The notes beneath the pieces are model-generated. The model searched no databases. It was not told the DNA's origin and worked only from the letters and a program-made list of their open reading frames with translations. From Rebecca billardiae RCC1528 (Eukaryota; Protista; Haptophyta): a DNA stretch of 64,000 bases. How positions within the stretch are numbered: the first letter of the stretch is position 1; every line of letters begins with the position of its first letter. The translations under genes were made by a program, and so were the position numbers. The DNA lies in NCBI GenBank assembly GCA_965240325.2, contig OZ251239.1:124001-188000 (forward strand), given 5' to 3'. This document shows positions 1 to 64,000 of the stretch, one piece after another.

Positions 1-1
1 C

Positions 2-892
2 GCGCCCGCGCCAACGCCGCCCTCGCCCGCGCCCGCCGCGCTCACCGCCTCGGACGCGGCCGCGCTCGGCGCCGCGAGCGCCGCCGCCGCCGCCGCCGAG
101 GCGGCCTCGGCCGACGCGCTCGCGCGCGCCAAGCGCGCCGAGCCCGCGCTCGCCGACGCGGCGGCCGCGGCGAAGGCGGCCGACGCGGCGGCGGCCGCGT
201 CGGCCGCGGCGACCGAGCACGCGCGCGCGCTCGCCGCCGACGTCGCCGCGCTGCGCAAGGAGGCAGCGGGCGCGCAGCAGACGGCGAGCGCGGCCGACGC
301 GGCCGTCGGCACACTCAAGGTGCGCGTGGACGCGCTCGCCTCGCGCCTCGACGCGCTGCCCGCGCAGATGGCGGCGGCGCGGCCGCCGGCGCCGCCGCCC
401 GCGGGGCCGCCCTCCGCCGCGCTCGCGCGCGCGGACGCGAGCATGGCCAAGGCGGCGGAGCGCGCGGCTCGCGAGGCCAAGGCCGCGGCGGACGCCGCCG
501 CCGCGGCGCTCGCGCGCGCGGACAGCGCCGCCGAGCGCGCGCGCGCCGTCGAGAAAAGCGCGACCGAGCAGAGCGGCCGGCGCGCGCGCGCGGACGCGCA
601 GCGCGACGAGGCGGCCGCAAAGGCGACCGAGCTCGCGACCGCCGCGGCGCGGGCCGCCGAGGCGCGCGCCGAGCAGGTGCGCACGCGGACGGCGGCGGAC
701 ATAGCATCCGTGCGAGCCGAGGTGCGCGCGCTCGCCGCGCGCACTGCCACCGCCGCCGCCGCTTCGTCCGCCGCCGGCCCCGAGCCCGCGCTCGCGCGCA
801 CGGGCCGCCACGTGCCCGGCATGGCCGCCGGCGTGCTCACCTACCTGGTCGACCGCTGCCGCGGCCGCGCCAACTGCGTCTCCATGCTCTGA
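2..892 (+). CDS. 5'-truncated Ala-rich coiled-coil hypothetical protein (3' part)
   Basis: The frame of ORF 320..892 stays open back to base 2 (APAPTPPSPAPAALTASDAAAL...). GC3-biased codons, heptad-like A/E/R/K runs, stop TGA at 890-892. Confidence 0.6.
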   Translation, partial: APAPTPPSPAPAALTASDAAALGAASAAAAAAEAASADALARAKRAEPALADAAAAAKAADAAAAASAAATEHARALAADVAALRKEAAGAQQTASAADAAVGTLKVRVDALASRLDALPAQMAAARPPAPPPAGPPSAALARADASMAKAAERAAREAKAAADAAAAALARADSAAERARAVEKSATEQSGRRARADAQRDEAAAKATELATAAARAAEARAEQVRTRTAADIASVRAEVRALAARTATAAAASSAAGPEPALARTGRHVPGMAAGVLTYLVDRCRGRANCVSML

Positions 893-1569
893 GCGCCAAC
901 TGCGGCGGCATGCTCTGAGCGCCGTGGCGCGGCGACGTGGCTGGCGGCCCGATGGGGCCAGCCTACGAGCTCGGCCCCGTCCGGCCACGGCGCTGACGCC
1001 GCGCGCCACTCTGGCACTCGCCCGATCGTCACGGTCAGTCAGACAGCGCGAGCCGTTGGGACTGCTCGGTCTCCGGGACTCGGGACAGACTGACGACAGT
1101 CGGGGGCGGTGCCCGTCGATCTCGGGTCAGGGCTCAGGCTGCTCGGCGCGCCGACTGTCCCGCGATCCACTACATCAGCAATGCAGTTTACTATACTAAC
1201 TGAGTCACTACTGTAGTACTCTGTAGTCGTCATGCCCCGTGCCCGTGGCCGTGGCCGTGGGCCGTGGCGGGCGGCCCGCGGCGGCCCGGCGGGGGCCGGG
1301 GGGGGTCGGCGCGCGGGTCGTGCCAGTGCTGTAAGTGTATAGCTAGCTAGCAGTCATCGCGCATCAATAATATGATGTTTCTCTGCGGGTTCGCGCGTAG
1401 TATAGCAGTATCTTTATTTATATTATAATTATAATATATTCCACATATTCGCTCGCGTGGCCGTTGGTGACGGAGAGTCGGACCACGGGACCAGTGTGAG
1501 TGACACCTGCTGATTGCTGATTTGCTGAAGTTCTCCCACGAGCGTACACGTCGTCCGGTGTGCGCATCA

Positions 1570-2300
1570 TCAGCGAGGCCCACACCCATACGAGGGAATG
1601 TGCATCAGCACGCGGGGCGGGGCGGGTAGCCCGTTGCTCCGCGCGAGCGCGGGTGCGCGCTGTATGTGCCGCATCTCGACCGCGATGGCGTAATCGAGCG
1701 CCTCGCCGCCGACGAAGCTGCCGCGCCAGAGTAGATGATGTGCATGCATGTCCTCCTGCCGCAAGCCGAGAGCGGTCGTCGCGAGGATGCTTGCCGATGT
1801 CCGCTCCGGGCATCATGGGCTCGGCGCAGGTCGCGTTAGCATCGTACACGGCCGCCACGCTGAGCACGAGCGCGTTGACGTTCACGCGGTCGTCGCTCTT
1901 CGCATCTTCGACAGGTCTGGCGTCCGCGTGTTCGGCGGCACGAGGAGCTGTTGGTTGTGCGCGCGCCCGCGCACAGCGACAGCGTGTGCCTCGCGATCGA
2001 GAGTGGGCACGAGCTGCTCACGCAAGCACACGAATCGCAGCGCATCCGTCACCGGCGTGACGACTTCCGCCTCGTCCCGCAGCGCCTGCGCCATGCACGA
2101 GGATGGCGCGGCGATGTTGCATGCTCGATGAATCATCTCTCTGCGGATGGCATCACGGGCTTTGAGCTTGTCTGTGTCGCGCTGCGGCGAGGGTCGCCAA
2201 CTCGCAAAGGCACGGTTGCTGCCACGGCGACAGACCCGGAAGGTGCGTCCGCTGCGCGTCGTACGCCGTTGGCGCTGCGCTTCCGTCGCATTGGTCACCG
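1570..2300 (-). pseudogene. Frameshifted coding-like relic of unknown family
   Basis: Protein-like segments in successive minus frames (DTDKLKARDAIRREMIHR.. / NVNALVLSVAAVYDAN.. / RQEDMHAHHLLWRGSF..) with no continuous ORF. Confidence 0.3.
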
Positions 2301-2819
2301 TCGACGCCATGCAGGCCGGACGTGGGCTTCGGCTGAGGGACCGCGAGCGAGGACTGAGTCCGGTGCGCGGATTCCGGCGATCGAGTTCAGAAGGCCGCGC
2401 CAAATCTTGCGTCGCGTGCGATGGCGCTTCCCGCCCGCGAGACACCTCGTGATGATGACCTTTCCGCACCGAGCCCGACGCGCGGTGGTGGATCGCACGA
2501 GGTGGCTGTCGTGCGCAGCGCTTGATACTATGGCCACTGCGAGCGCTCGACGTGCAAGTCGGGCGAGGACCGCCCCAGGTCGCACGATCGTGTCGACGCG
2601 CCGAGCGTCCCTCCAAACACGTCGACTTTGGCCCCCGTTCGACCTGCACGCGAGACGACGAGGGCAGCAATCGCGAATCGGGCGAAAACCGTCTCGGCAG
2701 TCCCCGCGCGATGTCCGCGCCGGCGTTGGATCTGGCGCGCGGCGCCCACGCGCTCCGCGCCATCGGGTAACTCTTTTTCGGCCGAGCGTCCCCAGTGGGA
2801 GCTCCGAGGGCGCCCGGTA

Positions 2820-3710
2820 CAGGGGTCTCAACAATTAAACGTCACATATTCTGACTGAGCTGCACGCCACTGCTCACCCTGCCCCCCTGGGCTGATCCAG
2901 GCGCCCCCCACGGCCCGTGCACGACGGTTTCGACCCAGCGCGTCAGCCCCAGCGCGCTTGGGCTGGAGTTGGGCACACCAGCAGGTCCCGGACACGGCTG
3001 CAGGCGTACAGCCTGTCGCAGCTGGCCAGATCCTGCCGCAGGCTTGTCGTCACTGGTCGCGGGCCGTGTGCCCACACAGATCATGTCAGGCCTAAATTGT
3101 GCTTGGCAGTGGAACTGGTACCCCCCGTAGGGAGGGCTGCATAATGCCACCTTGACCGGCTGGCGGGGGAGCTAGTACTGCTTATCATACGGGATGCTGT
3201 CTGCCGATGCAGCTGGCGAGCTGCTGTGCAGCACAGTGCTCACTACTTCCCGCGCCCCCACCTGCGCAAGGACCTGTCGGGTCAGCTCCCCTGCACTGGG
3301 AGGCCAGCAGCAGCACCCGCTGACACACCCCGAGGGTGGCCAGCCACCCGCGACTTGAGGAGGGGGCTGGAGTGGGGCAGTGGTGCCACGGCCAAGAGCT
3401 CACTGCAGCCTAGCTGCTGGTGGCTGGCCTGCATGGATTTTCAAGCTGACCACCCACTGCTGCCTGCCGCACCCCTCGCTGCACCCACCTGGGCTGCTGC
3501 ACATGCGCACTCTGGATGGCACCACAGCCCAGCATCATGGAGAGCTGGCCAAGCAGCCACCCAGTGACTCGTCACGGAAGATTCACGGGCCAGGGTTACG
3601 AGTGGGCTGTGCTAGACCACGCATCTAGCCAGGCAATCAAGTGCTCACATGCCTGTCCAGTGGAACAAACAGAGATACAGCTGCTGCTCATTATTGTTGA
3701 GACCGCCCTG
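2820..3710. mobile_element. Non-autonomous Tc1/mariner-like element, 891 bp, TA-flanked
   Basis: TA|cagggg-tctcaacaat at 2818 onward and attgttgagaccgccctg|TA ending 3712 form an imperfect TIR with a TA target duplication. The interior is visibly CpG-poor. Confidence 0.7.
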
Positions 3711-3732
3711 TAGTGTAGCCGTCCCTGGCGCG

Positions 3733-3945
3733 GATCCTATGGCATAGGATCGCGCGCGCGCGCGCGGTCGCGCGCGCGCGCGCGCGACCGCCGTGGCAGT
3801 ACTGGCAGTGGGCAGTGGCGGCAGGCGGAGATGGTGTGGGTCGACAGCCGGTGGAGTTGTGTGTACGATATAGCAACACCGATGATCGTATGCGCAGAAC
3901 TGAGGCGCTGGCGGCTCTGGTGAACTCATCCTATGCCATAGGATC
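3733..3945. mobile_element. Small MITE-like element with self-palindromic 18-bp TIR
   Basis: gatcctatggcataggat (3733-3750) and its exact reverse complement atcctatgccataggatc (3928-3945). Confidence 0.55.
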
Positions 3946-3977
3946 AGATCCTATCTGTTGCAGGGGGATATCCGCTA

Positions 3978-4491
3978 CAGGCAATCGCGGGCAATAAGAA
4001 GTCAGAGGTCTCACGGCTAGTCTCGGTTTCTTAGCCGTTCGGTAGCCCGAGCGCCTACGGAGTCTCAGTTTCTTAGCTAGGTCCGCCCGCCGCGCAGGCG
4101 CGGGGGCGGCGCAGGGGGGCAGAGCCCCCCGCTGAGTCTTTAGGCCCGGCCGGCGAGGCCGAGAAAATTTTGGGCCTTTTTGGAGCAAATCTGGCATGAT
4201 GTTGCATGGATGCTGCGGTGCACTGGCCAGGAGTCAGTCATCAGGAGAAGTCGGGCCTTGGCCTGTACTCGTAGTCGGGCCGCGCACCGCGTCCCCGACC
4301 GGCGCGGGCCGACTGCGGCCTCGCCCTCGGCGGACCACTCGTCAGCCGGGACGACGTAGTCCCGGTTTCTTAGTGTGACTATGCGTATAGCGAACCAGCC
4401 AATCGCTAGTCTCAGTTTCTATAGGCCAGATCCGCAGATAGCAAGCCCCAGTTTCTTAACGTGACAGCTCCTCATTGCCCGCGATTGCCTG
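3978..4491. mobile_element. Tc1/mariner-type MITE, 514 bp, TA TSD
   Basis: TA|caggcaatcgcgggcaat ... attgcccgcgattgcctg|TA (perfect 18-bp TIR). An internal motif agtc(t/c)c(a/g)gtttct repeats about 5 times near both ends. Confidence 0.85.
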
Positions 4492-7416
4492 TAATCCGGT
4501 AACAGGCCGGCGTGCGATCACTGCCACCCTGCCGCGACCGGCGTGAAGCCCACCACGCAACCTTGTGCCCGATGAAAGGGCGCCTGGGGCCGGCTACGTG
4601 TACTATGAGTATGGAGCCTCGCTGAGTGCTCCGAATGCCCCATGGCCATGGGCTCCAGGTTTATTTGGCCGCACCGCCATTTCGATCGCGCCCCAATTTT
4701 TTAGGACCCCCGCCGCGTCGCCCAACGCTTGTATTCATCATCGCAGTGACCGGCCCACACTACCCATAATCCATATTCATGTTTATTCGGTGTTGACGAT
4801 GATAAAAGGCACCATTGTGTATCGTCAGCATCACATCGAATCTACGAATGAGGGATGAATCCGGCCGTGCAAGGGTTGGGGATCCTGCGTAATCACGACC
4901 TTGACGCGGATAAATCCCGCACGTGCGAGCTGTGATCTCGCCGCCCCATTTGCACCTCCTCGGGCCGCTGCAACATATCTACGTCCTACCGGGATGCAGG
5001 TCCACCTGACCGGTGGGCGGTGCTGATGAGAATGAACCGTGATCAACCCCCAACCCCGGTCGGCCGATTCTCGTGACTGAATCTCGCCTGCCTGAGCTGT
5101 GTGCGTCTCTTATTCTTAGTAAACTGCTACCGAGGCCAAGGGAGCGCCGCCGGAACCCAAGAACCCCATCCGTGTTCCGTCGGCGCCGCTTCACAACAGC
5201 AGGGCTACTTCCCCCCCGCCGCCGCCTCACCTCTCCGGCTGCTCTGCTCGCGTTGAAGACGACGGCCGGCGGAGGGATCGGACGTGAGCTGATTGTCTGC
5301 CGTGGGGCGACACGACTGATGCTGGACGGTCTCGAGCCGAGCTTTGAGCGGCAGATTCCGGCCTTTCTTTGCAGCTGGCGGGCGCGTGACACCGCGGCGT
5401 GAGGCACTCACGCGCGCGCACTCACCCGCTGCCGCGCATCCCACCTGAACCGAGAACCGGGCGACCACAGGGCCGGCGTGGCTGCGTTGGCCGTACACGC
5501 GCTGCCCACACGAGCAGTCGTCCAGGCTCCAGCCAAATCACGCGGGTGGCAGCAAACGGTCATCATTCTCCCCCCACCGCCCACCCGGCCGCGCCCAACC
5601 GGTTTGTGAGCTGGCGTTGGAGTGATTTGAGCCGAGTCGCATCTGCCGCCGCACAAGGATCATCGCCGGTGCGATCTTCGCCGCGTTAGCTCGCTTGCTC
5701 GACGAACTCGCTACCTCTGTTTCATGTGCCCGGCCGCGGGTCCGTCCGGGACGACTAGCCGCCTCAGAGCGGCGCGGCCGCGGTGCGCGTTCGGCGCTCG
5801 CAGACGCTCCCGCCCGATCATCATCAATTACGGCGGAGTCAGCATCAGTCAGGCTGCTGCTACCCGACGGTATCAGTGAAATCGCTGAATCGGGTCTGCA
5901 CGCCGCTTCAGAGACTGCGCCTGTTAGACAGCTTGCCGTGCACGCGGATGGCCGACCGAGCCAGACCGCGTACTAGTGCAGTCACCGCCGCCCAGTGCTT
6001 CCCGCGGCGCCCGCGGCGCCGGGCGGCGCGGAGCCGCGGACAGACAGAGTCGGGAGACAGTCGGCGAGTGCGTGCGCCGTACAATACGTCGTGTTCTGAC
6101 GGGGACCAAAGCGCACAGCTCCGCGCTGGCACCAACGCTCGGACTGATGACGATCGACATCAAGATGGGCATGATGAGCTCTGATGATTCGCGCGCCCTC
6201 CGCCCGATCCGCCTGGTCCGTGTACACTAATGACTGCGGCTCGGCCGGTCCCCCGCGGGCCTGCCCGGCCGCCAGCAGTCCAGTACCAGTACCACGTTGG
6301 TACCGCCATGCCTACGCTGCTGGTTCGTTTCAGAACATCTGCGCGCCTCATTGCTGGCACTATCCAACTGCAGGCGACGTCGGCCTCACCAACCACCCGA
6401 ACGACCCCAGAACCTGCACACCAGGCGAGCTGGGCTCGGTCGTCGTCGGACACCATGCTGCTGCTGGACGCCTTCGTTCCAGGCACGGTTGGGATTGTGC
6501 TTGACGCCGCCACCTGATGCGGACACCCGTCGATCTGACGGCATTCGTTCGTCCCGACGCGCGCCCAGAAGGCTGATCGAAAGTGGCCAGTGGCACTCAA
6601 TCCCGAACAGACCGACCGAGTGATGAAGCGGGTGCCGCTTTGCTGAGCTGTGCGGGGCGCCCTCGAGGCTCGACTTGTGGCGCACGGGCATGGAGGCAAG
6701 TGGAACTGCTACAACGCAAATGCCAACCCGATCGCGGCCAGCTCGGGTGGCACGCGGTGCTAGCTCACGGTGCGCAGGCGTGTGATGCTGGAGAACGGTC
6801 GTATGCCACCGCCTCGCAGTCCGCCAACGCGTCGCTGGTGTTGATCCGGAAGCTCGAACCTGGCTGGGGCCCTTCCTTCCTTCTCCCGTGTTTTCGGGCC
6901 TTTGAATAATAATCATTGGTGGGCCGGCCACCCTCGGCGCCCTCGGTCCCTCGGCGGGGGTAGTTCAAGATAAGTACCGACTTTTGACGATCAATCATCA
7001 ATCTGTGCTGCGTGATTGGTACGTGAATATAATCGATCAGGGCGTCATGCCTTCATCATCAGTTTCATCACGCCGCTTGGCTTCGCTGGAGATTCAACTT
7101 GCCGAAACCTGAGCGGTTTTTCCTCTTCAGATCCTTTCAGATCGGGTGGGTCGGGAAGATTACCGGCGTCCAAGTTCCAATCTGAAGATTATGACTCTCC
7201 CGCGCGCGAAACTACGCGCCCTCCTTTACCGTTCATGGATTGCCGGTCGACCCAGCTTGTGAAGGTTCGCGGAGCTATGGTACATACACGTGCCGCCACC
7301 TTGGAAAGGCGCTCTTGGAAACTTGATTTGGGTGAGGCCGCTCGCCCATCACACCGGGGTGCAGCGGATCATCGGGGCTTTCGAGCGCGGTACTGCACGC
7401 AACACGTTGCTAGGTC

Positions 7417-8484
7417 ATGACGGCAACCCGTGGCCCTTCGGGGTCGCCCCGCCGCCCCGCCGCGGCAGCGCCGGGCGAGACGGCGCACGGAGCACCTGTT
7501 GCCGCGACCGAGGAGAACGAAGACGAGCACGTCCGCTGGAACGTTAGCGCCACGGCTCGGCGCGTCCTCGAGCGCTCCTTCCGCATTGAGCCGTACCCGC
7601 AGGCCAAGGAGCGCGAGCGTCTCGCCGCGCAGTTTGGCGCCACGTCGCGTCAGGTGCAGGTGTGGTTCCAGAATCGGCGGGTGCGCGAGCAGAAGACGCA
7701 GGCCGAGAACGAGCGCAGGCGTCTTGCTCGCCTAGCCGCCGAGGCGCACGCCCGTAACCAGCGTGCGTACGGCATCCCGCTCGGGCCGGCGCCGGCTCAG
7801 ATGGCGGGCGGCTGCGCGCATCACGGCATCGTCACGCAGCCCGTGTGCACGATGGCGGAGCCGCAGCGCTACAGCGCGCCGACCCTGCTCGATGCAAGTC
7901 AGGCGACTCCGCTTGCCAACACTGCGCCCGTGTGCGTGATGCGGCCACCGCCAGGGGTGCCACTGATTGCGGCGGCGGCTCCGCCGCCGGGCGCCGGGCC
8001 GGTGCCCGTGAGTGCAGCGCCGATGGGCTGGCACTGCATGGGGGTGGTGCCGCAGATGCCCGGCGGGCCGCCCCCGCACCCCGCGGGCATCGCACCGTGC
8101 GTGCAGCCGACGTACTCGCTCCCACCCGCGGGTGTCTCGGTGCAGAGCCACGACGGCAGCTATCACCCTCCGGACGCGCACGTGCTCATGCCGATGGCGC
8201 CGGCCCCGCACTACGCGCAGTGCGGGCCGCCACCTGGTGAGCAGCCGGCGATGGTTCAGACGCCGTACGCTCATCAGGGCATGTGGTGCGCGCAGCCGAT
8301 GCAGCTGGGCTACGTGGGTGCAGCCCCCCCGCCGCCGCCGCCCGGGCACGTGCTGCAGCACAACGGCGCGTACGCACTCGGAGCGGCGGACGGGGGCTGG
8401 AGCCACCCGCAGCCGCCGGCTGGTGCGGGGCCGGCGCCTCAGTGGTGCTGGCCAGGGCACTGTGCATCCGCGCCCCCGCCGTGA
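7417..8484 (+). CDS. Homeodomain transcription factor (non-TALE, Q50) with Pro/Gln-rich C-terminus
   Basis: RWNVSATARRVLERSFRIEPYPQAKERERLAAQFGATSRQVQVWFQNRR contains the canonical helix-3 WFQNRR motif. Confidence 0.92.
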   Translation: MTATRGPSGSPRRPAAAAPGETAHGAPVAATEENEDEHVRWNVSATARRVLERSFRIEPYPQAKERERLAAQFGATSRQVQVWFQNRRVREQKTQAENERRRLARLAAEAHARNQRAYGIPLGPAPAQMAGGCAHHGIVTQPVCTMAEPQRYSAPTLLDASQATPLANTAPVCVMRPPPGVPLIAAAAPPPGAGPVPVSAAPMGWHCMGVVPQMPGGPPPHPAGIAPCVQPTYSLPPAGVSVQSHDGSYHPPDAHVLMPMAPAPHYAQCGPPPGEQPAMVQTPYAHQGMWCAQPMQLGYVGAAPPPPPPGHVLQHNGAYALGAADGGWSHPQPPAGAGPAPQWCWPGHCASAPPP

Positions 8485-9896
8485 TGGCGCTGTCGCGGCA
8501 ACTCCCTGTGGCACAATCGCGTCACCGTGTCTGAGCGAGCGTGTGGCGTCCGGACGCGATCGACATCGACCGCGAGCTCAACCCAACGACGACGTCTCTG
8601 GCGCACGCGGCCAAACTGAAGCAGCTGAACGAACGCCTGAATGAACGGCGCATCATCGTCGTCGTCTGATGATAATGACGATGCGAGCCATTGCTAGGAC
8701 TGTAGTAGTTACGAAGTGAGTATGTAAGCGCGACGACCCGCCATCTTTTTTAACGCGCGTGATGCGGCGTAACGTTAGCAGTACATCCGGCTTCAGACGC
8801 CGGCCGCCAGCCTGGCGGAGTCACGATTGATGCGGCTCAGAATCAGATGCAGCTGCAGCGCCGCGCTGGCCGCTACTGCTCACAGCCCTGAGCACATGCG
8901 GGCTGCTGCGTGGGGCGGGGGCGGCAGGCAGTCCGGTGGCGGCGCGACCGACCGCGGTGCCCGTCGCCCAATTTCCTACCCCAGCCGCCACATCGCTCCG
9001 GCCTGGGGTAAGCGTGTCCGTATCACGGTGGGCACAGAAGCCCGTCGAGGTCGTCGCAAGCAGCGGCATGATGCGCGGAGGGCGAGCACAGTGCTGTGCC
9101 GGACAATGTACGACCGTAGAAGTCGCGCAGACTGCGGGCGGCATCTCAAGGAAGAGCCAGCGTGCCAGAGGACGACGACCGATCGACCCGAGAGGGCTCG
9201 GACACGGATAGCGGCGTACCTCAGGGACGTCCAGCACGGCGGGACGACACGCTTCCTGGGCCCGTGGCACGCCGCGCGCCCTGCGTCGCTTCGCTGCTGC
9301 CGTGAGCCGCAGTCTAGAGCACCCACCCCTCCGCATGCAATGCAGTGAAGTGCGTGCACGATTCCAACGGCTGTGGGTCTGACCTAGCGCCATTGAATTG
9401 CTGAAGGGAGTGGGGTGATGCCTCACATGCTGATCGTACGAACATTGCAGAAGGACCCCAAGTACGCCGAAGCGAGAACGGGGTCGTTCAAAACCCCTGT
9501 TTTCCCTTGATATGAAACTGAGAACCCTTGACCAACCCCGAACCCGGGTTGCCGATACCGACTTAACCAAGTGATTGCTATGCGGCTGTTTCAAACTCCA
9601 CGGCTGACGCCATGCCGGTTCAAGTTAACACGCTAGTTTCCCAGTTCCCATTGTCATGAACCCTCGGTTGCCAACCTGAACCCATCAGCATTCTGCTTAT
9701 CAAACGGTACTACTCATCGGGATGATGATTATCCATAGTGCGTGTGGATTACGTTCCGGGCGTGTACGTGGAATCGTAGTGTGCGCTGATGATGATGCCG
9801 CCTGGGCGGGAGTCACGTGATGGAGGACGTCGTTCGCCATATCGCTGCGACCGGCTGACGCCTCCGGGGCGGGGCGGCGGGGCGGCCGTCATCCGG

Positions 9897-12424
9897 TCAA
9901 CCACCTGCCCACTCACTGCCAGACGAGTCGTCGTCCTCGACGTCGGATGTGTCGAGGCCCTTGCGCGCAGGCTTGGCCTTGCGTTTCTTCGTCGTCGCCG
10001 ACGGCTTCTGCTCACCGGTCGAGACGCGCCGCTTGGCGCTGGCGGAAGCCACGCGCCGATATCCATGCCGCGGTTGGAGGGGGGCGCGCCGATCAGCCAG
10101 GGAGGTCGACGCGCACGCGGGTGGACGGCATGTGAGCGCGCGCAGCGCAGCGCGGGCGGGCGGGCGCGCGGCGCAATGGCACCACATGGCGGGCGTGCGG
10201 GCGGCACACACCTGCTCGTGGGCTGCTTCGCCTTCGTCACGCGGCCTCCCTCGGAGGCCGGTCGGCCTCGCTTCGCGCCCGGCCGCTTGCCCGGCTCGGG
10301 CGACGCGAGCATGGCGCCTTCGTCCGCGACGTCGTCGTCGAGCAGCGCGTCGAGCTGCGCGCTCTGCGCGCGCGCGAGCTCGAGCGCGCGCGCGGCGCCT
10401 CCGGGGCTCGCAGGGCGAGGGCTGTGTGCGTCAGCGCCCGCGGCGAGGGCGGGGATGTCCGCGAGCTCGAGCTCGGCGTGGCCGGTCGGCGTGGCGGGCA
10501 TTGAGCGCGCGCCCTCGTTCGGGCTGAGGGCGTAGGCGTGGCAGCGCGCATCGCTCAGGCTGTAAAGCTCCTGCGCAGCGCGCACGGCGGGCGGCGCGGC
10601 GCGTGTCGGCGCACGCCGCGCGCGCGCGACGCGCGCGCGCACGGCCGCTGCCGAGGGCGCACCTTGAGGTAGCGGCGCACGCGCGCGACGATCGTCATCG
10701 CGGCGGCCTCGTCCGCGAGGCCGCGCAGCCGCGCAGCCGCGCGGCCGTCGCCGCCCTCGGCGGGCGCGCCCTGCTCGAGCGCGGCGCTGAGCGCGTCGAG
10801 CGCGGAGGCGCCGCGCACGCCGAGTGTGCGCGTCGCCGCCGCGACCAGCTGCAGCACCTCCTCCTCGCGGGCGAAGGGGAGCTCGACGAGCGCGCGCGCA
10901 CACCACGCGGCAAACGGCACGCGCGAGTGCGCCGCCTCCGCCTCCGCGTCCACGCGCGCCGCACCCGCGGGCTGCTGCGCCGTCGGCGGGGGCGCGGCGG
11001 CGGCGGCGCGCGCCGCGTCGGGCGCGAGGCCCGCCACAGCCGCGAGCAGAGCGGACGCCACCTCGCGCCTCTGCGGCGCGTGGCTGCCGAGCGCGCCGTA
11101 CAGCCGGCCGAAGGGCGCGGGCGCGCCGCCGCCCGCGGCCGCCTCGGCGCGCACCGGCTCAGTCGAGAGAGCGCCGCGCGCGCGCGCGTGCACGAACGCG
11201 CGCGCGATGCCCTCGGCGGCGCGGCTGGCGACGAGCGCGGGCTGCTGCTCGCACAGCACCGACACGGCGCGCTGCGCCTCGGCGCGCGTGCCGCCCGCCT
11301 CCGCCTCGCCCTCGAGCGCCATCAGCCAGGGCAGGCACACGTGCGGGTGCGCAACACCCTGCCGCAGCGCGCTCGCGAGCACGCCGACCGCCGCGGCCTG
11401 CACGCTGGGCTCCTTGTCCAGCGCGAGCTCGCACACGCGGGGCAAGTGCGTCTGCAGCACGCCGCCCGCGATCGCGCCCTCGTCCGACGCGCTCGCCGTC
11501 GCCGCCTCCGCCGCCGCCTTGGCGCTCGCCGCGCTGCCGCCGCTCGCGACCGCGGCGCGGCGCGCGGCGCGCACGCGCTCGCGCGCGCGCTCGTCGTCGG
11601 CACTGAGCAGCTCGGCGAAGTTCTTGAGCAGCTGCACGCGCAGCCGCCCGTCGACGCGCGCGTCGCCCAGCGCGCCGCCGATCAGCGGCGCGCAGTGCAT
11701 CAAGAAGCTCGGCCGGCGCACCCAGAGGAAGCCGAGCGCGCGCAGCGCGTGCAGCGACACCTGCAGCTTCGGGTGCTTGGCGTAGTGGTGCAGGCAGCGC
11801 AGCGCCTCCTCGTTGACCCTGCCGCGCGCGCAGAACGCGGGCGTGGGCGGCGGCTCGCCCCCCGCCGGCGCCGCCGCGTCGAAGTCGTGATACCGGCAGA
11901 GCAGCCCGAGCCCGAACGCGGCGCGCATCAGCGCCACCGCCCGCGGCTCGTCGAGTTGGGCCGCGCCCTTGCACCCGTCCAGGTAGCGCCAGAAGCGCTC
12001 GAGCACGTCGCAGAGCAGCCGCGCGCCGCCGAGCGAGGCGTCGCGCGCGGACGGGCCGCGCGGCGCGCCGCCGCCCAGCGCGGCCGACTCGCAGTGCACC
12101 GCCGCGCACAGCGCCTGGATCGCGGGCGGCAGCACGGCCGCGCCCTGCGTGAAGACGAGCGCTCCCAGGCACGTCTCCAGTCCGCGCAGCAGCGGCTCGG
12201 GCGGCCGGCGCAGCATTGGGAGGACATCGACGCACACGAGGGAGAGCGAGCGCAGCACGGGCGCGGGCTGGTCGGGGAGCAGGTAGCGGTGCAGCGCGTC
12301 GAGGTGCGGCACGAGCAGCGCCGGCTCCGCGTGCGCGAGCGCGCGCAGCAGCTCGGCGAGAGCAACGAGCCGTCGCTCGGCGGCCGCGGCCGGCGGCGCG
12401 GCCGAGCCAGTGGCCGCCTCCGCA

Positions 12425-12458
<34 letters not shown>

Positions 12459-15400
12459 GAGCGTCGTCGGCGGCGGCGGCGGTGCGCGCGGCCTGCTCGT
12501 CGAGGAAGTGGCTGACCAGCCCGTCCGCGAGCGCCTGCAGCTGCTCGGCGCCCGCCGCGGCGCTCGGCACGCCCGCGCCGCCCGCGGCCGCGTGCTCGAC
12601 CAGCGGCGGCAGCCATGTCTCGGGCGGCACGCGCGCTGCGGCCGTGATCAGCCGAGACACGCGCGCGCGCGCGCGGCGCGCCGCGGCGGCGTCGGCGCTC
12701 TCGGCGGCGTCGGCGGCGCGCGAGGCCGCGCCGCCGCCCTCCGCGCCCGCCTCGCGCCGCGCCGCCGCCGCCAGCTCGCCGCCGTCCAGCGCGTCCGCGT
12801 CCGCGGGCGCGTCGCCGAGCGCAAGCTCGCAGAGCGCGCGCAGCAGCAGCGCGCGCAGGCCTTCCTCATCGGTCACCTTGGCGAGCGCGCTGCCGAGCGT
12901 GCACAGCGCGTCGGCGACGAGGTCGTCGTCCGCGGGGTGCGCCGGCGGCTCCGCCGCGAGCAGCCGCGCCTCGCGCTGCAGCTGCGCGCCGCACACCGCG
13001 TGCAGCACCTTCACCACGCGCTTGCGCACAGACACGCCCACGTCCCGGATCCGCTCGGCGACCAGCCTGAGCTGCGCGGCGCTCGGCGCGCGCTCGGCGG
13101 CGGCGGCGGCGGAGTGGTGGCGGAGGACGTGGCGGCCGACGAGGTCGACGGCGGCCTCGCGCACCGAGACGGCGGCGTCCATCAGCCGGCTCTGCACCGC
13201 GGCGTGCACGCCCGCCGCGCCAAGCAGCTCGTCGTCGGCGTCGATCAGACTGCCGAGGGACTTGAGCGCGCGCGCGCGGCCCGCGGGCGTCGGGTCGCGC
13301 AGCGCGTGCAGCGTCGCGCGGAGGCAGACGTCGGCGAGCCTGGCGAGGCTCGAGCCAGCGGCGAGCGCGCGGCACGCGCGCCGCGTGCCGTCGAGCGAGA
13401 GCGTCGGCTCATCGCGCGCGCCGCCGCCGCCGCCCTCGCACACGAGCGCCCACTGCGCGCACAGCAGCCGGCACGCGCGCGCGTCGCCGGCCGCGGCCGC
13501 GTCGCAGTGCCACTCACAGAGCAGCGCGCGCGAGGCCGAGCGCGCGGCGCTGTCGTCGCCCTCGGCGCGCGCCTCGGCGTGCAGGTAGTTGAGCACGAGC
13601 TGCTGCAGCACCGACGTCTCCGCCACGTCCACCTCGCCCTCGCCACCCGCCTCCTCGTCGTCGCCGCCGCCGTCGGCGGCGGCGGCGGCGGCCGCGGCCG
13701 CGGCCGCGCCGCCACCCAGGGCGGCCGCGAGCGCGCGCTGCGCGCGCCGCGCGCGCGCGCGCTGCGCGCGCACGGCCTTGGAGACGATGCACGCGTCGCA
13801 CAGCCACACGTCGGGCATCGGCGCCGTCGGGTCCACGCCCACGCACGCGCCGTGGAACCAGCGGTGGCACCCGTCGCAGTCGAGCATGAACGCGCGCCGT
13901 CCCGCGGAAGTCTTGTAGAAGCCTCTGCCACACACGCAGCTCGAGTCCTCGCCCGCCGTGTCGGGCGCGGCGAGCGGGTCGAAGTCGGTCCGTGGCGAGG
14001 GGAAGCGCAGCGGCGCGTCGCGGTGCGCGCGCAGCTCCGCGTGCGCGTACGCGCCCACCTGCCCGAGCAGCTCGAGGCACTGGCTGCGCACCGCCGCCGA
14101 CTCCCGCGAGCCACTCTTGCCGGCCGGGCCGGCGCCGGCTGGCCCAAGCTGTGGGTCGGCGAGTGCGCGCTTGGCGAGGTGCTGCGTGAGGCGCACGAGG
14201 CAGAGGGCGGCGGCGGGCCACTGCGGCGTGTGCGCCACGAGGAGCAGGTCCTCCGTGAACCGCTCCAGCGCCAGCCGCAGCTCCGCCTCGCGCGAGCCGT
14301 CGCCGCCCGCCGCGCTCGGCGGCGCGTGGCAGCGCCCGTGCAGCGCGTGTACAAACGCGAACGCCCGCCCGGCGAGCTCGGCGCGGAACGGGTGGGCGGC
14401 GAGGGCCTGCGCGTCGGGGGCGGCGGGCGGCTCGTCGGCGGGGAGCGCCGCCGGCGCCTGCAGCAGCTGCAGCACGAGCCCGCTCACCATCTGCACCGAC
14501 GCGCCGCCGCCCGCGGCCGCGGGCGCGCGCGCGCCGCCCGAGCGCGCCGCGGCCGGCGCGGCGAGCGCTCCTGCCGGAAAGGTGCGCAGGTTGAGCTTGG
14601 ACTGCGCGGGCTTGAGCAGGATGGCGAGCACGTCCTCCCACATGAGCTCGCGCTGGCCCGCGTACCGCGTGTACAGCTCGACCGCCACGCCGATCGCCGG
14701 CAGCTGCAGCGCGGGCGCGCCCGCGAGGCAGCCCGCGCGCACGCACAGCGTCGCCAGCGAGGTGGCTGCGCCTTCCGAGAGGCCGCGCGTGCCGATCAGC
14801 GATCGCAGCGCGCCGAGGGCGCCGGCGACGCTGGAGACGAGGGGCGCGAGCGCCGCCGCGGGCACCGCGGGCGCGCTGGTCGGCGCCTTGACCACACCCT
14901 CCGCGCCGCCGCCGCCATCGGCGTCGGCGGCGGCCGCGGCGGCGGCGGCGGCGGCGCGCCCACGGCCGCGGCCGCGGCCGCGGCCGCGCGCTCCGCGCCC
15001 TCCGCGCCCGGGAGCGGGAGGCGTCGACGGCGCGTGCGGGCTCGAGGCGGCGGCGGCGGCGGCGGAGACGGCGGGGAGCGCGTTGCAGAGCACGCCCGAG
15101 CGGCCGAGCACCGCGCGCAGCGTGCTCACCACCTCGTCCAGCGCCTCCTCCGTGCACAGGTCCGGTGGGGCGTCCGGACTGCCGAGCAGGACCAGAAGCG
15201 CATGCAGCGCGCGCGCGCCCTCCGCGGCCGCGCGCGCGGCCGGCGCGGCGTGCGCCACGCCGGAGGCGGCGACGGCGGCCGGGAGGTCGACGTCGCGCGC
15301 GCTCGCCATCGTCGCCGAGAGCCTCTCCGCGAGCATCGTCAGCTCCGGCTCGGCCACGCGCTGCAGCGCCCCGGGCGCCTCCGCCAGTCGCTGCAGCTCG

Positions 15401-16513
15401 AGCAGAGCGCCGCCTGTCTCGCCGACGCTCAGCGGCGCGGGGTGCGCGCCGTCGGCGCCCGCGGGGTCGGAGGCGGCGGCGGCGGCGAGGAGCGCCTCGA
15501 GGCGCGCGACCGAGCGGTCGATGGCGCGCGCGCGCTCCGAGGCCGCGTCGGCCTGCGCGCCCGCGCCGCGCGCGCCGCCCTCCGCAGCCTGCGCGCTCGG
15601 CGCGCCGCCGTTCAGCGCCGCCTGCGGCGCGGCCGCGGCCCGCCTCGGCGCGCAGCCCTTGGCGCGCGCGGGCGGCGTGGCGGGCGGAGGCAGCGGCGAG
15701 GCCGCTGCGCTGGCGTGCACGCTCGGTGCCACGCTGGCGCTACCCGCGCCGCCTGCGCGTGCGAGCGCGGGCGCGGGCGCGGGCGCAGCGCACGGGCGGG
15801 GCAGCGTGCGCGTGCGCGCGCGCGCGCGCGCATGCGTGAGCGAGTGACGCAGGCGCGGGGCAGAGCGCGCCGCCTCGCGACGCTCAGCGCAGAGGCGCGC
15901 GGCGCGCGGGTGCACGCGCACCTCGACCCGGCACGGGCGACGCGCCCTGCGCCGCGTCCGTCCGGAACTTGTCCACGCCGGCGCGCGTGAGCGTCGTGGT
16001 GGTCGCGTCGTCCCAGAGCACGCGCACGCGCCCGCCCTCGAGCTCGGCCTCGACGGTGCCGTCGTGCACGCCGAAGCCGGGGAACCTGCGGCGCACGGGC
16101 GTGCCCACGAGCGAGCCCGACGCCGGCCCGCTGCCGCCGCCGCTCGTGCTCGGCGCGGCCGGCCGCGGCGGAGGCGGCTGCGGCTGCTGCGCGCGCGTGC
16201 CGCCCAACGCCTGCCGCAGCTGCGTGAGCGCGGCGGAGGCGGGTTCGTGCGCGGCGCGCGAGGCGCCACGCGGCGTGCTCGCGAGGGGCTTGGCACTCGC
16301 GCCGTTCGCCGCGTGCAGCGCGGCGAGCATGCACTCGAGCTGCGCCGGCGGCGCGAGCTCGGCGCCCGGCAGCGCCGAGACGAGCTTGGAAGCGCGCCCG
16401 TCCGCGTCGGTCGCGTGCGCGGCGAGCGTGCTGAGCGGCAGGCACTTGGCGAGGTTGGCGAGCGGGGCGGGCCCGGCGCACAGGGTCACGTCCGGCGCGC
16501 GTGCCTCCGCCAT
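9897..16513 (-). CDS. NIPBL: Cohesin loader SCC2/Nipped-B-like protein, multi-exon (introns ~15753-15921, ~10574-10662, ~10.0-10.2 kb)
   Basis: HEAT motifs RARALKSLGSLI, DAAVSVREAAVDLVG, RIRDVGVSVRKRVVK, LRQGVAHPHVCLPWLMAL and YLK/ELYSLSDARC. PHD finger CVC..MLDCDGCHRWFHGACVGV..WLCDAC. GT-AG junctions restore the frame. ATG at 16513. Confidence 0.9.
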
Positions 16514-16720
16514 GGGCGGCTGAGCGCGCGACGACGGTCGCCGCGCGGCAGGGCTGGGCTGCAATCCTCTGCCGGCGCCCGCGCGGTCGTCAGCTTCGCC
16601 AGCGGCGGGAGGCAGCACGCTTTGCAGGCGTCGCAGCTCGCCAGTGCGCGGTGCGGCAACAGCCTGGCGCAGTGGCGCCTGCGAATTATATTTCGGAATT
16701 CGATGGTGGTCGGCTAGGTC

Positions 16721-16768
16721 GCGCGAAAAGCGCGCGAAAACGAATAAAATCGCGCGCCATTTTCGCGC
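16721..16768. promoter_or_regulatory. Cluster of three E2F-consensus sites in the bidirectional promoter of SCC2
   Basis: GCGCGAAA at 16721 and 16732 and TTTCGCGC at 16761 match TTTSSCGC. Confidence 0.5.
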
Positions 16769-16816
16769 CTGTCCTCCGGCCTGCCGACCACCGGCCGCAG
16801 CTTGTGCGTTTCAAGC

Positions 16817-17971
16817 ATGGTGGGCCAGAGCAGCGCGCGTGGCGGCGCCGCCAAGGACGGACAGGGCCGCGCACGCGACGCGCCGAAGGGCACATCGCAG
16901 GCGCCCAGCTCGTCAGCCAGCGTGTCAGCCGACCTGCAGCCGCAGAAGACCAAGCGTTGGGATGAGCCGAGCTCGACGCAGTCGGCGCTCGTGCGAACGG
17001 GCGCGCCCGCGGGCGCCCCGGCGACCGCGCTCGTGGAGACGGCGCGAGCGTCGCCGCGGCGCATCGCGCCACCCGCCGATCTGGCGCAGGCGCTCGAGGC
17101 GGTACACGCGCTGATAGCAGAGGGGGCGCTCACCCTCGATCACTACGAGTCCTTCAAGCACCTCGCGCTCGAGGCGAAGACGTGGACGGCTTCGATCGGC
17201 GCGCGGTGCAAGGCGGCCGTGGACGAGCTGCGCCGCTTGCACGCGCTCGAGCCGCAGCTGCTGCGAGCCGAGGGCGGCGTGCGCGTGCTCGACGAGGCGG
17301 AGCTGCGCGAGGAGCAAGGTAGGCTGATCGTCGGCGCGCGCAGCGCAGCGGGCTCGACGAAGCTGCGCGCGCTGTGCATGTGCGCTGACATGGTGAGGGC
17401 GCCATTCGCACCGCCGGCCGCCGCGCCCGCGGCCGCGCCCGGGGCTGCGCCGGCGCCGGCAGCAGCCGCGCCGGCAGCGGCCGGATCGGTGGCGCAGCCG
17501 AGCGAGGCTGCGCAAGCCCTCGCGCGCGCAGAGGTGTGCGAGCGGCTCCTCGCCCTCTGGCCGACCCATCGGGCGCGCGTGCTGGGCGCGCCGCAGTGGG
17601 GCGCTGCCGCGCTGCACCGGTACGGCCTCGTGCTCTCCGACGCGCGCGTTCTCGGCGCGCTGCGCGTGCAGGGCACGCTCAGCCGCGAGGAGTACGACGC
17701 CGAGGCGCACACCACGCTGATGATGGCCGATCGCTCAGCCGCGGTGATCCCCGCCGTCGCCACGGAGCTCCGCGCGCTGGCCAAGCTCGAGGCCGACATG
17801 CTCCTCTCGGCGGCGGAGGCGGCGGAGCGCAAGCACATTGTGCTGCGCCGGCCGGTGTACTCCGCGCTCGGCGAGGAGCGCTCGCAGGCGCGTCGCCCGC
17901 CCAGCGCGAGAGCGGCATACGAGCGGGCAGTGCTGGAGGCCATCAGTATGGCCAACGGCGTCGGTGTCTAG
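16817..17971 (+). CDS. Hypothetical protein divergent from SCC2
   Basis: About 384-aa ORF from ATG 16817 with host-like codon bias and mixed, globular-looking composition. No family recognised. Confidence 0.7.
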   Translation: MVGQSSARGGAAKDGQGRARDAPKGTSQAPSSSASVSADLQPQKTKRWDEPSSTQSALVRTGAPAGAPATALVETARASPRRIAPPADLAQALEAVHALIAEGALTLDHYESFKHLALEAKTWTASIGARCKAAVDELRRLHALEPQLLRAEGGVRVLDEAELREEQGRLIVGARSAAGSTKLRALCMCADMVRAPFAPPAAAPAAAPGAAPAPAAAAPAAAGSVAQPSEAAQALARAEVCERLLALWPTHRARVLGAPQWGAAALHRYGLVLSDARVLGALRVQGTLSREEYDAEAHTTLMMADRSAAVIPAVATELRALAKLEADMLLSAAEAAERKHIVLRRPVYSALGEERSQARRPPSARAAYERAVLEAISMANGVGV

Positions 17972-18857
17972 TGTCTCACTGTCTGTCTGTGTCTGATGAG
18001 TCTCAGGCGACTCAGCCGCGGCGGACCCGCGGCACCCGGTCCGCCTCAGACTCCGCCGGCTGACCCGGTGTGGCCGACGCCGGGGTGGTGAGCCTGACAC
18101 TGTCACTGACCGTGACAGCCGACAGGCTGACAGCGCGTAGTGACGACGCCTGACGGCGCCTCAATCTCATGACTCATCAGCCTGAGCCCTGATCATGCCC
18201 CCGGGGCCGGGCGCCTACGCGGTCGGGTAACGGACCCGGGACCGACGGTTGCGCCCGCGTTCGGGCGTTCGGCCCGCGGTCGGGCCCGCCTTTAAATATT
18301 ATTACTACACTTATATATATTTCAGGCGCGTTTATTATAAATAATAATATATATTTTATATACACATATATATAATATATTTGTATATATATAACTACGA
18401 CATTATATCATCATGTGACATGTAAGTATACAGCAGCGCCGAAGTCTCGGAGTCAGCCGAGTGCACAGTCGTCATCTAACGTCGTCGTCAGTCAGACGTC
18501 GTAATGTTTCACGTCGTCGTAGTCGTTCACTCGTCATGCCGTGCGTCTTCACCAAAACACGTCGTCGCTGCGCCGCTCTGCTGCTCTTCAGCGGCGCAGA
18601 CTTTTCGCGCGCAGCGGCCCTGCGCGCCGCACCCCAACGACGAGGCCCGACGTCGCAGCACGCCTGCCGACAGCGGGCCGCGGAGCGCGGAGCGCCGACC
18701 GCGCGCCGGCGCTCTGCTGCCGCCATCATCGTCATCATCGAGGTCGTGCGGCTGGCACCGCGTGATCACGGGCGACGACGGCCGCGCGCAGCGCCAGCAG
18801 CCCGACTCGCATGCCGTGCCGCGTGGCGATGTGGCTGCTGCACGGCGATGCCATGGC

Positions 18858-19855
18858 CTACGCCGCCTGCTTCTTCGCCTTCCTCTTCTTCTTCTGCTCG
18901 GCAGCGGGCAGCGCGCACCGGCAGCAGGGGGGCACGGCACGGGGGGCGGGTGGTTGGCGCAGGCCAACGGCGGCACGGCCGCTGCGCCGGAGCGCGCGGC
19001 ATGTGCGCCGCGCATCGCGCGGGGCGTGCGGACGCCGGGCGCGGCGCCCGTTCGCGCGCGCACCTTCTTCTTGTCGGCGATCTCCTGCAGCTTCTCCTCG
19101 AGCGCGCGCCGCTTCTCGATCGCCTTGAGCTGCTTCTCGCGCCGCGCGGAGCACAGCAGGTCATGCGCGCCGCACTCCTCCAGCTCCGCCTCCAGCCTCT
19201 CGAGCTCAGTCATCTTCTCCTTGGGCTTCTTGGACCCGCCGCCGGGGCCGCCCGCGCCGCCGCCCGCGCCGGGCCTGGCCGCGGCCGCGGAGGCGTCGAG
19301 CTCGGCCTGCAGCGCGGCCTGGCGCTGGCGCTCCTCCTCCAGGATCTCCGCCATGATGTCGCCCATGTCCTCCTCCTCCTCGCCCGCCTCGGCCGCCGCC
19401 GCCTTGGCCGCGCCGCGCAGCGCGATCTCGCAGTCGATCTCGGCATCCAGCTGCGGCAGCGCGTCGAAGGGCGTCGTGCTCGCGCGCCCGGCGGTGACGG
19501 CGTTGATGAAGCGGGACATGCCCTCGACGGTGAACGTGCCCATCAGCTTGGCGTACCGCCCCTTCGACGGCGAGAGCACCACCATCGTCGGCAGGTCGGC
19601 GTCCGAGACGTCGAAGGCCGCGGGGAAGTTGTCGTGGCACGTTGCGTCCAGCCAGCCCAGACGCACCGCCGGGTCGCCGCGCCGCCGATGCGCTAGGCCG
19701 TTGAGCGTGCGCAGCTGGGCGTCGCGCGCCTCGGTCGCCTCGGGCGTGCGCTCGCCGTCGAGGAGCGCGATCGCGCACAGCCCAATCGCCGCACCGTCGC
19801 CGCACACCTCCGCGATCGACGCCGCTGTGAGCTCGGGTACCGGCGCAACCTCGGT

Positions 19856-19915
<60 letters not shown>

Positions 19916-21870
19916 GCCCGCCCCGCCGCCGCCCTGCTGGCCCAAGCGCTTCTCCCACCCGGGCCCGCCGAGCTGCTGGCCGATGTTCGCGAGGAACGTG
20001 CCCAGCGTGCCGAAGCTCATCGGCCCGCCCTGCGTCTCGTCAAAGTGCGCGCCCTGCATCGCCACCTCGCCTCTCTCGTTGGGCTCTCCGCCCACCCACA
20101 GGCAGAGCAGCGACGGCACCTTCTGCATGCCGAAGCGCTGGAGCAGCGGGGCGTCGCTCGCGGGCGCGACGCCAAAGTTGAACACGCCGCCGAAGAAGAG
20201 CGCGATCGCGCGGTACAGCGGCGGCACGCCCGACTTGTCCGTGAAGAGGATGCACGAGGCGAGCGGCGCGGCGCCGTCGGCCGGCGCGCCGCCCGGCGCG
20301 GACGCGGCCGCGGCCGCGTGCGCAAGGAACTGATCGGCGGTGCCGGAGGTGAGGACGGAGACGCTGTCCGCGGGGAGCGAGTCGCCCGCCGCGCGCCTCG
20401 CCGCGGCCGCGTCCTCCACGACCAGCGCCGACGCGGCGCTCTTCGCGCCCTTCCCGTACGGCAGCACGCGCAGCGCGGGCATCCCGTCATCCGGCACGCC
20501 GAGCCGTGCCGCCAGCTTGGCACCGGAGGGCTCGCTCGCGTTCACCAGCCCGACGAGCGCCTGGCCGCGGAGCTGGGCGGCGAGCTTGGCGAGCGCGGGC
20601 ACGCGCGCCGGGTCCGACGCGTCGTCCGCCTCCACGCTCGACCCGCGCTCGAACGCGAGCACCCACGCCGACGCGTCAGATTCAATCTCGGCCGAAAACG
20701 ATTCGTCTGTGACCGCTGCCACCTGCTCCAAGTTGCGCGCGCCCGCGCGCCGCGCGCCCTCCGCGCCGCCGGCGGCGGCGGCGGCGGGCGGCGCGGGCTC
20801 GGGGCCGGCGCGGGCGGAGAGGTACGCCCACAGCGGCTCGTACTTGAGCTCGCCGCCGTACACCTCCGCCTCCGCCGCCTCGCCGCCGCCGCCGCCATCG
20901 CGGCCACCGCCAGACAGGATCACCAGCGCCGGCAGCGCGCTCACTCCGTACCGGCGCGCGAGCGCGGGCACGCCGTCGTCGGCGTCGGCGGGGAGCTGCT
21001 TCGCCTCGCCGACGGCGAGCCTGCCGCGCAGCCGCACCGCGAGCGCCTTGAGCATCATCGAGGTCTCCGCCTTGGCCGAGAAGAGCAGCGCGCGCCGCGC
21101 GTGCGCCTCTGCGTGCGCGCCTGGCGGGCCTAGGTGCTCGGCGCCGCGCGCGACGAGCGCGTCGTGCGCCGCCTCGTCGGGCACCGGCACGACGAGGTTT
21201 GGCATGTGCTTCGTGATGAACTCCACCAGCGCCTTGGCCGTGCGCGGGCCGTTGTACAGCAGCGTCTCCTTGTCGCGCTTGCCTGCGCGCGCGTGGCGGC
21301 GCGGCGGCAGTTGGCGCGAGCGCCGCCGCGCGCGAGCGCGTGAGCGCGTCGCACGGTGCGCGAGCGCGGCGGCGCGCGGCGCGCGGCGCACGCACCGGTG
21401 TACGGGTTCACCTTCACCTCCGGCAGGAACACCTTCACCGTGGGGAAGCCCGACACGCCGTTGGCCGACATGAGCTCCTGCGCATCGTCCGCGTTCACGC
21501 CGCCAAACTTGACGAGGTGCTTCAGATTGCCCGCCGCCTTCTCGAACGCGGGCGCGAACTGCTTGCAGTGGCCGCACCAGTCGGCGTAGAACTCGACGAC
21601 CCACACGTGCGCGAGGTCGGCCTGCATCTCCGCCCAGCCCTGTGCGCACGCCGCCGCGCGCGCGCGCGCGACCCGCCTGAGCATGCGCATATGCCGCCTG
21701 CTCCCGCGCAACGATAGGGCCCGGGCGTGAGCCGGGCGGCGGCACACCTTCTTGCCAAGCTTGACTATGGGCGAGTCCGCGCCGTACAGCGGAGGCTGTG
21801 GCTGCGCGCGCGCATCGTACGCGAGCACAGCGGCGAGCGCCGCGAGGAGCGCCGTGCGGACGCGCGTCAT
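18858..21870 (-). CDS. Protein disulfide isomerase / multi-thioredoxin-fold ER protein, spliced (introns ~21640-21747, ~21.28-21.40 kb, ~18.90-19.06 kb)
   Basis: Signal peptide MTRVRTALLAALAAVLA. VWVVEFYADWCGHCKQFAPAFEKAA..VSGFPTVKVF..YNGPRTAKALVEF, followed by further Trx-like domains lacking CxxC. Ends KKKRKAKKQAA*. Confidence 0.88.
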
Positions 21871-22003
21871 CGTCAGTCCAGGGTCCAGACGCTGAGTCAG
21901 CATTTCTTTTCCCCTTTTCGCCGCGCCATTATTTTTGGCCGTAGTCACTTCGTGTGTCAGGCCGGACGGGGACGGGCCGAAGTCCCCGAACACAGGACCG
22001 GGA

Positions 22004-23112
22004 CAAGGGAGTCAAGGGTGCCCGCGCCCCAGTGGCGCGCTCGGCGGATGTTGGGATACACCTTTTTGCCCGCGGCCCTGCGGCGGCGGCGGCGATGGCG
22101 TGCTCCGCTGGCGGGGCGAGCGCACGGGGCACGGCGCTGCGGGCGCGGATGTGCCCGCGAAGCCGGCGCGTGCGGACGGGCTGTTGCGGGAGAGCATCTG
22201 GCGCCCTCCTGCGCCGCGCGACTTGCGCCACGCCTCTTTCGCCTCGGCTCAGAGCAGCGCGCACGCACGCGCCGCCTCAAGGCCAGCCTTGCCGCGCCGC
22301 AGCCGACCGCGCGCGCGCCGTGCGCGGCGTGGTCGGGAAGGAACGGGCGCTGCTGCCGGGCGAGATGGCGACGTCATAGGCGCACGCCATGCCGCCCCGC
22401 CACGCCTTGACGAGAGTGTCGTCGGTCCGTTTGCACGCCTTTTCGACTTGTCACAAATGGTGTGCACTGCCTCGCGGTCGTGACCGTTGTCGGGACGATC
22501 ATTGAGACACAGAACAGTGCCAGACGGGCACGCGGGCTACTCTTACATGAATGTTCATCACCGCGTGGTCATGTAGAAGTGCTGGGTGCGACGCTTTCCT
22601 CGCGCTGATGCTCTTTCATCATCTTCTTCGAGCTCAGGTCTGGCTTCAGGCACGGCAAGAAATCAGCACTCGTCAACAGCTGTGCGGATCCGTTCTCGTG
22701 CTCTTTCGCGGCGCCGCGGGGCGGCATGGCGTGCGCCCATGACGTCGCCATCTCGCCCGGCAGCAGCGCCCGTTCCTTCCCGACCACGCCGCGCACGGCG
22801 CGCGCGCGGTCGGCTGCGGCGCGGCAAGGCTGGCCTTGAGGCGGCGCGTGCGTGCGCGCTGCTCTGAGCCGAGGCGAAAGAGGCGTGGCGCAAGTCGCGC
22901 GTCGCAGGAGGGCGCCCGATACTCTCCCGCAACAGCCCGTCCGCACGCGCCGGCTTCGCGGGCACATCCGCGCCCGCAGCGCCGTGCCCCGTGCGCTCGC
23001 CCCGCCAGCGGAGCACGCCATCGCCGCCGCCGCCGCAGGGCGCCGAGCAAAAATCTGTATCCCAACATCCGCCGAGCGCGCCACTGGGGCGCGGGCACCC
23101 TTGACTCCCTTG
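22004..23112. mobile_element. Foldback non-autonomous DNA transposon, P/Galileo-like, copy 1 (1109 bp)
   Basis: 397-bp TIRs at 22004-22400 and 22716-23112, termini CAAGGGAGTC..GACTCCCTTG, 7-bp TSD accggga (21997-22003 / 23113-23119). Confidence 0.93.
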
Positions 23113-23390
23113 ACCGGGAACAGCACTGGAGCACGTGACGGCCAAGCGCGACGACGTCATTGCGCGCCACGAAACACAAAAGCAGCCGTTGCGAGAAATT
23201 CCGGCCCGCTCGGGCCGCTCCGTGCGTCCAAGCGCTCCCAGCCAATCAGGGTGGTCGCTGCGCACACGTCCAGAGCCGTCTCCTCGTGTCCCAAAGGCCG
23301 GTATCGCCGTGGTAGACGGTGGCCTTTGGAAGGGCCCCATTCGCTTGGGGTCGAGGCCGGATCTCGTCGACCTCGCCGCCTTCGCGCGCC

Positions 23391-24029
23391 ATGCGCTCGA
23401 TCGCAGTCCTCGCCATCAGCGTCGTGGGCGCTGGGAGCGTGGCCGTCCGCCCGACGCCGCTGCGCGCGGTCATCAAGCCGTCCCCGGCGGTGCACGGCGC
23501 GCCACCACCGCCAAATCGCTCGCCAGACTTCCACGCCAACCTCGGCCGCGCAATCGACACCCTGCAGAGGGAGTACCCGACGCTGCTGGCGCAGGCGCCA
23601 TCACTCGACATATTCACCGACGACGTCGTCGCCGTCGATGCGCACAGCGGCCTCAAGTGGCACGGCAGGGAGGCGTACGCGCGAATGTTTGCCGCGATGC
23701 GCTGGGCGGCCGCCACGACGCTCGAGCGCGCAGAGATGGGATCGCTGATCGTGTACGACCCGTTCAGCTCGCAGATCCGCGTGAGATGGTCTGCGAAGCT
23801 GTTCAGGCGATGGTCCACCGACAAAAAGCCCGTGCACGTCGACGGCGTCGGCGTCTACTCGGTCGACGGCACCGGACACATCTGGCGGCACGAGATGCGC
23901 TCCGACGCGCCGTGCGCGCCGGGCACGCGGCACACGCAGCTGGCGCCGGGCCTGGCGCTCGCCGGGCTCGGCGGGTGTGAGAGCGTGCGCGAGTTCGACC
24001 ACGCGCTCGCCCCAGACGTGCTGCCCTGA
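23391..24029 (+). CDS. DUF2358 / SnoaL-NTF2-like protein with N-terminal targeting peptide
   Basis: FHANLGRAIDTLQREYPTLL..DIFTDDVV..IRVRW..HVDGVGVYSVDGTGHIWRH resembles DUF2358. A hydrophobic signal plus a basic/Pro-rich stretch suggests bipartite plastid targeting. Confidence 0.75.
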   Translation: MRSIAVLAISVVGAGSVAVRPTPLRAVIKPSPAVHGAPPPPNRSPDFHANLGRAIDTLQREYPTLLAQAPSLDIFTDDVVAVDAHSGLKWHGREAYARMFAAMRWAAATTLERAEMGSLIVYDPFSSQIRVRWSAKLFRRWSTDKKPVHVDGVGVYSVDGTGHIWRHEMRSDAPCAPGTRHTQLAPGLALAGLGGCESVREFDHALAPDVLP

Positions 24030-24867
24030 GGCTCCGCACCGCTCGCCTCCCGGAGCCGCCACCGGACCGGACCGGAGGGAGCCCCCCTGCCCCCGGCCCA
24101 TGCCGTCCCGCACCGCACACGCGCACACCGTCCTGGCATCCGTCGTCCATGTCTCGGCGTCCCGCGAGCTCGCGCCGGCGAGCAAGCAAGCCGCACGGGG
24201 CCCTCCAGCTGTGCGCATGCCCCCGCTTCCGTGCTCCCCGTCGATGGCGGCGTGCGCCGACGCCGATCCACCTCCCGCATTCCATCCCCTCCATGCGGTC
24301 CATGCCCCGGACCCGCACACGCATCCCATGAGCATGAGCCATTCCTGTCATCTGTGCGACCCTTCCTTTTTCGGTCTTTCTTTCGTTCGGCCGCTCGACC
24401 AGCCTCGCACTGTCACGCTGCCAGTGTCTCTGCCCCCTGAGTCGGCCGGTGGCACCCCCGACTCCCGCGGGCCACTCGCCCGACTCGGACCCGCCGCCGC
24501 CGCCGCGCCGCGCTTTGACCGCAGGCACTGGCCGAGTACTCCCGCCGGTTACCGGTCAGGAACTAGGCCGATGCTCGGCCCACCGCCACCGGCTGCGGCC
24601 CGGCCTACGCCGGCCCTAGGCCAGCAGGCCGGCCCGCGGCCGCGGGCGCCGCGGCCGCGCCGCCCGCGGGCGCCGGGCCCGGCCGGCGCCGGGGTCAGCC
24701 GGGTCACCAGGAATCCGGCGCGGCGTGGCCTGGCCCTGGTCCAGCCCAGAATCGTGCCCGAGTCGGAACGGTTTCGGTTACGGTGACAGTCGGTGACTGC
24801 TGCCAGCAGGCGAATATTATGCTGTAAAGTATCAATAATAATAATAAGTACATACAAACATAATAAT

Positions 24868-27800
24868 GGCCCGCGGTGCAGGGCGGAGCGCGCAGCGTGG
24901 AGCTCGCACCAGCGGGCCCGAACCACGTTTCAAAAAGATCTTTGATCAAGAAAAAAGGGACGGGGGCGATTTTTAGGGCTGGCGGAGACCGAGTTTCGAG
25001 TTTTTGAGATCGCATTGAGAGGTCTATCAGGCCAAAAAAAACCGCGCCCAGCTGATTCCCTTAAGTAAAGACTAAAGTGCGATCTGGACGTCAGCTGGAC
25101 GTGACATTAGCTTGTAACGGTTCGTTACGAGCGCGATTTTAAGTATGATATTGCCGCCAACCGCCAACCGATAAAAACGGCAAGGCCCAAGGGATCGGGA
25201 AACTTGATCACTTCTAACTGTGAATAGTAAAAAAAAGCAACGCGACGAACCCGGGCGCGCCGGCCCTTTGTGGGTACTCTCGTTCAGTCTATCATATCTA
25301 AGTACATTCGGGCTCCGGCTCTTGGAAAAGGCGTAACGTCCGTATTTCATACGCAGGCCCCTGAGGGAGGGACCTGCGCAGGTTCCTGATACGGAAGGTC
25401 CCTAGTGCGACAGATTGTCGTCTGTCAGTGTCTGAGTGCACGACGCGGTCTGAGCGCGCGCGCGCGCGGCGCGCCGCGCGCGCAGCGCGCGCCGACGCAG
25501 TTATCTGGTGAGCTGAGTTGCGTTGCTGGTGGAGCGGCGCGCCGCGCGCGCCGCAGGCGCGCGCGGCGCGCAGAGCCGCGCGCTACACGCCAAAAAGACG
25601 CGCGAGGCCCTTACGATGCAAATGCTTCAATCCGCACCTCGATCCGAGTTGATGGTGAAGAGTTATGGCTGTTTTCGTGCGCGCTGGCCCGCAGGGGCGG
25701 CGGGCGCGGGGCTGCGTGATGTGACCTCGATGCCGACATTGGCGCAAGCGACAAGCGCAGGGCGCTCACTGCGCAGGCGTGAGCACGGGGCAGGGGGATG
25801 TCAGCACACGCGCGCCGGCGCCGTGTTGGGCGGCGGGCGCGCCGCGCGCGTGCCACCGTGCACCTTCGAGATGTCAGCGGGCAGCTTGGACCCTCCGCGC
25901 CCGTGCTTCTGCACGACGTGCTCTGCTCGGCGCGGTTCCGCGTGGCCGCGGAGGTGTGCGTGAAGTGCCACGCCCTGCCCTTGAAGTGGATCGACAGCGC
26001 GCGATCGAGGAAGGGGATGCACTCGGCGAGGTGCGGCTTGGGCGCGCGTTCCAGCAGACCACCGCTTCCTCGACGCCCGCCTTGAACGAGAGGTGGCGCC
26101 CCGGCGTCGCGCAGCGGTCCCACACGCCTCCCATGCCCTCGACGACCGCCTCAGACGCGCCCTTGAGCGCGCAGTGCTGGAAGAGGTAGAGGTAGCTGAG
26201 GCAGCACTCGTAGAACTTGGGAAGAGAGAAGACGTCCTGCGCGAGCACGGCCGAGCTGGTCGCCCCGAGCCACCGCGCGCGGTGCAGCTCACTCGCGTCG
26301 ATCAGCAAGCGGCAGAGCGCGTTGAACTCGCCGACGACCACCTCGTCTCGCGGCAGCGTGATGCCGTGCCACCGGGAAGCAGAGTCGGGCGCGCCGACAA
26401 AGTCGGCGACGGTGCGCGCGCCGCGCGCGGAGCCGGAGGGCGTTCCGGCAGACGGGCGCGCCCAGCCGGCGAGGGTGCGCAGATGTCCAGCAGCATGAGC
26501 GCGGTACTGCTCGCCCTCGACGCTCAAGCTGGCCATCTTGCGCAGGTCGAGGCAGCCCGCCATCGCAGCGAGCAGATGCTCGGCGCTGCCCTGCTGCCGA
26601 AACCTGCGCAGCTCGTAGTTGTCAGCGATGCGCTTCGCCATCTCGGCGACGCCGTTCAGCGCGAACTTGATCGCGCGCCGCGCCTCCTCCGCTTTGGGCT
26701 TCGACTCGATCATCGGGAACTCGCGGCGGAAAGCTGCGCCGAGCCGCAGCTCCGAGGGCAGCGTCAGCGAGATCGCCTTGTGCTCGCGAATCAGCTGCGG
26801 CGTGCAGTTCTCGAGGTCGGCCATGTTGGCGCGCAGGAACTCGAGAGCGGGCACGCCAAGCTGCTGCGAGCCGGCCGGCGCGGGCATCACGCGCGACACG
26901 TCGCCTCGGCGCAGGTCGCCAGCGAGTTGACGCCTTGACGGAGGAGCTCGATAAAGGCGCGAGGGGCAGCATCGCACTCCCGCAGCAGTGAGTTCACCTC
27001 TTGCTCAGGGAGGGACGCGTCGACGGCTCATCTGCTCGCTGGTGCGCGCCATCTGCATGAGCAGCGACCCGTGGCTCGAGGGCGGCAGCAGTGCGTGTGA
27101 CGCGTCATCACCGTTGCCGTCGCTGTCTGCTTGAGTCAAATCTAGTGCGTCGGCAGCAGCGCAGTCGTCGGCCGCGCTCGCCCGCGGCCCTGGCGGCGTC
27201 CAGCTGGGCTGTCTCGCCCGCGGCTCTGGCGGCGTCCAGCTGGCGGACTGGACGTCGCCGGATTCGTCGATGCGCCGGCGCCTCGGGTCCGCGCGCGCTG
27301 CGTCCGCAGCACCTGCATCGTCATCGTCAGAGTCCGCGTCCTCGATGGGGTCGGACGCGAGCTCAACCGCGCCGCGCTTGAAGCCGTGAAACGCAGCGAA
27401 AGCTTGCTGCTGCCTCGAGAGTAGCGCCTCGTAGGCTGCGCACAACCGCCTGTGCTTCGCCAGGTTCTTCGCACAGAACTCGTGTTGGCAGCCCTCGCAC
27501 GTCGCCTTCTCGCTCGCGTCTCGTCGGGGCATCGTGGGTGCGCCCGCCCGGGCCCGGGCGCGGCCGGCCGCGGAAGTTCTGAAGTACCGTGTACGGTCCG
27601 TTGGTTCAGTAAGTACCTACCTGGTAGTGTCTGACGACGTACGACTGTCTGTCAATCTGTTATCTATCATTATCGATTGTCAATGTAGATCTCAATTAAA
27701 ACCCGTTGGCCGTTACGCCCGTTAGGCCGTTACGCTGGCAGGTCCCCTGAGGCTGAGCGCCCACAGTGTACGCAGGTCCCTCAGCAGATTCCAAGAGCCG

Positions 27801-27946
27801 GCATTGGCTCGCTAACGGTGTTGGGGACTTGGGGGCATAAGGTCATTTTACAAATTGTCCAATACCCTTTTCCTCTGAAAGTAGGGCCAAAACGAGCAGA
27901 CTGCAGACGATAAATCGAATAAAATAACAAATTCCGCACCATCGCC
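24868..27946 (-). mobile_element. Degenerate DNA transposon (hAT-like) carrying a broken transposase; ends approximate
   Basis: The left end GGCCCGCGGTGCAGGGCGG.. recurs at 50568. AT-richer subterminal regions lie on both sides of the transposase-like relic. No TSD found. Confidence 0.5.
25874..27532 (-). pseudogene. Frameshifted, internally deleted transposase-like gene with N-terminal C2HC Zn finger
   Basis: N-terminal CEGCQHEFCAKNLAKHRRLC. C-terminal LFQHCALKGASEAVVEGMG..EEAVVCWN, then a frameshift to FLDRALSIHFKGRAWHF, reminiscent of hAT-type C-terminal regions. Confidence 0.5.
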
Positions 27947-28110
27947 GCGCGATGTGCCCTTGCGATCGAGTTGGGCCAAGTGTCTCGGGAACAACGGACC
28001 GCGAGCGAGCCCTTGCCCGGACCGACGACCGGCGGGCGCGAAAGCGACCCACTGAACGACCACGGCGAACGAACAACGACCCACACGCTCGCCCCAGCGA
28101 CCGCTCCTCC

Positions 28111-30740
28111 ATGGCGTCGCAGCTGCTGCTCGCGACGGTGGCCGCCGTGCCGGCGCATGCGCCCATGGCTCCGGATCTCGGACCGCGCCGCGCGCGCACC
28201 GACGCTCACGATAACGACTCTGCTCGCGCCACGCAGCACGTCCGATCGCTCGTGGACGCCGAGGCGGCCTCAGATCGTGAATGCATCGAGAACCTCCTGG
28301 TGCGCAGCGCTTTCACACAGCGCCTCCCACACGACGGCATGTGCTGGGGCGTGGTGCCGGGAGCGGTGAGTGGCGCACAGATCGTCATGCGCGACGAGAC
28401 GCGCCGCTCGAGCCTTGCGCCATGCACCGTGCTGCGAGCAGTGGACAGCAACCGACAGCAGTCTCCTGCCGTTGCGTACAAGGTGCTCAAACCCGACGGC
28501 AGCACAGTCCTCGCCGAGTGCGGGCAGATCTCGCTGGCGAGCTCGCCGCTGCAGCTCTCTCGGCAAGGCCTCGTGCTGCCCGGGTGCACCGTGCGCATCC
28601 ACGCCGGCGACGCCAATCACGAGATGCGCGGGGTGGTGACAGGAGCGCATCCGGCGGCGGTGGCTGGAGCACAGCAGTGCTCCCTCCCGTGGTACGAGGT
28701 GCGCGCGGACGACGGCTCCGAGCACGAGTTGCGCGCCGCGCAATTCGAGCTGGCGACCACGGGGGAGCGCGAGCTCACGGCAGAGGAGCACGTTCGGTAC
28801 CTGCACGCGCAGCCGAGCGCACAGCAGCATGATGCTGGCTCCTGCGGCGTGAACGCCGGAGGCAGAGACAACACCCCAACTCACACGCACACGGAGTCCC
28901 AGGCGACCACGAGCTGCGAGGCGCTCCCCGCTGATCGCGACGACACGGCGTACGACGCGAAGCGTCCGAAAACTGCAGCGGCCGATGACGAGCCCACCCG
29001 CTCGGTGTCGAGCGCGGCGCGCGCGGCGGTGAGCGCCACGTGCGCCGCCTTCGTGAGCAGGGAGCAGCACAACACGACGGCTGCCTCAAACGACAACCCA
29101 GTGCCCACGCCAGTGAGCGCCTCGACGGACAACCCGGAGATGACAATGCCGCTGCTCGTGCGGCTGGCCTGCGCACTCGCTCCACCGGCCGCCTCCGCGC
29201 TGCTGAGCATGCGCTGCCCCACCTCGACCGAGCTCCCTGGTCTGGACATCCTGCAGTCGAGTGTGAGCTGGCTGCGCGAGGCTGACCCCACCATGGCGCG
29301 CGCGGATGCTGGGGACGAGGATCGTCTGCGATGCGTGGCCGCCCTCGTCGGTGTGCACTCTGTGGGGGGGGAACGGGGCTGGACGCCTGAGCAGAGCGTG
29401 CGGCTGCTCATCGCACGCAGGCTCGCGGTGGGCACGCGGCAGCTGTCCAAGCTCACGCTCGGCCCCAAGTCGCAGAACGCCTGCCGCCTGCAGCTGCAGC
29501 GGCTCAAGCGAGCGTTCGCCGATCCGCCCGTGCCGCTCCTCGTGGTGCAGCTGCGCGGCGTTCTGGACGTGCTCCCCGGCGCGGCGACGTGGGCCACGCA
29601 CACCTTCTTCAACGACGAGGAGTCCTCCGTGGCGGCGGTGGCGCGCTCGATGCTGCGCGAGCAGCGTGAGCAGCACAGCCGCGCGCATCGGCCAGGCGCA
29701 CGGGTCGTGCTGTGCGGGCTGCAGGTGAGCCGGCAATTCAACGGCTGCGCCGGCATCGTGGACCACTACCAAGCCGGCACGAGCGTGCCGCGCTACGCTG
29801 TGCGCATCGCGGACGTGCCCATGCTCCTCTGCGTGCGCGCCGCGAATCTGAGTGCTGCCGCCGCGCACGACCACGGCTGCGGCGAAGTGCCCCCCCATCA
29901 CCACCGCCACAGGTCGGTGAGGCGAGCGCGCGCGCAGGACGCCGAGCCGCCCTTCCCTGGGCGGGAGCACGACGCGTCGAGGCCGGCGCTGCCGCTCACG
30001 TACGAGTGGCAACGCCTGCCGCTCCCTACCGAGCTGCTCTCGAGCTGGTCGCTGCCACCCAGCGCGCAGGTGAGCGGTGGCGCAGCGGGCAGGGCCGGCG
30101 GCGCCGACGCGTGGGCGAGGATCCCGCCGAGCTGGCACCTGTGCATCCCGGCTGAGCGCATGGTGCACATGGGCGCGGGTGTGCTCGAGGAGGCGTCAGA
30201 GGCGGCTCCGCGCGCGCACGCGTTCAACCTCATGGACGTCGCCGCCGCCACAACTGTGGGCGAGATCAGCACGGTCGTGGCTCGCCACCTGCGCGCAAGC
30301 TACCACCGCGCGGTGGAGGCGCAGCGGGACAGCTGCCGCCGTGCCGAGTGCTGCCGGGCGCAACCCCCCACCGCGGCGCACGGCGCGCCGTGCTGCGCCG
30401 AGGCGCGCGAGCCCGCTCAGCCGCACACCCCCGCCACCGACGCCGTGCACGAGGTGAGGCTGGCCACGCTCAACAGGTCCGGAGATGGGTCGGTGCTCGG
30501 CGCCAGCGTGCTCGACGCGGGCAGCACCGCCGAGGCGGCCGATCTCTTCAACCGGCAGGCCGATCTCGTCGTCATCAGCCTCCCGCGCGGCGACGGATCG
30601 TCTGGGCTCGAGCGCGCCCTGCAGCGCGCCAGCACGTCGGCGGCCAACACGCGCCCGCGCGCGCCGGAGCACACGGGCATGCTGAACAACCTCCTTGGGG
30701 GCACCACCGAGTACGCTGAGGAGACCAACCTGTCGGAGGG
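28111..30740 (+). CDS. Large hypothetical protein, first exon (Tudor/SH3-like modules); downstream exons to ~31.9 kb look degenerate
   Basis: About 875-codon open frame from ATG 28111. Contains PWYEVRADDGSEHEL and PGARVVLCGLQVSRQFNGCAGIVDHYQAGTSVPRYAVRI (SH3-like module common in algal proteins). GT donor near 30740. Confidence 0.6.
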
Positions 30741-31978
30741 TAATTGTGGGTATTATCATACCCAGTTGGGGGCTGCCCAGGGGGCGCGCGGCACGCGCTC
30801 GCTCCAAAAACGGGGCGAGCCCTCGTCGCCCTCGATCGACCGCCATCGGTGTGGACGACCGCGCGGAGCGCGCGCCGCGCGCGCGCCGCCCGCGCGGCCG
30901 CGGGCGCCTCCCGCGCGGGTGGCGCACGCACGCCCGCGCGCCCGCCCGCGCGCGCGGCCGCGTTTGCGGGCGCGCGCGGATTGTCGAAGGCTTCTGTCTG
31001 TCGGGCGTTGCGTCCGACTCGTGCGCCATGTCGTGCCATGTCGTGGCGTGCGCATGTGCGCACTCTCGGTGGGGTGGTGCGCCGGCGGCGGCGCTCTCCT
31101 GAATTCTACCCCGCGCCCGTTTCGCTGTGCGTGCGCGCTGCGTCGCGCAGGCACGCGAGAGTACCTGCGGCTCCCGCGCGGCCGACGTGGACGGTTGCCC
31201 CGGCCCGCCGCTCGAGCACGCGCTCGCGTGTCTGCGTGGACTGGGTTATAGCGCGCGTGCCGCGCCTTCTTTTCTCGGTGCAGGCGCGCTGGCTGCAGGC
31301 CTTGGCCATCGACTACGCGGCGCGCACCCTAGCACTCCCTAGCAGCCAGCCGCGACGAGTCCGAGTCTGCGCGCGCAGATGGGCGGCGGCGCGCAGGCCG
31401 TGCGCGCGCAGTGATACACGAGCACGTGCGCGTGAAGGCGCTGGACGCCGAGCTGGCAAAGCGCGACGCCGAGCTCGACGCGTGCGCTCAGAGGCGCTGG
31501 GCGCCGAGCTGGCGAAGCGAGACGCCGAGCTCGACGCGCTGCGTCACGCGGCACGGATGCGCTGGGCGCGCGCGCTGCCCTTGTCCACGCCCTGCAGCAG
31601 CTCGAGCAGGTGTGGACGGCCCTCGAAGCTACGGTGGGCGAGCGCGCGCCGCTCAGCCTGCCGCTGGCCGCCGCCATCCTCGAGGCCGACGCGGCGGAGC
31701 AGGCGGCGGGCGAGCACGGCGGCGCGGTGCGGAGCAGGGCACGCGTGCGCCTGGCGGCGGGCGCGACACGCCACTCGCTTCGTCCCACCCCGAGCTCCGC
31801 TCGGTCTGCGCGTGGCTGCGCAGCGTGGGCGGGCAGCAGTGGCGCGCGCTCTCGCTATGCCGGCCCGAGGCGCGCCGGCTGAGCGACCAGCGGCCCCATC
31901 GTCGAGCGCATGGCGCAGCGCGAGCACCTCAAGCAGGTGCGCGCGCGCGCGCGCACGCGCCGGCCCGCGCCGCGCGGC

Positions 31979-32080
31979 GCCTCTCGCCCTGCACGCGCGC
32001 CGCCCCGCTTCCCCGCGCGGCCCGTCCGCGCCTCTCGCCCTGCGCGCGCGCCGCCCCGCTTCCCCGCGCGGCCCGTCCGC
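31979..32080. repeat. 51-bp tandem duplication
   Basis: gcctctcgccctgc(a/g)cgcgcgccgccccgcttccccgcgcggcccgtccgc occurs twice. Confidence 0.85.
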
Positions 32081-32312
32081 TGGTGTCCCGTGCCACCCTT
32101 GGCCGTCGGCGCGCCCATTCTGATTCACGCGCCGCGAGTCCGACGGACTGGTCTGACTCTCACTCACTCTCCGAGACGGTGCGGCTCGGCCTGTCTGACT
32201 GCCAGGCAGACGCCAGACCGTGCGGATTGACGACTTCACGGTCTCATTCTCAACCACTGCGCCGCGGGCCCCCAACTGCGTTGGTTCTACGGAAAAGGAC
32301 CGCGGAACGCGG

Positions 32313-32480
<168 letters not shown>

Positions 32481-33042
32481 CGACGTGGCAGCATCGGACA
32501 AGCGTCAGGCTCACAGTGCAACAGACACATAGAATGCGTCCGCGCCTTCCGTCCAGGTCAGACAGTGCGCCACCCGCAGCCCGCTGCCCCCCTACGGGAG
32601 CGGGGCCGGGATGCGGAGCACCGCCTCGGCCTGGGGCACGCGGCGGCGACGGCAGATGCCGCCGCGGCCGAGCGCCTTCCGGAGCACTTGGATGAGGGTG
32701 AGGTCGTAGTCGATGTCGCCGCCCGCCGACCTAGCGGCGAGCAGCTCCGGCAAGCGGCAGCCGCGGCTGTCGCCCCCGTGCGCCCGCGTGGGCGCCTGGA
32801 TGAGGATGAGGTCGTAGTACGCGTCGCCGCGCACCGGCCAAGCGGCGCGCAGCTGCAGAAGAGGGGCTTGGAGAGTGAGCGCGCCGCCTAGCGCGCTCTG
32901 GGCGATGAAGCAGATGAGGTGGTAGTCGATGTCGCAGCCCGGCCCGCCAGCGGGCTGCTGCAGATGCAGTGCTTGATGCTGGGGAACCTGGCCCCCGGGC
33001 GCGTCACACCCCGCACCCCCTGCCCCACCTATGTATATATCC

Positions 33043-33571
33043 TTACTTAGGAGGGGCACGCAACCTCGCCTTCAAAGTGCTGTTGATCTTGTTCAAGATC
33101 TCGAACAGCATATCGGTCGAAGTTCGCTCGATATCCACCTGCATGCGTTGCGCCGAGTCCATGTCGAGGACGAATGCGAGCGATCGCTCCATTTCGGGAA
33201 GCGACATCTCAAAGAACCGACGGCCCGCGTCCGTCCTCAGCAATTCGATGAACCTCGACAAGAACGCCATGACCGAGCCGAGTTCAGCGGCGGGCGGGCG
33301 CGCCGCGGCCGGCGGCGCCACTTCGTCTGCCGGCGGTGGTGCCGCCGCCACCGCCACTGCCGGGGCTGGTGCCGTCTCCGATGCCGCCGCCGCTGCTGGT
33401 ACCACCGCCGATGCCACTGTCGGGACTGGCGCCGATGCCGATGCCGCCGCCGCCGCCGTGGCCACCGCCGATGCCTCCGCCGCTGCTGGTATCGATGCCG
33501 ATGCCACCGCCGCCGCCGTGGCCGTGGTCGTGACCACTGCCGCCGCCGTGGCCGTGACCGCTGCCGGCGTC

Positions 33572-33602
<31 letters not shown>

Positions 33603-34791
33603 GGACTGCTGCCGCCGGAGCCGCCGCCGCCGCCGCTGTCGGGACTGCGGCCGGCGGTGCCGCCGCCGCCGCCGATGCCGCCGTCGGGACTGCCGCCGCC
33701 GCCGATGCCGCCGTCGGGACTGCTGTCGATGCCGATGCCGCTGTCGGGACTGCTGTCGATGCCGATGCAGCTGTCGGGACTGCTGCCGGGGCTGGTGCCC
33801 CCGCCGCCGCCACCGGTGCCGCCGCCGATGCCACTGTCGGGACTGGTGCCGATGCCGATGCCGCCGCCGCCGACGTGGCCATCGCCGATGCCGCCGCCGA
33901 TGCTGGTGTCGATGCGGCCGCCGCCGCCGTGGCCACCGCCGCCACCGCCGCCGCCGCCGTGGCCGCCGTGGCCGCTGCCGGCGCCGGCGCCGGCGCCGCC
34001 GCCGCCGCCGCCGCCGCCTCTGCATCAGCCGCCGCCGATTGCGCCGTCGGAGCTGCCGCCGAGGTTGTCGGGGATGACACTCCTGGCGCCATGGGCTCCG
34101 TGGCGGCACTCGAGTGCGGTGCCACCCGGGGGGCCGATGATATGTGGACCAGATCATTCGCGCACTGCACGTCGTCTTCCCCTATGGAATTTATGAGCGG
34201 ATGGAGCGCGGGCCGCACGCGCGTCGTGCGCACGAACTCGTCGTGAGCCTGAATGGCAGAGCGCGTTGAGCTGCGGTTCACGAAAACGTATCCCTCGTTG
34301 CGCCGAGGTGTGAAGATCTTGTTAGCGTTGCACTCGAAGAGTTCGCGCACCGACTCCCGGTGTGACGGCATGCCGTCGATACGGAGCGATTTGCTGGACA
34401 CCAGCGCGAGGTTTGAGCCCGGCTCTACGAGAGCAAACCACCACCGAGTCTTCTTCTGTGTCTCGCGGTGCTTCGCGTCGATGCGGATGATGCCGCCTCC
34501 GATGTTCTCCTCCTTCTCAATGCATCTCGTCACGGGCGCCACCGCCACTTTGTACCCGACAACCTGATCATCCACGAGCGCGCCGGCAAACGCCTTGTAC
34601 GCGTCCTCGACCGCGCCGTACGGTCGATGGAAGAGCACGTTGAACTGGCTGTACGACTGGTTGGGGTTGAAAGTAGCCGTCGCTGCCGATACCCTCGGAT
34701 GGTCCGTGATGTCATCGAAGCGCGGCGGCGGCTCCTCGCGTGCGCGCCGCGGCGGCGGCTCCTCGCGTGCGCGCTTCTTACCGGTGGACAT
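33043..34791 (-). CDS. Orphan protein: globular N-domain, ~240-aa Ala/Thr/Pro repeat linker, helical C-domain
   Basis: MSTGKKRAREEPPPR (NLS-like, RAREEPPPR duplicated), complex N- and C-terminal sequence, central AVPTAASA repeats, stop at 33043. Confidence 0.65.
33340..34060. repeat. Coding minisatellite (~30-bp units containing gtcgggactg) plus GCC runs
   Basis: gtcgggactg recurs about 8 times between 33418 and 33845. Confidence 0.85.
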
Positions 34792-36319
34792 CGCTCGCCG
34801 TTGCTCGTCCACCGGGGACACGGCACCTGTCCAGATGGCAGATGTCTGTGCACACCACCACACGGCCAGCGTCGCCCGCGTGCGCCATGCGAGGCGAGAC
34901 AAACACGGAGCATGCGCTTCCGCGCGGCGAGGCCTACACTGTACGCACTGCGCTGCCTTGCGCCGCCGCGCATGAGCGCGGGTCCGAACAGCTGCGTTCA
35001 GGTGTGCTGATTGCATCATACGATTCGATTGGTCGAACAAGCACTCTGGCCCAACGACGACGTTGCAGCGCACGCCATGCTGATATGCGGTGACGCGGAG
35101 CATGTGCGCTCGCGCGGAGTGGCCGCACACATGGCTGCTGTCCAGCTCTGCCTCGGCATTGACCTCCCTGACTTGTGCTCCGACGTCAATCTTGGCCCGA
35201 GGCCGAGGTAGTACGTCATGCATGCGTGCAATGCAAAACATACCGCCTGAAAGAGGCCCATGGCCTGCGTGTATGCGCCTCCTCGGATGACACAGCGCGT
35301 GTATTAATGTGTAAATACTACCTTGTCAAGCAGTAGCTCACGCCTGGACGTCCGTGTCGAACTTCACGGTGCGCATCGCGCACACACGGTCAGTCTTGAT
35401 GGACCGGCACCCGTGCAGCCGTAAGGCAGCATCAGCCTGCCCAAGACGTGAGCATCCAGCCCCGACGCCGCGTCCGGTGCCTGGATGGCGCGCGCTCCTT
35501 TCACGCGGGGATGTGCCCTCCACATCACTATCCAGAAGGGCGCAGCATGTCAGCAGTACTTTTCATTCTCACACGACCCTCGCCCGAACGGCTGCGTGAT
35601 GCTCGATCATGTCTTTTGACGGCTGTGTGACCCGTGCACATGCGCATGCCAGTCAGCGTACTGTGACGAGCGATGACGCGTGCATAAACTACCTGGACAT
35701 TGCCCAGTGCAACTAAGTGCCGGACGCCGACGCCGCTGCTCGCAGCACGCGTGCAGTCAGCCGAGGATTGCAGCACGTAGTACGTACCGGTACGCCCTCC
35801 GCCTTTTTGTTGCGGCGCACGCGATGGCCTGAGGCGCGGCGGATGCAGAGACTCCGAACGGCGAGCGGCGGAACGACGCAAATGGATGCTCTTCAGGCCG
35901 CGCTCAACCACGCGCACCGCCTTTCGCGGGCACAAAACGACCGCAGGAGGGCGCGCAGTCGGCGCCCGTATCGCCGCCCTCCAGCGCCGCCCAGCGCGCT
36001 GGCATCAGCGCGACTCAGCGCAGCCGCCAGCCGGGCAGCCACTCAGGCTCAGCCAGGTCGTTGATATCATCGAACAGTGGTCGTCAATCAGCTATACGAC
36101 TACGACTACTATACTGCTACTACGCTTATTCGGACGACTGCTGGATGGACAGACGAGACAGTCTGCTGGTCTCTGATGGAGACCGATATACATGGACAAC
36201 CTCACGACCACGATCGCCGAGACGACTGGCCTCGGCCCTCGGCCGGACCGGAGGCGGCGGACGACGCGGGCCGAGCAACGGTCACCCGGGTGGCGTCGAG
36301 AGCGAGAAACTGAAGCGAG

Positions 36320-39300
36320 TCATCCGCACGCCACGTCATGCGCGAGTGGGCGGTGCGTGTGCTCGCGCGACAGGACCTCGCCCTCGCCATCGTCCGCCTC
36401 CGTCGGGCGCGCGAGCGGCTCGAGGTCGGAGCCATGCGGCGGCGCGCTCGCGGCCTGCGGCGGCGCCGCGCGCAGCGCGCGCGCGAGCACGCTCGCGACG
36501 CTCGCGGCCTCGCTCGGCTGCGCGCCGCCCTCCGCGCCGCCGCGCTTGGGCGCGTGCGCGGCGTGCGCGGCGGCGAAGTGCTCGAGCGCGCCGACGAGCT
36601 GCGCCTGCTGCGCCGGCGGCAGCGGCGCGGCCGGCGCGCCGAGGCTCAGGTTGTACAAGGCTTTGCAAGCGAGCACGCTCAGCTCGAGCGGCGCGCTCGC
36701 GTCGCCGAGGAGGTGTTCGAGAAGCTCGGCCAGAGTCTCGGCGGCGCCGGCGTCGTCGAGCGCGCGGCGGTGCGCCGGGTCGGCGGAGAGGTTGACGAGC
36801 GCGCCGCACACCGCGAGGAGCACGCCGTCCGACGAGTGCCCGAGGAGCAGCATCAACGCCTCGTGCGCGCGCGCGCGCACGAGCGCAGCCCGCACCTCGG
36901 GCGCGCGCGAGCAGTTGCCGAGCGCGCGCGCGCCCTCTGTCGCCGCCTCGGGGTTCGGGTGGAGCAGCAGCGCGGTGAGCGCGCGCGCGAGGCGCGAGGG
37001 CTCGCGCAGCAGCGTGGGCGCCGCGTGCGCTGCGGCGGGCTGCCTGTAGTACGAGATGTTCGTGATCGCGCTCGCCGTGTTGAGGAGCAGCTCCTGCGGC
37101 GGCAGCACCGCGGCGGCGGCAGCACAGCGGCGGCGGCGGCGGCAGCGGCAGCAGAACAGCGGCGGGGGCGGCGGCAGCAGCGGCGGCAGCAGCAGCGGGG
37201 GCAGCAGCAGCGGGGCAGGGCAGGGGCGCAGGCGGCCGAGGGCGCGCGGGAGCGAGCGCAGCCGGCGGGCGGCGCGAGCGTGAGCCGCGCGTGCGCCGCC
37301 CCCTCCGCAGCGCGCACGGGCTCGGCCCAGCGCGCAGCACGCGCGCGGGCGGCGGGCGGCGCGCGCGCGCGAGGCGCTCGCGCTCGCGCCGCCGCGCTCG
37401 CGCGCCGCTCGGCACACGGCGCGCGCGCTTCTCCGCGCGCTCGCGCGCGCGCGCACACCTCCGCGCCCTCCGCCGCGCGCGCCTCGAGCAACTGGACCAG
37501 CGCCCCCGCCTCCGCGCGCCCGGCCAGTTCCGCGCCCACCTCGGCGTTCATCGCCAGGTGCGCGAGGAGGCGCACCAGCTTGATGAGCGCGTCGGCGGCG
37601 GGGGAGACAGCAGGGTGTGCGCTGGCGCTGGCGCTGGCGGGCGCGCTCGCCGGCGCTGGAGCCGCCGCGCCGCCGCCGCCCGCCTCGGCCGCCTCCGCGC
37701 CGGCTGGTGAGGCGTCTGTGCGCTCGGGCGGCGCGCCGGCCGGGTGCTGCGCTGCCAGCAGCTCGGTGGTCCGCTGCTGCAGCTGCGCAAGCACGGTGTC
37801 CAAGCCTGTGCGTGCGCGTGTGCGCGCGCGCGGCGCGAGGCGGCGCCGCGGGTGGCGGTGGGTGCGCGGACGGGCCGGGGGGCAAGCACACCGATCAGGG
37901 CGAGTGCGCGCGCGCGCGAGGACACTCAGGCCGCGCGCCCAGAGATTTCTTTTTCGTTTCGCCTTTTCTTCCTTTCCCCACCGGCGCGTGAAGACACCTG
38001 GGCTGGCTGCCAGCCGCAGCCGGGCGGCGAACGGCAGGCCAGGCGGAGGGGCAGCCGAAGCCCTGCAGACCAACCGACCAGACCGACCAGACCGGCTGGC
38101 CGGGGCCTGGCCGGGGCCAGCGGCGCGGCGGCGCGCGGGCGCGCCCCGCAGTCCGTACGCTCCGGCGCGCGCCGCGCCGCCCGCCCGGCCGGCGCCGCTC
38201 GCGCCTCGCAGCCCGGCGCGCCGCGCGCGCGCGCGCGCACCGCCGAGCTCGAACGCGATCCTGCGCCTGTTCGCGTCGTTGCTCGCGCTGAGGTTGCCCA
38301 GCACGAACGCCACGCGGATGAGCAGCTGCTCATTGTCCGCGTGCGCGCGCAGCACGCCCACGAGCGCGCGCAGCCGCCGAGGCTGGGCGTTAATCACAGC
38401 GCGCGCCTCCTCCTGCAGCGTGAGCTTGGCGAGCAGTCGGAAGGCGTTGAGGCAGAGCTCGGCGCCCGGCGCGCGCACCGCGCTGCCGAGCAGCGGCGCC
38501 GCGGGCGCCTCGCACCACTCGCACAGCGCCTCGACGACGCCGGCCGAAACGAGCGCGCGCCGCTGCGCCGCCGACGCCGCCGCTACATTGCGCAGCAGCG
38601 CGATCGCCTGCGTCGCCAGCTGCACGCCCGCGTCGCCGCGCGCGAGCTCCGGCTCGCGCAGCGCGCGCGCGAGCACCTCGATCCCGCCCGCGCCCGCGAG
38701 CGCGCGCGCGTTCTCCGCGCTCGCCCCCGTCGAGTTCTTGAGGCAGCCGAGGGCGAAGACCAACGGCTCGCGCAGAGGCGCCAGCTCGGCCGCGGCGGCC
38801 AGCGCAGCGGCGGAGCGCGGCGTGGAGGGGCCGCCGCCGCCGGCGCCGGCGCCGACGGCGCGGCCACCGCGCGGCGTGGCGGAGGGCGTGCCCGCGGGGG
38901 TGCCGCCGCCCTGCTGCCCCGCCGCCGCGCCCGCCAACGTCACCGCGCCGAGCAGCAGCTCGAGCAGCCGCGCCACCGTGCCCTCCTCGCGCATGTGCTC
39001 ATCGTTCGACTCGCGCTTCGAGAGGCGAAACAGCAGCTTGGTCGCCGACAGCAGCGGCGCGTGCGCGGCGGCGGCGTGCGCGTGCGCGGGGAGCGCGCCG
39101 AGCGTGTCCTCCGAGCCGCGCGCGCGCGCGCCCGCGCCCGGCTCCGCCGCGCCGCCGCCCGCCGCCGCGGGCGCGCCCGCGCCGCCGCCGCCCGCCGCCG
39201 CGCCCGCGCCTGCGGCCGCGGCCGCGCCGCCGGGCGCAAAGAACCGCACACACACGTTGCACAGCCTGAGCACTACGACCGGGTCGCGCGCCTCCATCAG

Positions 39301-39981
39301 CGGGGCGATGGCGTCGAGCACGCGCGCGCGCTGCCGCGCGCGCTGCGAGCCGTCGAGCGCCGCGCACAGCCGCTCCACCGCCGCCTCCAGCGCGCGGCAC
39401 TGCTCGCGCACCGGCGGCGCGGCCGAGCCATCGACCGAGCGCGGCGACAAGCGCGCGAGCGGCTCGAGCTCGCGCTCGACGTGGAGCCAGAGCTTGTACT
39501 GCTCGGCGTCGAGGCCGCCCGTCGAGCCGTCCAGCTCGAGGCTCGCGTGCTCGATCGCGAGCACCAGCTCCGCCGCCGAGCCCACCGACGTGAGCGAGTT
39601 GCGGCGCGAGCTCGGGTTGGACGAGCTCGTCGCCGCGAGCTCGGCGGCCGCGTGCGCGCGCGCGGCGGCGGCCTGCGCGATGGGCATCCGGTCCTGGTGG
39701 GCGACGCCCCGCAGTGGCATCCGCCCCGGCTGCATGCCCGGCGCGCCGCCCCGCCCGCTCGAGAAGTGGCTCGCGCTCACCGCGTACGACGACGACGGCC
39801 GGGCGCCATACTCGCCCGCGGCGCCGCCGCCGTCCGCGGGCAGGTTGAAGAGGTGGCGGCCGGTGTCCGCGGGGGTGAAGGGGCGGGAGGGGTGCGCGAG
39901 CGACGCGCGCGCCTGCGCGATCGTCGACGAGATCGCCGAGCGCGCCCGGATGGGCGCCTCGCCGCCGTCGAGGCCAGGCAT
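36320..39981 (-). CDS. ARMC2: Armadillo repeat-containing protein 2 (flagellar), introns 37806-38240 and 37094-37458
   Basis: N-terminal QARASLAHPSRPFTP. ARM repeats KLLFRLSKRESND, LLIRVAFVLGNLSASND, DALIKLVRLLAHLA, ELLLNTASAITNISYY, EGARALGNCSR, VCGALVNLSADP. Confidence 0.82.
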
Positions 39982-40565
39982 GGGCGCCGTGGCGGTTTGG
40001 AGCAGGCGCGGCAGCCACACGCTTTTGACTCCGCGCGTTTCGCTCGGCACTCCGCACGGAGAAGCTTGGGTGCGGCGGCGCCCGGCGGCACTCGGATACC
40101 CGCCCGCCCGCTGGGCGCGCGATACGCGGGTAGCTCCTTCGCATATGTAAATGGTCAAGGGAAATAGCCGTAAATAGTACCGATTCGTGATTCGTCTCAT
40201 TACGCGGGGCCTTCGTGAACCGCCACCGGACCTGTGGATCCATCGAGCCGGACCGACTCCGAGGAAAATGTCGGCCGCCGGACCAAGGAATTTGCCCAGG
40301 CCGCGGCGCGAAAGCCCAGAACGGCCGGCCGCGCCGGTCAGGATCACCGGCCATCCAGTCGCTAACTGCCCGCCCCGCCATCCGCTCCCGCCCCAAAACG
40401 CACGAGGTGCGCCACACGCCTCGGCCGCACGCACGCGCTGCGCTCGAGCGGCGAGACTCTGCGCGCGCGCGCGCAGAGCAGCGCTGCTTACGTGCTCACC
40501 CGCTCGCGCCGCGCGTCGCCTCCACGCGCCCGCCGCCCGCGCCGCGCCGTGCGCCGCAGACCGCG

Positions 40566-42299
40566 ATGGCCTCCTCGCTCACGCTCACGCCGTGCCTCAC
40601 GGACAACCTCGTGATCATCGTGGACAACCCGCCCAAGTCGAAGCCCCCGAGCCGCATGACCTCGCCCGACAACTCGCGCACCCCGTCCCCCTCCAAGCTC
40701 GGCGCGCGCGCCTGCGCCGCCGAGCAGCTCTACGCGCAGACGATGCAGCAGCGGCGCGAGAAGGCGGAGGCGCTCGGCTCGAAGCGCGTCGAGCGCGCGC
40801 TGTTCAAGCGCTCGGAGAAGGAGGCCGCGGCGGTGCGCGCGCTCGCGTCGCGCATGGCCTCCGCCGAGGAGAACCTCCACCTCAGCCGCAAGCAGCAGAT
40901 CGAGAAGTTCGAGCGCGCACGCTTCCTGCGTCAGGCGGCGCTCGACGCCCGGCACAAGATGCAGGCGGCGCGCTCGGAGCGCGCCGAGTCGGACGCGGCG
41001 AAGGAGGCGAAGGCCGCGGCGAAGCGCGCGGCGCTGCTCGGCCAGATCGCCAAGACCAACGCCGCCAAGTACCACCGCGCCAAGGAGATCGTCTCCGCCC
41101 TCCGCTCCGACGCGTGCGCGCGCCGCGCCGAGGCGGCTCTCTGTGAGCGGCTCGAGGCGCGCGCGGCCGCGCGCGAGGACGCGCTGGCGGAGCGGCTGAC
41201 GCCGGTGAAGGCGCACAACGAGCGCGTGCGCTCGGTGGCGAACCGCGCGGCGGCCGAGCGCGCCGCCAAGGCCGCCGAGGCCGAGATGGCCGTGCGCGCC
41301 AAGGAGGCGCGCGTGGCCGCCAAGCGCGCCGAGACGGTGGGCGCGACAGCCGCCAAGGCCGCCAGCCGCAACGAGGCCGCGGCCACGCGCAAGGCGAAGG
41401 CGGAGGAGGTGGCGCAGGCGGCGAAGGCGCAGGCGCTCCGCGCGATGTTCACGCGGCTGCAGACCGCGCGCACCGCGCGCGACGCCGGCCTCGCCGCGCC
41501 CACCAAGCAGGCCAAGGCGCGGCTCGCGTCGCTCGCCGCCGAGGCGCGCGCGCTCGGCGCGCCCGCGCTCGGCCTCGCCGTTCTGGAGCCGCCGAAGAAG
41601 GCGATCCGGCCGCAGCTCGCGGCGCGGCTCTCGGCGTGCCGCGGCGAGGAGCACGTGCAGCGCACGCGGATGCTCGCCGAGCGCCGCGCGATCGGCGCCA
41701 CCGGCCGCGTCTGGGCGCGCCGCCACCTGGTGCAAGGGCTGGCCAGGCAGCACTGGGCGTCGGTGCAGGCGGCGCGCGCGCGCGTCGCGGCCGCGCGCGC
41801 CGCGCTCGCCGAGCGGAGCGCGGCGCGCGCCGCGAGCGCGGGCGCGCGCGTCGAGGGGATCAAGGCGGCGCGCGTGGCCAAGGCGAAGGCCGCGTCGACT
41901 CGGCGCGCCGACGCGGCGCGCCGCCGCGCCGCGGCCGCCGAGGCGGCTGTGGCCAAGGCGGACGCGGCGGCGGACGCCGTGCGCGCCGCGCGCGGCCGGC
42001 GCGCGGCCGCGCTCGCCAAGACCCGGGCGGCCGCCGTCCGGACCGAGGTCAAGCTCGTCGCTGCGGCGCGCAAGCGCGCGGCGCGCAAGCGCACGCTGCG
42101 CGCGGCGCACGCCAAGCACGCCGGCGCCGGCGTGCGCGCGGCCGCGCGCCGCGCGCTCAAGCTGCAGGGCCGCGCGGCGCGCGCGCGCATGCTCGCCGAC
42201 CGCGCGCGCTACCACGCGCCCGCGGCCGCCGCAGAGGTGGACGCCGCCTCGCACGCCCCGGCGGCCGAGGCGCCCGCCATCACGATCACGCCGGCCTGA
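40566..42299 (+). CDS. Ala/Lys/Arg-rich coiled-coil protein
   Basis: 577-aa ORF with strong GC3 bias (aag/gag codons), helical composition, divergent from ARMC2. Confidence 0.75.
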   Translation: MASSLTLTPCLTDNLVIIVDNPPKSKPPSRMTSPDNSRTPSPSKLGARACAAEQLYAQTMQQRREKAEALGSKRVERALFKRSEKEAAAVRALASRMASAEENLHLSRKQQIEKFERARFLRQAALDARHKMQAARSERAESDAAKEAKAAAKRAALLGQIAKTNAAKYHRAKEIVSALRSDACARRAEAALCERLEARAAAREDALAERLTPVKAHNERVRSVANRAAAERAAKAAEAEMAVRAKEARVAAKRAETVGATAAKAASRNEAAATRKAKAEEVAQAAKAQALRAMFTRLQTARTARDAGLAAPTKQAKARLASLAAEARALGAPALGLAVLEPPKKAIRPQLAARLSACRGEEHVQRTRMLAERRAIGATGRVWARRHLVQGLARQHWASVQAARARVAAARAALAERSAARAASAGARVEGIKAARVAKAKAASTRRADAARRRAAAAEAAVAKADAAADAVRAARGRRAAALAKTRAAAVRTEVKLVAAARKRAARKRTLRAAHAKHAGAGVRAAARRALKLQGRAARARMLADRARYHAPAAAAEVDAASHAPAAEAPAITITPA

Positions 42300-42484
42300 A
42301 CGCCGCCCGGATGAGGGGCGGCGGCCCGACACGAGCCGAGTCCACGGCCATCGGCCGGCTGAGCCGCGCAGAGTGAGTCTCAGACCAGACTCAGAGGATT
42401 CATCATCATCGACATCGTCGATCGTCTATGACTCGAGGCCTCACGGACACTGCTACTGCCATCCGTGTAGTACAACGACATGCG

Positions 42485-43549
42485 CTAGTTAGCTACAGTA
42501 GGCTGACGACGGCGCTCGATCGTCGTGCTGCGGCCATCAGAATACTCCGACGATGTGGATGACGATGGATCGGCGGCCGAGTCGATCATCGTCATATCGG
42601 AGTCTGTATCGGGACCATCATCGGCCTCGGATGATGACGACCACTCCTTCAGCGTTTTGAGCGGGTGGAAGACAAGCAGCTTCGGGCCGGCATGGTGCCT
42701 CGACGCCGCCTTCTCGAGCGCCGCGCGCGCCTCCCACCTGTGCACATCCGGCCGCCAGCGCACCACCCCCACATCGCCGCGTGAAGCCATGTCCTCCACA
42801 CCGCCGCCGAGCTCTCGCGCATGCTGCGCGGCGAGCGTGGGTAGGAAGACCTCATGATGGCCCGTGTGCCCATCGCCGAGCATGCCGTAGCACAACCGTG
42901 CGAGCGCCCGGTCCACGCGGATCACAGGCAGCAGCGCCGCCGCGTGCCTGGGCTGCCTCCCCTCGGCCGCTCCGCGGCGAGAGCGCTTGGCGCAGATCGA
43001 GCAGCGGCGCCAGTGCCAGCGCGAGGGATAGCGCGCCTCCATGTCCATGTGCCCGTCGAAGCCCAGCCTGGGCACGATCAGACTGGCGTTGCTCGCGCGG
43101 TACCGCCAGAGCAGAGCCTCCCAGCGCCCGCCGATGACGAACGCGTCCGCCTCCACGATCCACGCGCGCCGCAGCTCGGACTTGGCGAGCCACCGGATGG
43201 CTGCTGGCTTCACGGGCGCGCCGTAGATGCCGGCAAACGTCTTGTACGCCTTTCCATACGCGCGGTACTCGGTCTTGCGCCGCGCCGGTATGCGCACGAT
43301 ACTTTGTGGGTCTGCGCTCATGCCCCGGCAGCGGATGTCGCTCGCCTCGAGCGCGTGCGAATTGTGCGACCCGTGGTGCGGGCGGTCTGCGTCGTAAACG
43401 ACGTGAAGACGGAGCAGCTCCGACGAGGAGAACTCACGCACGAGGTCGCATGTCTTCGCATCGAGCTTGTGCAGCGTGAGGATCACTGCTTCGCGTGGCT
43501 CGCCTGGCGTCAGGGCCGCAGCCATCATGACGGCCGACGCCGCCGCCAT
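42485..43549 (-). CDS. DUF3405-like putative glycosyltransferase-fold protein
   Basis: AWIVEAD..GGRW..WHW..LLPVIRV..GHHEVFLPT..VRWRP..VFHPLK motif order. Acidic/Ser tail. Intronless; start codon uncertain. Confidence 0.6.
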   Translation of the reverse strand: MAAASAVMMAAALTPGEPREAVILTLHKLDAKTCDLVREFSSSELLRLHVVYDADRPHHGSHNSHALEASDIRCRGMSADPQSIVRIPARRKTEYRAYGKAYKTFAGIYGAPVKPAAIRWLAKSELRRAWIVEADAFVIGGRWEALLWRYRASNASLIVPRLGFDGHMDMEARYPSRWHWRRCSICAKRSRRGAAEGRQPRHAAALLPVIRVDRALARLCYGMLGDGHTGHHEVFLPTLAAQHARELGGGVEDMASRGDVGVVRWRPDVHRWEARAALEKAASRHHAGPKLLVFHPLKTLKEWSSSSEADDGPDTDSDMTMIDSAADPSSSTSSEYSDGRSTTIERRRQPTVAN

Positions 43550-43978
43550 TTCTGCACGCGGGTACAATATTAGTAGGATATTAGTACTACAGCAGCCACT
43601 AGCCATCATTGCCGCGATGTAAAGTAAGCTACTGCGCAGTAAGTGATGACACGCACTGACTGCCACAAGTACCGCGCTATACTGAGTACTCGAAGCATCT
43701 CGTCCAATCTCGCGATTGACGACTCGCGTGACGCGCGGCGCGCGGCGCCGCATTCAGCATTGCTGGCGTCGCCGGAAAGGGCTCAAAGGCTGCGACTGGC
43801 GCGGCCAGCCTGGCAGCCGTGCGTGCTAGCCACAGCTGCAGTGGCTCCGGCAGCGGCACGGTGATGAGTAAGAGCGGCAGCAGCCGCGGCCATCGCCGCG
43901 GCCATCGCGCCCAATGGCAGCTTCGACGGGGCGTTGGGCTCGGCATCCCGCGCGGACAGCCCCGGCCAGCCAGCCCCG

Positions 43979-46900
43979 TCAGCGGCCGTCGTGAGGCACG
44001 CACAGCGAGAGGTTGACGCTCACAAACTCGGAGAGCAGCGACTGCGCGCGCTCCATCCAGGCGGGTGTCCGTGCCGCGTCGGGAGTGGCTGTCCCTGTGC
44101 GGCGCGGCGACGGGGAGGGGTGCGCCGGCGCGCCGATGAGTTTGGAGCCTGCCTGAGCCTGAGCAGGCGCGCCGCACGCCGAGCGCGGCCAGCGCACGCA
44201 CGCGCGCGCACCGTGGGCCCAGCCGAGCATGAAGCGAGCATGCCTGTGCGCGATCTTGCATAGGTGCGCGTACACGGCGGTGCGGCGTGCCCTGTGGCGG
44301 CAGCGCGGGCGCGACGCACGCGGCGCGTGTGAGCGCACGGCACTCGCGCGCTGCGGGACGAGCGCGCGGCGCGCGGGCGGCGCGGCGCGCACTCGGCCTG
44401 CGTGCTGAGCTGAGGGGAGCCGTGAATGGCGCGGCGCACGGTCTGCTTGACCAGCTCGCGAAGTGCGTCGCGCGCGCGCGCAGCCTCGCCGTCGGCGGGG
44501 CCGCCGATCGCCGCGGCCCCGGCCTCGCCAGACCTGCGAGGGGCGGAGAGCGGCGGTGCTGACTCGTCAGCTGAGTCGCTACAGCTGCTGTGCCCGCCGC
44601 CGTGCGCCCGCCGTGCCGGTTCGAACGCCGACGCGAGCGCTCGGCGCGGCTTGCACTCGGCGCGCAGCGCGAGCGCCGCGTCGGCGTCGGCAGCGCCCGC
44701 GCAGGGCGCGATGGTCGCATCGGCTGCGGGGGCGGCGCCATCAGCCGCGCTCCCCACGTCCGCGGTGCCCGGCGCAGCGGCGCTGGCTGCTTTCGGCACA
44801 ATGGGGAGCGCCACTGCCGCCGCCTCCGATGCCGCGGCCGCGCCGCCCATCCGCCCCTGCGCGCACGCGGCCGCGCGCCGCCGCTCCTCGCTCGACGGCA
44901 GCTGGCCCCACTCCAGCAGCTGCTGGATCGGCTCCGCAAGCGGCGAGCACTGCCCACTCCGCCCATCGGCGGCGGCGGGCGGCTCGGCCGCGGCGTCCGC
45001 TGCGTCGAGGGCGAACACAGGCTGCGCAGGCTGAGCCGAGGCAGGCGCGGCCGACTCGCGCCCGCAGGCGAGCGCCGGCGGCGGTGCGCGCAGAGACACG
45101 GGCAGGGCATCCGCGGATCGCCAATCCGGCGCGATCGGCGGGGCGAGGGCCTCGGACAGGCCGGGTGGCTGCCCGCAACCGCTCAGCGGCTCCTGAGGAT
45201 GGGACCCCGGTAGCGGCTCCGCCACCGGCCAGAGCGGAGGCGGAGGCGAACGGACCGGTGGCGGCCCATCGCCGTGCAGCAACGGTGGTGCCGCCGCAAA
45301 GCGAGGCGGCTCAGCAGGGCCGGCATCGGGTGGCTGCCCTGCCTCCCGTGTCGGCCTGAGCGGCGGCGACTCGCCTGGAGAGCCCAGCCAGCGCTGGGCG
45401 TCTGCAGCTGGACGCGCCGGATGGGGGCTGTGCGCGCGCTGCCCGCCGCGTGGCGCGCACGCGGGCGCCGTGGTGGCATCGGCCGCGTGGAGCTCCGGCG
45501 CGCGCCGCTCGGCGCGTGGGAGGACCACCCTGCGCGGCGCCAGATGCCGCGCCGCTCGTGGCGGCACGCCCGTGCTGCTGCCGTCTCGCTCGCCGTTGGC
45601 CGGCTGAGGCAGCCGCGCGCCGCCGCGCGCCGGCTCCGCGCTCCAGGCGGCGGCAGCGTCGGCAAAGGTGGGCACAGGCGGTGGCGGCGCGGCGGTGGCC
45701 GGCCCGCCTCGCCCCATCCGCGCGACGGTGCGCCCGCGCTCGCCGGGGCGCACCATCTGCGCCGCCGGATGCGACGCGCTCGGCCAGCGCGCCGCCGCAG
45801 CGGTGCGCAGCGGAGGCGCGCGCGCCGCGCCGCCTGGCGGAGCGGAGGCCCCGCGCGAGCGCTTCTGCCCAGCCGCGCGTGCGCCGACCGCGTCGCCGCC
45901 GGCTGGGGCGCAGCGGGCGCGCAGCGCGGCGCGCTCCGCCTCGAGCGCCGCGCGGAGCTGCCGCTCGTCCGCGACGAGTGCGCTCGAGAGCTCGCGCGCG
46001 GCGCGGGCGAGCACCGTGCCGCGCGTCGCACGCAACGGTGCGATCGCGCCGGCGTGCGCGGCCGCAGCATGCGGCGCGGCGGGCAGCGACGAGCTGGCCG
46101 CGCCCGCCATCTGCGCGCCGCACGGCGCGGAGGAGCACGCGTCGAGCGTACCCGACGCACACGCCGCCAGCTCCTGCCCGTGGAAAATCCGGGCGGACGC
46201 CACGGCGGGCGGAGGCGGCGTGCTCGCGGGCCGTGCCGGTCCGTTCTCGTCGCGAGCGCGCTTGGCGCCGCGGCGCGCGAGCCAGCCCGGCCCGGTCGCG
46301 GCCTCGAGCCAGCGCTGCGCGCTCTTGGGCGAGACGGGTAGGCGCGGTAGCGAGCGCACCGCCGCCTCCGCCTGCTGCGCCGCGGACGAGAGCCACGCGT
46401 CCGCGCGCGCAGGCACGGCGGGTGAGAGCCCCGAGGGCGCAGCTGCGGCCGCGGAGGCGGCCGCGGCGGCGGCGGCGGCTCCGGCGCTGGCCGGCGTGGC
46501 GCCCGACGGGGCGGCGGGTGGCGAGGAGCAGCCGTCGGCGTCGGAGCAGTCCGCGTTGGCGCCGGGGGAGAGCGTGCGCGCGCGCCGCGCGCTCGGCGCG
46601 CCGACGACCGCCCCGTCGCACGCCGGCGCTGGCAGCGCATGCGGAGCGTCAAGCGCAGCCCAGGCGCCGCCCGCGGTGGTCGCGCCTGCGGCGGCCGAGC
46701 CGCTGTCGTCCTGTGCGCACAGCTCGGGGGAGCGCACGCTGTACAGCGCGCGCACGAGCGCGTGCAGGTGCGCCTGCGGGAGGAGCCACTGCGCGCGCAC
46801 GTGCTCGTCCGTGGCGCACCTGTACAGGAGCAGGTAGCGGCTGACCGGCGCGGGGACGGCGGCGCGCGCCGCGCTCGCTCCGGCCGAGCCGCCGTCGAGC

Positions 46901-48184
46901 AGCGGCGCGGTGCGGTCGAGTGAGGCCCGCAGCAGCAGCAGCGGCGGCAGCGCGTGCGGCGGCTCGGCAGCCGTCGGCGTGCACTGCGCCGCCGCCGCCG
47001 CCGTGCACGCCGCGCCAACCGCCGGCGGCGAGCAGATCGCGTCCGCACCGCTCGCGCCCGCCGCCGGCGCCGGCGCCGCGCCGTCCGCGGCCGGCGGCCG
47101 GCGCGTGAGGCCGCTCGTGGGCCGCGTGCACCAGCGCTCGAACCAGCTGCCCTCGCCGGGCGAGCCGTCCGCCGCGGCGGAGGCCGGCGGCGCGCGCGGC
47201 GTCACGCGCAGCCGAAGCGGGTGCAGCAGGTGCACGGGCAGCGCGCCCGGGTGCGGCGTCGCGTGCACGAGCCGCAGCGTCGCGCGGCGGCAGTCCAGCA
47301 CGGCGCTCAGCGCGCGGAGCTCGTGGTCTGGCGTGACGGGCGGCGGCGGGGCGGCGGCGGCGAGGTCGTCGTCGATGGTGAAGCGACACTCGGGCACGCC
47401 TCGCGCGCCGTCCGCGCCGCTCGTGCACGCGCTCGGCAGGCCGATCGGCGCTCGGAAGGCGAGCGAGCCGGCGAGGGCGGCGCTGAGCGCGCGGCCGAGC
47501 GCGCTCAGCGGCAGCCGGCGCATGGTCGGCAGGACGGAGGCCCATGCGCGTGCGCACGGGCCGTCGTGCGCCGGCGAGACGAGCGTGAGGCGCATCCTGC
47601 CGAAGCCGTCTCGCGCGCGGCACAGCGCGTTGTAGCATGCGACGCCCGGCGCGCATGCCGGGTCTGGCAGCACGTCATCGCCGCACGCGCTCAGCCAGAT
47701 GACATCGAGCGAGGCGTGCTGCGCACGAGGCGCGCACCGCACGAGGGCGTCCACGTGCGCGTCGAGCGCGTCCATCTGCTCCTCCACATTCGCGCTCGGC
47801 GGCTCGGCGGCCGCCGCCGCGCCGCGCGCGCGCGCGTCGCCGAGCCCGGCAGCCATGGCCGCCGCTGGCATCCAGCCCGCACCAGGAGCTGCGTCGTGGC
47901 CTGTGTGCACGCTGGTCAGCAGCGACGGCACTGCAGCGTCGTCGAGACCTGCGCGAATGCGAGCGGCGGCAGCGGCGGCGCACGCGCACGCGCTCAGCCG
48001 CTCGTCGGCCAGCAGGGCCGTTGCGCATGCAACGCGTCGCAGCCCGCGCGGAGCGAGCCCACACGCGCGCGCGCGCGCGCTGCCCGCGGGGCGCACCTGC
48101 GGCGAGAAGCGCGTCGTGGATGGTGTCCAGCAGCCCTTCCACGTGCGCGATCACCAGCACGTGCCGGCTCGTCGGCTGCGCCAT
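43979..48184 (-). CDS. Large hypothetical protein, spliced (introns ~47.95-48.10 kb, ~44.29-44.39 kb)
   Basis: ATG 48184 (MAQPTSRHVLVIAHVEG). Long GC3-biased exon. GT-AG introns with CG-repeat donors. Helical C-terminus LRELVKQTVRRAI..AVYAHLCKIAHRHARFML..ERAQSLLSEFV. Confidence 0.65.
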
Positions 48185-48367
48185 CGCCCGGCCCGCACCG
48201 CGCAGCGCTCGACGTGCGAGCCCTTGCTTCGCAAGCTCGCGATGGCCTCCCGGTTGCACAGCGTACTGTATGTATGCGCTGCTCACCAGCCGCCGCTCGC
48301 CAGCGCAGCGGGCAGCCGACTCTGATCGCGCGTGCTTGCTCAACGGCAGGTCAAGGGACTCCCTTGG

Positions 48368-49476
48368 CAAGGGAGTCAAGGGTGCCCGCGCCCCAGTGGC
48401 GCGCTCGGCGGATGTTGGGATACAGATTTTTGCTCGGCGCCCTGCGGCGGCGGCGGCGATGGCGTGCTCCGCTGGCGGGGCGAGCGCACGGGGCACGGCG
48501 CTGCGGGCGCGGATGTGCCCGCGAAGCCGGCGCGTGCGGACGGGCTGTTGCGGGAGAGTATCGGGCGCCCTCCTGCGACGCGCGACTTGCGCCACGCCTC
48601 TTTCGCCTCGGCTCAGAGCAGCGCGCACGCACGCGCCGCCTCAAGGCCAGCCTTGCCGCGCCGCAGCCGACCGCGCGCGCGCCGTGCGCGGCGTGGTCGG
48701 GAAGGAACGGGCGCTGCTGCCGGGCGAGATGGCGACGTCATGGGCGCACGCCATGCCGCCCCGCGGCGCCGCGAAAGAGCACGAGAACGGATCCGCACAG
48801 CTGTTGACGAGTGCTGATTTCTTGCCGTGCCTGAAGCCAGACCTGAGCTCGAAGAAGATGATGAAAGAGCATCAGCGCGAGGAAAGCGTCGCACCCAGCA
48901 CTTCTACATGACCACGCGGTGATGAACATTCATGTAAGAGTAGCCCGCGTGCCCGTCTGGCACTGTTCTGTGTCTCAATGATCGTCCCGACAACGGTCAC
49001 GACCGCGAGGCAGTGCACACCATTTGTGACAAGTCGAAAAGGCGTGCAAACGGACCGACGACACTCTCGTCAAGGCGTGGCGGGGCGGCATGGCGTGCGC
49101 CTATGACGTCGCCATCTCGCCCGGCAGCAGCGCCCGTTCCTTCCCGACCACGCCGCGCACGGCGCGCGCGCGGTCGGCTGCGGCGCGGCAAGGCTGGCCT
49201 TGAGGCGGCGCGTGCGTGCGCGCTGCTCTGAGCCGAGGCGAAAGAGGCGTGGCGCAAGTCGCGCGGCGCAGGAGGGCGCCAGATGCTCTCCCGCAACAGC
49301 CCGTCCGCACGCGCCGGCTTCGCGGGCACATCCGCGCCCGCAGCGCCGTGCCCCGTGCGCTCGCCCCGCCAGCGGAGCACGCCATCGCCGCCGCCGCCGC
49401 AGGGCCGCGGGCAAAAAGGTGTATCCCAACATCCGCCGAGCGCGCCACTGGGGCGCGGGCACCCTTGACTCCCTTG
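48368..49476. mobile_element. Foldback P/Galileo-like element, copy 2 (1109 bp, inverted relative to copy 1)
   Basis: Same length, termini and spacer as 22004-23112 in reverse orientation. 7-bp TSD cccttgg (48361-48367 / 49477-49483). Confidence 0.93.
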
Positions 49477-49568
49477 CCCTTGGGCAGGTTGAGGCAAGGC
49501 CACCCGGACCGGACTCTCCACCCCGCCCGCCCGCGCGGGGAGCCCAGGACCGCCACGCGATCGCAGCG

Positions 49569-50477
49569 ATGGCGGGGCCGATCCTACTCGGCACGAGGAA
49601 ACGTCACACGGCCTTGGCGCTCGCGCTCGCGTACGCGCTCGTGCGCCTGCTCACACGCCGGCAGGAGCGCGCGCCACTCCCCGTGCGCTGGCGCTGGCTC
49701 ATCCTCCCGTGGCTCATCGCGCTGGACCACCTCTGGTGGGAGGTCGTGTGCGGCGTGCGGAGACGAGTGATCCTGACCGCACCCGAGGAGGAGTATCGCG
49801 CACACCCGCGGCTGATGTTGGCGCTTTTCCCGCACCACATGGTCTGGCCCGCGGCCTCGTATATCCCACGCCTCATGCTCATGCGCGCCGGCAAGGCGAT
49901 CCACCTCGACCGCGCGATGGCCGCCGCGCACTCGGCGCTGTTTGCCATCCCGCTCGTGCGCGAGCTGTGCATCGCGCTCAACTTCCGCAACGCGTCTCGG
50001 CACGTCGGCGAGCTGGGCGACTGCTCGATGGCGGTCTTCCCCGGCGGTGGGCTCGAGATGCAGCGCCAGCGCCCCGGGCGCGACGTGGTCGTCCTGCGCC
50101 GCGGCTTTGTCTCCCTCGCGATCGAGCGTGGCATGCCGATCGTGCCGGTGCTGCTGTGCAACGAGACGTCGGCGTACCGGCCGCTGCCGCAGCTCGCGTG
50201 GCTCCGCGAGCTGGTGTACTCGCTCACGAAGGCGGGCGTGCCCCTGTGGACCGGGCGCGCCGGCGTGCCGCTCTGCCCGCTGCCCAACGCGGGCCTCTAC
50301 TTTGCTGTGGTGGGCAGGCCGATCGCGCTGGGCGCCGCGCGCAAGCCTACGGACGAGGACGTGGAGCACGCGCTCGGCCAGCTGCAGGCGGCGCTTCGTG
50401 CGCTGCACGCGCGCTTCAAGGGCCCCGCCGGCCGGCCAGTGGACCACCGCCTCGTCTTTGACCGATCGCGCCTATAG
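49569..50477 (+). CDS. DGAT2: Diacylglycerol/monoacylglycerol acyltransferase, DGAT2 family
   Basis: N-terminal hydrophobic segments. FPHH (HPHG variant), SALFAIPLVREL, VFPGGGLE, RRGFVSLAIERGMPIVPV, VVGRPI. Confidence 0.85.
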   Translation: MAGPILLGTRKRHTALALALAYALVRLLTRRQERAPLPVRWRWLILPWLIALDHLWWEVVCGVRRRVILTAPEEEYRAHPRLMLALFPHHMVWPAASYIPRLMLMRAGKAIHLDRAMAAAHSALFAIPLVRELCIALNFRNASRHVGELGDCSMAVFPGGGLEMQRQRPGRDVVVLRRGFVSLAIERGMPIVPVLLCNETSAYRPLPQLAWLRELVYSLTKAGVPLWTGRAGVPLCPLPNAGLYFAVVGRPIALGAARKPTDEDVEHALGQLQAALRALHARFKGPAGRPVDHRLVFDRSRL

Positions 50478-50567
50478 CTTTGGCGGCGCCGCTGAGGCGC
50501 GCTAAGTCAGACGACTTATTACGAATAAGTCGTAGTAATAGTATTCCGCCCTGAATATGACAAGTAT

Positions 50568-52810
50568 GGCCCGCGGTGCAGGGCGGAGCGCGCAGCGTGG
50601 AGCCCGCTCCGCGGGCACTAACTACCACGTTTATGATATTCAAAAAGATCGATGACGATATCGACGCGAGGTCTTTATATTGATCGGACAGGTTGCACGG
50701 GAAAGTGACCTTGGTGTTACATTTCGGCCCTTCGGAGCATGATGGCTGCCCGCCCACGGCGCCCTCCCGGGTGCGGCCGTTGCTGCCGCGCCATGTACGA
50801 CTCAATGAGTCTTGCGCACGGTTTAGGCCGTGACTACTGACGCACATGTAGCAGACTGAGCCCTCCTCCCAAGCTCGCCAAGGGCCCGACCGCGTCATTT
50901 GAAGAGCAGCCGCCACGAGCGTCATCCACTCGACTCGCGGTCGGCACGATACGTGCGAGAGGTTGCGACGGCGCGCAACTCCTCGTCATCGTCAGGAGTC
51001 AGCCAGCGAGCACCCTGCGGCCGCACCTCGGCGACCCAGCACACGCAAGGCAGATTCGACCTTGGGCGAGCCCTGGCGACCTCCGCCTCGAGCTGGATGC
51101 CACGCGTAGCAGCCTTAGGAGTCGACGTCGTGGAAAGGCACACGCACGCATAGAGCATCAGACAGTGCGCCGCATCTGCCTGCCGGAGTGTATCATCACC
51201 GCGCCCGCGCGACCGGGTTGAAGAAGAAGTCGTCAACGACGAGCGAGCCGGCGTCCAGCGGAACGGGAGGTGCAGCCGGCGCCGCGCTGTGCGAACAGGG
51301 TGGAAGCCGACCGCTGCCGCGCGCGACGTGAGCGAGCTGGCGGGTGCACGCCAGTCAGCTGCGGATGATGCGGCGAAGAGGCGCGCTACCACCTACTCCA
51401 CCTCGCGCGACTTAGCCTTGCTGCCGTGATCACACACGCGCGCGATCAATGACATACTCAACGTCGAGCGCCTGAGTGCTGTCTCGAAAGGTGCCTTCCC
51501 CCTCACTCAGGGCGTGCCTGTCAGCGTGGTCGAGCGCCGCGCTCGTTGCCTCGGCCTGCTGAGCGTCAGCGAGGCGCTTGTCAAGGATCGCCTGCTTGCT
51601 GCGTCACGGCGCGCGAGCGCGCCACGCGCTCGACCAAATGCGTGCGCTTCCGATACTTCTTGCCGGCGGCAAAGGCAGACTGCCCAGAGTTCGCCTGCTT
51701 GTCTGAGGACCCCGCGCCAGACGCCTTCACGGCCGGAGCAGCGGCCCGAGCTGCAACAACAGAGGCCGCGCGCGCCGTAGCAAGCTTCGCCCTCGCGCGC
51801 TGGACGCGTTTGGCGAGCATCGTCTTCTGCTTCCTTAGCGCGCTCCGGTTGCCCGCCTTCTTCTACGAAGGCCTCGTGAGGCGAGCTTCACAAGCACTCG
51901 CGTGTGTGGTCCGAGCCACCTGAGCGCGTGCGCACGGTTGCGTGCTCGTGCGTACGGTATGAGGAGTGCAGCAGGAGACCAGCACACGTTCGTGCATGGG
52001 TGCACGCGCATACCACAACCGGCGCATCCTGCTCGTTCGCGACGGCAGCCTCCTTGAAGGCTCTATCTACCACCTGTATCCAGGTCCCAGTTGTGCTTCT
52101 TCTCGATGCGCTTCGGCTTCGCGCCACTGCCGACGCGGGAGTGAGAGGAACTGGGCACCAGACTGCGGTACCGATTGCGGGCGAACGGGGAGGCGGGCCG
52201 TGGCGGCGAAGGTCGGAAACCACCGGCATTCGTGTGCTCCGTGGTTTCCAAGCACTCGCGCCACGCGCCGGCCGCCATGGGACGGGCGCGATGTACCGAA
52301 AGACGGGTGGACAGGTCGCGTCCACTGTGAATGTAACATCTGTCAGTCGCGGGCGGTCATTTCTCCGTGCAACCTGTCATCGAATTGAATAATATATATA
52401 TATATTGATCGTCGCGATCATCAAGCGAAAGAATACGCGGGACGAATAAGGGGGACGATTTTCGCCTCTCGTCATTTTCAGGGCAGCCGGAGGATGAGAT
52501 CCGGAGGACGGATGACCGAGTTTCGTCGAGTCGTTTATTTAATTATTGTCGATCTTTTGAGAATTATTATTTGAGATCGCATCTAGCCTCTAGCCCTAGG
52601 CTTCTGCTAGCAGACCACGAGGACGAGTCTATTAGGTCTCAGAAAAGACCGCGTCCGCGCCAGATTCCGTATGTACGTATCATTATATAACGTAATCGGT
52701 GGCCGACGCAGGGACGAGTGAGCCGCTGGGGCGTGACTTTAACTTATATATAATTCGAAACGTTACACTGTGATGGTTGGCGTTATTACGAGCGATTTTT
52801 CCGGCCAATG
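50568..52810. mobile_element. Decayed second copy of the 24868 element terminus, interrupted by a nested element
   Basis: Colinear blocks shared with 24868-25165: ggcccgcggtgcagggcggagcgcgcagcgtggagc, caaaaagatc, gaccgagtttcg, ttgagatcgcat, ttacgagcg. Confidence 0.7.
50687..52378. mobile_element. Nested 1.7-kb TIR element with 4-bp TSD
   Basis: atcg|gacaggttgcacgggaaagtgacc ... ggtcatttctccgtgcaacctgtc|atcg (14-bp perfect core, ~24-bp imperfect TIR). Interior has only broken ORFs. Confidence 0.8.
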
Positions 52811-55720
52811 GGATTCATCATCAAGCAGGAGCGACGCGACTACGACGTTTGACGACTGATCGATTAATAATCATCAATATAACTAGCGGTAGGGGTGGAA
52901 TTCCCATTTTCTGGCGCACTTCCGCACTGGGGAGGCGGAAAAGCGGCATTTAATACGCGAATAAGAAATAAAATAATAAAGGGAATAAAGCGCACGCAGT
53001 GCGAAGAAATTTTTTCGGGTCGTAGTATCAGCGTATAGTTACTATGCGAAGCACCATCTGCTGCGAGGCGGCCTGCTTGCGCACGCGGCGTCCCGAGCAC
53101 CCTCGGGGCTCAGCTGCGGCTCGGCCTGCGCACGCTCAGCAAGCTCGCGTGCGGCCTGCACCTTGCCCGCCGCCTTGACTCTCGAGCAAGAGGATCGACG
53201 TAAGAGTGAGCGTGTGCCGCCGAGCTGCTGTCCGGCAGCCACCCGCGACTGCAGCCGCTGGCCGCGGTGCCTGGCCTCGGCGCGGCCCCACAGGCTCAGC
53301 GCTGGGAGCTCATCCTCCTCCTGCGCTCCTCCTCCAGGCGTTTGAGCCGCCGCCGCCTTGGCCGCCTCGTTCTCGTCGATCAGCTGAACGGCGGGAGTGA
53401 TGTCTCTGCTCAGCTGAGTGTGACGTGACAAGTGAGGCGACGAGCGACAGCAGCCCGATGACCAAGCCGACGAGCTCATCGTACGAGCCGTCACGCGTGC
53501 GCTCGTGCCGTGTCTGAGCTGGCTCGCGCTCGTACGCCGACCAGGCTTTGCTCGGACTGAACGCGTGTGCTCAGGCGTCCTTGCGTGTGCGCTTGGACGG
53601 CCGCGGGCCGTCATCTGGTCCGACCGCGCGCAGCTCGATCTCGGAAGCGTTGAGCTGCTCCGCGGTTGACTCACCCTCTGCCTCAGGTTCGACCACGGCA
53701 GCAGGCCCCGCAGCAGCCGCCAGGTAGCATCGGCAGGAGCCCCTGCGCCACCCGACGCCGTCCGCACATCGGCCGGCTTGCCGCACACGCGCTGGACCAC
53801 GGCCTCGCCGTGCTTGACGCGGAAGTGGTGCCAGGTCGTCGTGCCAATCGTTTGGCTATCGACAACGGGCACGGGCACCTCGATCACGACAACGCCTGTC
53901 GCGTAGGCTGTGTAGCGATGTCCGTCCACGACTCCGTCGTGGGTGGACGGCGCACGCCATCGCGGCCGTGGGCGCAAGTGTCTCGTGAATTGTTTTTTAA
54001 TTCACTAATTCGCCCAGCCGCTACATCGAACTCGACAACGGTTGCTTTTACACCCGCGGTCTTTTGACTGTGCAAATGGGGCGCCGCCCCATGCTCAAAT
54101 CCGAAGAGAACGAAGATGTAAAAGTGTCTGGTCCCTAGATACTGTGCTGTCCGGGTCCCGGTCCGGTCAGATCTGAGCAGCCGGATTTTCCGCCCGGACA
54201 GGCCAGAAAATGGGATTTTCACCCGTAGTTGATGATTCATCACTACTTACGTACAGCGCAGGATCGCCCGCCAGCCACGACCGTAAGCTAATTCGGCGAA
54301 CCCATTAAAAAAATGCGATAACTGCCGACCCGGCTCCCTCGCCGGCAGTTGGACGCGGCCGGCGGACGGCCGGAGGCGAATTGGTCGAGCGCTTCGCGAT
54401 GTCGTCGAAATCGCCCATCGCGCGACGAACGTCGCCAGCTGGCGTCGGCCTGGGACCGAGCGGCTTGGCTGGGCCGCGATGGTGCGTGCGCTTCAGCTGC
54501 GCAATACAGTTCCCCGCATTTGCGGCGCGGCGCAGGAATCGCTCCGCCGCATCCATCGTCCACCTGCACCCCGTTTGCACGCGCGGCCATGATTTGAACA
54601 TTCGCGCGCGCGAAGGCGCGCACAGCGCCGAGCCCCTTGGAGATGCGGGTCTGGCGAATAAGTGGCGATGGGCGGGATCGGAGTGTAGATGCCCAAAATG
54701 CGCATCACGTATCCTGCATCTGACGCGTTCACCATGCACGCGCGCCCTTTCTGCTGCTCGCCTGCATGTGGCCGCATCTGCCCGCCGCCGCGGATCGCCG
54801 CGCGCGCAGACACTTGGCGTGAAAGAAGGGCGGGGAGAAGGACGTGCGAGGTCTAATGCCGCATACGAAGGGCCCCTCGATGCATTTTCACCGGTACACC
54901 AACCAGATCACACAGCAGAGCGTGCTCGCGCGGCAGAAGCGCACTGTTTGTGGAGCTCGCGCGAGGCGGTCGAGGCGGCATGGCAGGCGATGTGTGGGTC
55001 TGGTAGCGCTCTGGCGACGGCGATGAACGCGTTGCACGTCGCGCTCCTCGTTATCTGCATGTCCGCGTGCAGCGCCGCCCTCTTCGTCGCGCAGGTGCGC
55101 AAGATTCATGAGCGGCTGCGGCGTGACTCGGCGACGTGACCGGTCAGGGGCAAGCTGCTTACTGCTGTCGCCTGCAGTACCGTTCCTGAGAACCCAGCCT
55201 TCCTCGGCCTCGACGCACGCGGCGAGCGCGCAGCCCTAGGCGGCGTGCCGAACAGACTTGGCCTGCTCGTTCAGCGCGGTCATCTCGCTCAAGTTCATGC
55301 ACAACGGCGAGGTCGTACTTGCGCTCGTCAACCTCACCACGGCCGTGTCCGAGCCCAACGTGCAGCCCGTGACGACCGTTGCCGCTCGGCGGGACGGTCC
55401 GGCATCCCGTGTCACAGCTCAGCCGCTCTGTGCCCGGACCGCGCGGGCCGCGCGGCTCGCCGCCGTTGAAGCTCCGCCGCCGCCGCAGCAGCCAGCGCAG
55501 CAGTCGGCGGCGCGACGGCTGCCGCCGCTGCCGCCGGCGCCGCGGCTCGCTCGCTGCACGAGACAGACAGAAGTCGGCGCGCGCCACCAGTCGTCGCAGC
55601 GGTCCGTACCGGCGCGATCCTCGCGTGAGGCCATCATGAGAGCTGACTACGGGGACTCTCACTCGCCGCCGGGTCACAATGGCCGAGCGGCCGCGGCCGC
55701 GGCAGGGCGGGTCACCGGTG

Positions 55721-55812
55721 GCGCGGGTGCCAGTAGCTACCGCCCGGGTGCCAGTAGCTACTGGCACCCGGGGCCTAGCTAGTATCTATAGTATAGCTAC
55801 TGGCACCCGCGC
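55721..55812. repeat. Nested palindromic micro-element
   Basis: Outer 19-bp inverted repeat gcgcgggtgccagtagcta / tagctactggcacccgcgc enclosing a perfect 30-bp palindrome cccgggtgccagtagctactggcacccggg (55743-55772). Confidence 0.85.
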
Positions 55813-58104
55813 GCCCGGGCCCGGCCGCGGCGTCACGCAGTCAGCACGGCTCACACTACGATGACCGGTTACTCAGCGGACTACCGGGAATCTGTCCGGT
55901 TGGACGTCGAGTTTCATTGCGGACTACGCGGCTGACCGCCCGACGATCGGCCGGCCCCGCGGCGGAGGCGGCAGCGGGCGCGGAGGCTGACCGGAGGCGC
56001 GGAGCGGGTCGGGCGCAGCTGACTCAGCAGCCTCCTCGATGACTCTCACGACGTACGGTCCTACTGGTCGATAACACGACTCTCACTTGGTCAGGCGACT
56101 GCTACTACAGTGAGCCGCGCGGGCCCGGGCTCGGACCGCGCGCACCGCCGGGCGCGGCTGCTGCCACAAGTCACGACTCAGCGCCGGACGATGACCGGGA
56201 CCGGGACTCAGTCCGACAGCTGCGTGGCAGGCCGTGACCGACGTGAACGGTGAATCCGACTCCGAGCTTTGAAGCACTTCATCACTGCTCGTCCGACTGG
56301 ATGGCGCGGCTGCTCGCTGCTCGTGCGCCGCACCGCCGCCACCGCCTCCGCCGCGCTCTCGTGCGCGGAGGCTTGGCGCCGAGTCCTTCGCGCGCGAGCT
56401 CGAGCTTGCACGCGCCTGGGACGCGCGCCCACACCCCGCACGTGTCACCTCGTGCGCAGGAGCCAGGTCCGCTTCGAGCCGCCCAAGCTCCTCCGCGCCT
56501 TCCTCGCGCGCGGCAGCGCGCTCGGCCACGTGCGCGCGCGCCTCACGCCGAGCAGCAGCGGCAAGCGCGAACGCAGCGGTTTGCCGAGCAGGCTTGCTCG
56601 CGGCGGCATCGGCCGAGGCTGCGCGCCACTTGGCCTCGGCCACGCCGAGCAGCACCCTACGTGCAGCCATCGTCTCGGCGGCCGCCGCCGTCCGTTCGGC
56701 TGCTGCAGCGTGCTCCGCGTGCAGCTGCTTCTCGAGTCTCGGCACGGCGCTCAGCTCGCAGCTCTTGCGCACGTTCGCCTCCGACAGTTCGGCAACGTGG
56801 ATCGCGAGCAGGTCGGCGCTGCCGTCCACGGCAGCAATGCTTGCCGCCGAGAGCTGCGTGCCGTGCGGCGGGCGCCGCGGCGCGGGCGGGCGGGTGGCGG
56901 GCGATGAGCGATGGGCCGGGCCAGCGATCGGCGTCTCGTCGACGAGTGCGGGCAGCTGGTGGCGAGCTCCGGCTTGCACGGGCAGCAGGGAGGTGGAAGG
57001 GTGAGGGCAGCGGGCAGTCGGCACGGCCAGGCGGCGGTAGTGACACGACGGCGGTCAACACGGAGGGGTCGAGCCGCGGGCACGTGGTCTCGGCAGCTGC
57101 CGCGCGGGCAGCTGGGTCATGCGGGGCGGCGCTGCAGGTTGCACCCGCCGTGTGAGGCGTCGAGCCGCATCCGCTCTGAGGGCTCGATCTGGGCGGTGGA
57201 CACGAACGCCGTAAGCGGAGTGCTGCAGGCGGGGCCGCGAGAGGCGGGGCCGCAACAACTTCCGCCGTTATCGCCGGGCGGCGACGCCTAGTCGCCGCCC
57301 TCCTCGCGCGCCATCGCAGTGATCTGACCCCACACGCCTGGCATCATCGCCTCGGAGAAGTGCTAGTGCCGCGCAGCTCCAAACTCGAGCGGCGTGCGTG
57401 CTCGGAGCAGCAGCCGGCTGCGGATCAGGCTTCAGTCGAATGCATACGCACCTGTGGCTGCCGTGCATGGCCTCCTCACCGAGGAAGAAGGGTGTTCTGT
57501 GGCCATCCATAAAAAAAGGTGCGCACTGGCGCCCGAGCCGCCCGCGCGGCACGCGACCTCAACTGCACCTGTTCCGATCTCGAGCTGTGGGCAGGGCGGG
57601 GTGTCTTGGATCGATGGGGAGACGCTCGGGGAAATTCGTCGGGGTAGTCTGGGACTGCGCGCGCACGCTCCCCGCCCTTCAGCGCGCCGCGCGTCGCCAT
57701 GCTGAATTTCCGCGAGCGGGCGGGTGCAGGGGGGGGCCCGTAACGACATCTTTTCCGAAATCTTGCGCTGTGTATATATATATAATATATACTCACTTCA
57801 ATCGATTCATATCATCACTACTCACTCACTTCAATCGCACGGGCGCGATGGGACTGTGTCATCATCTGTGATCTGGCTGACTGGCTGGCCCGCGGCCGCT
57901 GGCAGCAGCACCGGCACGCCTCTGACTGAGTCTGCGTCAGTGACTACTCTGCGCGCCGGCGGTCGACCGTCACTCACTATATAGTCACTTTCCGCGCGAT
58001 ATTTACACGGTTATTAGATGGCATCGGCAGCAGTGATGATGAAGCCCATCAGGAAGGCTACTATACTGCGCTAGCTGCTAGTATATTACTACGACAATTA
58101 CGTG

Positions 58105-59142
58105 TCAGCTGGCGGTCAGCACTGTTGCTGTGAGTCGCGTGATGGGCGAGTGCGGCGTGCTCGTGATCGCACGCGACGTGGGCTCGCGGAAGAAGCGCAC
58201 CAGCTCGTGCACGTGCGGCCGGTAGAAGGCATCAAGAGCCGACCGCTCTGCCGCACCGAGCGTCGACTTGACGCGCCCCCTCGTATTCAGGTGCGCGGCC
58301 TGCAGCAGCAGGCGCCGTATCCTCGAGCCGCTGCCTGCGCCGAGTGCATCGGCCGCGCCGATCGTGGCGAGCTCTCTCGCATGGTGAGTAACGCCGCGCG
58401 TGCCCGGCTTTGCGTGCATTGGGTGGCCGATGAAATGCGCGAGGTCGGCGAGCACCCGGTCGGTCTGGCGCAAATACCCGCTCAGCGTGACCACCGCCAG
58501 CTGTCTCGCCGAGAAGGCGCGCAGCCACGCGGCGAGCTGGGGCGCGTACATGCCGCCCACGAGCGCGTCGCCAAACGAGTGCCCGAGGTTGTTGCACTTC
58601 GAGCCCCACAGCTCGCCCGAGCTGACGGAGAGATTGTGCTGCGCGGCGCACGAGCGCATGCGACGGAGAGATTCGCGCACCCACACGTTCAAGCCGAGCT
58701 TGGCGTGCGCGAACTCCTTGCCGATGTGGTCGTACCACGAGCGCACGCGCTCCGTTGGCGAGCGCAGCAGCGCGATGATGCGCACCTGCTTGGCTGCGTG
58801 CGCCTGCACGTAGCTCGCGCGCGCGCGCGTCGCCGCCAGCTTGTGCTTCATGTAGTTCGGCGTCGCATCCATCGCGAACAGCACCGGCGTCGAGCCTACC
58901 GCCGGGCACGGCGGGTAGTGGGCCACGTAGTGTGCGAGGCCGTTGGAGTGGTGCTGATCGAAAAAGTGCTTCTCCTTGTGGTACATGGCGGGCTCGCCGT
59001 CGAGTGTGCGCGAGCCTGTCGCGCCGATCATCGTCTTGCGCATGTCCGAGAAGAGCGAGGTCGTGCCCGCCTTCTGGGCGCCGATCAGGAGCACTGTGGG
59101 CAGGATGTGCCCAAGCGCGCAGACCGTGTCGTGCGCCACCAT
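58105..59142 (-). CDS. PAPS-dependent sulfotransferase (HS3ST/NDST-like)
   Basis: 5'-PSB LPTVLLIGAQKAGTTSL, KEKHFFD, DATPNY, 3'-PB IIALLRSPTERVRSWY, C-terminal LDAFYRPH. Confidence 0.9.
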   Translation of the reverse strand: MVAHDTVCALGHILPTVLLIGAQKAGTTSLFSDMRKTMIGATGSRTLDGEPAMYHKEKHFFDQHHSNGLAHYVAHYPPCPAVGSTPVLFAMDATPNYMKHKLAATRARASYVQAHAAKQVRIIALLRSPTERVRSWYDHIGKEFAHAKLGLNVWVRESLRRMRSCAAQHNLSVSSGELWGSKCNNLGHSFGDALVGGMYAPQLAAWLRAFSARQLAVVTLSGYLRQTDRVLADLAHFIGHPMHAKPGTRGVTHHARELATIGAADALGAGSGSRIRRLLLQAAHLNTRGRVKSTLGAAERSALDAFYRPHVHELVRFFREPTSRAITSTPHSPITRLTATVLTAS

Positions 59143-59216
59143 GACTTTTACAACGGCCGAACGGTACCCCCATATATGCGGCGGCTGAATTCAGGTCGGT
59201 CTCCATTTGGTCCAAG

Positions 59217-61400
59217 ATGCCGATGCCGCGCTCGTCGAGCGCCCTCCGCCTCGCGGCCCTCGCGTGCGCGGTCGCCTCGCCCGTCGTGCACGCGTCGACG
59301 TCGACGCGCGTCACGGTGAGCGACGCCGCCGAGCTCGAGGCCGCGTTCGCCGCTCTGCCCTCCCTGACGCCGCCGGTGACGATCGAAATGAGCGCGGGCC
59401 AGTACGAGTTGAGCGAGGCGCTCCGCGGCAACACGAGCAAGGTCATCCTCGAGGGCGTCGGCGCGGTGGTGATCAAGCCGGCCTCTGGCAACCGCGCGCT
59501 CGTGCTCGACGGCGTCGACGACTGGCTCATCAAGGGCATCACGTTCACGGGCGCGAGCGTGAGCTCGGCCGACCTGGGCGGCGACAGGCCGGCGGGTGCC
59601 GCGGTGCTGCTGCAGAACTCGGCCGCCACGTTCGAGCGCGTCGAGCTGATCGGCACCGCCGACGTGTCGGCGTCCGGCGAGCGGGTGTCCGGCGCCATCG
59701 CGCTGCTGGGCCCGAGCATGGCCTGGTTCAGCCAGAGCAAGTTCACCGGCAACAGCTTGCTGGGCGACGGCGGTGTCTTCCGCGCGCAAGACAGCGCCAT
59801 GCTCAGCCTGGACACGTGCGAGTTCACGGGCAACGTGGCCCGACGGGCGGGCGGCGCCGTGTACGCCCGAGACAACGCCAACGTCGTGGTCAAGAGCTGC
59901 GCGTTCACGGGCAACACCGCCGACAGCGGCGGCGCGCTCTGGGCCGGGTACGACTCGCAGCTCTCGGCCGAGGGCAGCGCGTTCACCGGCAACAGGGCGA
60001 CCACGTCGAGCGGCGGCGCCGTGCGCGCGTACAACGACGCAAAGGTGACGATCCGCCGCTCGAGCTTCAGCGGGAACGTGGCGGGCAACGACGGCGGCGC
60101 CATCTTCGTGTGGAACAAGTGCGAGCTCACCGTCGAGGGCTGCACCTTCCGCGGCAACAAGGCGTACGACGAGGGCGGCGCGCTCGGCGCGTGGAACCGC
60201 GCCAAGGTGTCGGTCGAGTCGAGCGAGTTCGAGGGCAACAGCTGCACGTACGACAGCGGCATGTGCGGCGGCGCGGTCGTCTTCTGGAACGACGTCGTCG
60301 CCACGTTCACCGGGGTGAGCTTCGGCAACAACACGGCGCCAGGCAAGGGCGGCGCGATCGCGAATCGGAACGACGTCGTGCTGTCCCTCGACGACTGCCA
60401 GTTCGAGCGCAACACGGCGGGCACGGTCGGCGGCGCGGTCTCGACGGAGGACGAGGTGAAGCTGGACGTCGTGTCGTGCGAGTTCAACGAGAATGTCGCC
60501 GCCGAGACCGGCGGCGCGATCGCGCTGTCGGAGGAGTCGGAGGCGAGCCTGCGCAAGGCCAAGTTCACAAGCAACCGCGCAGGCGTGGGCGGCGGCGCCG
60601 TCGCGACGAGCGACACCGTGAAGCTCGCCTTCAGCCGGTGCAGCTTCAAGAAGAACGAGGTGCTCGAAGACCCGTGGGCCGAAGGCGGACGACGGCGCCG
60701 GCTGGGCGCGGAGGCGGACGGGGCGACGCGGCTCGCGGCCGCTGCGGACGAGCATGCCGCGGGCGTGGAGGGCGGCGGCGATGGCTCGCGCCGCCGGCTG
60801 CAGTCGACGGAGGGTGGCGGCGCGATGCTCCTCGGCTCGACCGAGACGTGGGAAAAGGACACCAGCGCCTTCAGCGCCAACTACGCGTACAACGGCTGCG
60901 ACGCCATCGAGACGCAGACGGACGGTCTCGACCCGACGAGCAACAAGACAATCTTGGCGGCAGACGTGTGCACCAACGCGGGCGCGGACGGCGGTGGCGG
61001 CGCGAGCTGGCACTGGCCGTGCGGCATGTGCATGCGCCACCGGTGCTCGCTCTGGGGCGCGAACAAGTGCGCCTCCCGCTGGGGCTTCAACGACCCGCAG
61101 GGCGTCGACAGTGACCTCTGCGCATGCGCGTGCTGCCGCCAGGCCTGCGCGCGCCCGAGGGGTTGCAGCGTCTCGCACCTCGAGCTCGACGAGCCGGCAG
61201 CGCGCGCATCCAGTGCGCGTGATGCGCTCGTGGTGGGCCCCGCGACACGTGAGAGTGAGCCTCCCATTGCAGCCGAAGCAAGAGCAACATGGGCGCCTGC
61301 GCCGCCGCCGATGGTGGCGGCTGTGGCGCTCGCAGTCGCGGCGTTCGCGCTGTCCGCCTGGCGACAACGATCTCGTCCCGCCGAGACGGCGCTCGTCTGA
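59217..61400 (+). CDS. Secreted/membrane-anchored Pmp-repeat (pectin-lyase-like beta-helix) protein
   Basis: Signal peptide, about 10 FxxN..GGA(I/L/V) repeats, Cys-rich domain, C-terminal hydrophobic helix MVAAVALAVAAFALSAW. Confidence 0.88.
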   Translation: MPMPRSSSALRLAALACAVASPVVHASTSTRVTVSDAAELEAAFAALPSLTPPVTIEMSAGQYELSEALRGNTSKVILEGVGAVVIKPASGNRALVLDGVDDWLIKGITFTGASVSSADLGGDRPAGAAVLLQNSAATFERVELIGTADVSASGERVSGAIALLGPSMAWFSQSKFTGNSLLGDGGVFRAQDSAMLSLDTCEFTGNVARRAGGAVYARDNANVVVKSCAFTGNTADSGGALWAGYDSQLSAEGSAFTGNRATTSSGGAVRAYNDAKVTIRRSSFSGNVAGNDGGAIFVWNKCELTVEGCTFRGNKAYDEGGALGAWNRAKVSVESSEFEGNSCTYDSGMCGGAVVFWNDVVATFTGVSFGNNTAPGKGGAIANRNDVVLSLDDCQFERNTAGTVGGAVSTEDEVKLDVVSCEFNENVAAETGGAIALSEESEASLRKAKFTSNRAGVGGGAVATSDTVKLAFSRCSFKKNEVLEDPWAEGGRRRRLGAEADGATRLAAAADEHAAGVEGGGDGSRRRLQSTEGGGAMLLGSTETWEKDTSAFSANYAYNGCDAIETQTDGLDPTSNKTILAADVCTNAGADGGGGASWHWPCGMCMRHRCSLWGANKCASRWGFNDPQGVDSDLCACACCRQACARPRGCSVSHLELDEPAARASSARDALVVGPATRESEPPIAAEARATWAPAPPPMVAAVALAVAAFALSAWRQRSRPAETALV

Positions 61401-61646
61401 CACCGTTTGAAACTGCTGTGAGGGCGACGCCGGCATGAAAGTTGAAGCCACAATCAACGTCGCGAGCGCTCGCTCCGCAACTTTGTAGGGTGCCCGTGCG
61501 GCGGCTTGGCGGCCGCTCGCCATTGGGCCTTGCCGTTGGGGTCGTGCGCCCGCCCGCCAGTGGCCTCCACACTCCACAGGCGAAATCCGGACGTGGGCCG
61601 AGTGATGAGAGCCGGAGAAGGCGGCTCGCGCGAAGACGACGACGCG

Positions 61647-64000
61647 ATGACGGGCATCGCGGCGAGGCTGTGGGCGGGCGCGCTCCCGCTGGCGGCGCGG
61701 TCGCTGCACCACCCCTTCGTGCTGCGCCTCGCCGGCGGCTCGCTCGAGCGCGCCTCCTTCCAGGCGTACGTCGCGCAGGACGCCTTCTTCCTCAAGGCCT
61801 TTGCGCAGGCGTACGCGCTCGCGCTCTCGCGCTCGACTGAGCTCGAGTCGATCGAGGAGCTCTCGTCGCTGATCGGCGGCGTGGTGGACGAGCTCAAGCT
61901 GCACCGCTCGTACGCGGCGAAGTGGGGCATCGACGTCGTCGACGTCCAGCCCAACCCGGCGACGAGCGCGTACACGCACTTCCTCCTCACGCTCGCGCGC
62001 GACGAGGACGTGCCCGTGGCGGTCGTGCTCGCGGCGATGACGCCGTGCATGCGGCTGTACGCGTACCTCGGCACGCAGCTGCGCGCCGCGTGCCCGGACG
62101 CGTCGCATGCGTACGCGGAGTGGCTCGACGCGTACGCCGCGCCCGAGTTCGGCGCGCTCGCCCGCCGCATCGAGGGGCTGCTCGACCGCGCGGCTGTCGG
62201 CGTGCCGCTCGAGCCGATGCGCGCTGCGTACGAGCGCGCGATGCAGCTCGAGCTCGACTTCTTCGACGCGCAGCCCGGCGTCGCGCCGGTGGCCGCGCTG
62301 CTCCCGCCCGGCCGCCGCGCGCTGCTCGCCGTCGACTTTGACGAGACCGTCTCCACCGCGCAGACGCTCGAGATCTTGGTCGAGCTCGCCGCGCGCGCGG
62401 CCGAGGCGGCGCGCGCGCGCGGCGACGCGCGCGGCGTGCCCGGCGGCGCGCAGGGCGTGCGCGAGAGGTGGGCGGCGCTGGCCGAGCCGTTCGCCGCGGC
62501 GTACGCCGCCGCGTTCGACGACGCGCTCGAGCTGCTGCAGCGCGGCGGCGGCGGCAGCGGCGCCGCGCCCGTCGAGCCGGGCGGCGTCGTACTGGGCGTC
62601 GCCGCGCTCGAGCGCTTCGTGTCCGACTTCTCGGCGTTCGAGACGTCGGCGGTGGCGCCCGTCTCGTTCGCGCGCGTGCTGCAGGGGATCCCGGAGCCCG
62701 AGCTCGTCACGACGGGCGCGCAGATGGCCGAGCTCCGCCCGGGCTTCGCGCCGCTCGTGCGTGCCCTCCTCTCGGACGGCCAGCTGACTAAGCTGCATGT
62801 GATCTCAGTCAACTGGGCGTCGCAGCTCGTCTTTGGCTCGGTGGCGCGCGCGCTGGGCGGCGCGGGGCGCGGCGTGCTCAGCGTGCACGCCAACCCGATG
62901 CCGGTGGCCCCGCCCCCCGGCGGCGGCGGCGGGCCGCCGCTCACCACCGGCGAGATCGCCACCGAGGGCGGCATCCACTCCGCGGTGGACAAGCGGAGCA
63001 TCTTTAGACAGCTGCTGCGCGCCGAGGCCGAGGCCGAGGCCGAGGCGGGCGGCGGCGGCGGCGGCGGTGGCGGCGGGGCGGCTCTGAGCGTGTACGTGGG
63101 GGACTCGCTGACGGACATCTGCGCGCTGCTCGAGGCGGACGTGGGCGTGCTGATCGGCTCGTCCGGCTCCGTGCGCAAGGCGCTGCGCGCGCTGGGCGTG
63201 TGCGTGCGGCCCATCGTGGGCGCGGCCGTGCGCGCGGCCGCCGCCGCGGACGACGGCGCGCCGTGGCGGCCCAGCCCGGCCTACCGCCCGGGGCAGGGCG
63301 AGGCTCGGCCGCCCGCCGAGCCCGCGACCGTGTACGAGGTGTCGAGCTGGCACGAGCTCCACGCGTGCCTGCGCGGCTGGCGCGCGCTCGCCGAGCTGAG
63401 CGGACGGCCCCTGTTTGTCCTCCCGGGTGCGGGCGCGGGCTTGGAGGGCGGCGGCGCCGAGCTGGGCGGCGCGGCGCCCGGCGGCGGCGCGCCGAGCGGC
63501 GCGGCGGCGCGGCCGCGCGGCAGCACCACGCTGCCCGTCGTGCTCTCGATCGCCGGCTCGGACTCGGGCGGCGGCGCGGGGATCCAGGCGGACCTCAAGA
63601 CGTGCGCCGCGCTCGGCGTGTTTGGCACGACCGCACTCGCTGGGCTGACCGCTCAGAACACGGCCGGCGTGCACGCGATCGAGGCGGTGAGCGCCGAGTT
63701 CGTCACGGCGCAGCTGGAGGCGGTGCTCGGCGACTTTGACGTCGGCGCGATCAAGACGGGGATGCTGCCCTCCGCGGCGGTCATCCGCGCGGTGTGCGCC
63801 GCGCTGGACGCACACGCCGCGCGCGTCGGCCGCTGCCCACCTCTGGTCGTCGACCCCGTCATGATCGCCGCCTCCGGCGCGACCCTCGCCGGCGCGGAGG
63901 CCATGGGCGCCCTCCGGCAGGAGCTGCTGCCGCGCGCGACCGTGCTCACGCCCAACCTGCCCGAGGCGGCGGCGCTGCTCGGCCTCGAGGCGCACGAGGT
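61647..64000 (+). CDS. Thiamine-salvage fusion TenA - HAD phosphatase - ThiD (HMP/HMP-P kinase), 3'-truncated by window
   Basis: Not in the ORF track because there is no stop before the edge. Hand translation from ATG 61647: [44 protein letters not shown] (TenA); [33 protein letters not shown] (HAD); [46 protein letters not shown] (ThiD). All in the same frame. Confidence 0.93.

Follow-up and report, generated by a model that had tools for sequence, protein, structure and literature searches.

A predicted thiamin salvage fusion of TenA, HAD phosphatase and ThiD domains in the haptophyte Rebecca billardiae

Gene locus and reading frame

The stretch of DNA analysed here, referred to as the window, comprises 64,000 nucleotides of contig OZ251239.1 from Rebecca billardiae RCC1528 (assembly GCA_965240325.2, positions 124,001 to 188,000, forward strand). 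Its end is occupied by a partial coding sequence for a TenA-HAD-ThiD(-ThiE) fusion at positions 61647..64000 (+). Direct translation yields 784 codons without a stop. The frame crosses the window edge, and its 3' end lies past the window. Fused relatives are colinear with the translated protein at 99-100% coverage. The preceding gene encodes a beta-helix/PMP-repeat protein and ends at 61400. The following intergenic or leader region, 61401..61646 (+), has a GC3 of 0.71 and contains the nearest upstream in-frame stop (61443-61445). In-frame ATG codons are located at 61605 and 61647; the former, if used, would add 14 acidic residues before the Met at 61647. An Rfam search of positions 56000-64000 at a permissive E-value gave no match and no TPP riboswitch. 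Eight other high-GC3 ORFs were searched against Pfam, the sole match being a Nipped-B cohesin loader.

Chance open frames run long in this part of the window, because the G+C content of the region is 70-80%. The ORF list contains antisense ORFs of 1216, 586 and 396 aa that overlap the stretch of the fusion frame. The chance of 784 codons staying open, computed from the base composition, is about 1e-4. Within the frame, G+C by codon position is 78, 56 and 96%. GC3 in windows of 25 codons ranges from 0.84 to 1.00 across the whole frame, linker included; the intergenic DNA upstream has only 0.71. The 784-codon frame is coding and not a product of chance. The initial annotation had described a single frame of at least 784 codons that was missed by the ORF track. 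Both statements hold, the second for a trivial reason: the program-made list omits ORFs that leave the end of the source sequence.

TenA domain

The first domain, at 61686..62270 (+), is a TenA domain (thiaminase II / aminopyrimidine aminohydrolase). The Pfam family TENA_THI-4 (PF03070) covers aa 14-208 with an E-value of 3.5e-34, and the NCBIfam model salvage_TenA matches with 4.9e-28. Solved TenA structures are matched with 2e-16. The motif TPCMRLY (62040..62060 (+), aa 132-138) carries the putative active-site residue Cys134, encoded at 62046-62048. The residue aligns with the cysteine of the LPC/APC motif in the solved TenA proteins 2gm7 and 3mvu, and it is invariant in alignment A1 (9 of 9 sequences). 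An active-site cysteine defines the TENA_C class (PMC5635689). As Cys134 aligns with the TenA cysteine of the solved proteins, the TenA domain of the window is, judged by sequence, of the Cys type (TenA_C) according to this definition. The catalytic-type cysteine seen in TPCMRLY by the initial annotation is thereby confirmed.

HAD phosphatase domain

Positions 62319..63377 (+) encode a HAD-IB phosphatase domain of the TH2/PALE1 type, whose helical cap is enlarged, as judged by colinearity with TH2, a family profile and an AlphaFold (AF2) model. The middle region of the window protein alone (aa ~225-577) had no Pfam match. The sole direct NCBIfam match in the HAD region was weak, an MtnX-like HAD-IB model with 13 bits at motif IV. 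A profile of 17 family members matched the phosphoserine phosphatase SerB with an E-value of 5.8e-11, and Pfam HAD was reached individually by 13 of the 17. The AF2 model of the HAD domain had a pLDDT of 87 and a pTM of 0.89. Its top Foldseek matches were all capped HAD phosphatases, namely PSP/SerB, cytosolic 5'-nucleotidase III and MtnX. A search of the ESM Atlas returned plant TH2 clusters only, at sub-threshold scores. TenA and the middle part together are colinear with plant TH2 over 91-92% of the length (E ~1e-50). Gly-, Pro- and Ala/Glu-rich runs appear as low-confidence loops of the AF2 model, and three low-complexity loop inserts are located at 62544-62585, 62910-62939 and 63021-63077 (+).

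Motif I, DFDET (62334..62348 (+), aa 230-234), comprises the putative nucleophile D230, the putative acid/base D232 and T234, and is invariant in alignments A1 and A2. The motif II region ISVNWAS (62802..62822 (+)) contains S387, a residue that is invariant in A1 and aligned with the strand of motif II in SerB. Motif III, DK with K449 (62985..62999 (+)), has D448 and K449 invariant in A1 and A2 and aligned with the SerB lysine. In motif IV, GDSLTD (63099..63116 (+), aa 485-490, with the catalytic-type residues D486 and D490), the residues G485, D486, S487 and D490 are invariant in A1 and A2. On these motifs and the structure model, the middle region is a HAD-IB phosphatase in which none of the catalytic motifs I-IV is missing. 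The phosphatase with DFDET and GDSLTD had already been noticed in the initial annotation; relatives, family profile and model agree with it, and the coordinates given there for TenA, HAD and ThiD were right to within a few codons. A search for introns within the frame met a single GT..AG segment with a GC3 below 0.80. It is 48 nt long, sits inside the conserved motif II and was rejected as an intron.

Linker and ThiD domain

The HAD domain is followed by a coding interdomain linker of 52 residues, rich in Gly, Ala and Pro (63378..63530 (+)), with a GC3 of 0.88-1.00 and no stop. The ThiD (HMP/HMP-P kinase) motif starts at nucleotide 63531, behind a Gly-rich linker as proposed earlier. About 60% of the domain, the N-terminal part, lies in the window (63531..63998 (+)). 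Phos_pyr_kin (PF08543) matches at aa 639-782 with an E-value of 2.1e-49, and TIGR00097 matches the ThiD part with 8.8e-54. The PF08543 match covers profile positions 1-138 of 246; it stops there since the domain is truncated at the end of the window.

Land plants possess TH2 and TH1 as separate genes (PMC8331165, PMC7868968). A false join of a TH2-like gene (TenA-HAD) to a neighbouring TH1-like gene (ThiD-ThiE) would make the linker intergenic DNA or an intron. Such a join would agree with the rarity of stop codons in DNA of 75-80% G+C, with the antisense ORFs on the same stretch, and with the low-complexity composition of the linker. It is nevertheless very improbable. The GC3 of the linker is coding-like and differs from the 0.71 of true intergenic DNA, and the ThiD part opens without an ATG or a targeting sequence. 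The linkers of the relatives differ in length and sequence, yet the frame is open across the junction in every one of them, from 54% down to 35% identity. The transcript-derived ORFs of Tetraselmis and of contig L003 (see below) are continuous through the junction. A word search with the junction piece was dominated by bacterial ThiD and gave no close fragment from a named organism; three further proteins span the HAD-ThiD junction. The in-frame intron search of the linker revealed no GT..AG segment with lowered GC3. From the relatives, we strongly infer a single mRNA across the junction in R. billardiae. The TH2-like TenA-HAD module fused to ThiD in a single frame, the core of the initial annotation, is sustained by the colinearity with TH2 and the absence of a stop.

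Relatives and the ThiE domain

The closest relatives are four environmental proteins (P0001-P0004) with ~54% identity, encoded on contigs with 69-70% G+C. They start at a Met equivalent to that at 61647, and the upstream intergenic gaps measure 280-340 bp. Their upstream genes, a lectin or an OMP decarboxylase, were not found upstream of the window gene, so there is no synteny. ThiE follows directly after ThiD in all four relatives. The prokaryote-style gene calls end at ThiE profile position ~70. Downstream ORFs on the same contigs supply the ThiE positions 99-180 and 124-180, as later exons in L001 and L002; two short introns are located inside ThiE in L002. A metagenome scan for sequence past position 64000 yielded no near-identical contig. 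By analogy to these relatives, ThiE is probably located just beyond the window edge in the R. billardiae gene.

Continuous four-domain sequences were found among transcripts. An MMETSP ORF of 1132 aa (P0128) encodes TenA, HAD, ThiD and ThiE, of which HAD passes the Pfam threshold and ThiE is complete. The ORF falls into a 90%-identity cluster with a UniRef entry of Tetraselmis sp. GSL018 (UniRef100_A0A061SA06). The mRNA-like contig L003 (3766 nt) contains only one ORF, of 1071 aa, with the same TenA-HAD-ThiD-ThiE domains as P0128.

Distribution and phylogeny

Deposited proteins of 1046-1300 aa have the domain order TenA, (HAD), ThiD, ThiE, with ThiE complete, and cover 99-100% of the query. 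The four domains are present in Tetraselmis, Scenedesmus, Raphidocelis, Chlamydomonas incerta, C. schloesseri, Edaphochlamys, Gonium, Volvox, Pleodorina and Haematococcus. The initial annotation had not recognised the architecture and had treated it as possibly new. This view has to be given up: the same four-domain order occurs in at least 10 green-algal genomes and in transcripts, and at the level of the databases it is already documented as common. A full-text literature search, with Zallot 2014, Mimura 2016 and Hasnain 2016 lying outside its coverage, found no description of the four-domain fusion. In a survey of haptophytes, TENA_C, THID, THIE and TH1 have separate transcript IDs, and the only fusions reported are ThiD-TenA proteins of the THI20 type (PMC5635689). 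A TenA survey from 2023 mentions no fusion (PMC10470507). The window protein is a divergent further case of a fusion that is present in databases and apparently little discussed in print.

A maximum-likelihood tree was built on the TenA+HAD part. The window protein and P0001-P0004 form a clade of their own with 100/100 support, outside the chlorophyte clade and outside land-plant TH2. Two more clades are represented by P0044/P0060 and P0035/P0039. P0044 has all four domains; in P0060 the order is the same, with ThiE represented by its beginning alone; P0035 has TenA and ThiD with no Pfam HAD match. For P0039, the precomputed domains show TenA and ThiD only. The tree gives no settled branching order among the clades.

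Comparison with known fusions

The four-domain proteins of green algae resemble the window protein in the order TenA-HAD-ThiD. Tetraselmis striata TSEL_002612 and the GSL018 cluster, Scenedesmus sp. PABB004 'TH1', Raphidocelis subcapitata, Chlamydomonas incerta, Gonium pectorale and Volvox carteri VOLCADRAFT_89047 belong to this type. They are colinear with the window protein over 99-100% of its 784 residues at 35-41% identity, and the TenA cysteine and the HAD motifs are conserved in both. In Tetraselmis, TenA begins at residue 104-141, whereas the window protein is devoid of an N-terminal extension and TenA starts at residue 14. The window protein has extra Gly/Ala-rich loops, unlike the green-algal proteins, and falls outside the chlorophyte clade to which the named four-domain examples belong.

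Land-plant TH2/PALE1 (At5g32470; rice OsPALE1) consists of TenA_C followed by HAD, a layout described as TenA and HAD (PMC7868968). It is homologous to the corresponding part of the window protein over its full length and shares the catalytic motifs. TH2 proteins of Drosera, Coffea and Camellia have 29-30% identity at 73-92% coverage (E 1e-49 to 1e-51). Plant TH2 stops after HAD and has an organellar targeting peptide, while the window chain runs on into ThiD and lacks a targeting peptide. TH1 of plants and diatoms (ThiD-ThiE) has ThiD followed by ThiE, as in the clade of the window protein, but neither TenA nor HAD in front; the plant enzyme is plastidial.

An HMP kinase joined to a Cys-type TenA is known from THI20/THI21 of yeast and other fungi and from haptophyte 'THI20' (PDB 3rm5; Calcidiscus P0025; Table S1d of PMC5635689). 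In these proteins of ~520-550 aa, ThiD comes first and TenA last, with no HAD and no ThiE. The window protein has the opposite order, with HAD in between. The actinobacterial ThiE-ThiD-TenA proteins (NCBIfam PRK09517; Clavibacter P0009) unite three of these enzyme domains in one chain. Their order is reversed and HAD is absent; the window protein scores 235 bits on PRK09517 against a cut-off of 761.

Proposed function

In plants, TMP is made by TH1 (HMP-P kinase/TMP synthase) and dephosphorylated by the TMP phosphatase TH2. TPK then forms the cofactor, and eukaryotes need the dephosphorylation of TMP before this last reaction (PMC8331165, PMC7868968). The preferred reading of the window, to which a probability of roughly 85% is given, is one nuclear gene for one polypeptide that unites a TH2-type module with a TH1-type module (ThiD, then ThiE past the edge), the HAD domain catalyzing the last pathway step and the protein being probably cytosolic. 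TenA would hydrolyze the salvaged aminopyrimidine AmMP to HMP. ThiD would phosphorylate HMP to HMP-P and further to HMP-PP. A ThiE domain would couple HMP-PP with thiazole phosphate, yielding thiamin monophosphate (TMP). The HAD domain would release free thiamin from TMP for a separate pyrophosphokinase. The four domains can be read as a consecutive pathway because in plants the substrate of the TH2 phosphatase is TMP, which ThiE produces.

The pairing of a kinase with a phosphatase had raised the question of a futile cycle in the initial annotation. The concern is probably misplaced, since the phosphatase of plant TH2 acts on TMP and thus after ThiE. By this analogy the HAD domain is best read as a TMP phosphatase that takes the step following ThiE and is no antagonist of the kinase. 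A specificity for TMP rather than HMP-P or HMP-PP is predicted by transfer from plant TH2, which is ~30% identical. Within the HAD region the identity to plant TH2 is only 26-30%, and the closest solved structures, phosphoserine phosphatases and 5'-nucleotidases, are uninformative on the substrate. The large cap, which sets the specificity, holds lineage-specific inserts. The leakiness of plant th2 mutants shows that TMP can also be cleaved by other phosphatases (PMC7868968). A real fusion could accordingly contain a HAD domain with a different thiamin-related phosphate as its substrate (HMP-P, HMP-PP, TPP or HET-P), working as a valve for regulation or damage control, or one that serves mainly as a structural spacer. 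These roles are considered unlikely. The retention of all catalytic residues across a very wide phylogenetic range argues against a spacer. Orthology to TH2 is backed both by the tree and by colinearity over the full length, and a TMP phosphatase would be expected to be fused to ThiE, the maker of TMP. The fusion in turn supports placing the TH2 HAD domain in the thiamin pathway, because the fusion is widespread, occurring in chlorophytes, in the clade of the window protein and in at least two more clades.

A targeting peptide is unlikely to be present. TenA starts at residue 14, the relatives share the initial Met, and their upstream gaps amount to only 280-340 bp. Lacking an N-terminal extension, the TMP-forming and TMP-cleaving polypeptide proposed here is therefore probably cytosolic. 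A targeting signal on an additional 5' exon is an unlikely alternative.

Implications

Many marine algae cover their need for vitamin B1 from scavenged pyrimidine fragments. In R. billardiae, a single chain is predicted to hold the hydrolase of the salvage step, the kinase for both phosphorylations, the TMP phosphatase that ends the route and, probably, the coupling enzyme. On one chain, these steps would share their expression and their location, probably the cytosol, whereas plants split them between plastid and mitochondrion. Where plankton inventories score TenA_C, ThiD and ThiE apart, one gene may be counted repeatedly. The finding has a modest practical value as a compact enzyme for engineering of the B1 pathway and as a better marker gene.

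Tentatively, the clade of the window protein may represent a non-green lineage with the route from AmMP to thiamin on one cytosolic polypeptide, derived either from a very old fused ancestor that was later split by land plants or from a green-algal acquisition. If this doubtful proposal is true, haptophyte surveys listing TENA_C, THID and THIE separately (PMC5635689) counted fragments of one gene, and the fusion would lend itself naturally to testing whether substrates are channelled on the way from AmMP to thiamin. The spread of the fusion raises the question whether TH1 and TH2 of land plants arose from the split of a fused ancestor.

Genomic context of the thiamin fusion gene

On the reverse strand of the window, an open frame of 1976 aa (10558-16485) encodes a cohesin loader of the Nipped-B/SCC2 type that also contains a PHD finger; this gene confirms the eukaryotic nuclear context. 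On the 5' side of the thiamin fusion gene, a forward-strand ORF of 727 aa with right-handed beta-helix and Chlamydia-PMP-type repeats (59217-61400; PF13229, E 9e-21; PF02415, E 1e-17) ends 246 bp before the fusion gene. A sulfotransferase-domain ORF of 345 aa is located on the reverse strand (58105-59142; PF00685, E 1.5e-6). The window does not share the gene order common to L001 (1-9899) and L002 (1-6672), the closest two environmental relatives, which encode an L-type lectin (reverse strand), an OMP decarboxylase and the thiamin fusion gene (both forward).

Low-complexity runs in the HAD domain

Three coding low-complexity runs lie on the forward strand inside the HAD domain: a Gly-rich run (62544-62585), a Pro/Gly run (62910-62939) and (AE)4A followed by G10 (63021-63077). 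In the structure model they fall on low-confidence loops, and in the alignment they are shorter or missing in relatives. They are likely replication-slippage inserts.

Gene models of the fusion family

In L002, two short introns, each with gcag at its 3' end, interrupt ThiE (5870-6260). Due to this split, prokaryote-style gene calling cut ThiE short at profile position ~70 in the four closest environmental relatives (P0001-P0004) and appended a junk C-terminus. Some deposited models also look truncated or mis-spliced, namely P0005 and P0006 from Trebouxia and P0026 from Tetraselmis striata. P0006 covers ThiD only at profile positions 1-171, followed by low-complexity junk, and P0026 ends 33 positions into ThiD. 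The annotation of the fusion across databases is uneven.

In the window, very long antisense 'shadow' ORFs on the reverse strand (59148-62798, 1216 aa; 61454-63214, 586 aa; 62805-63995, 396 aa) cover real genes, a by-product of a GC3 near 96%. For gene finding in the R. billardiae genome, ORF length by itself is a poor guide.
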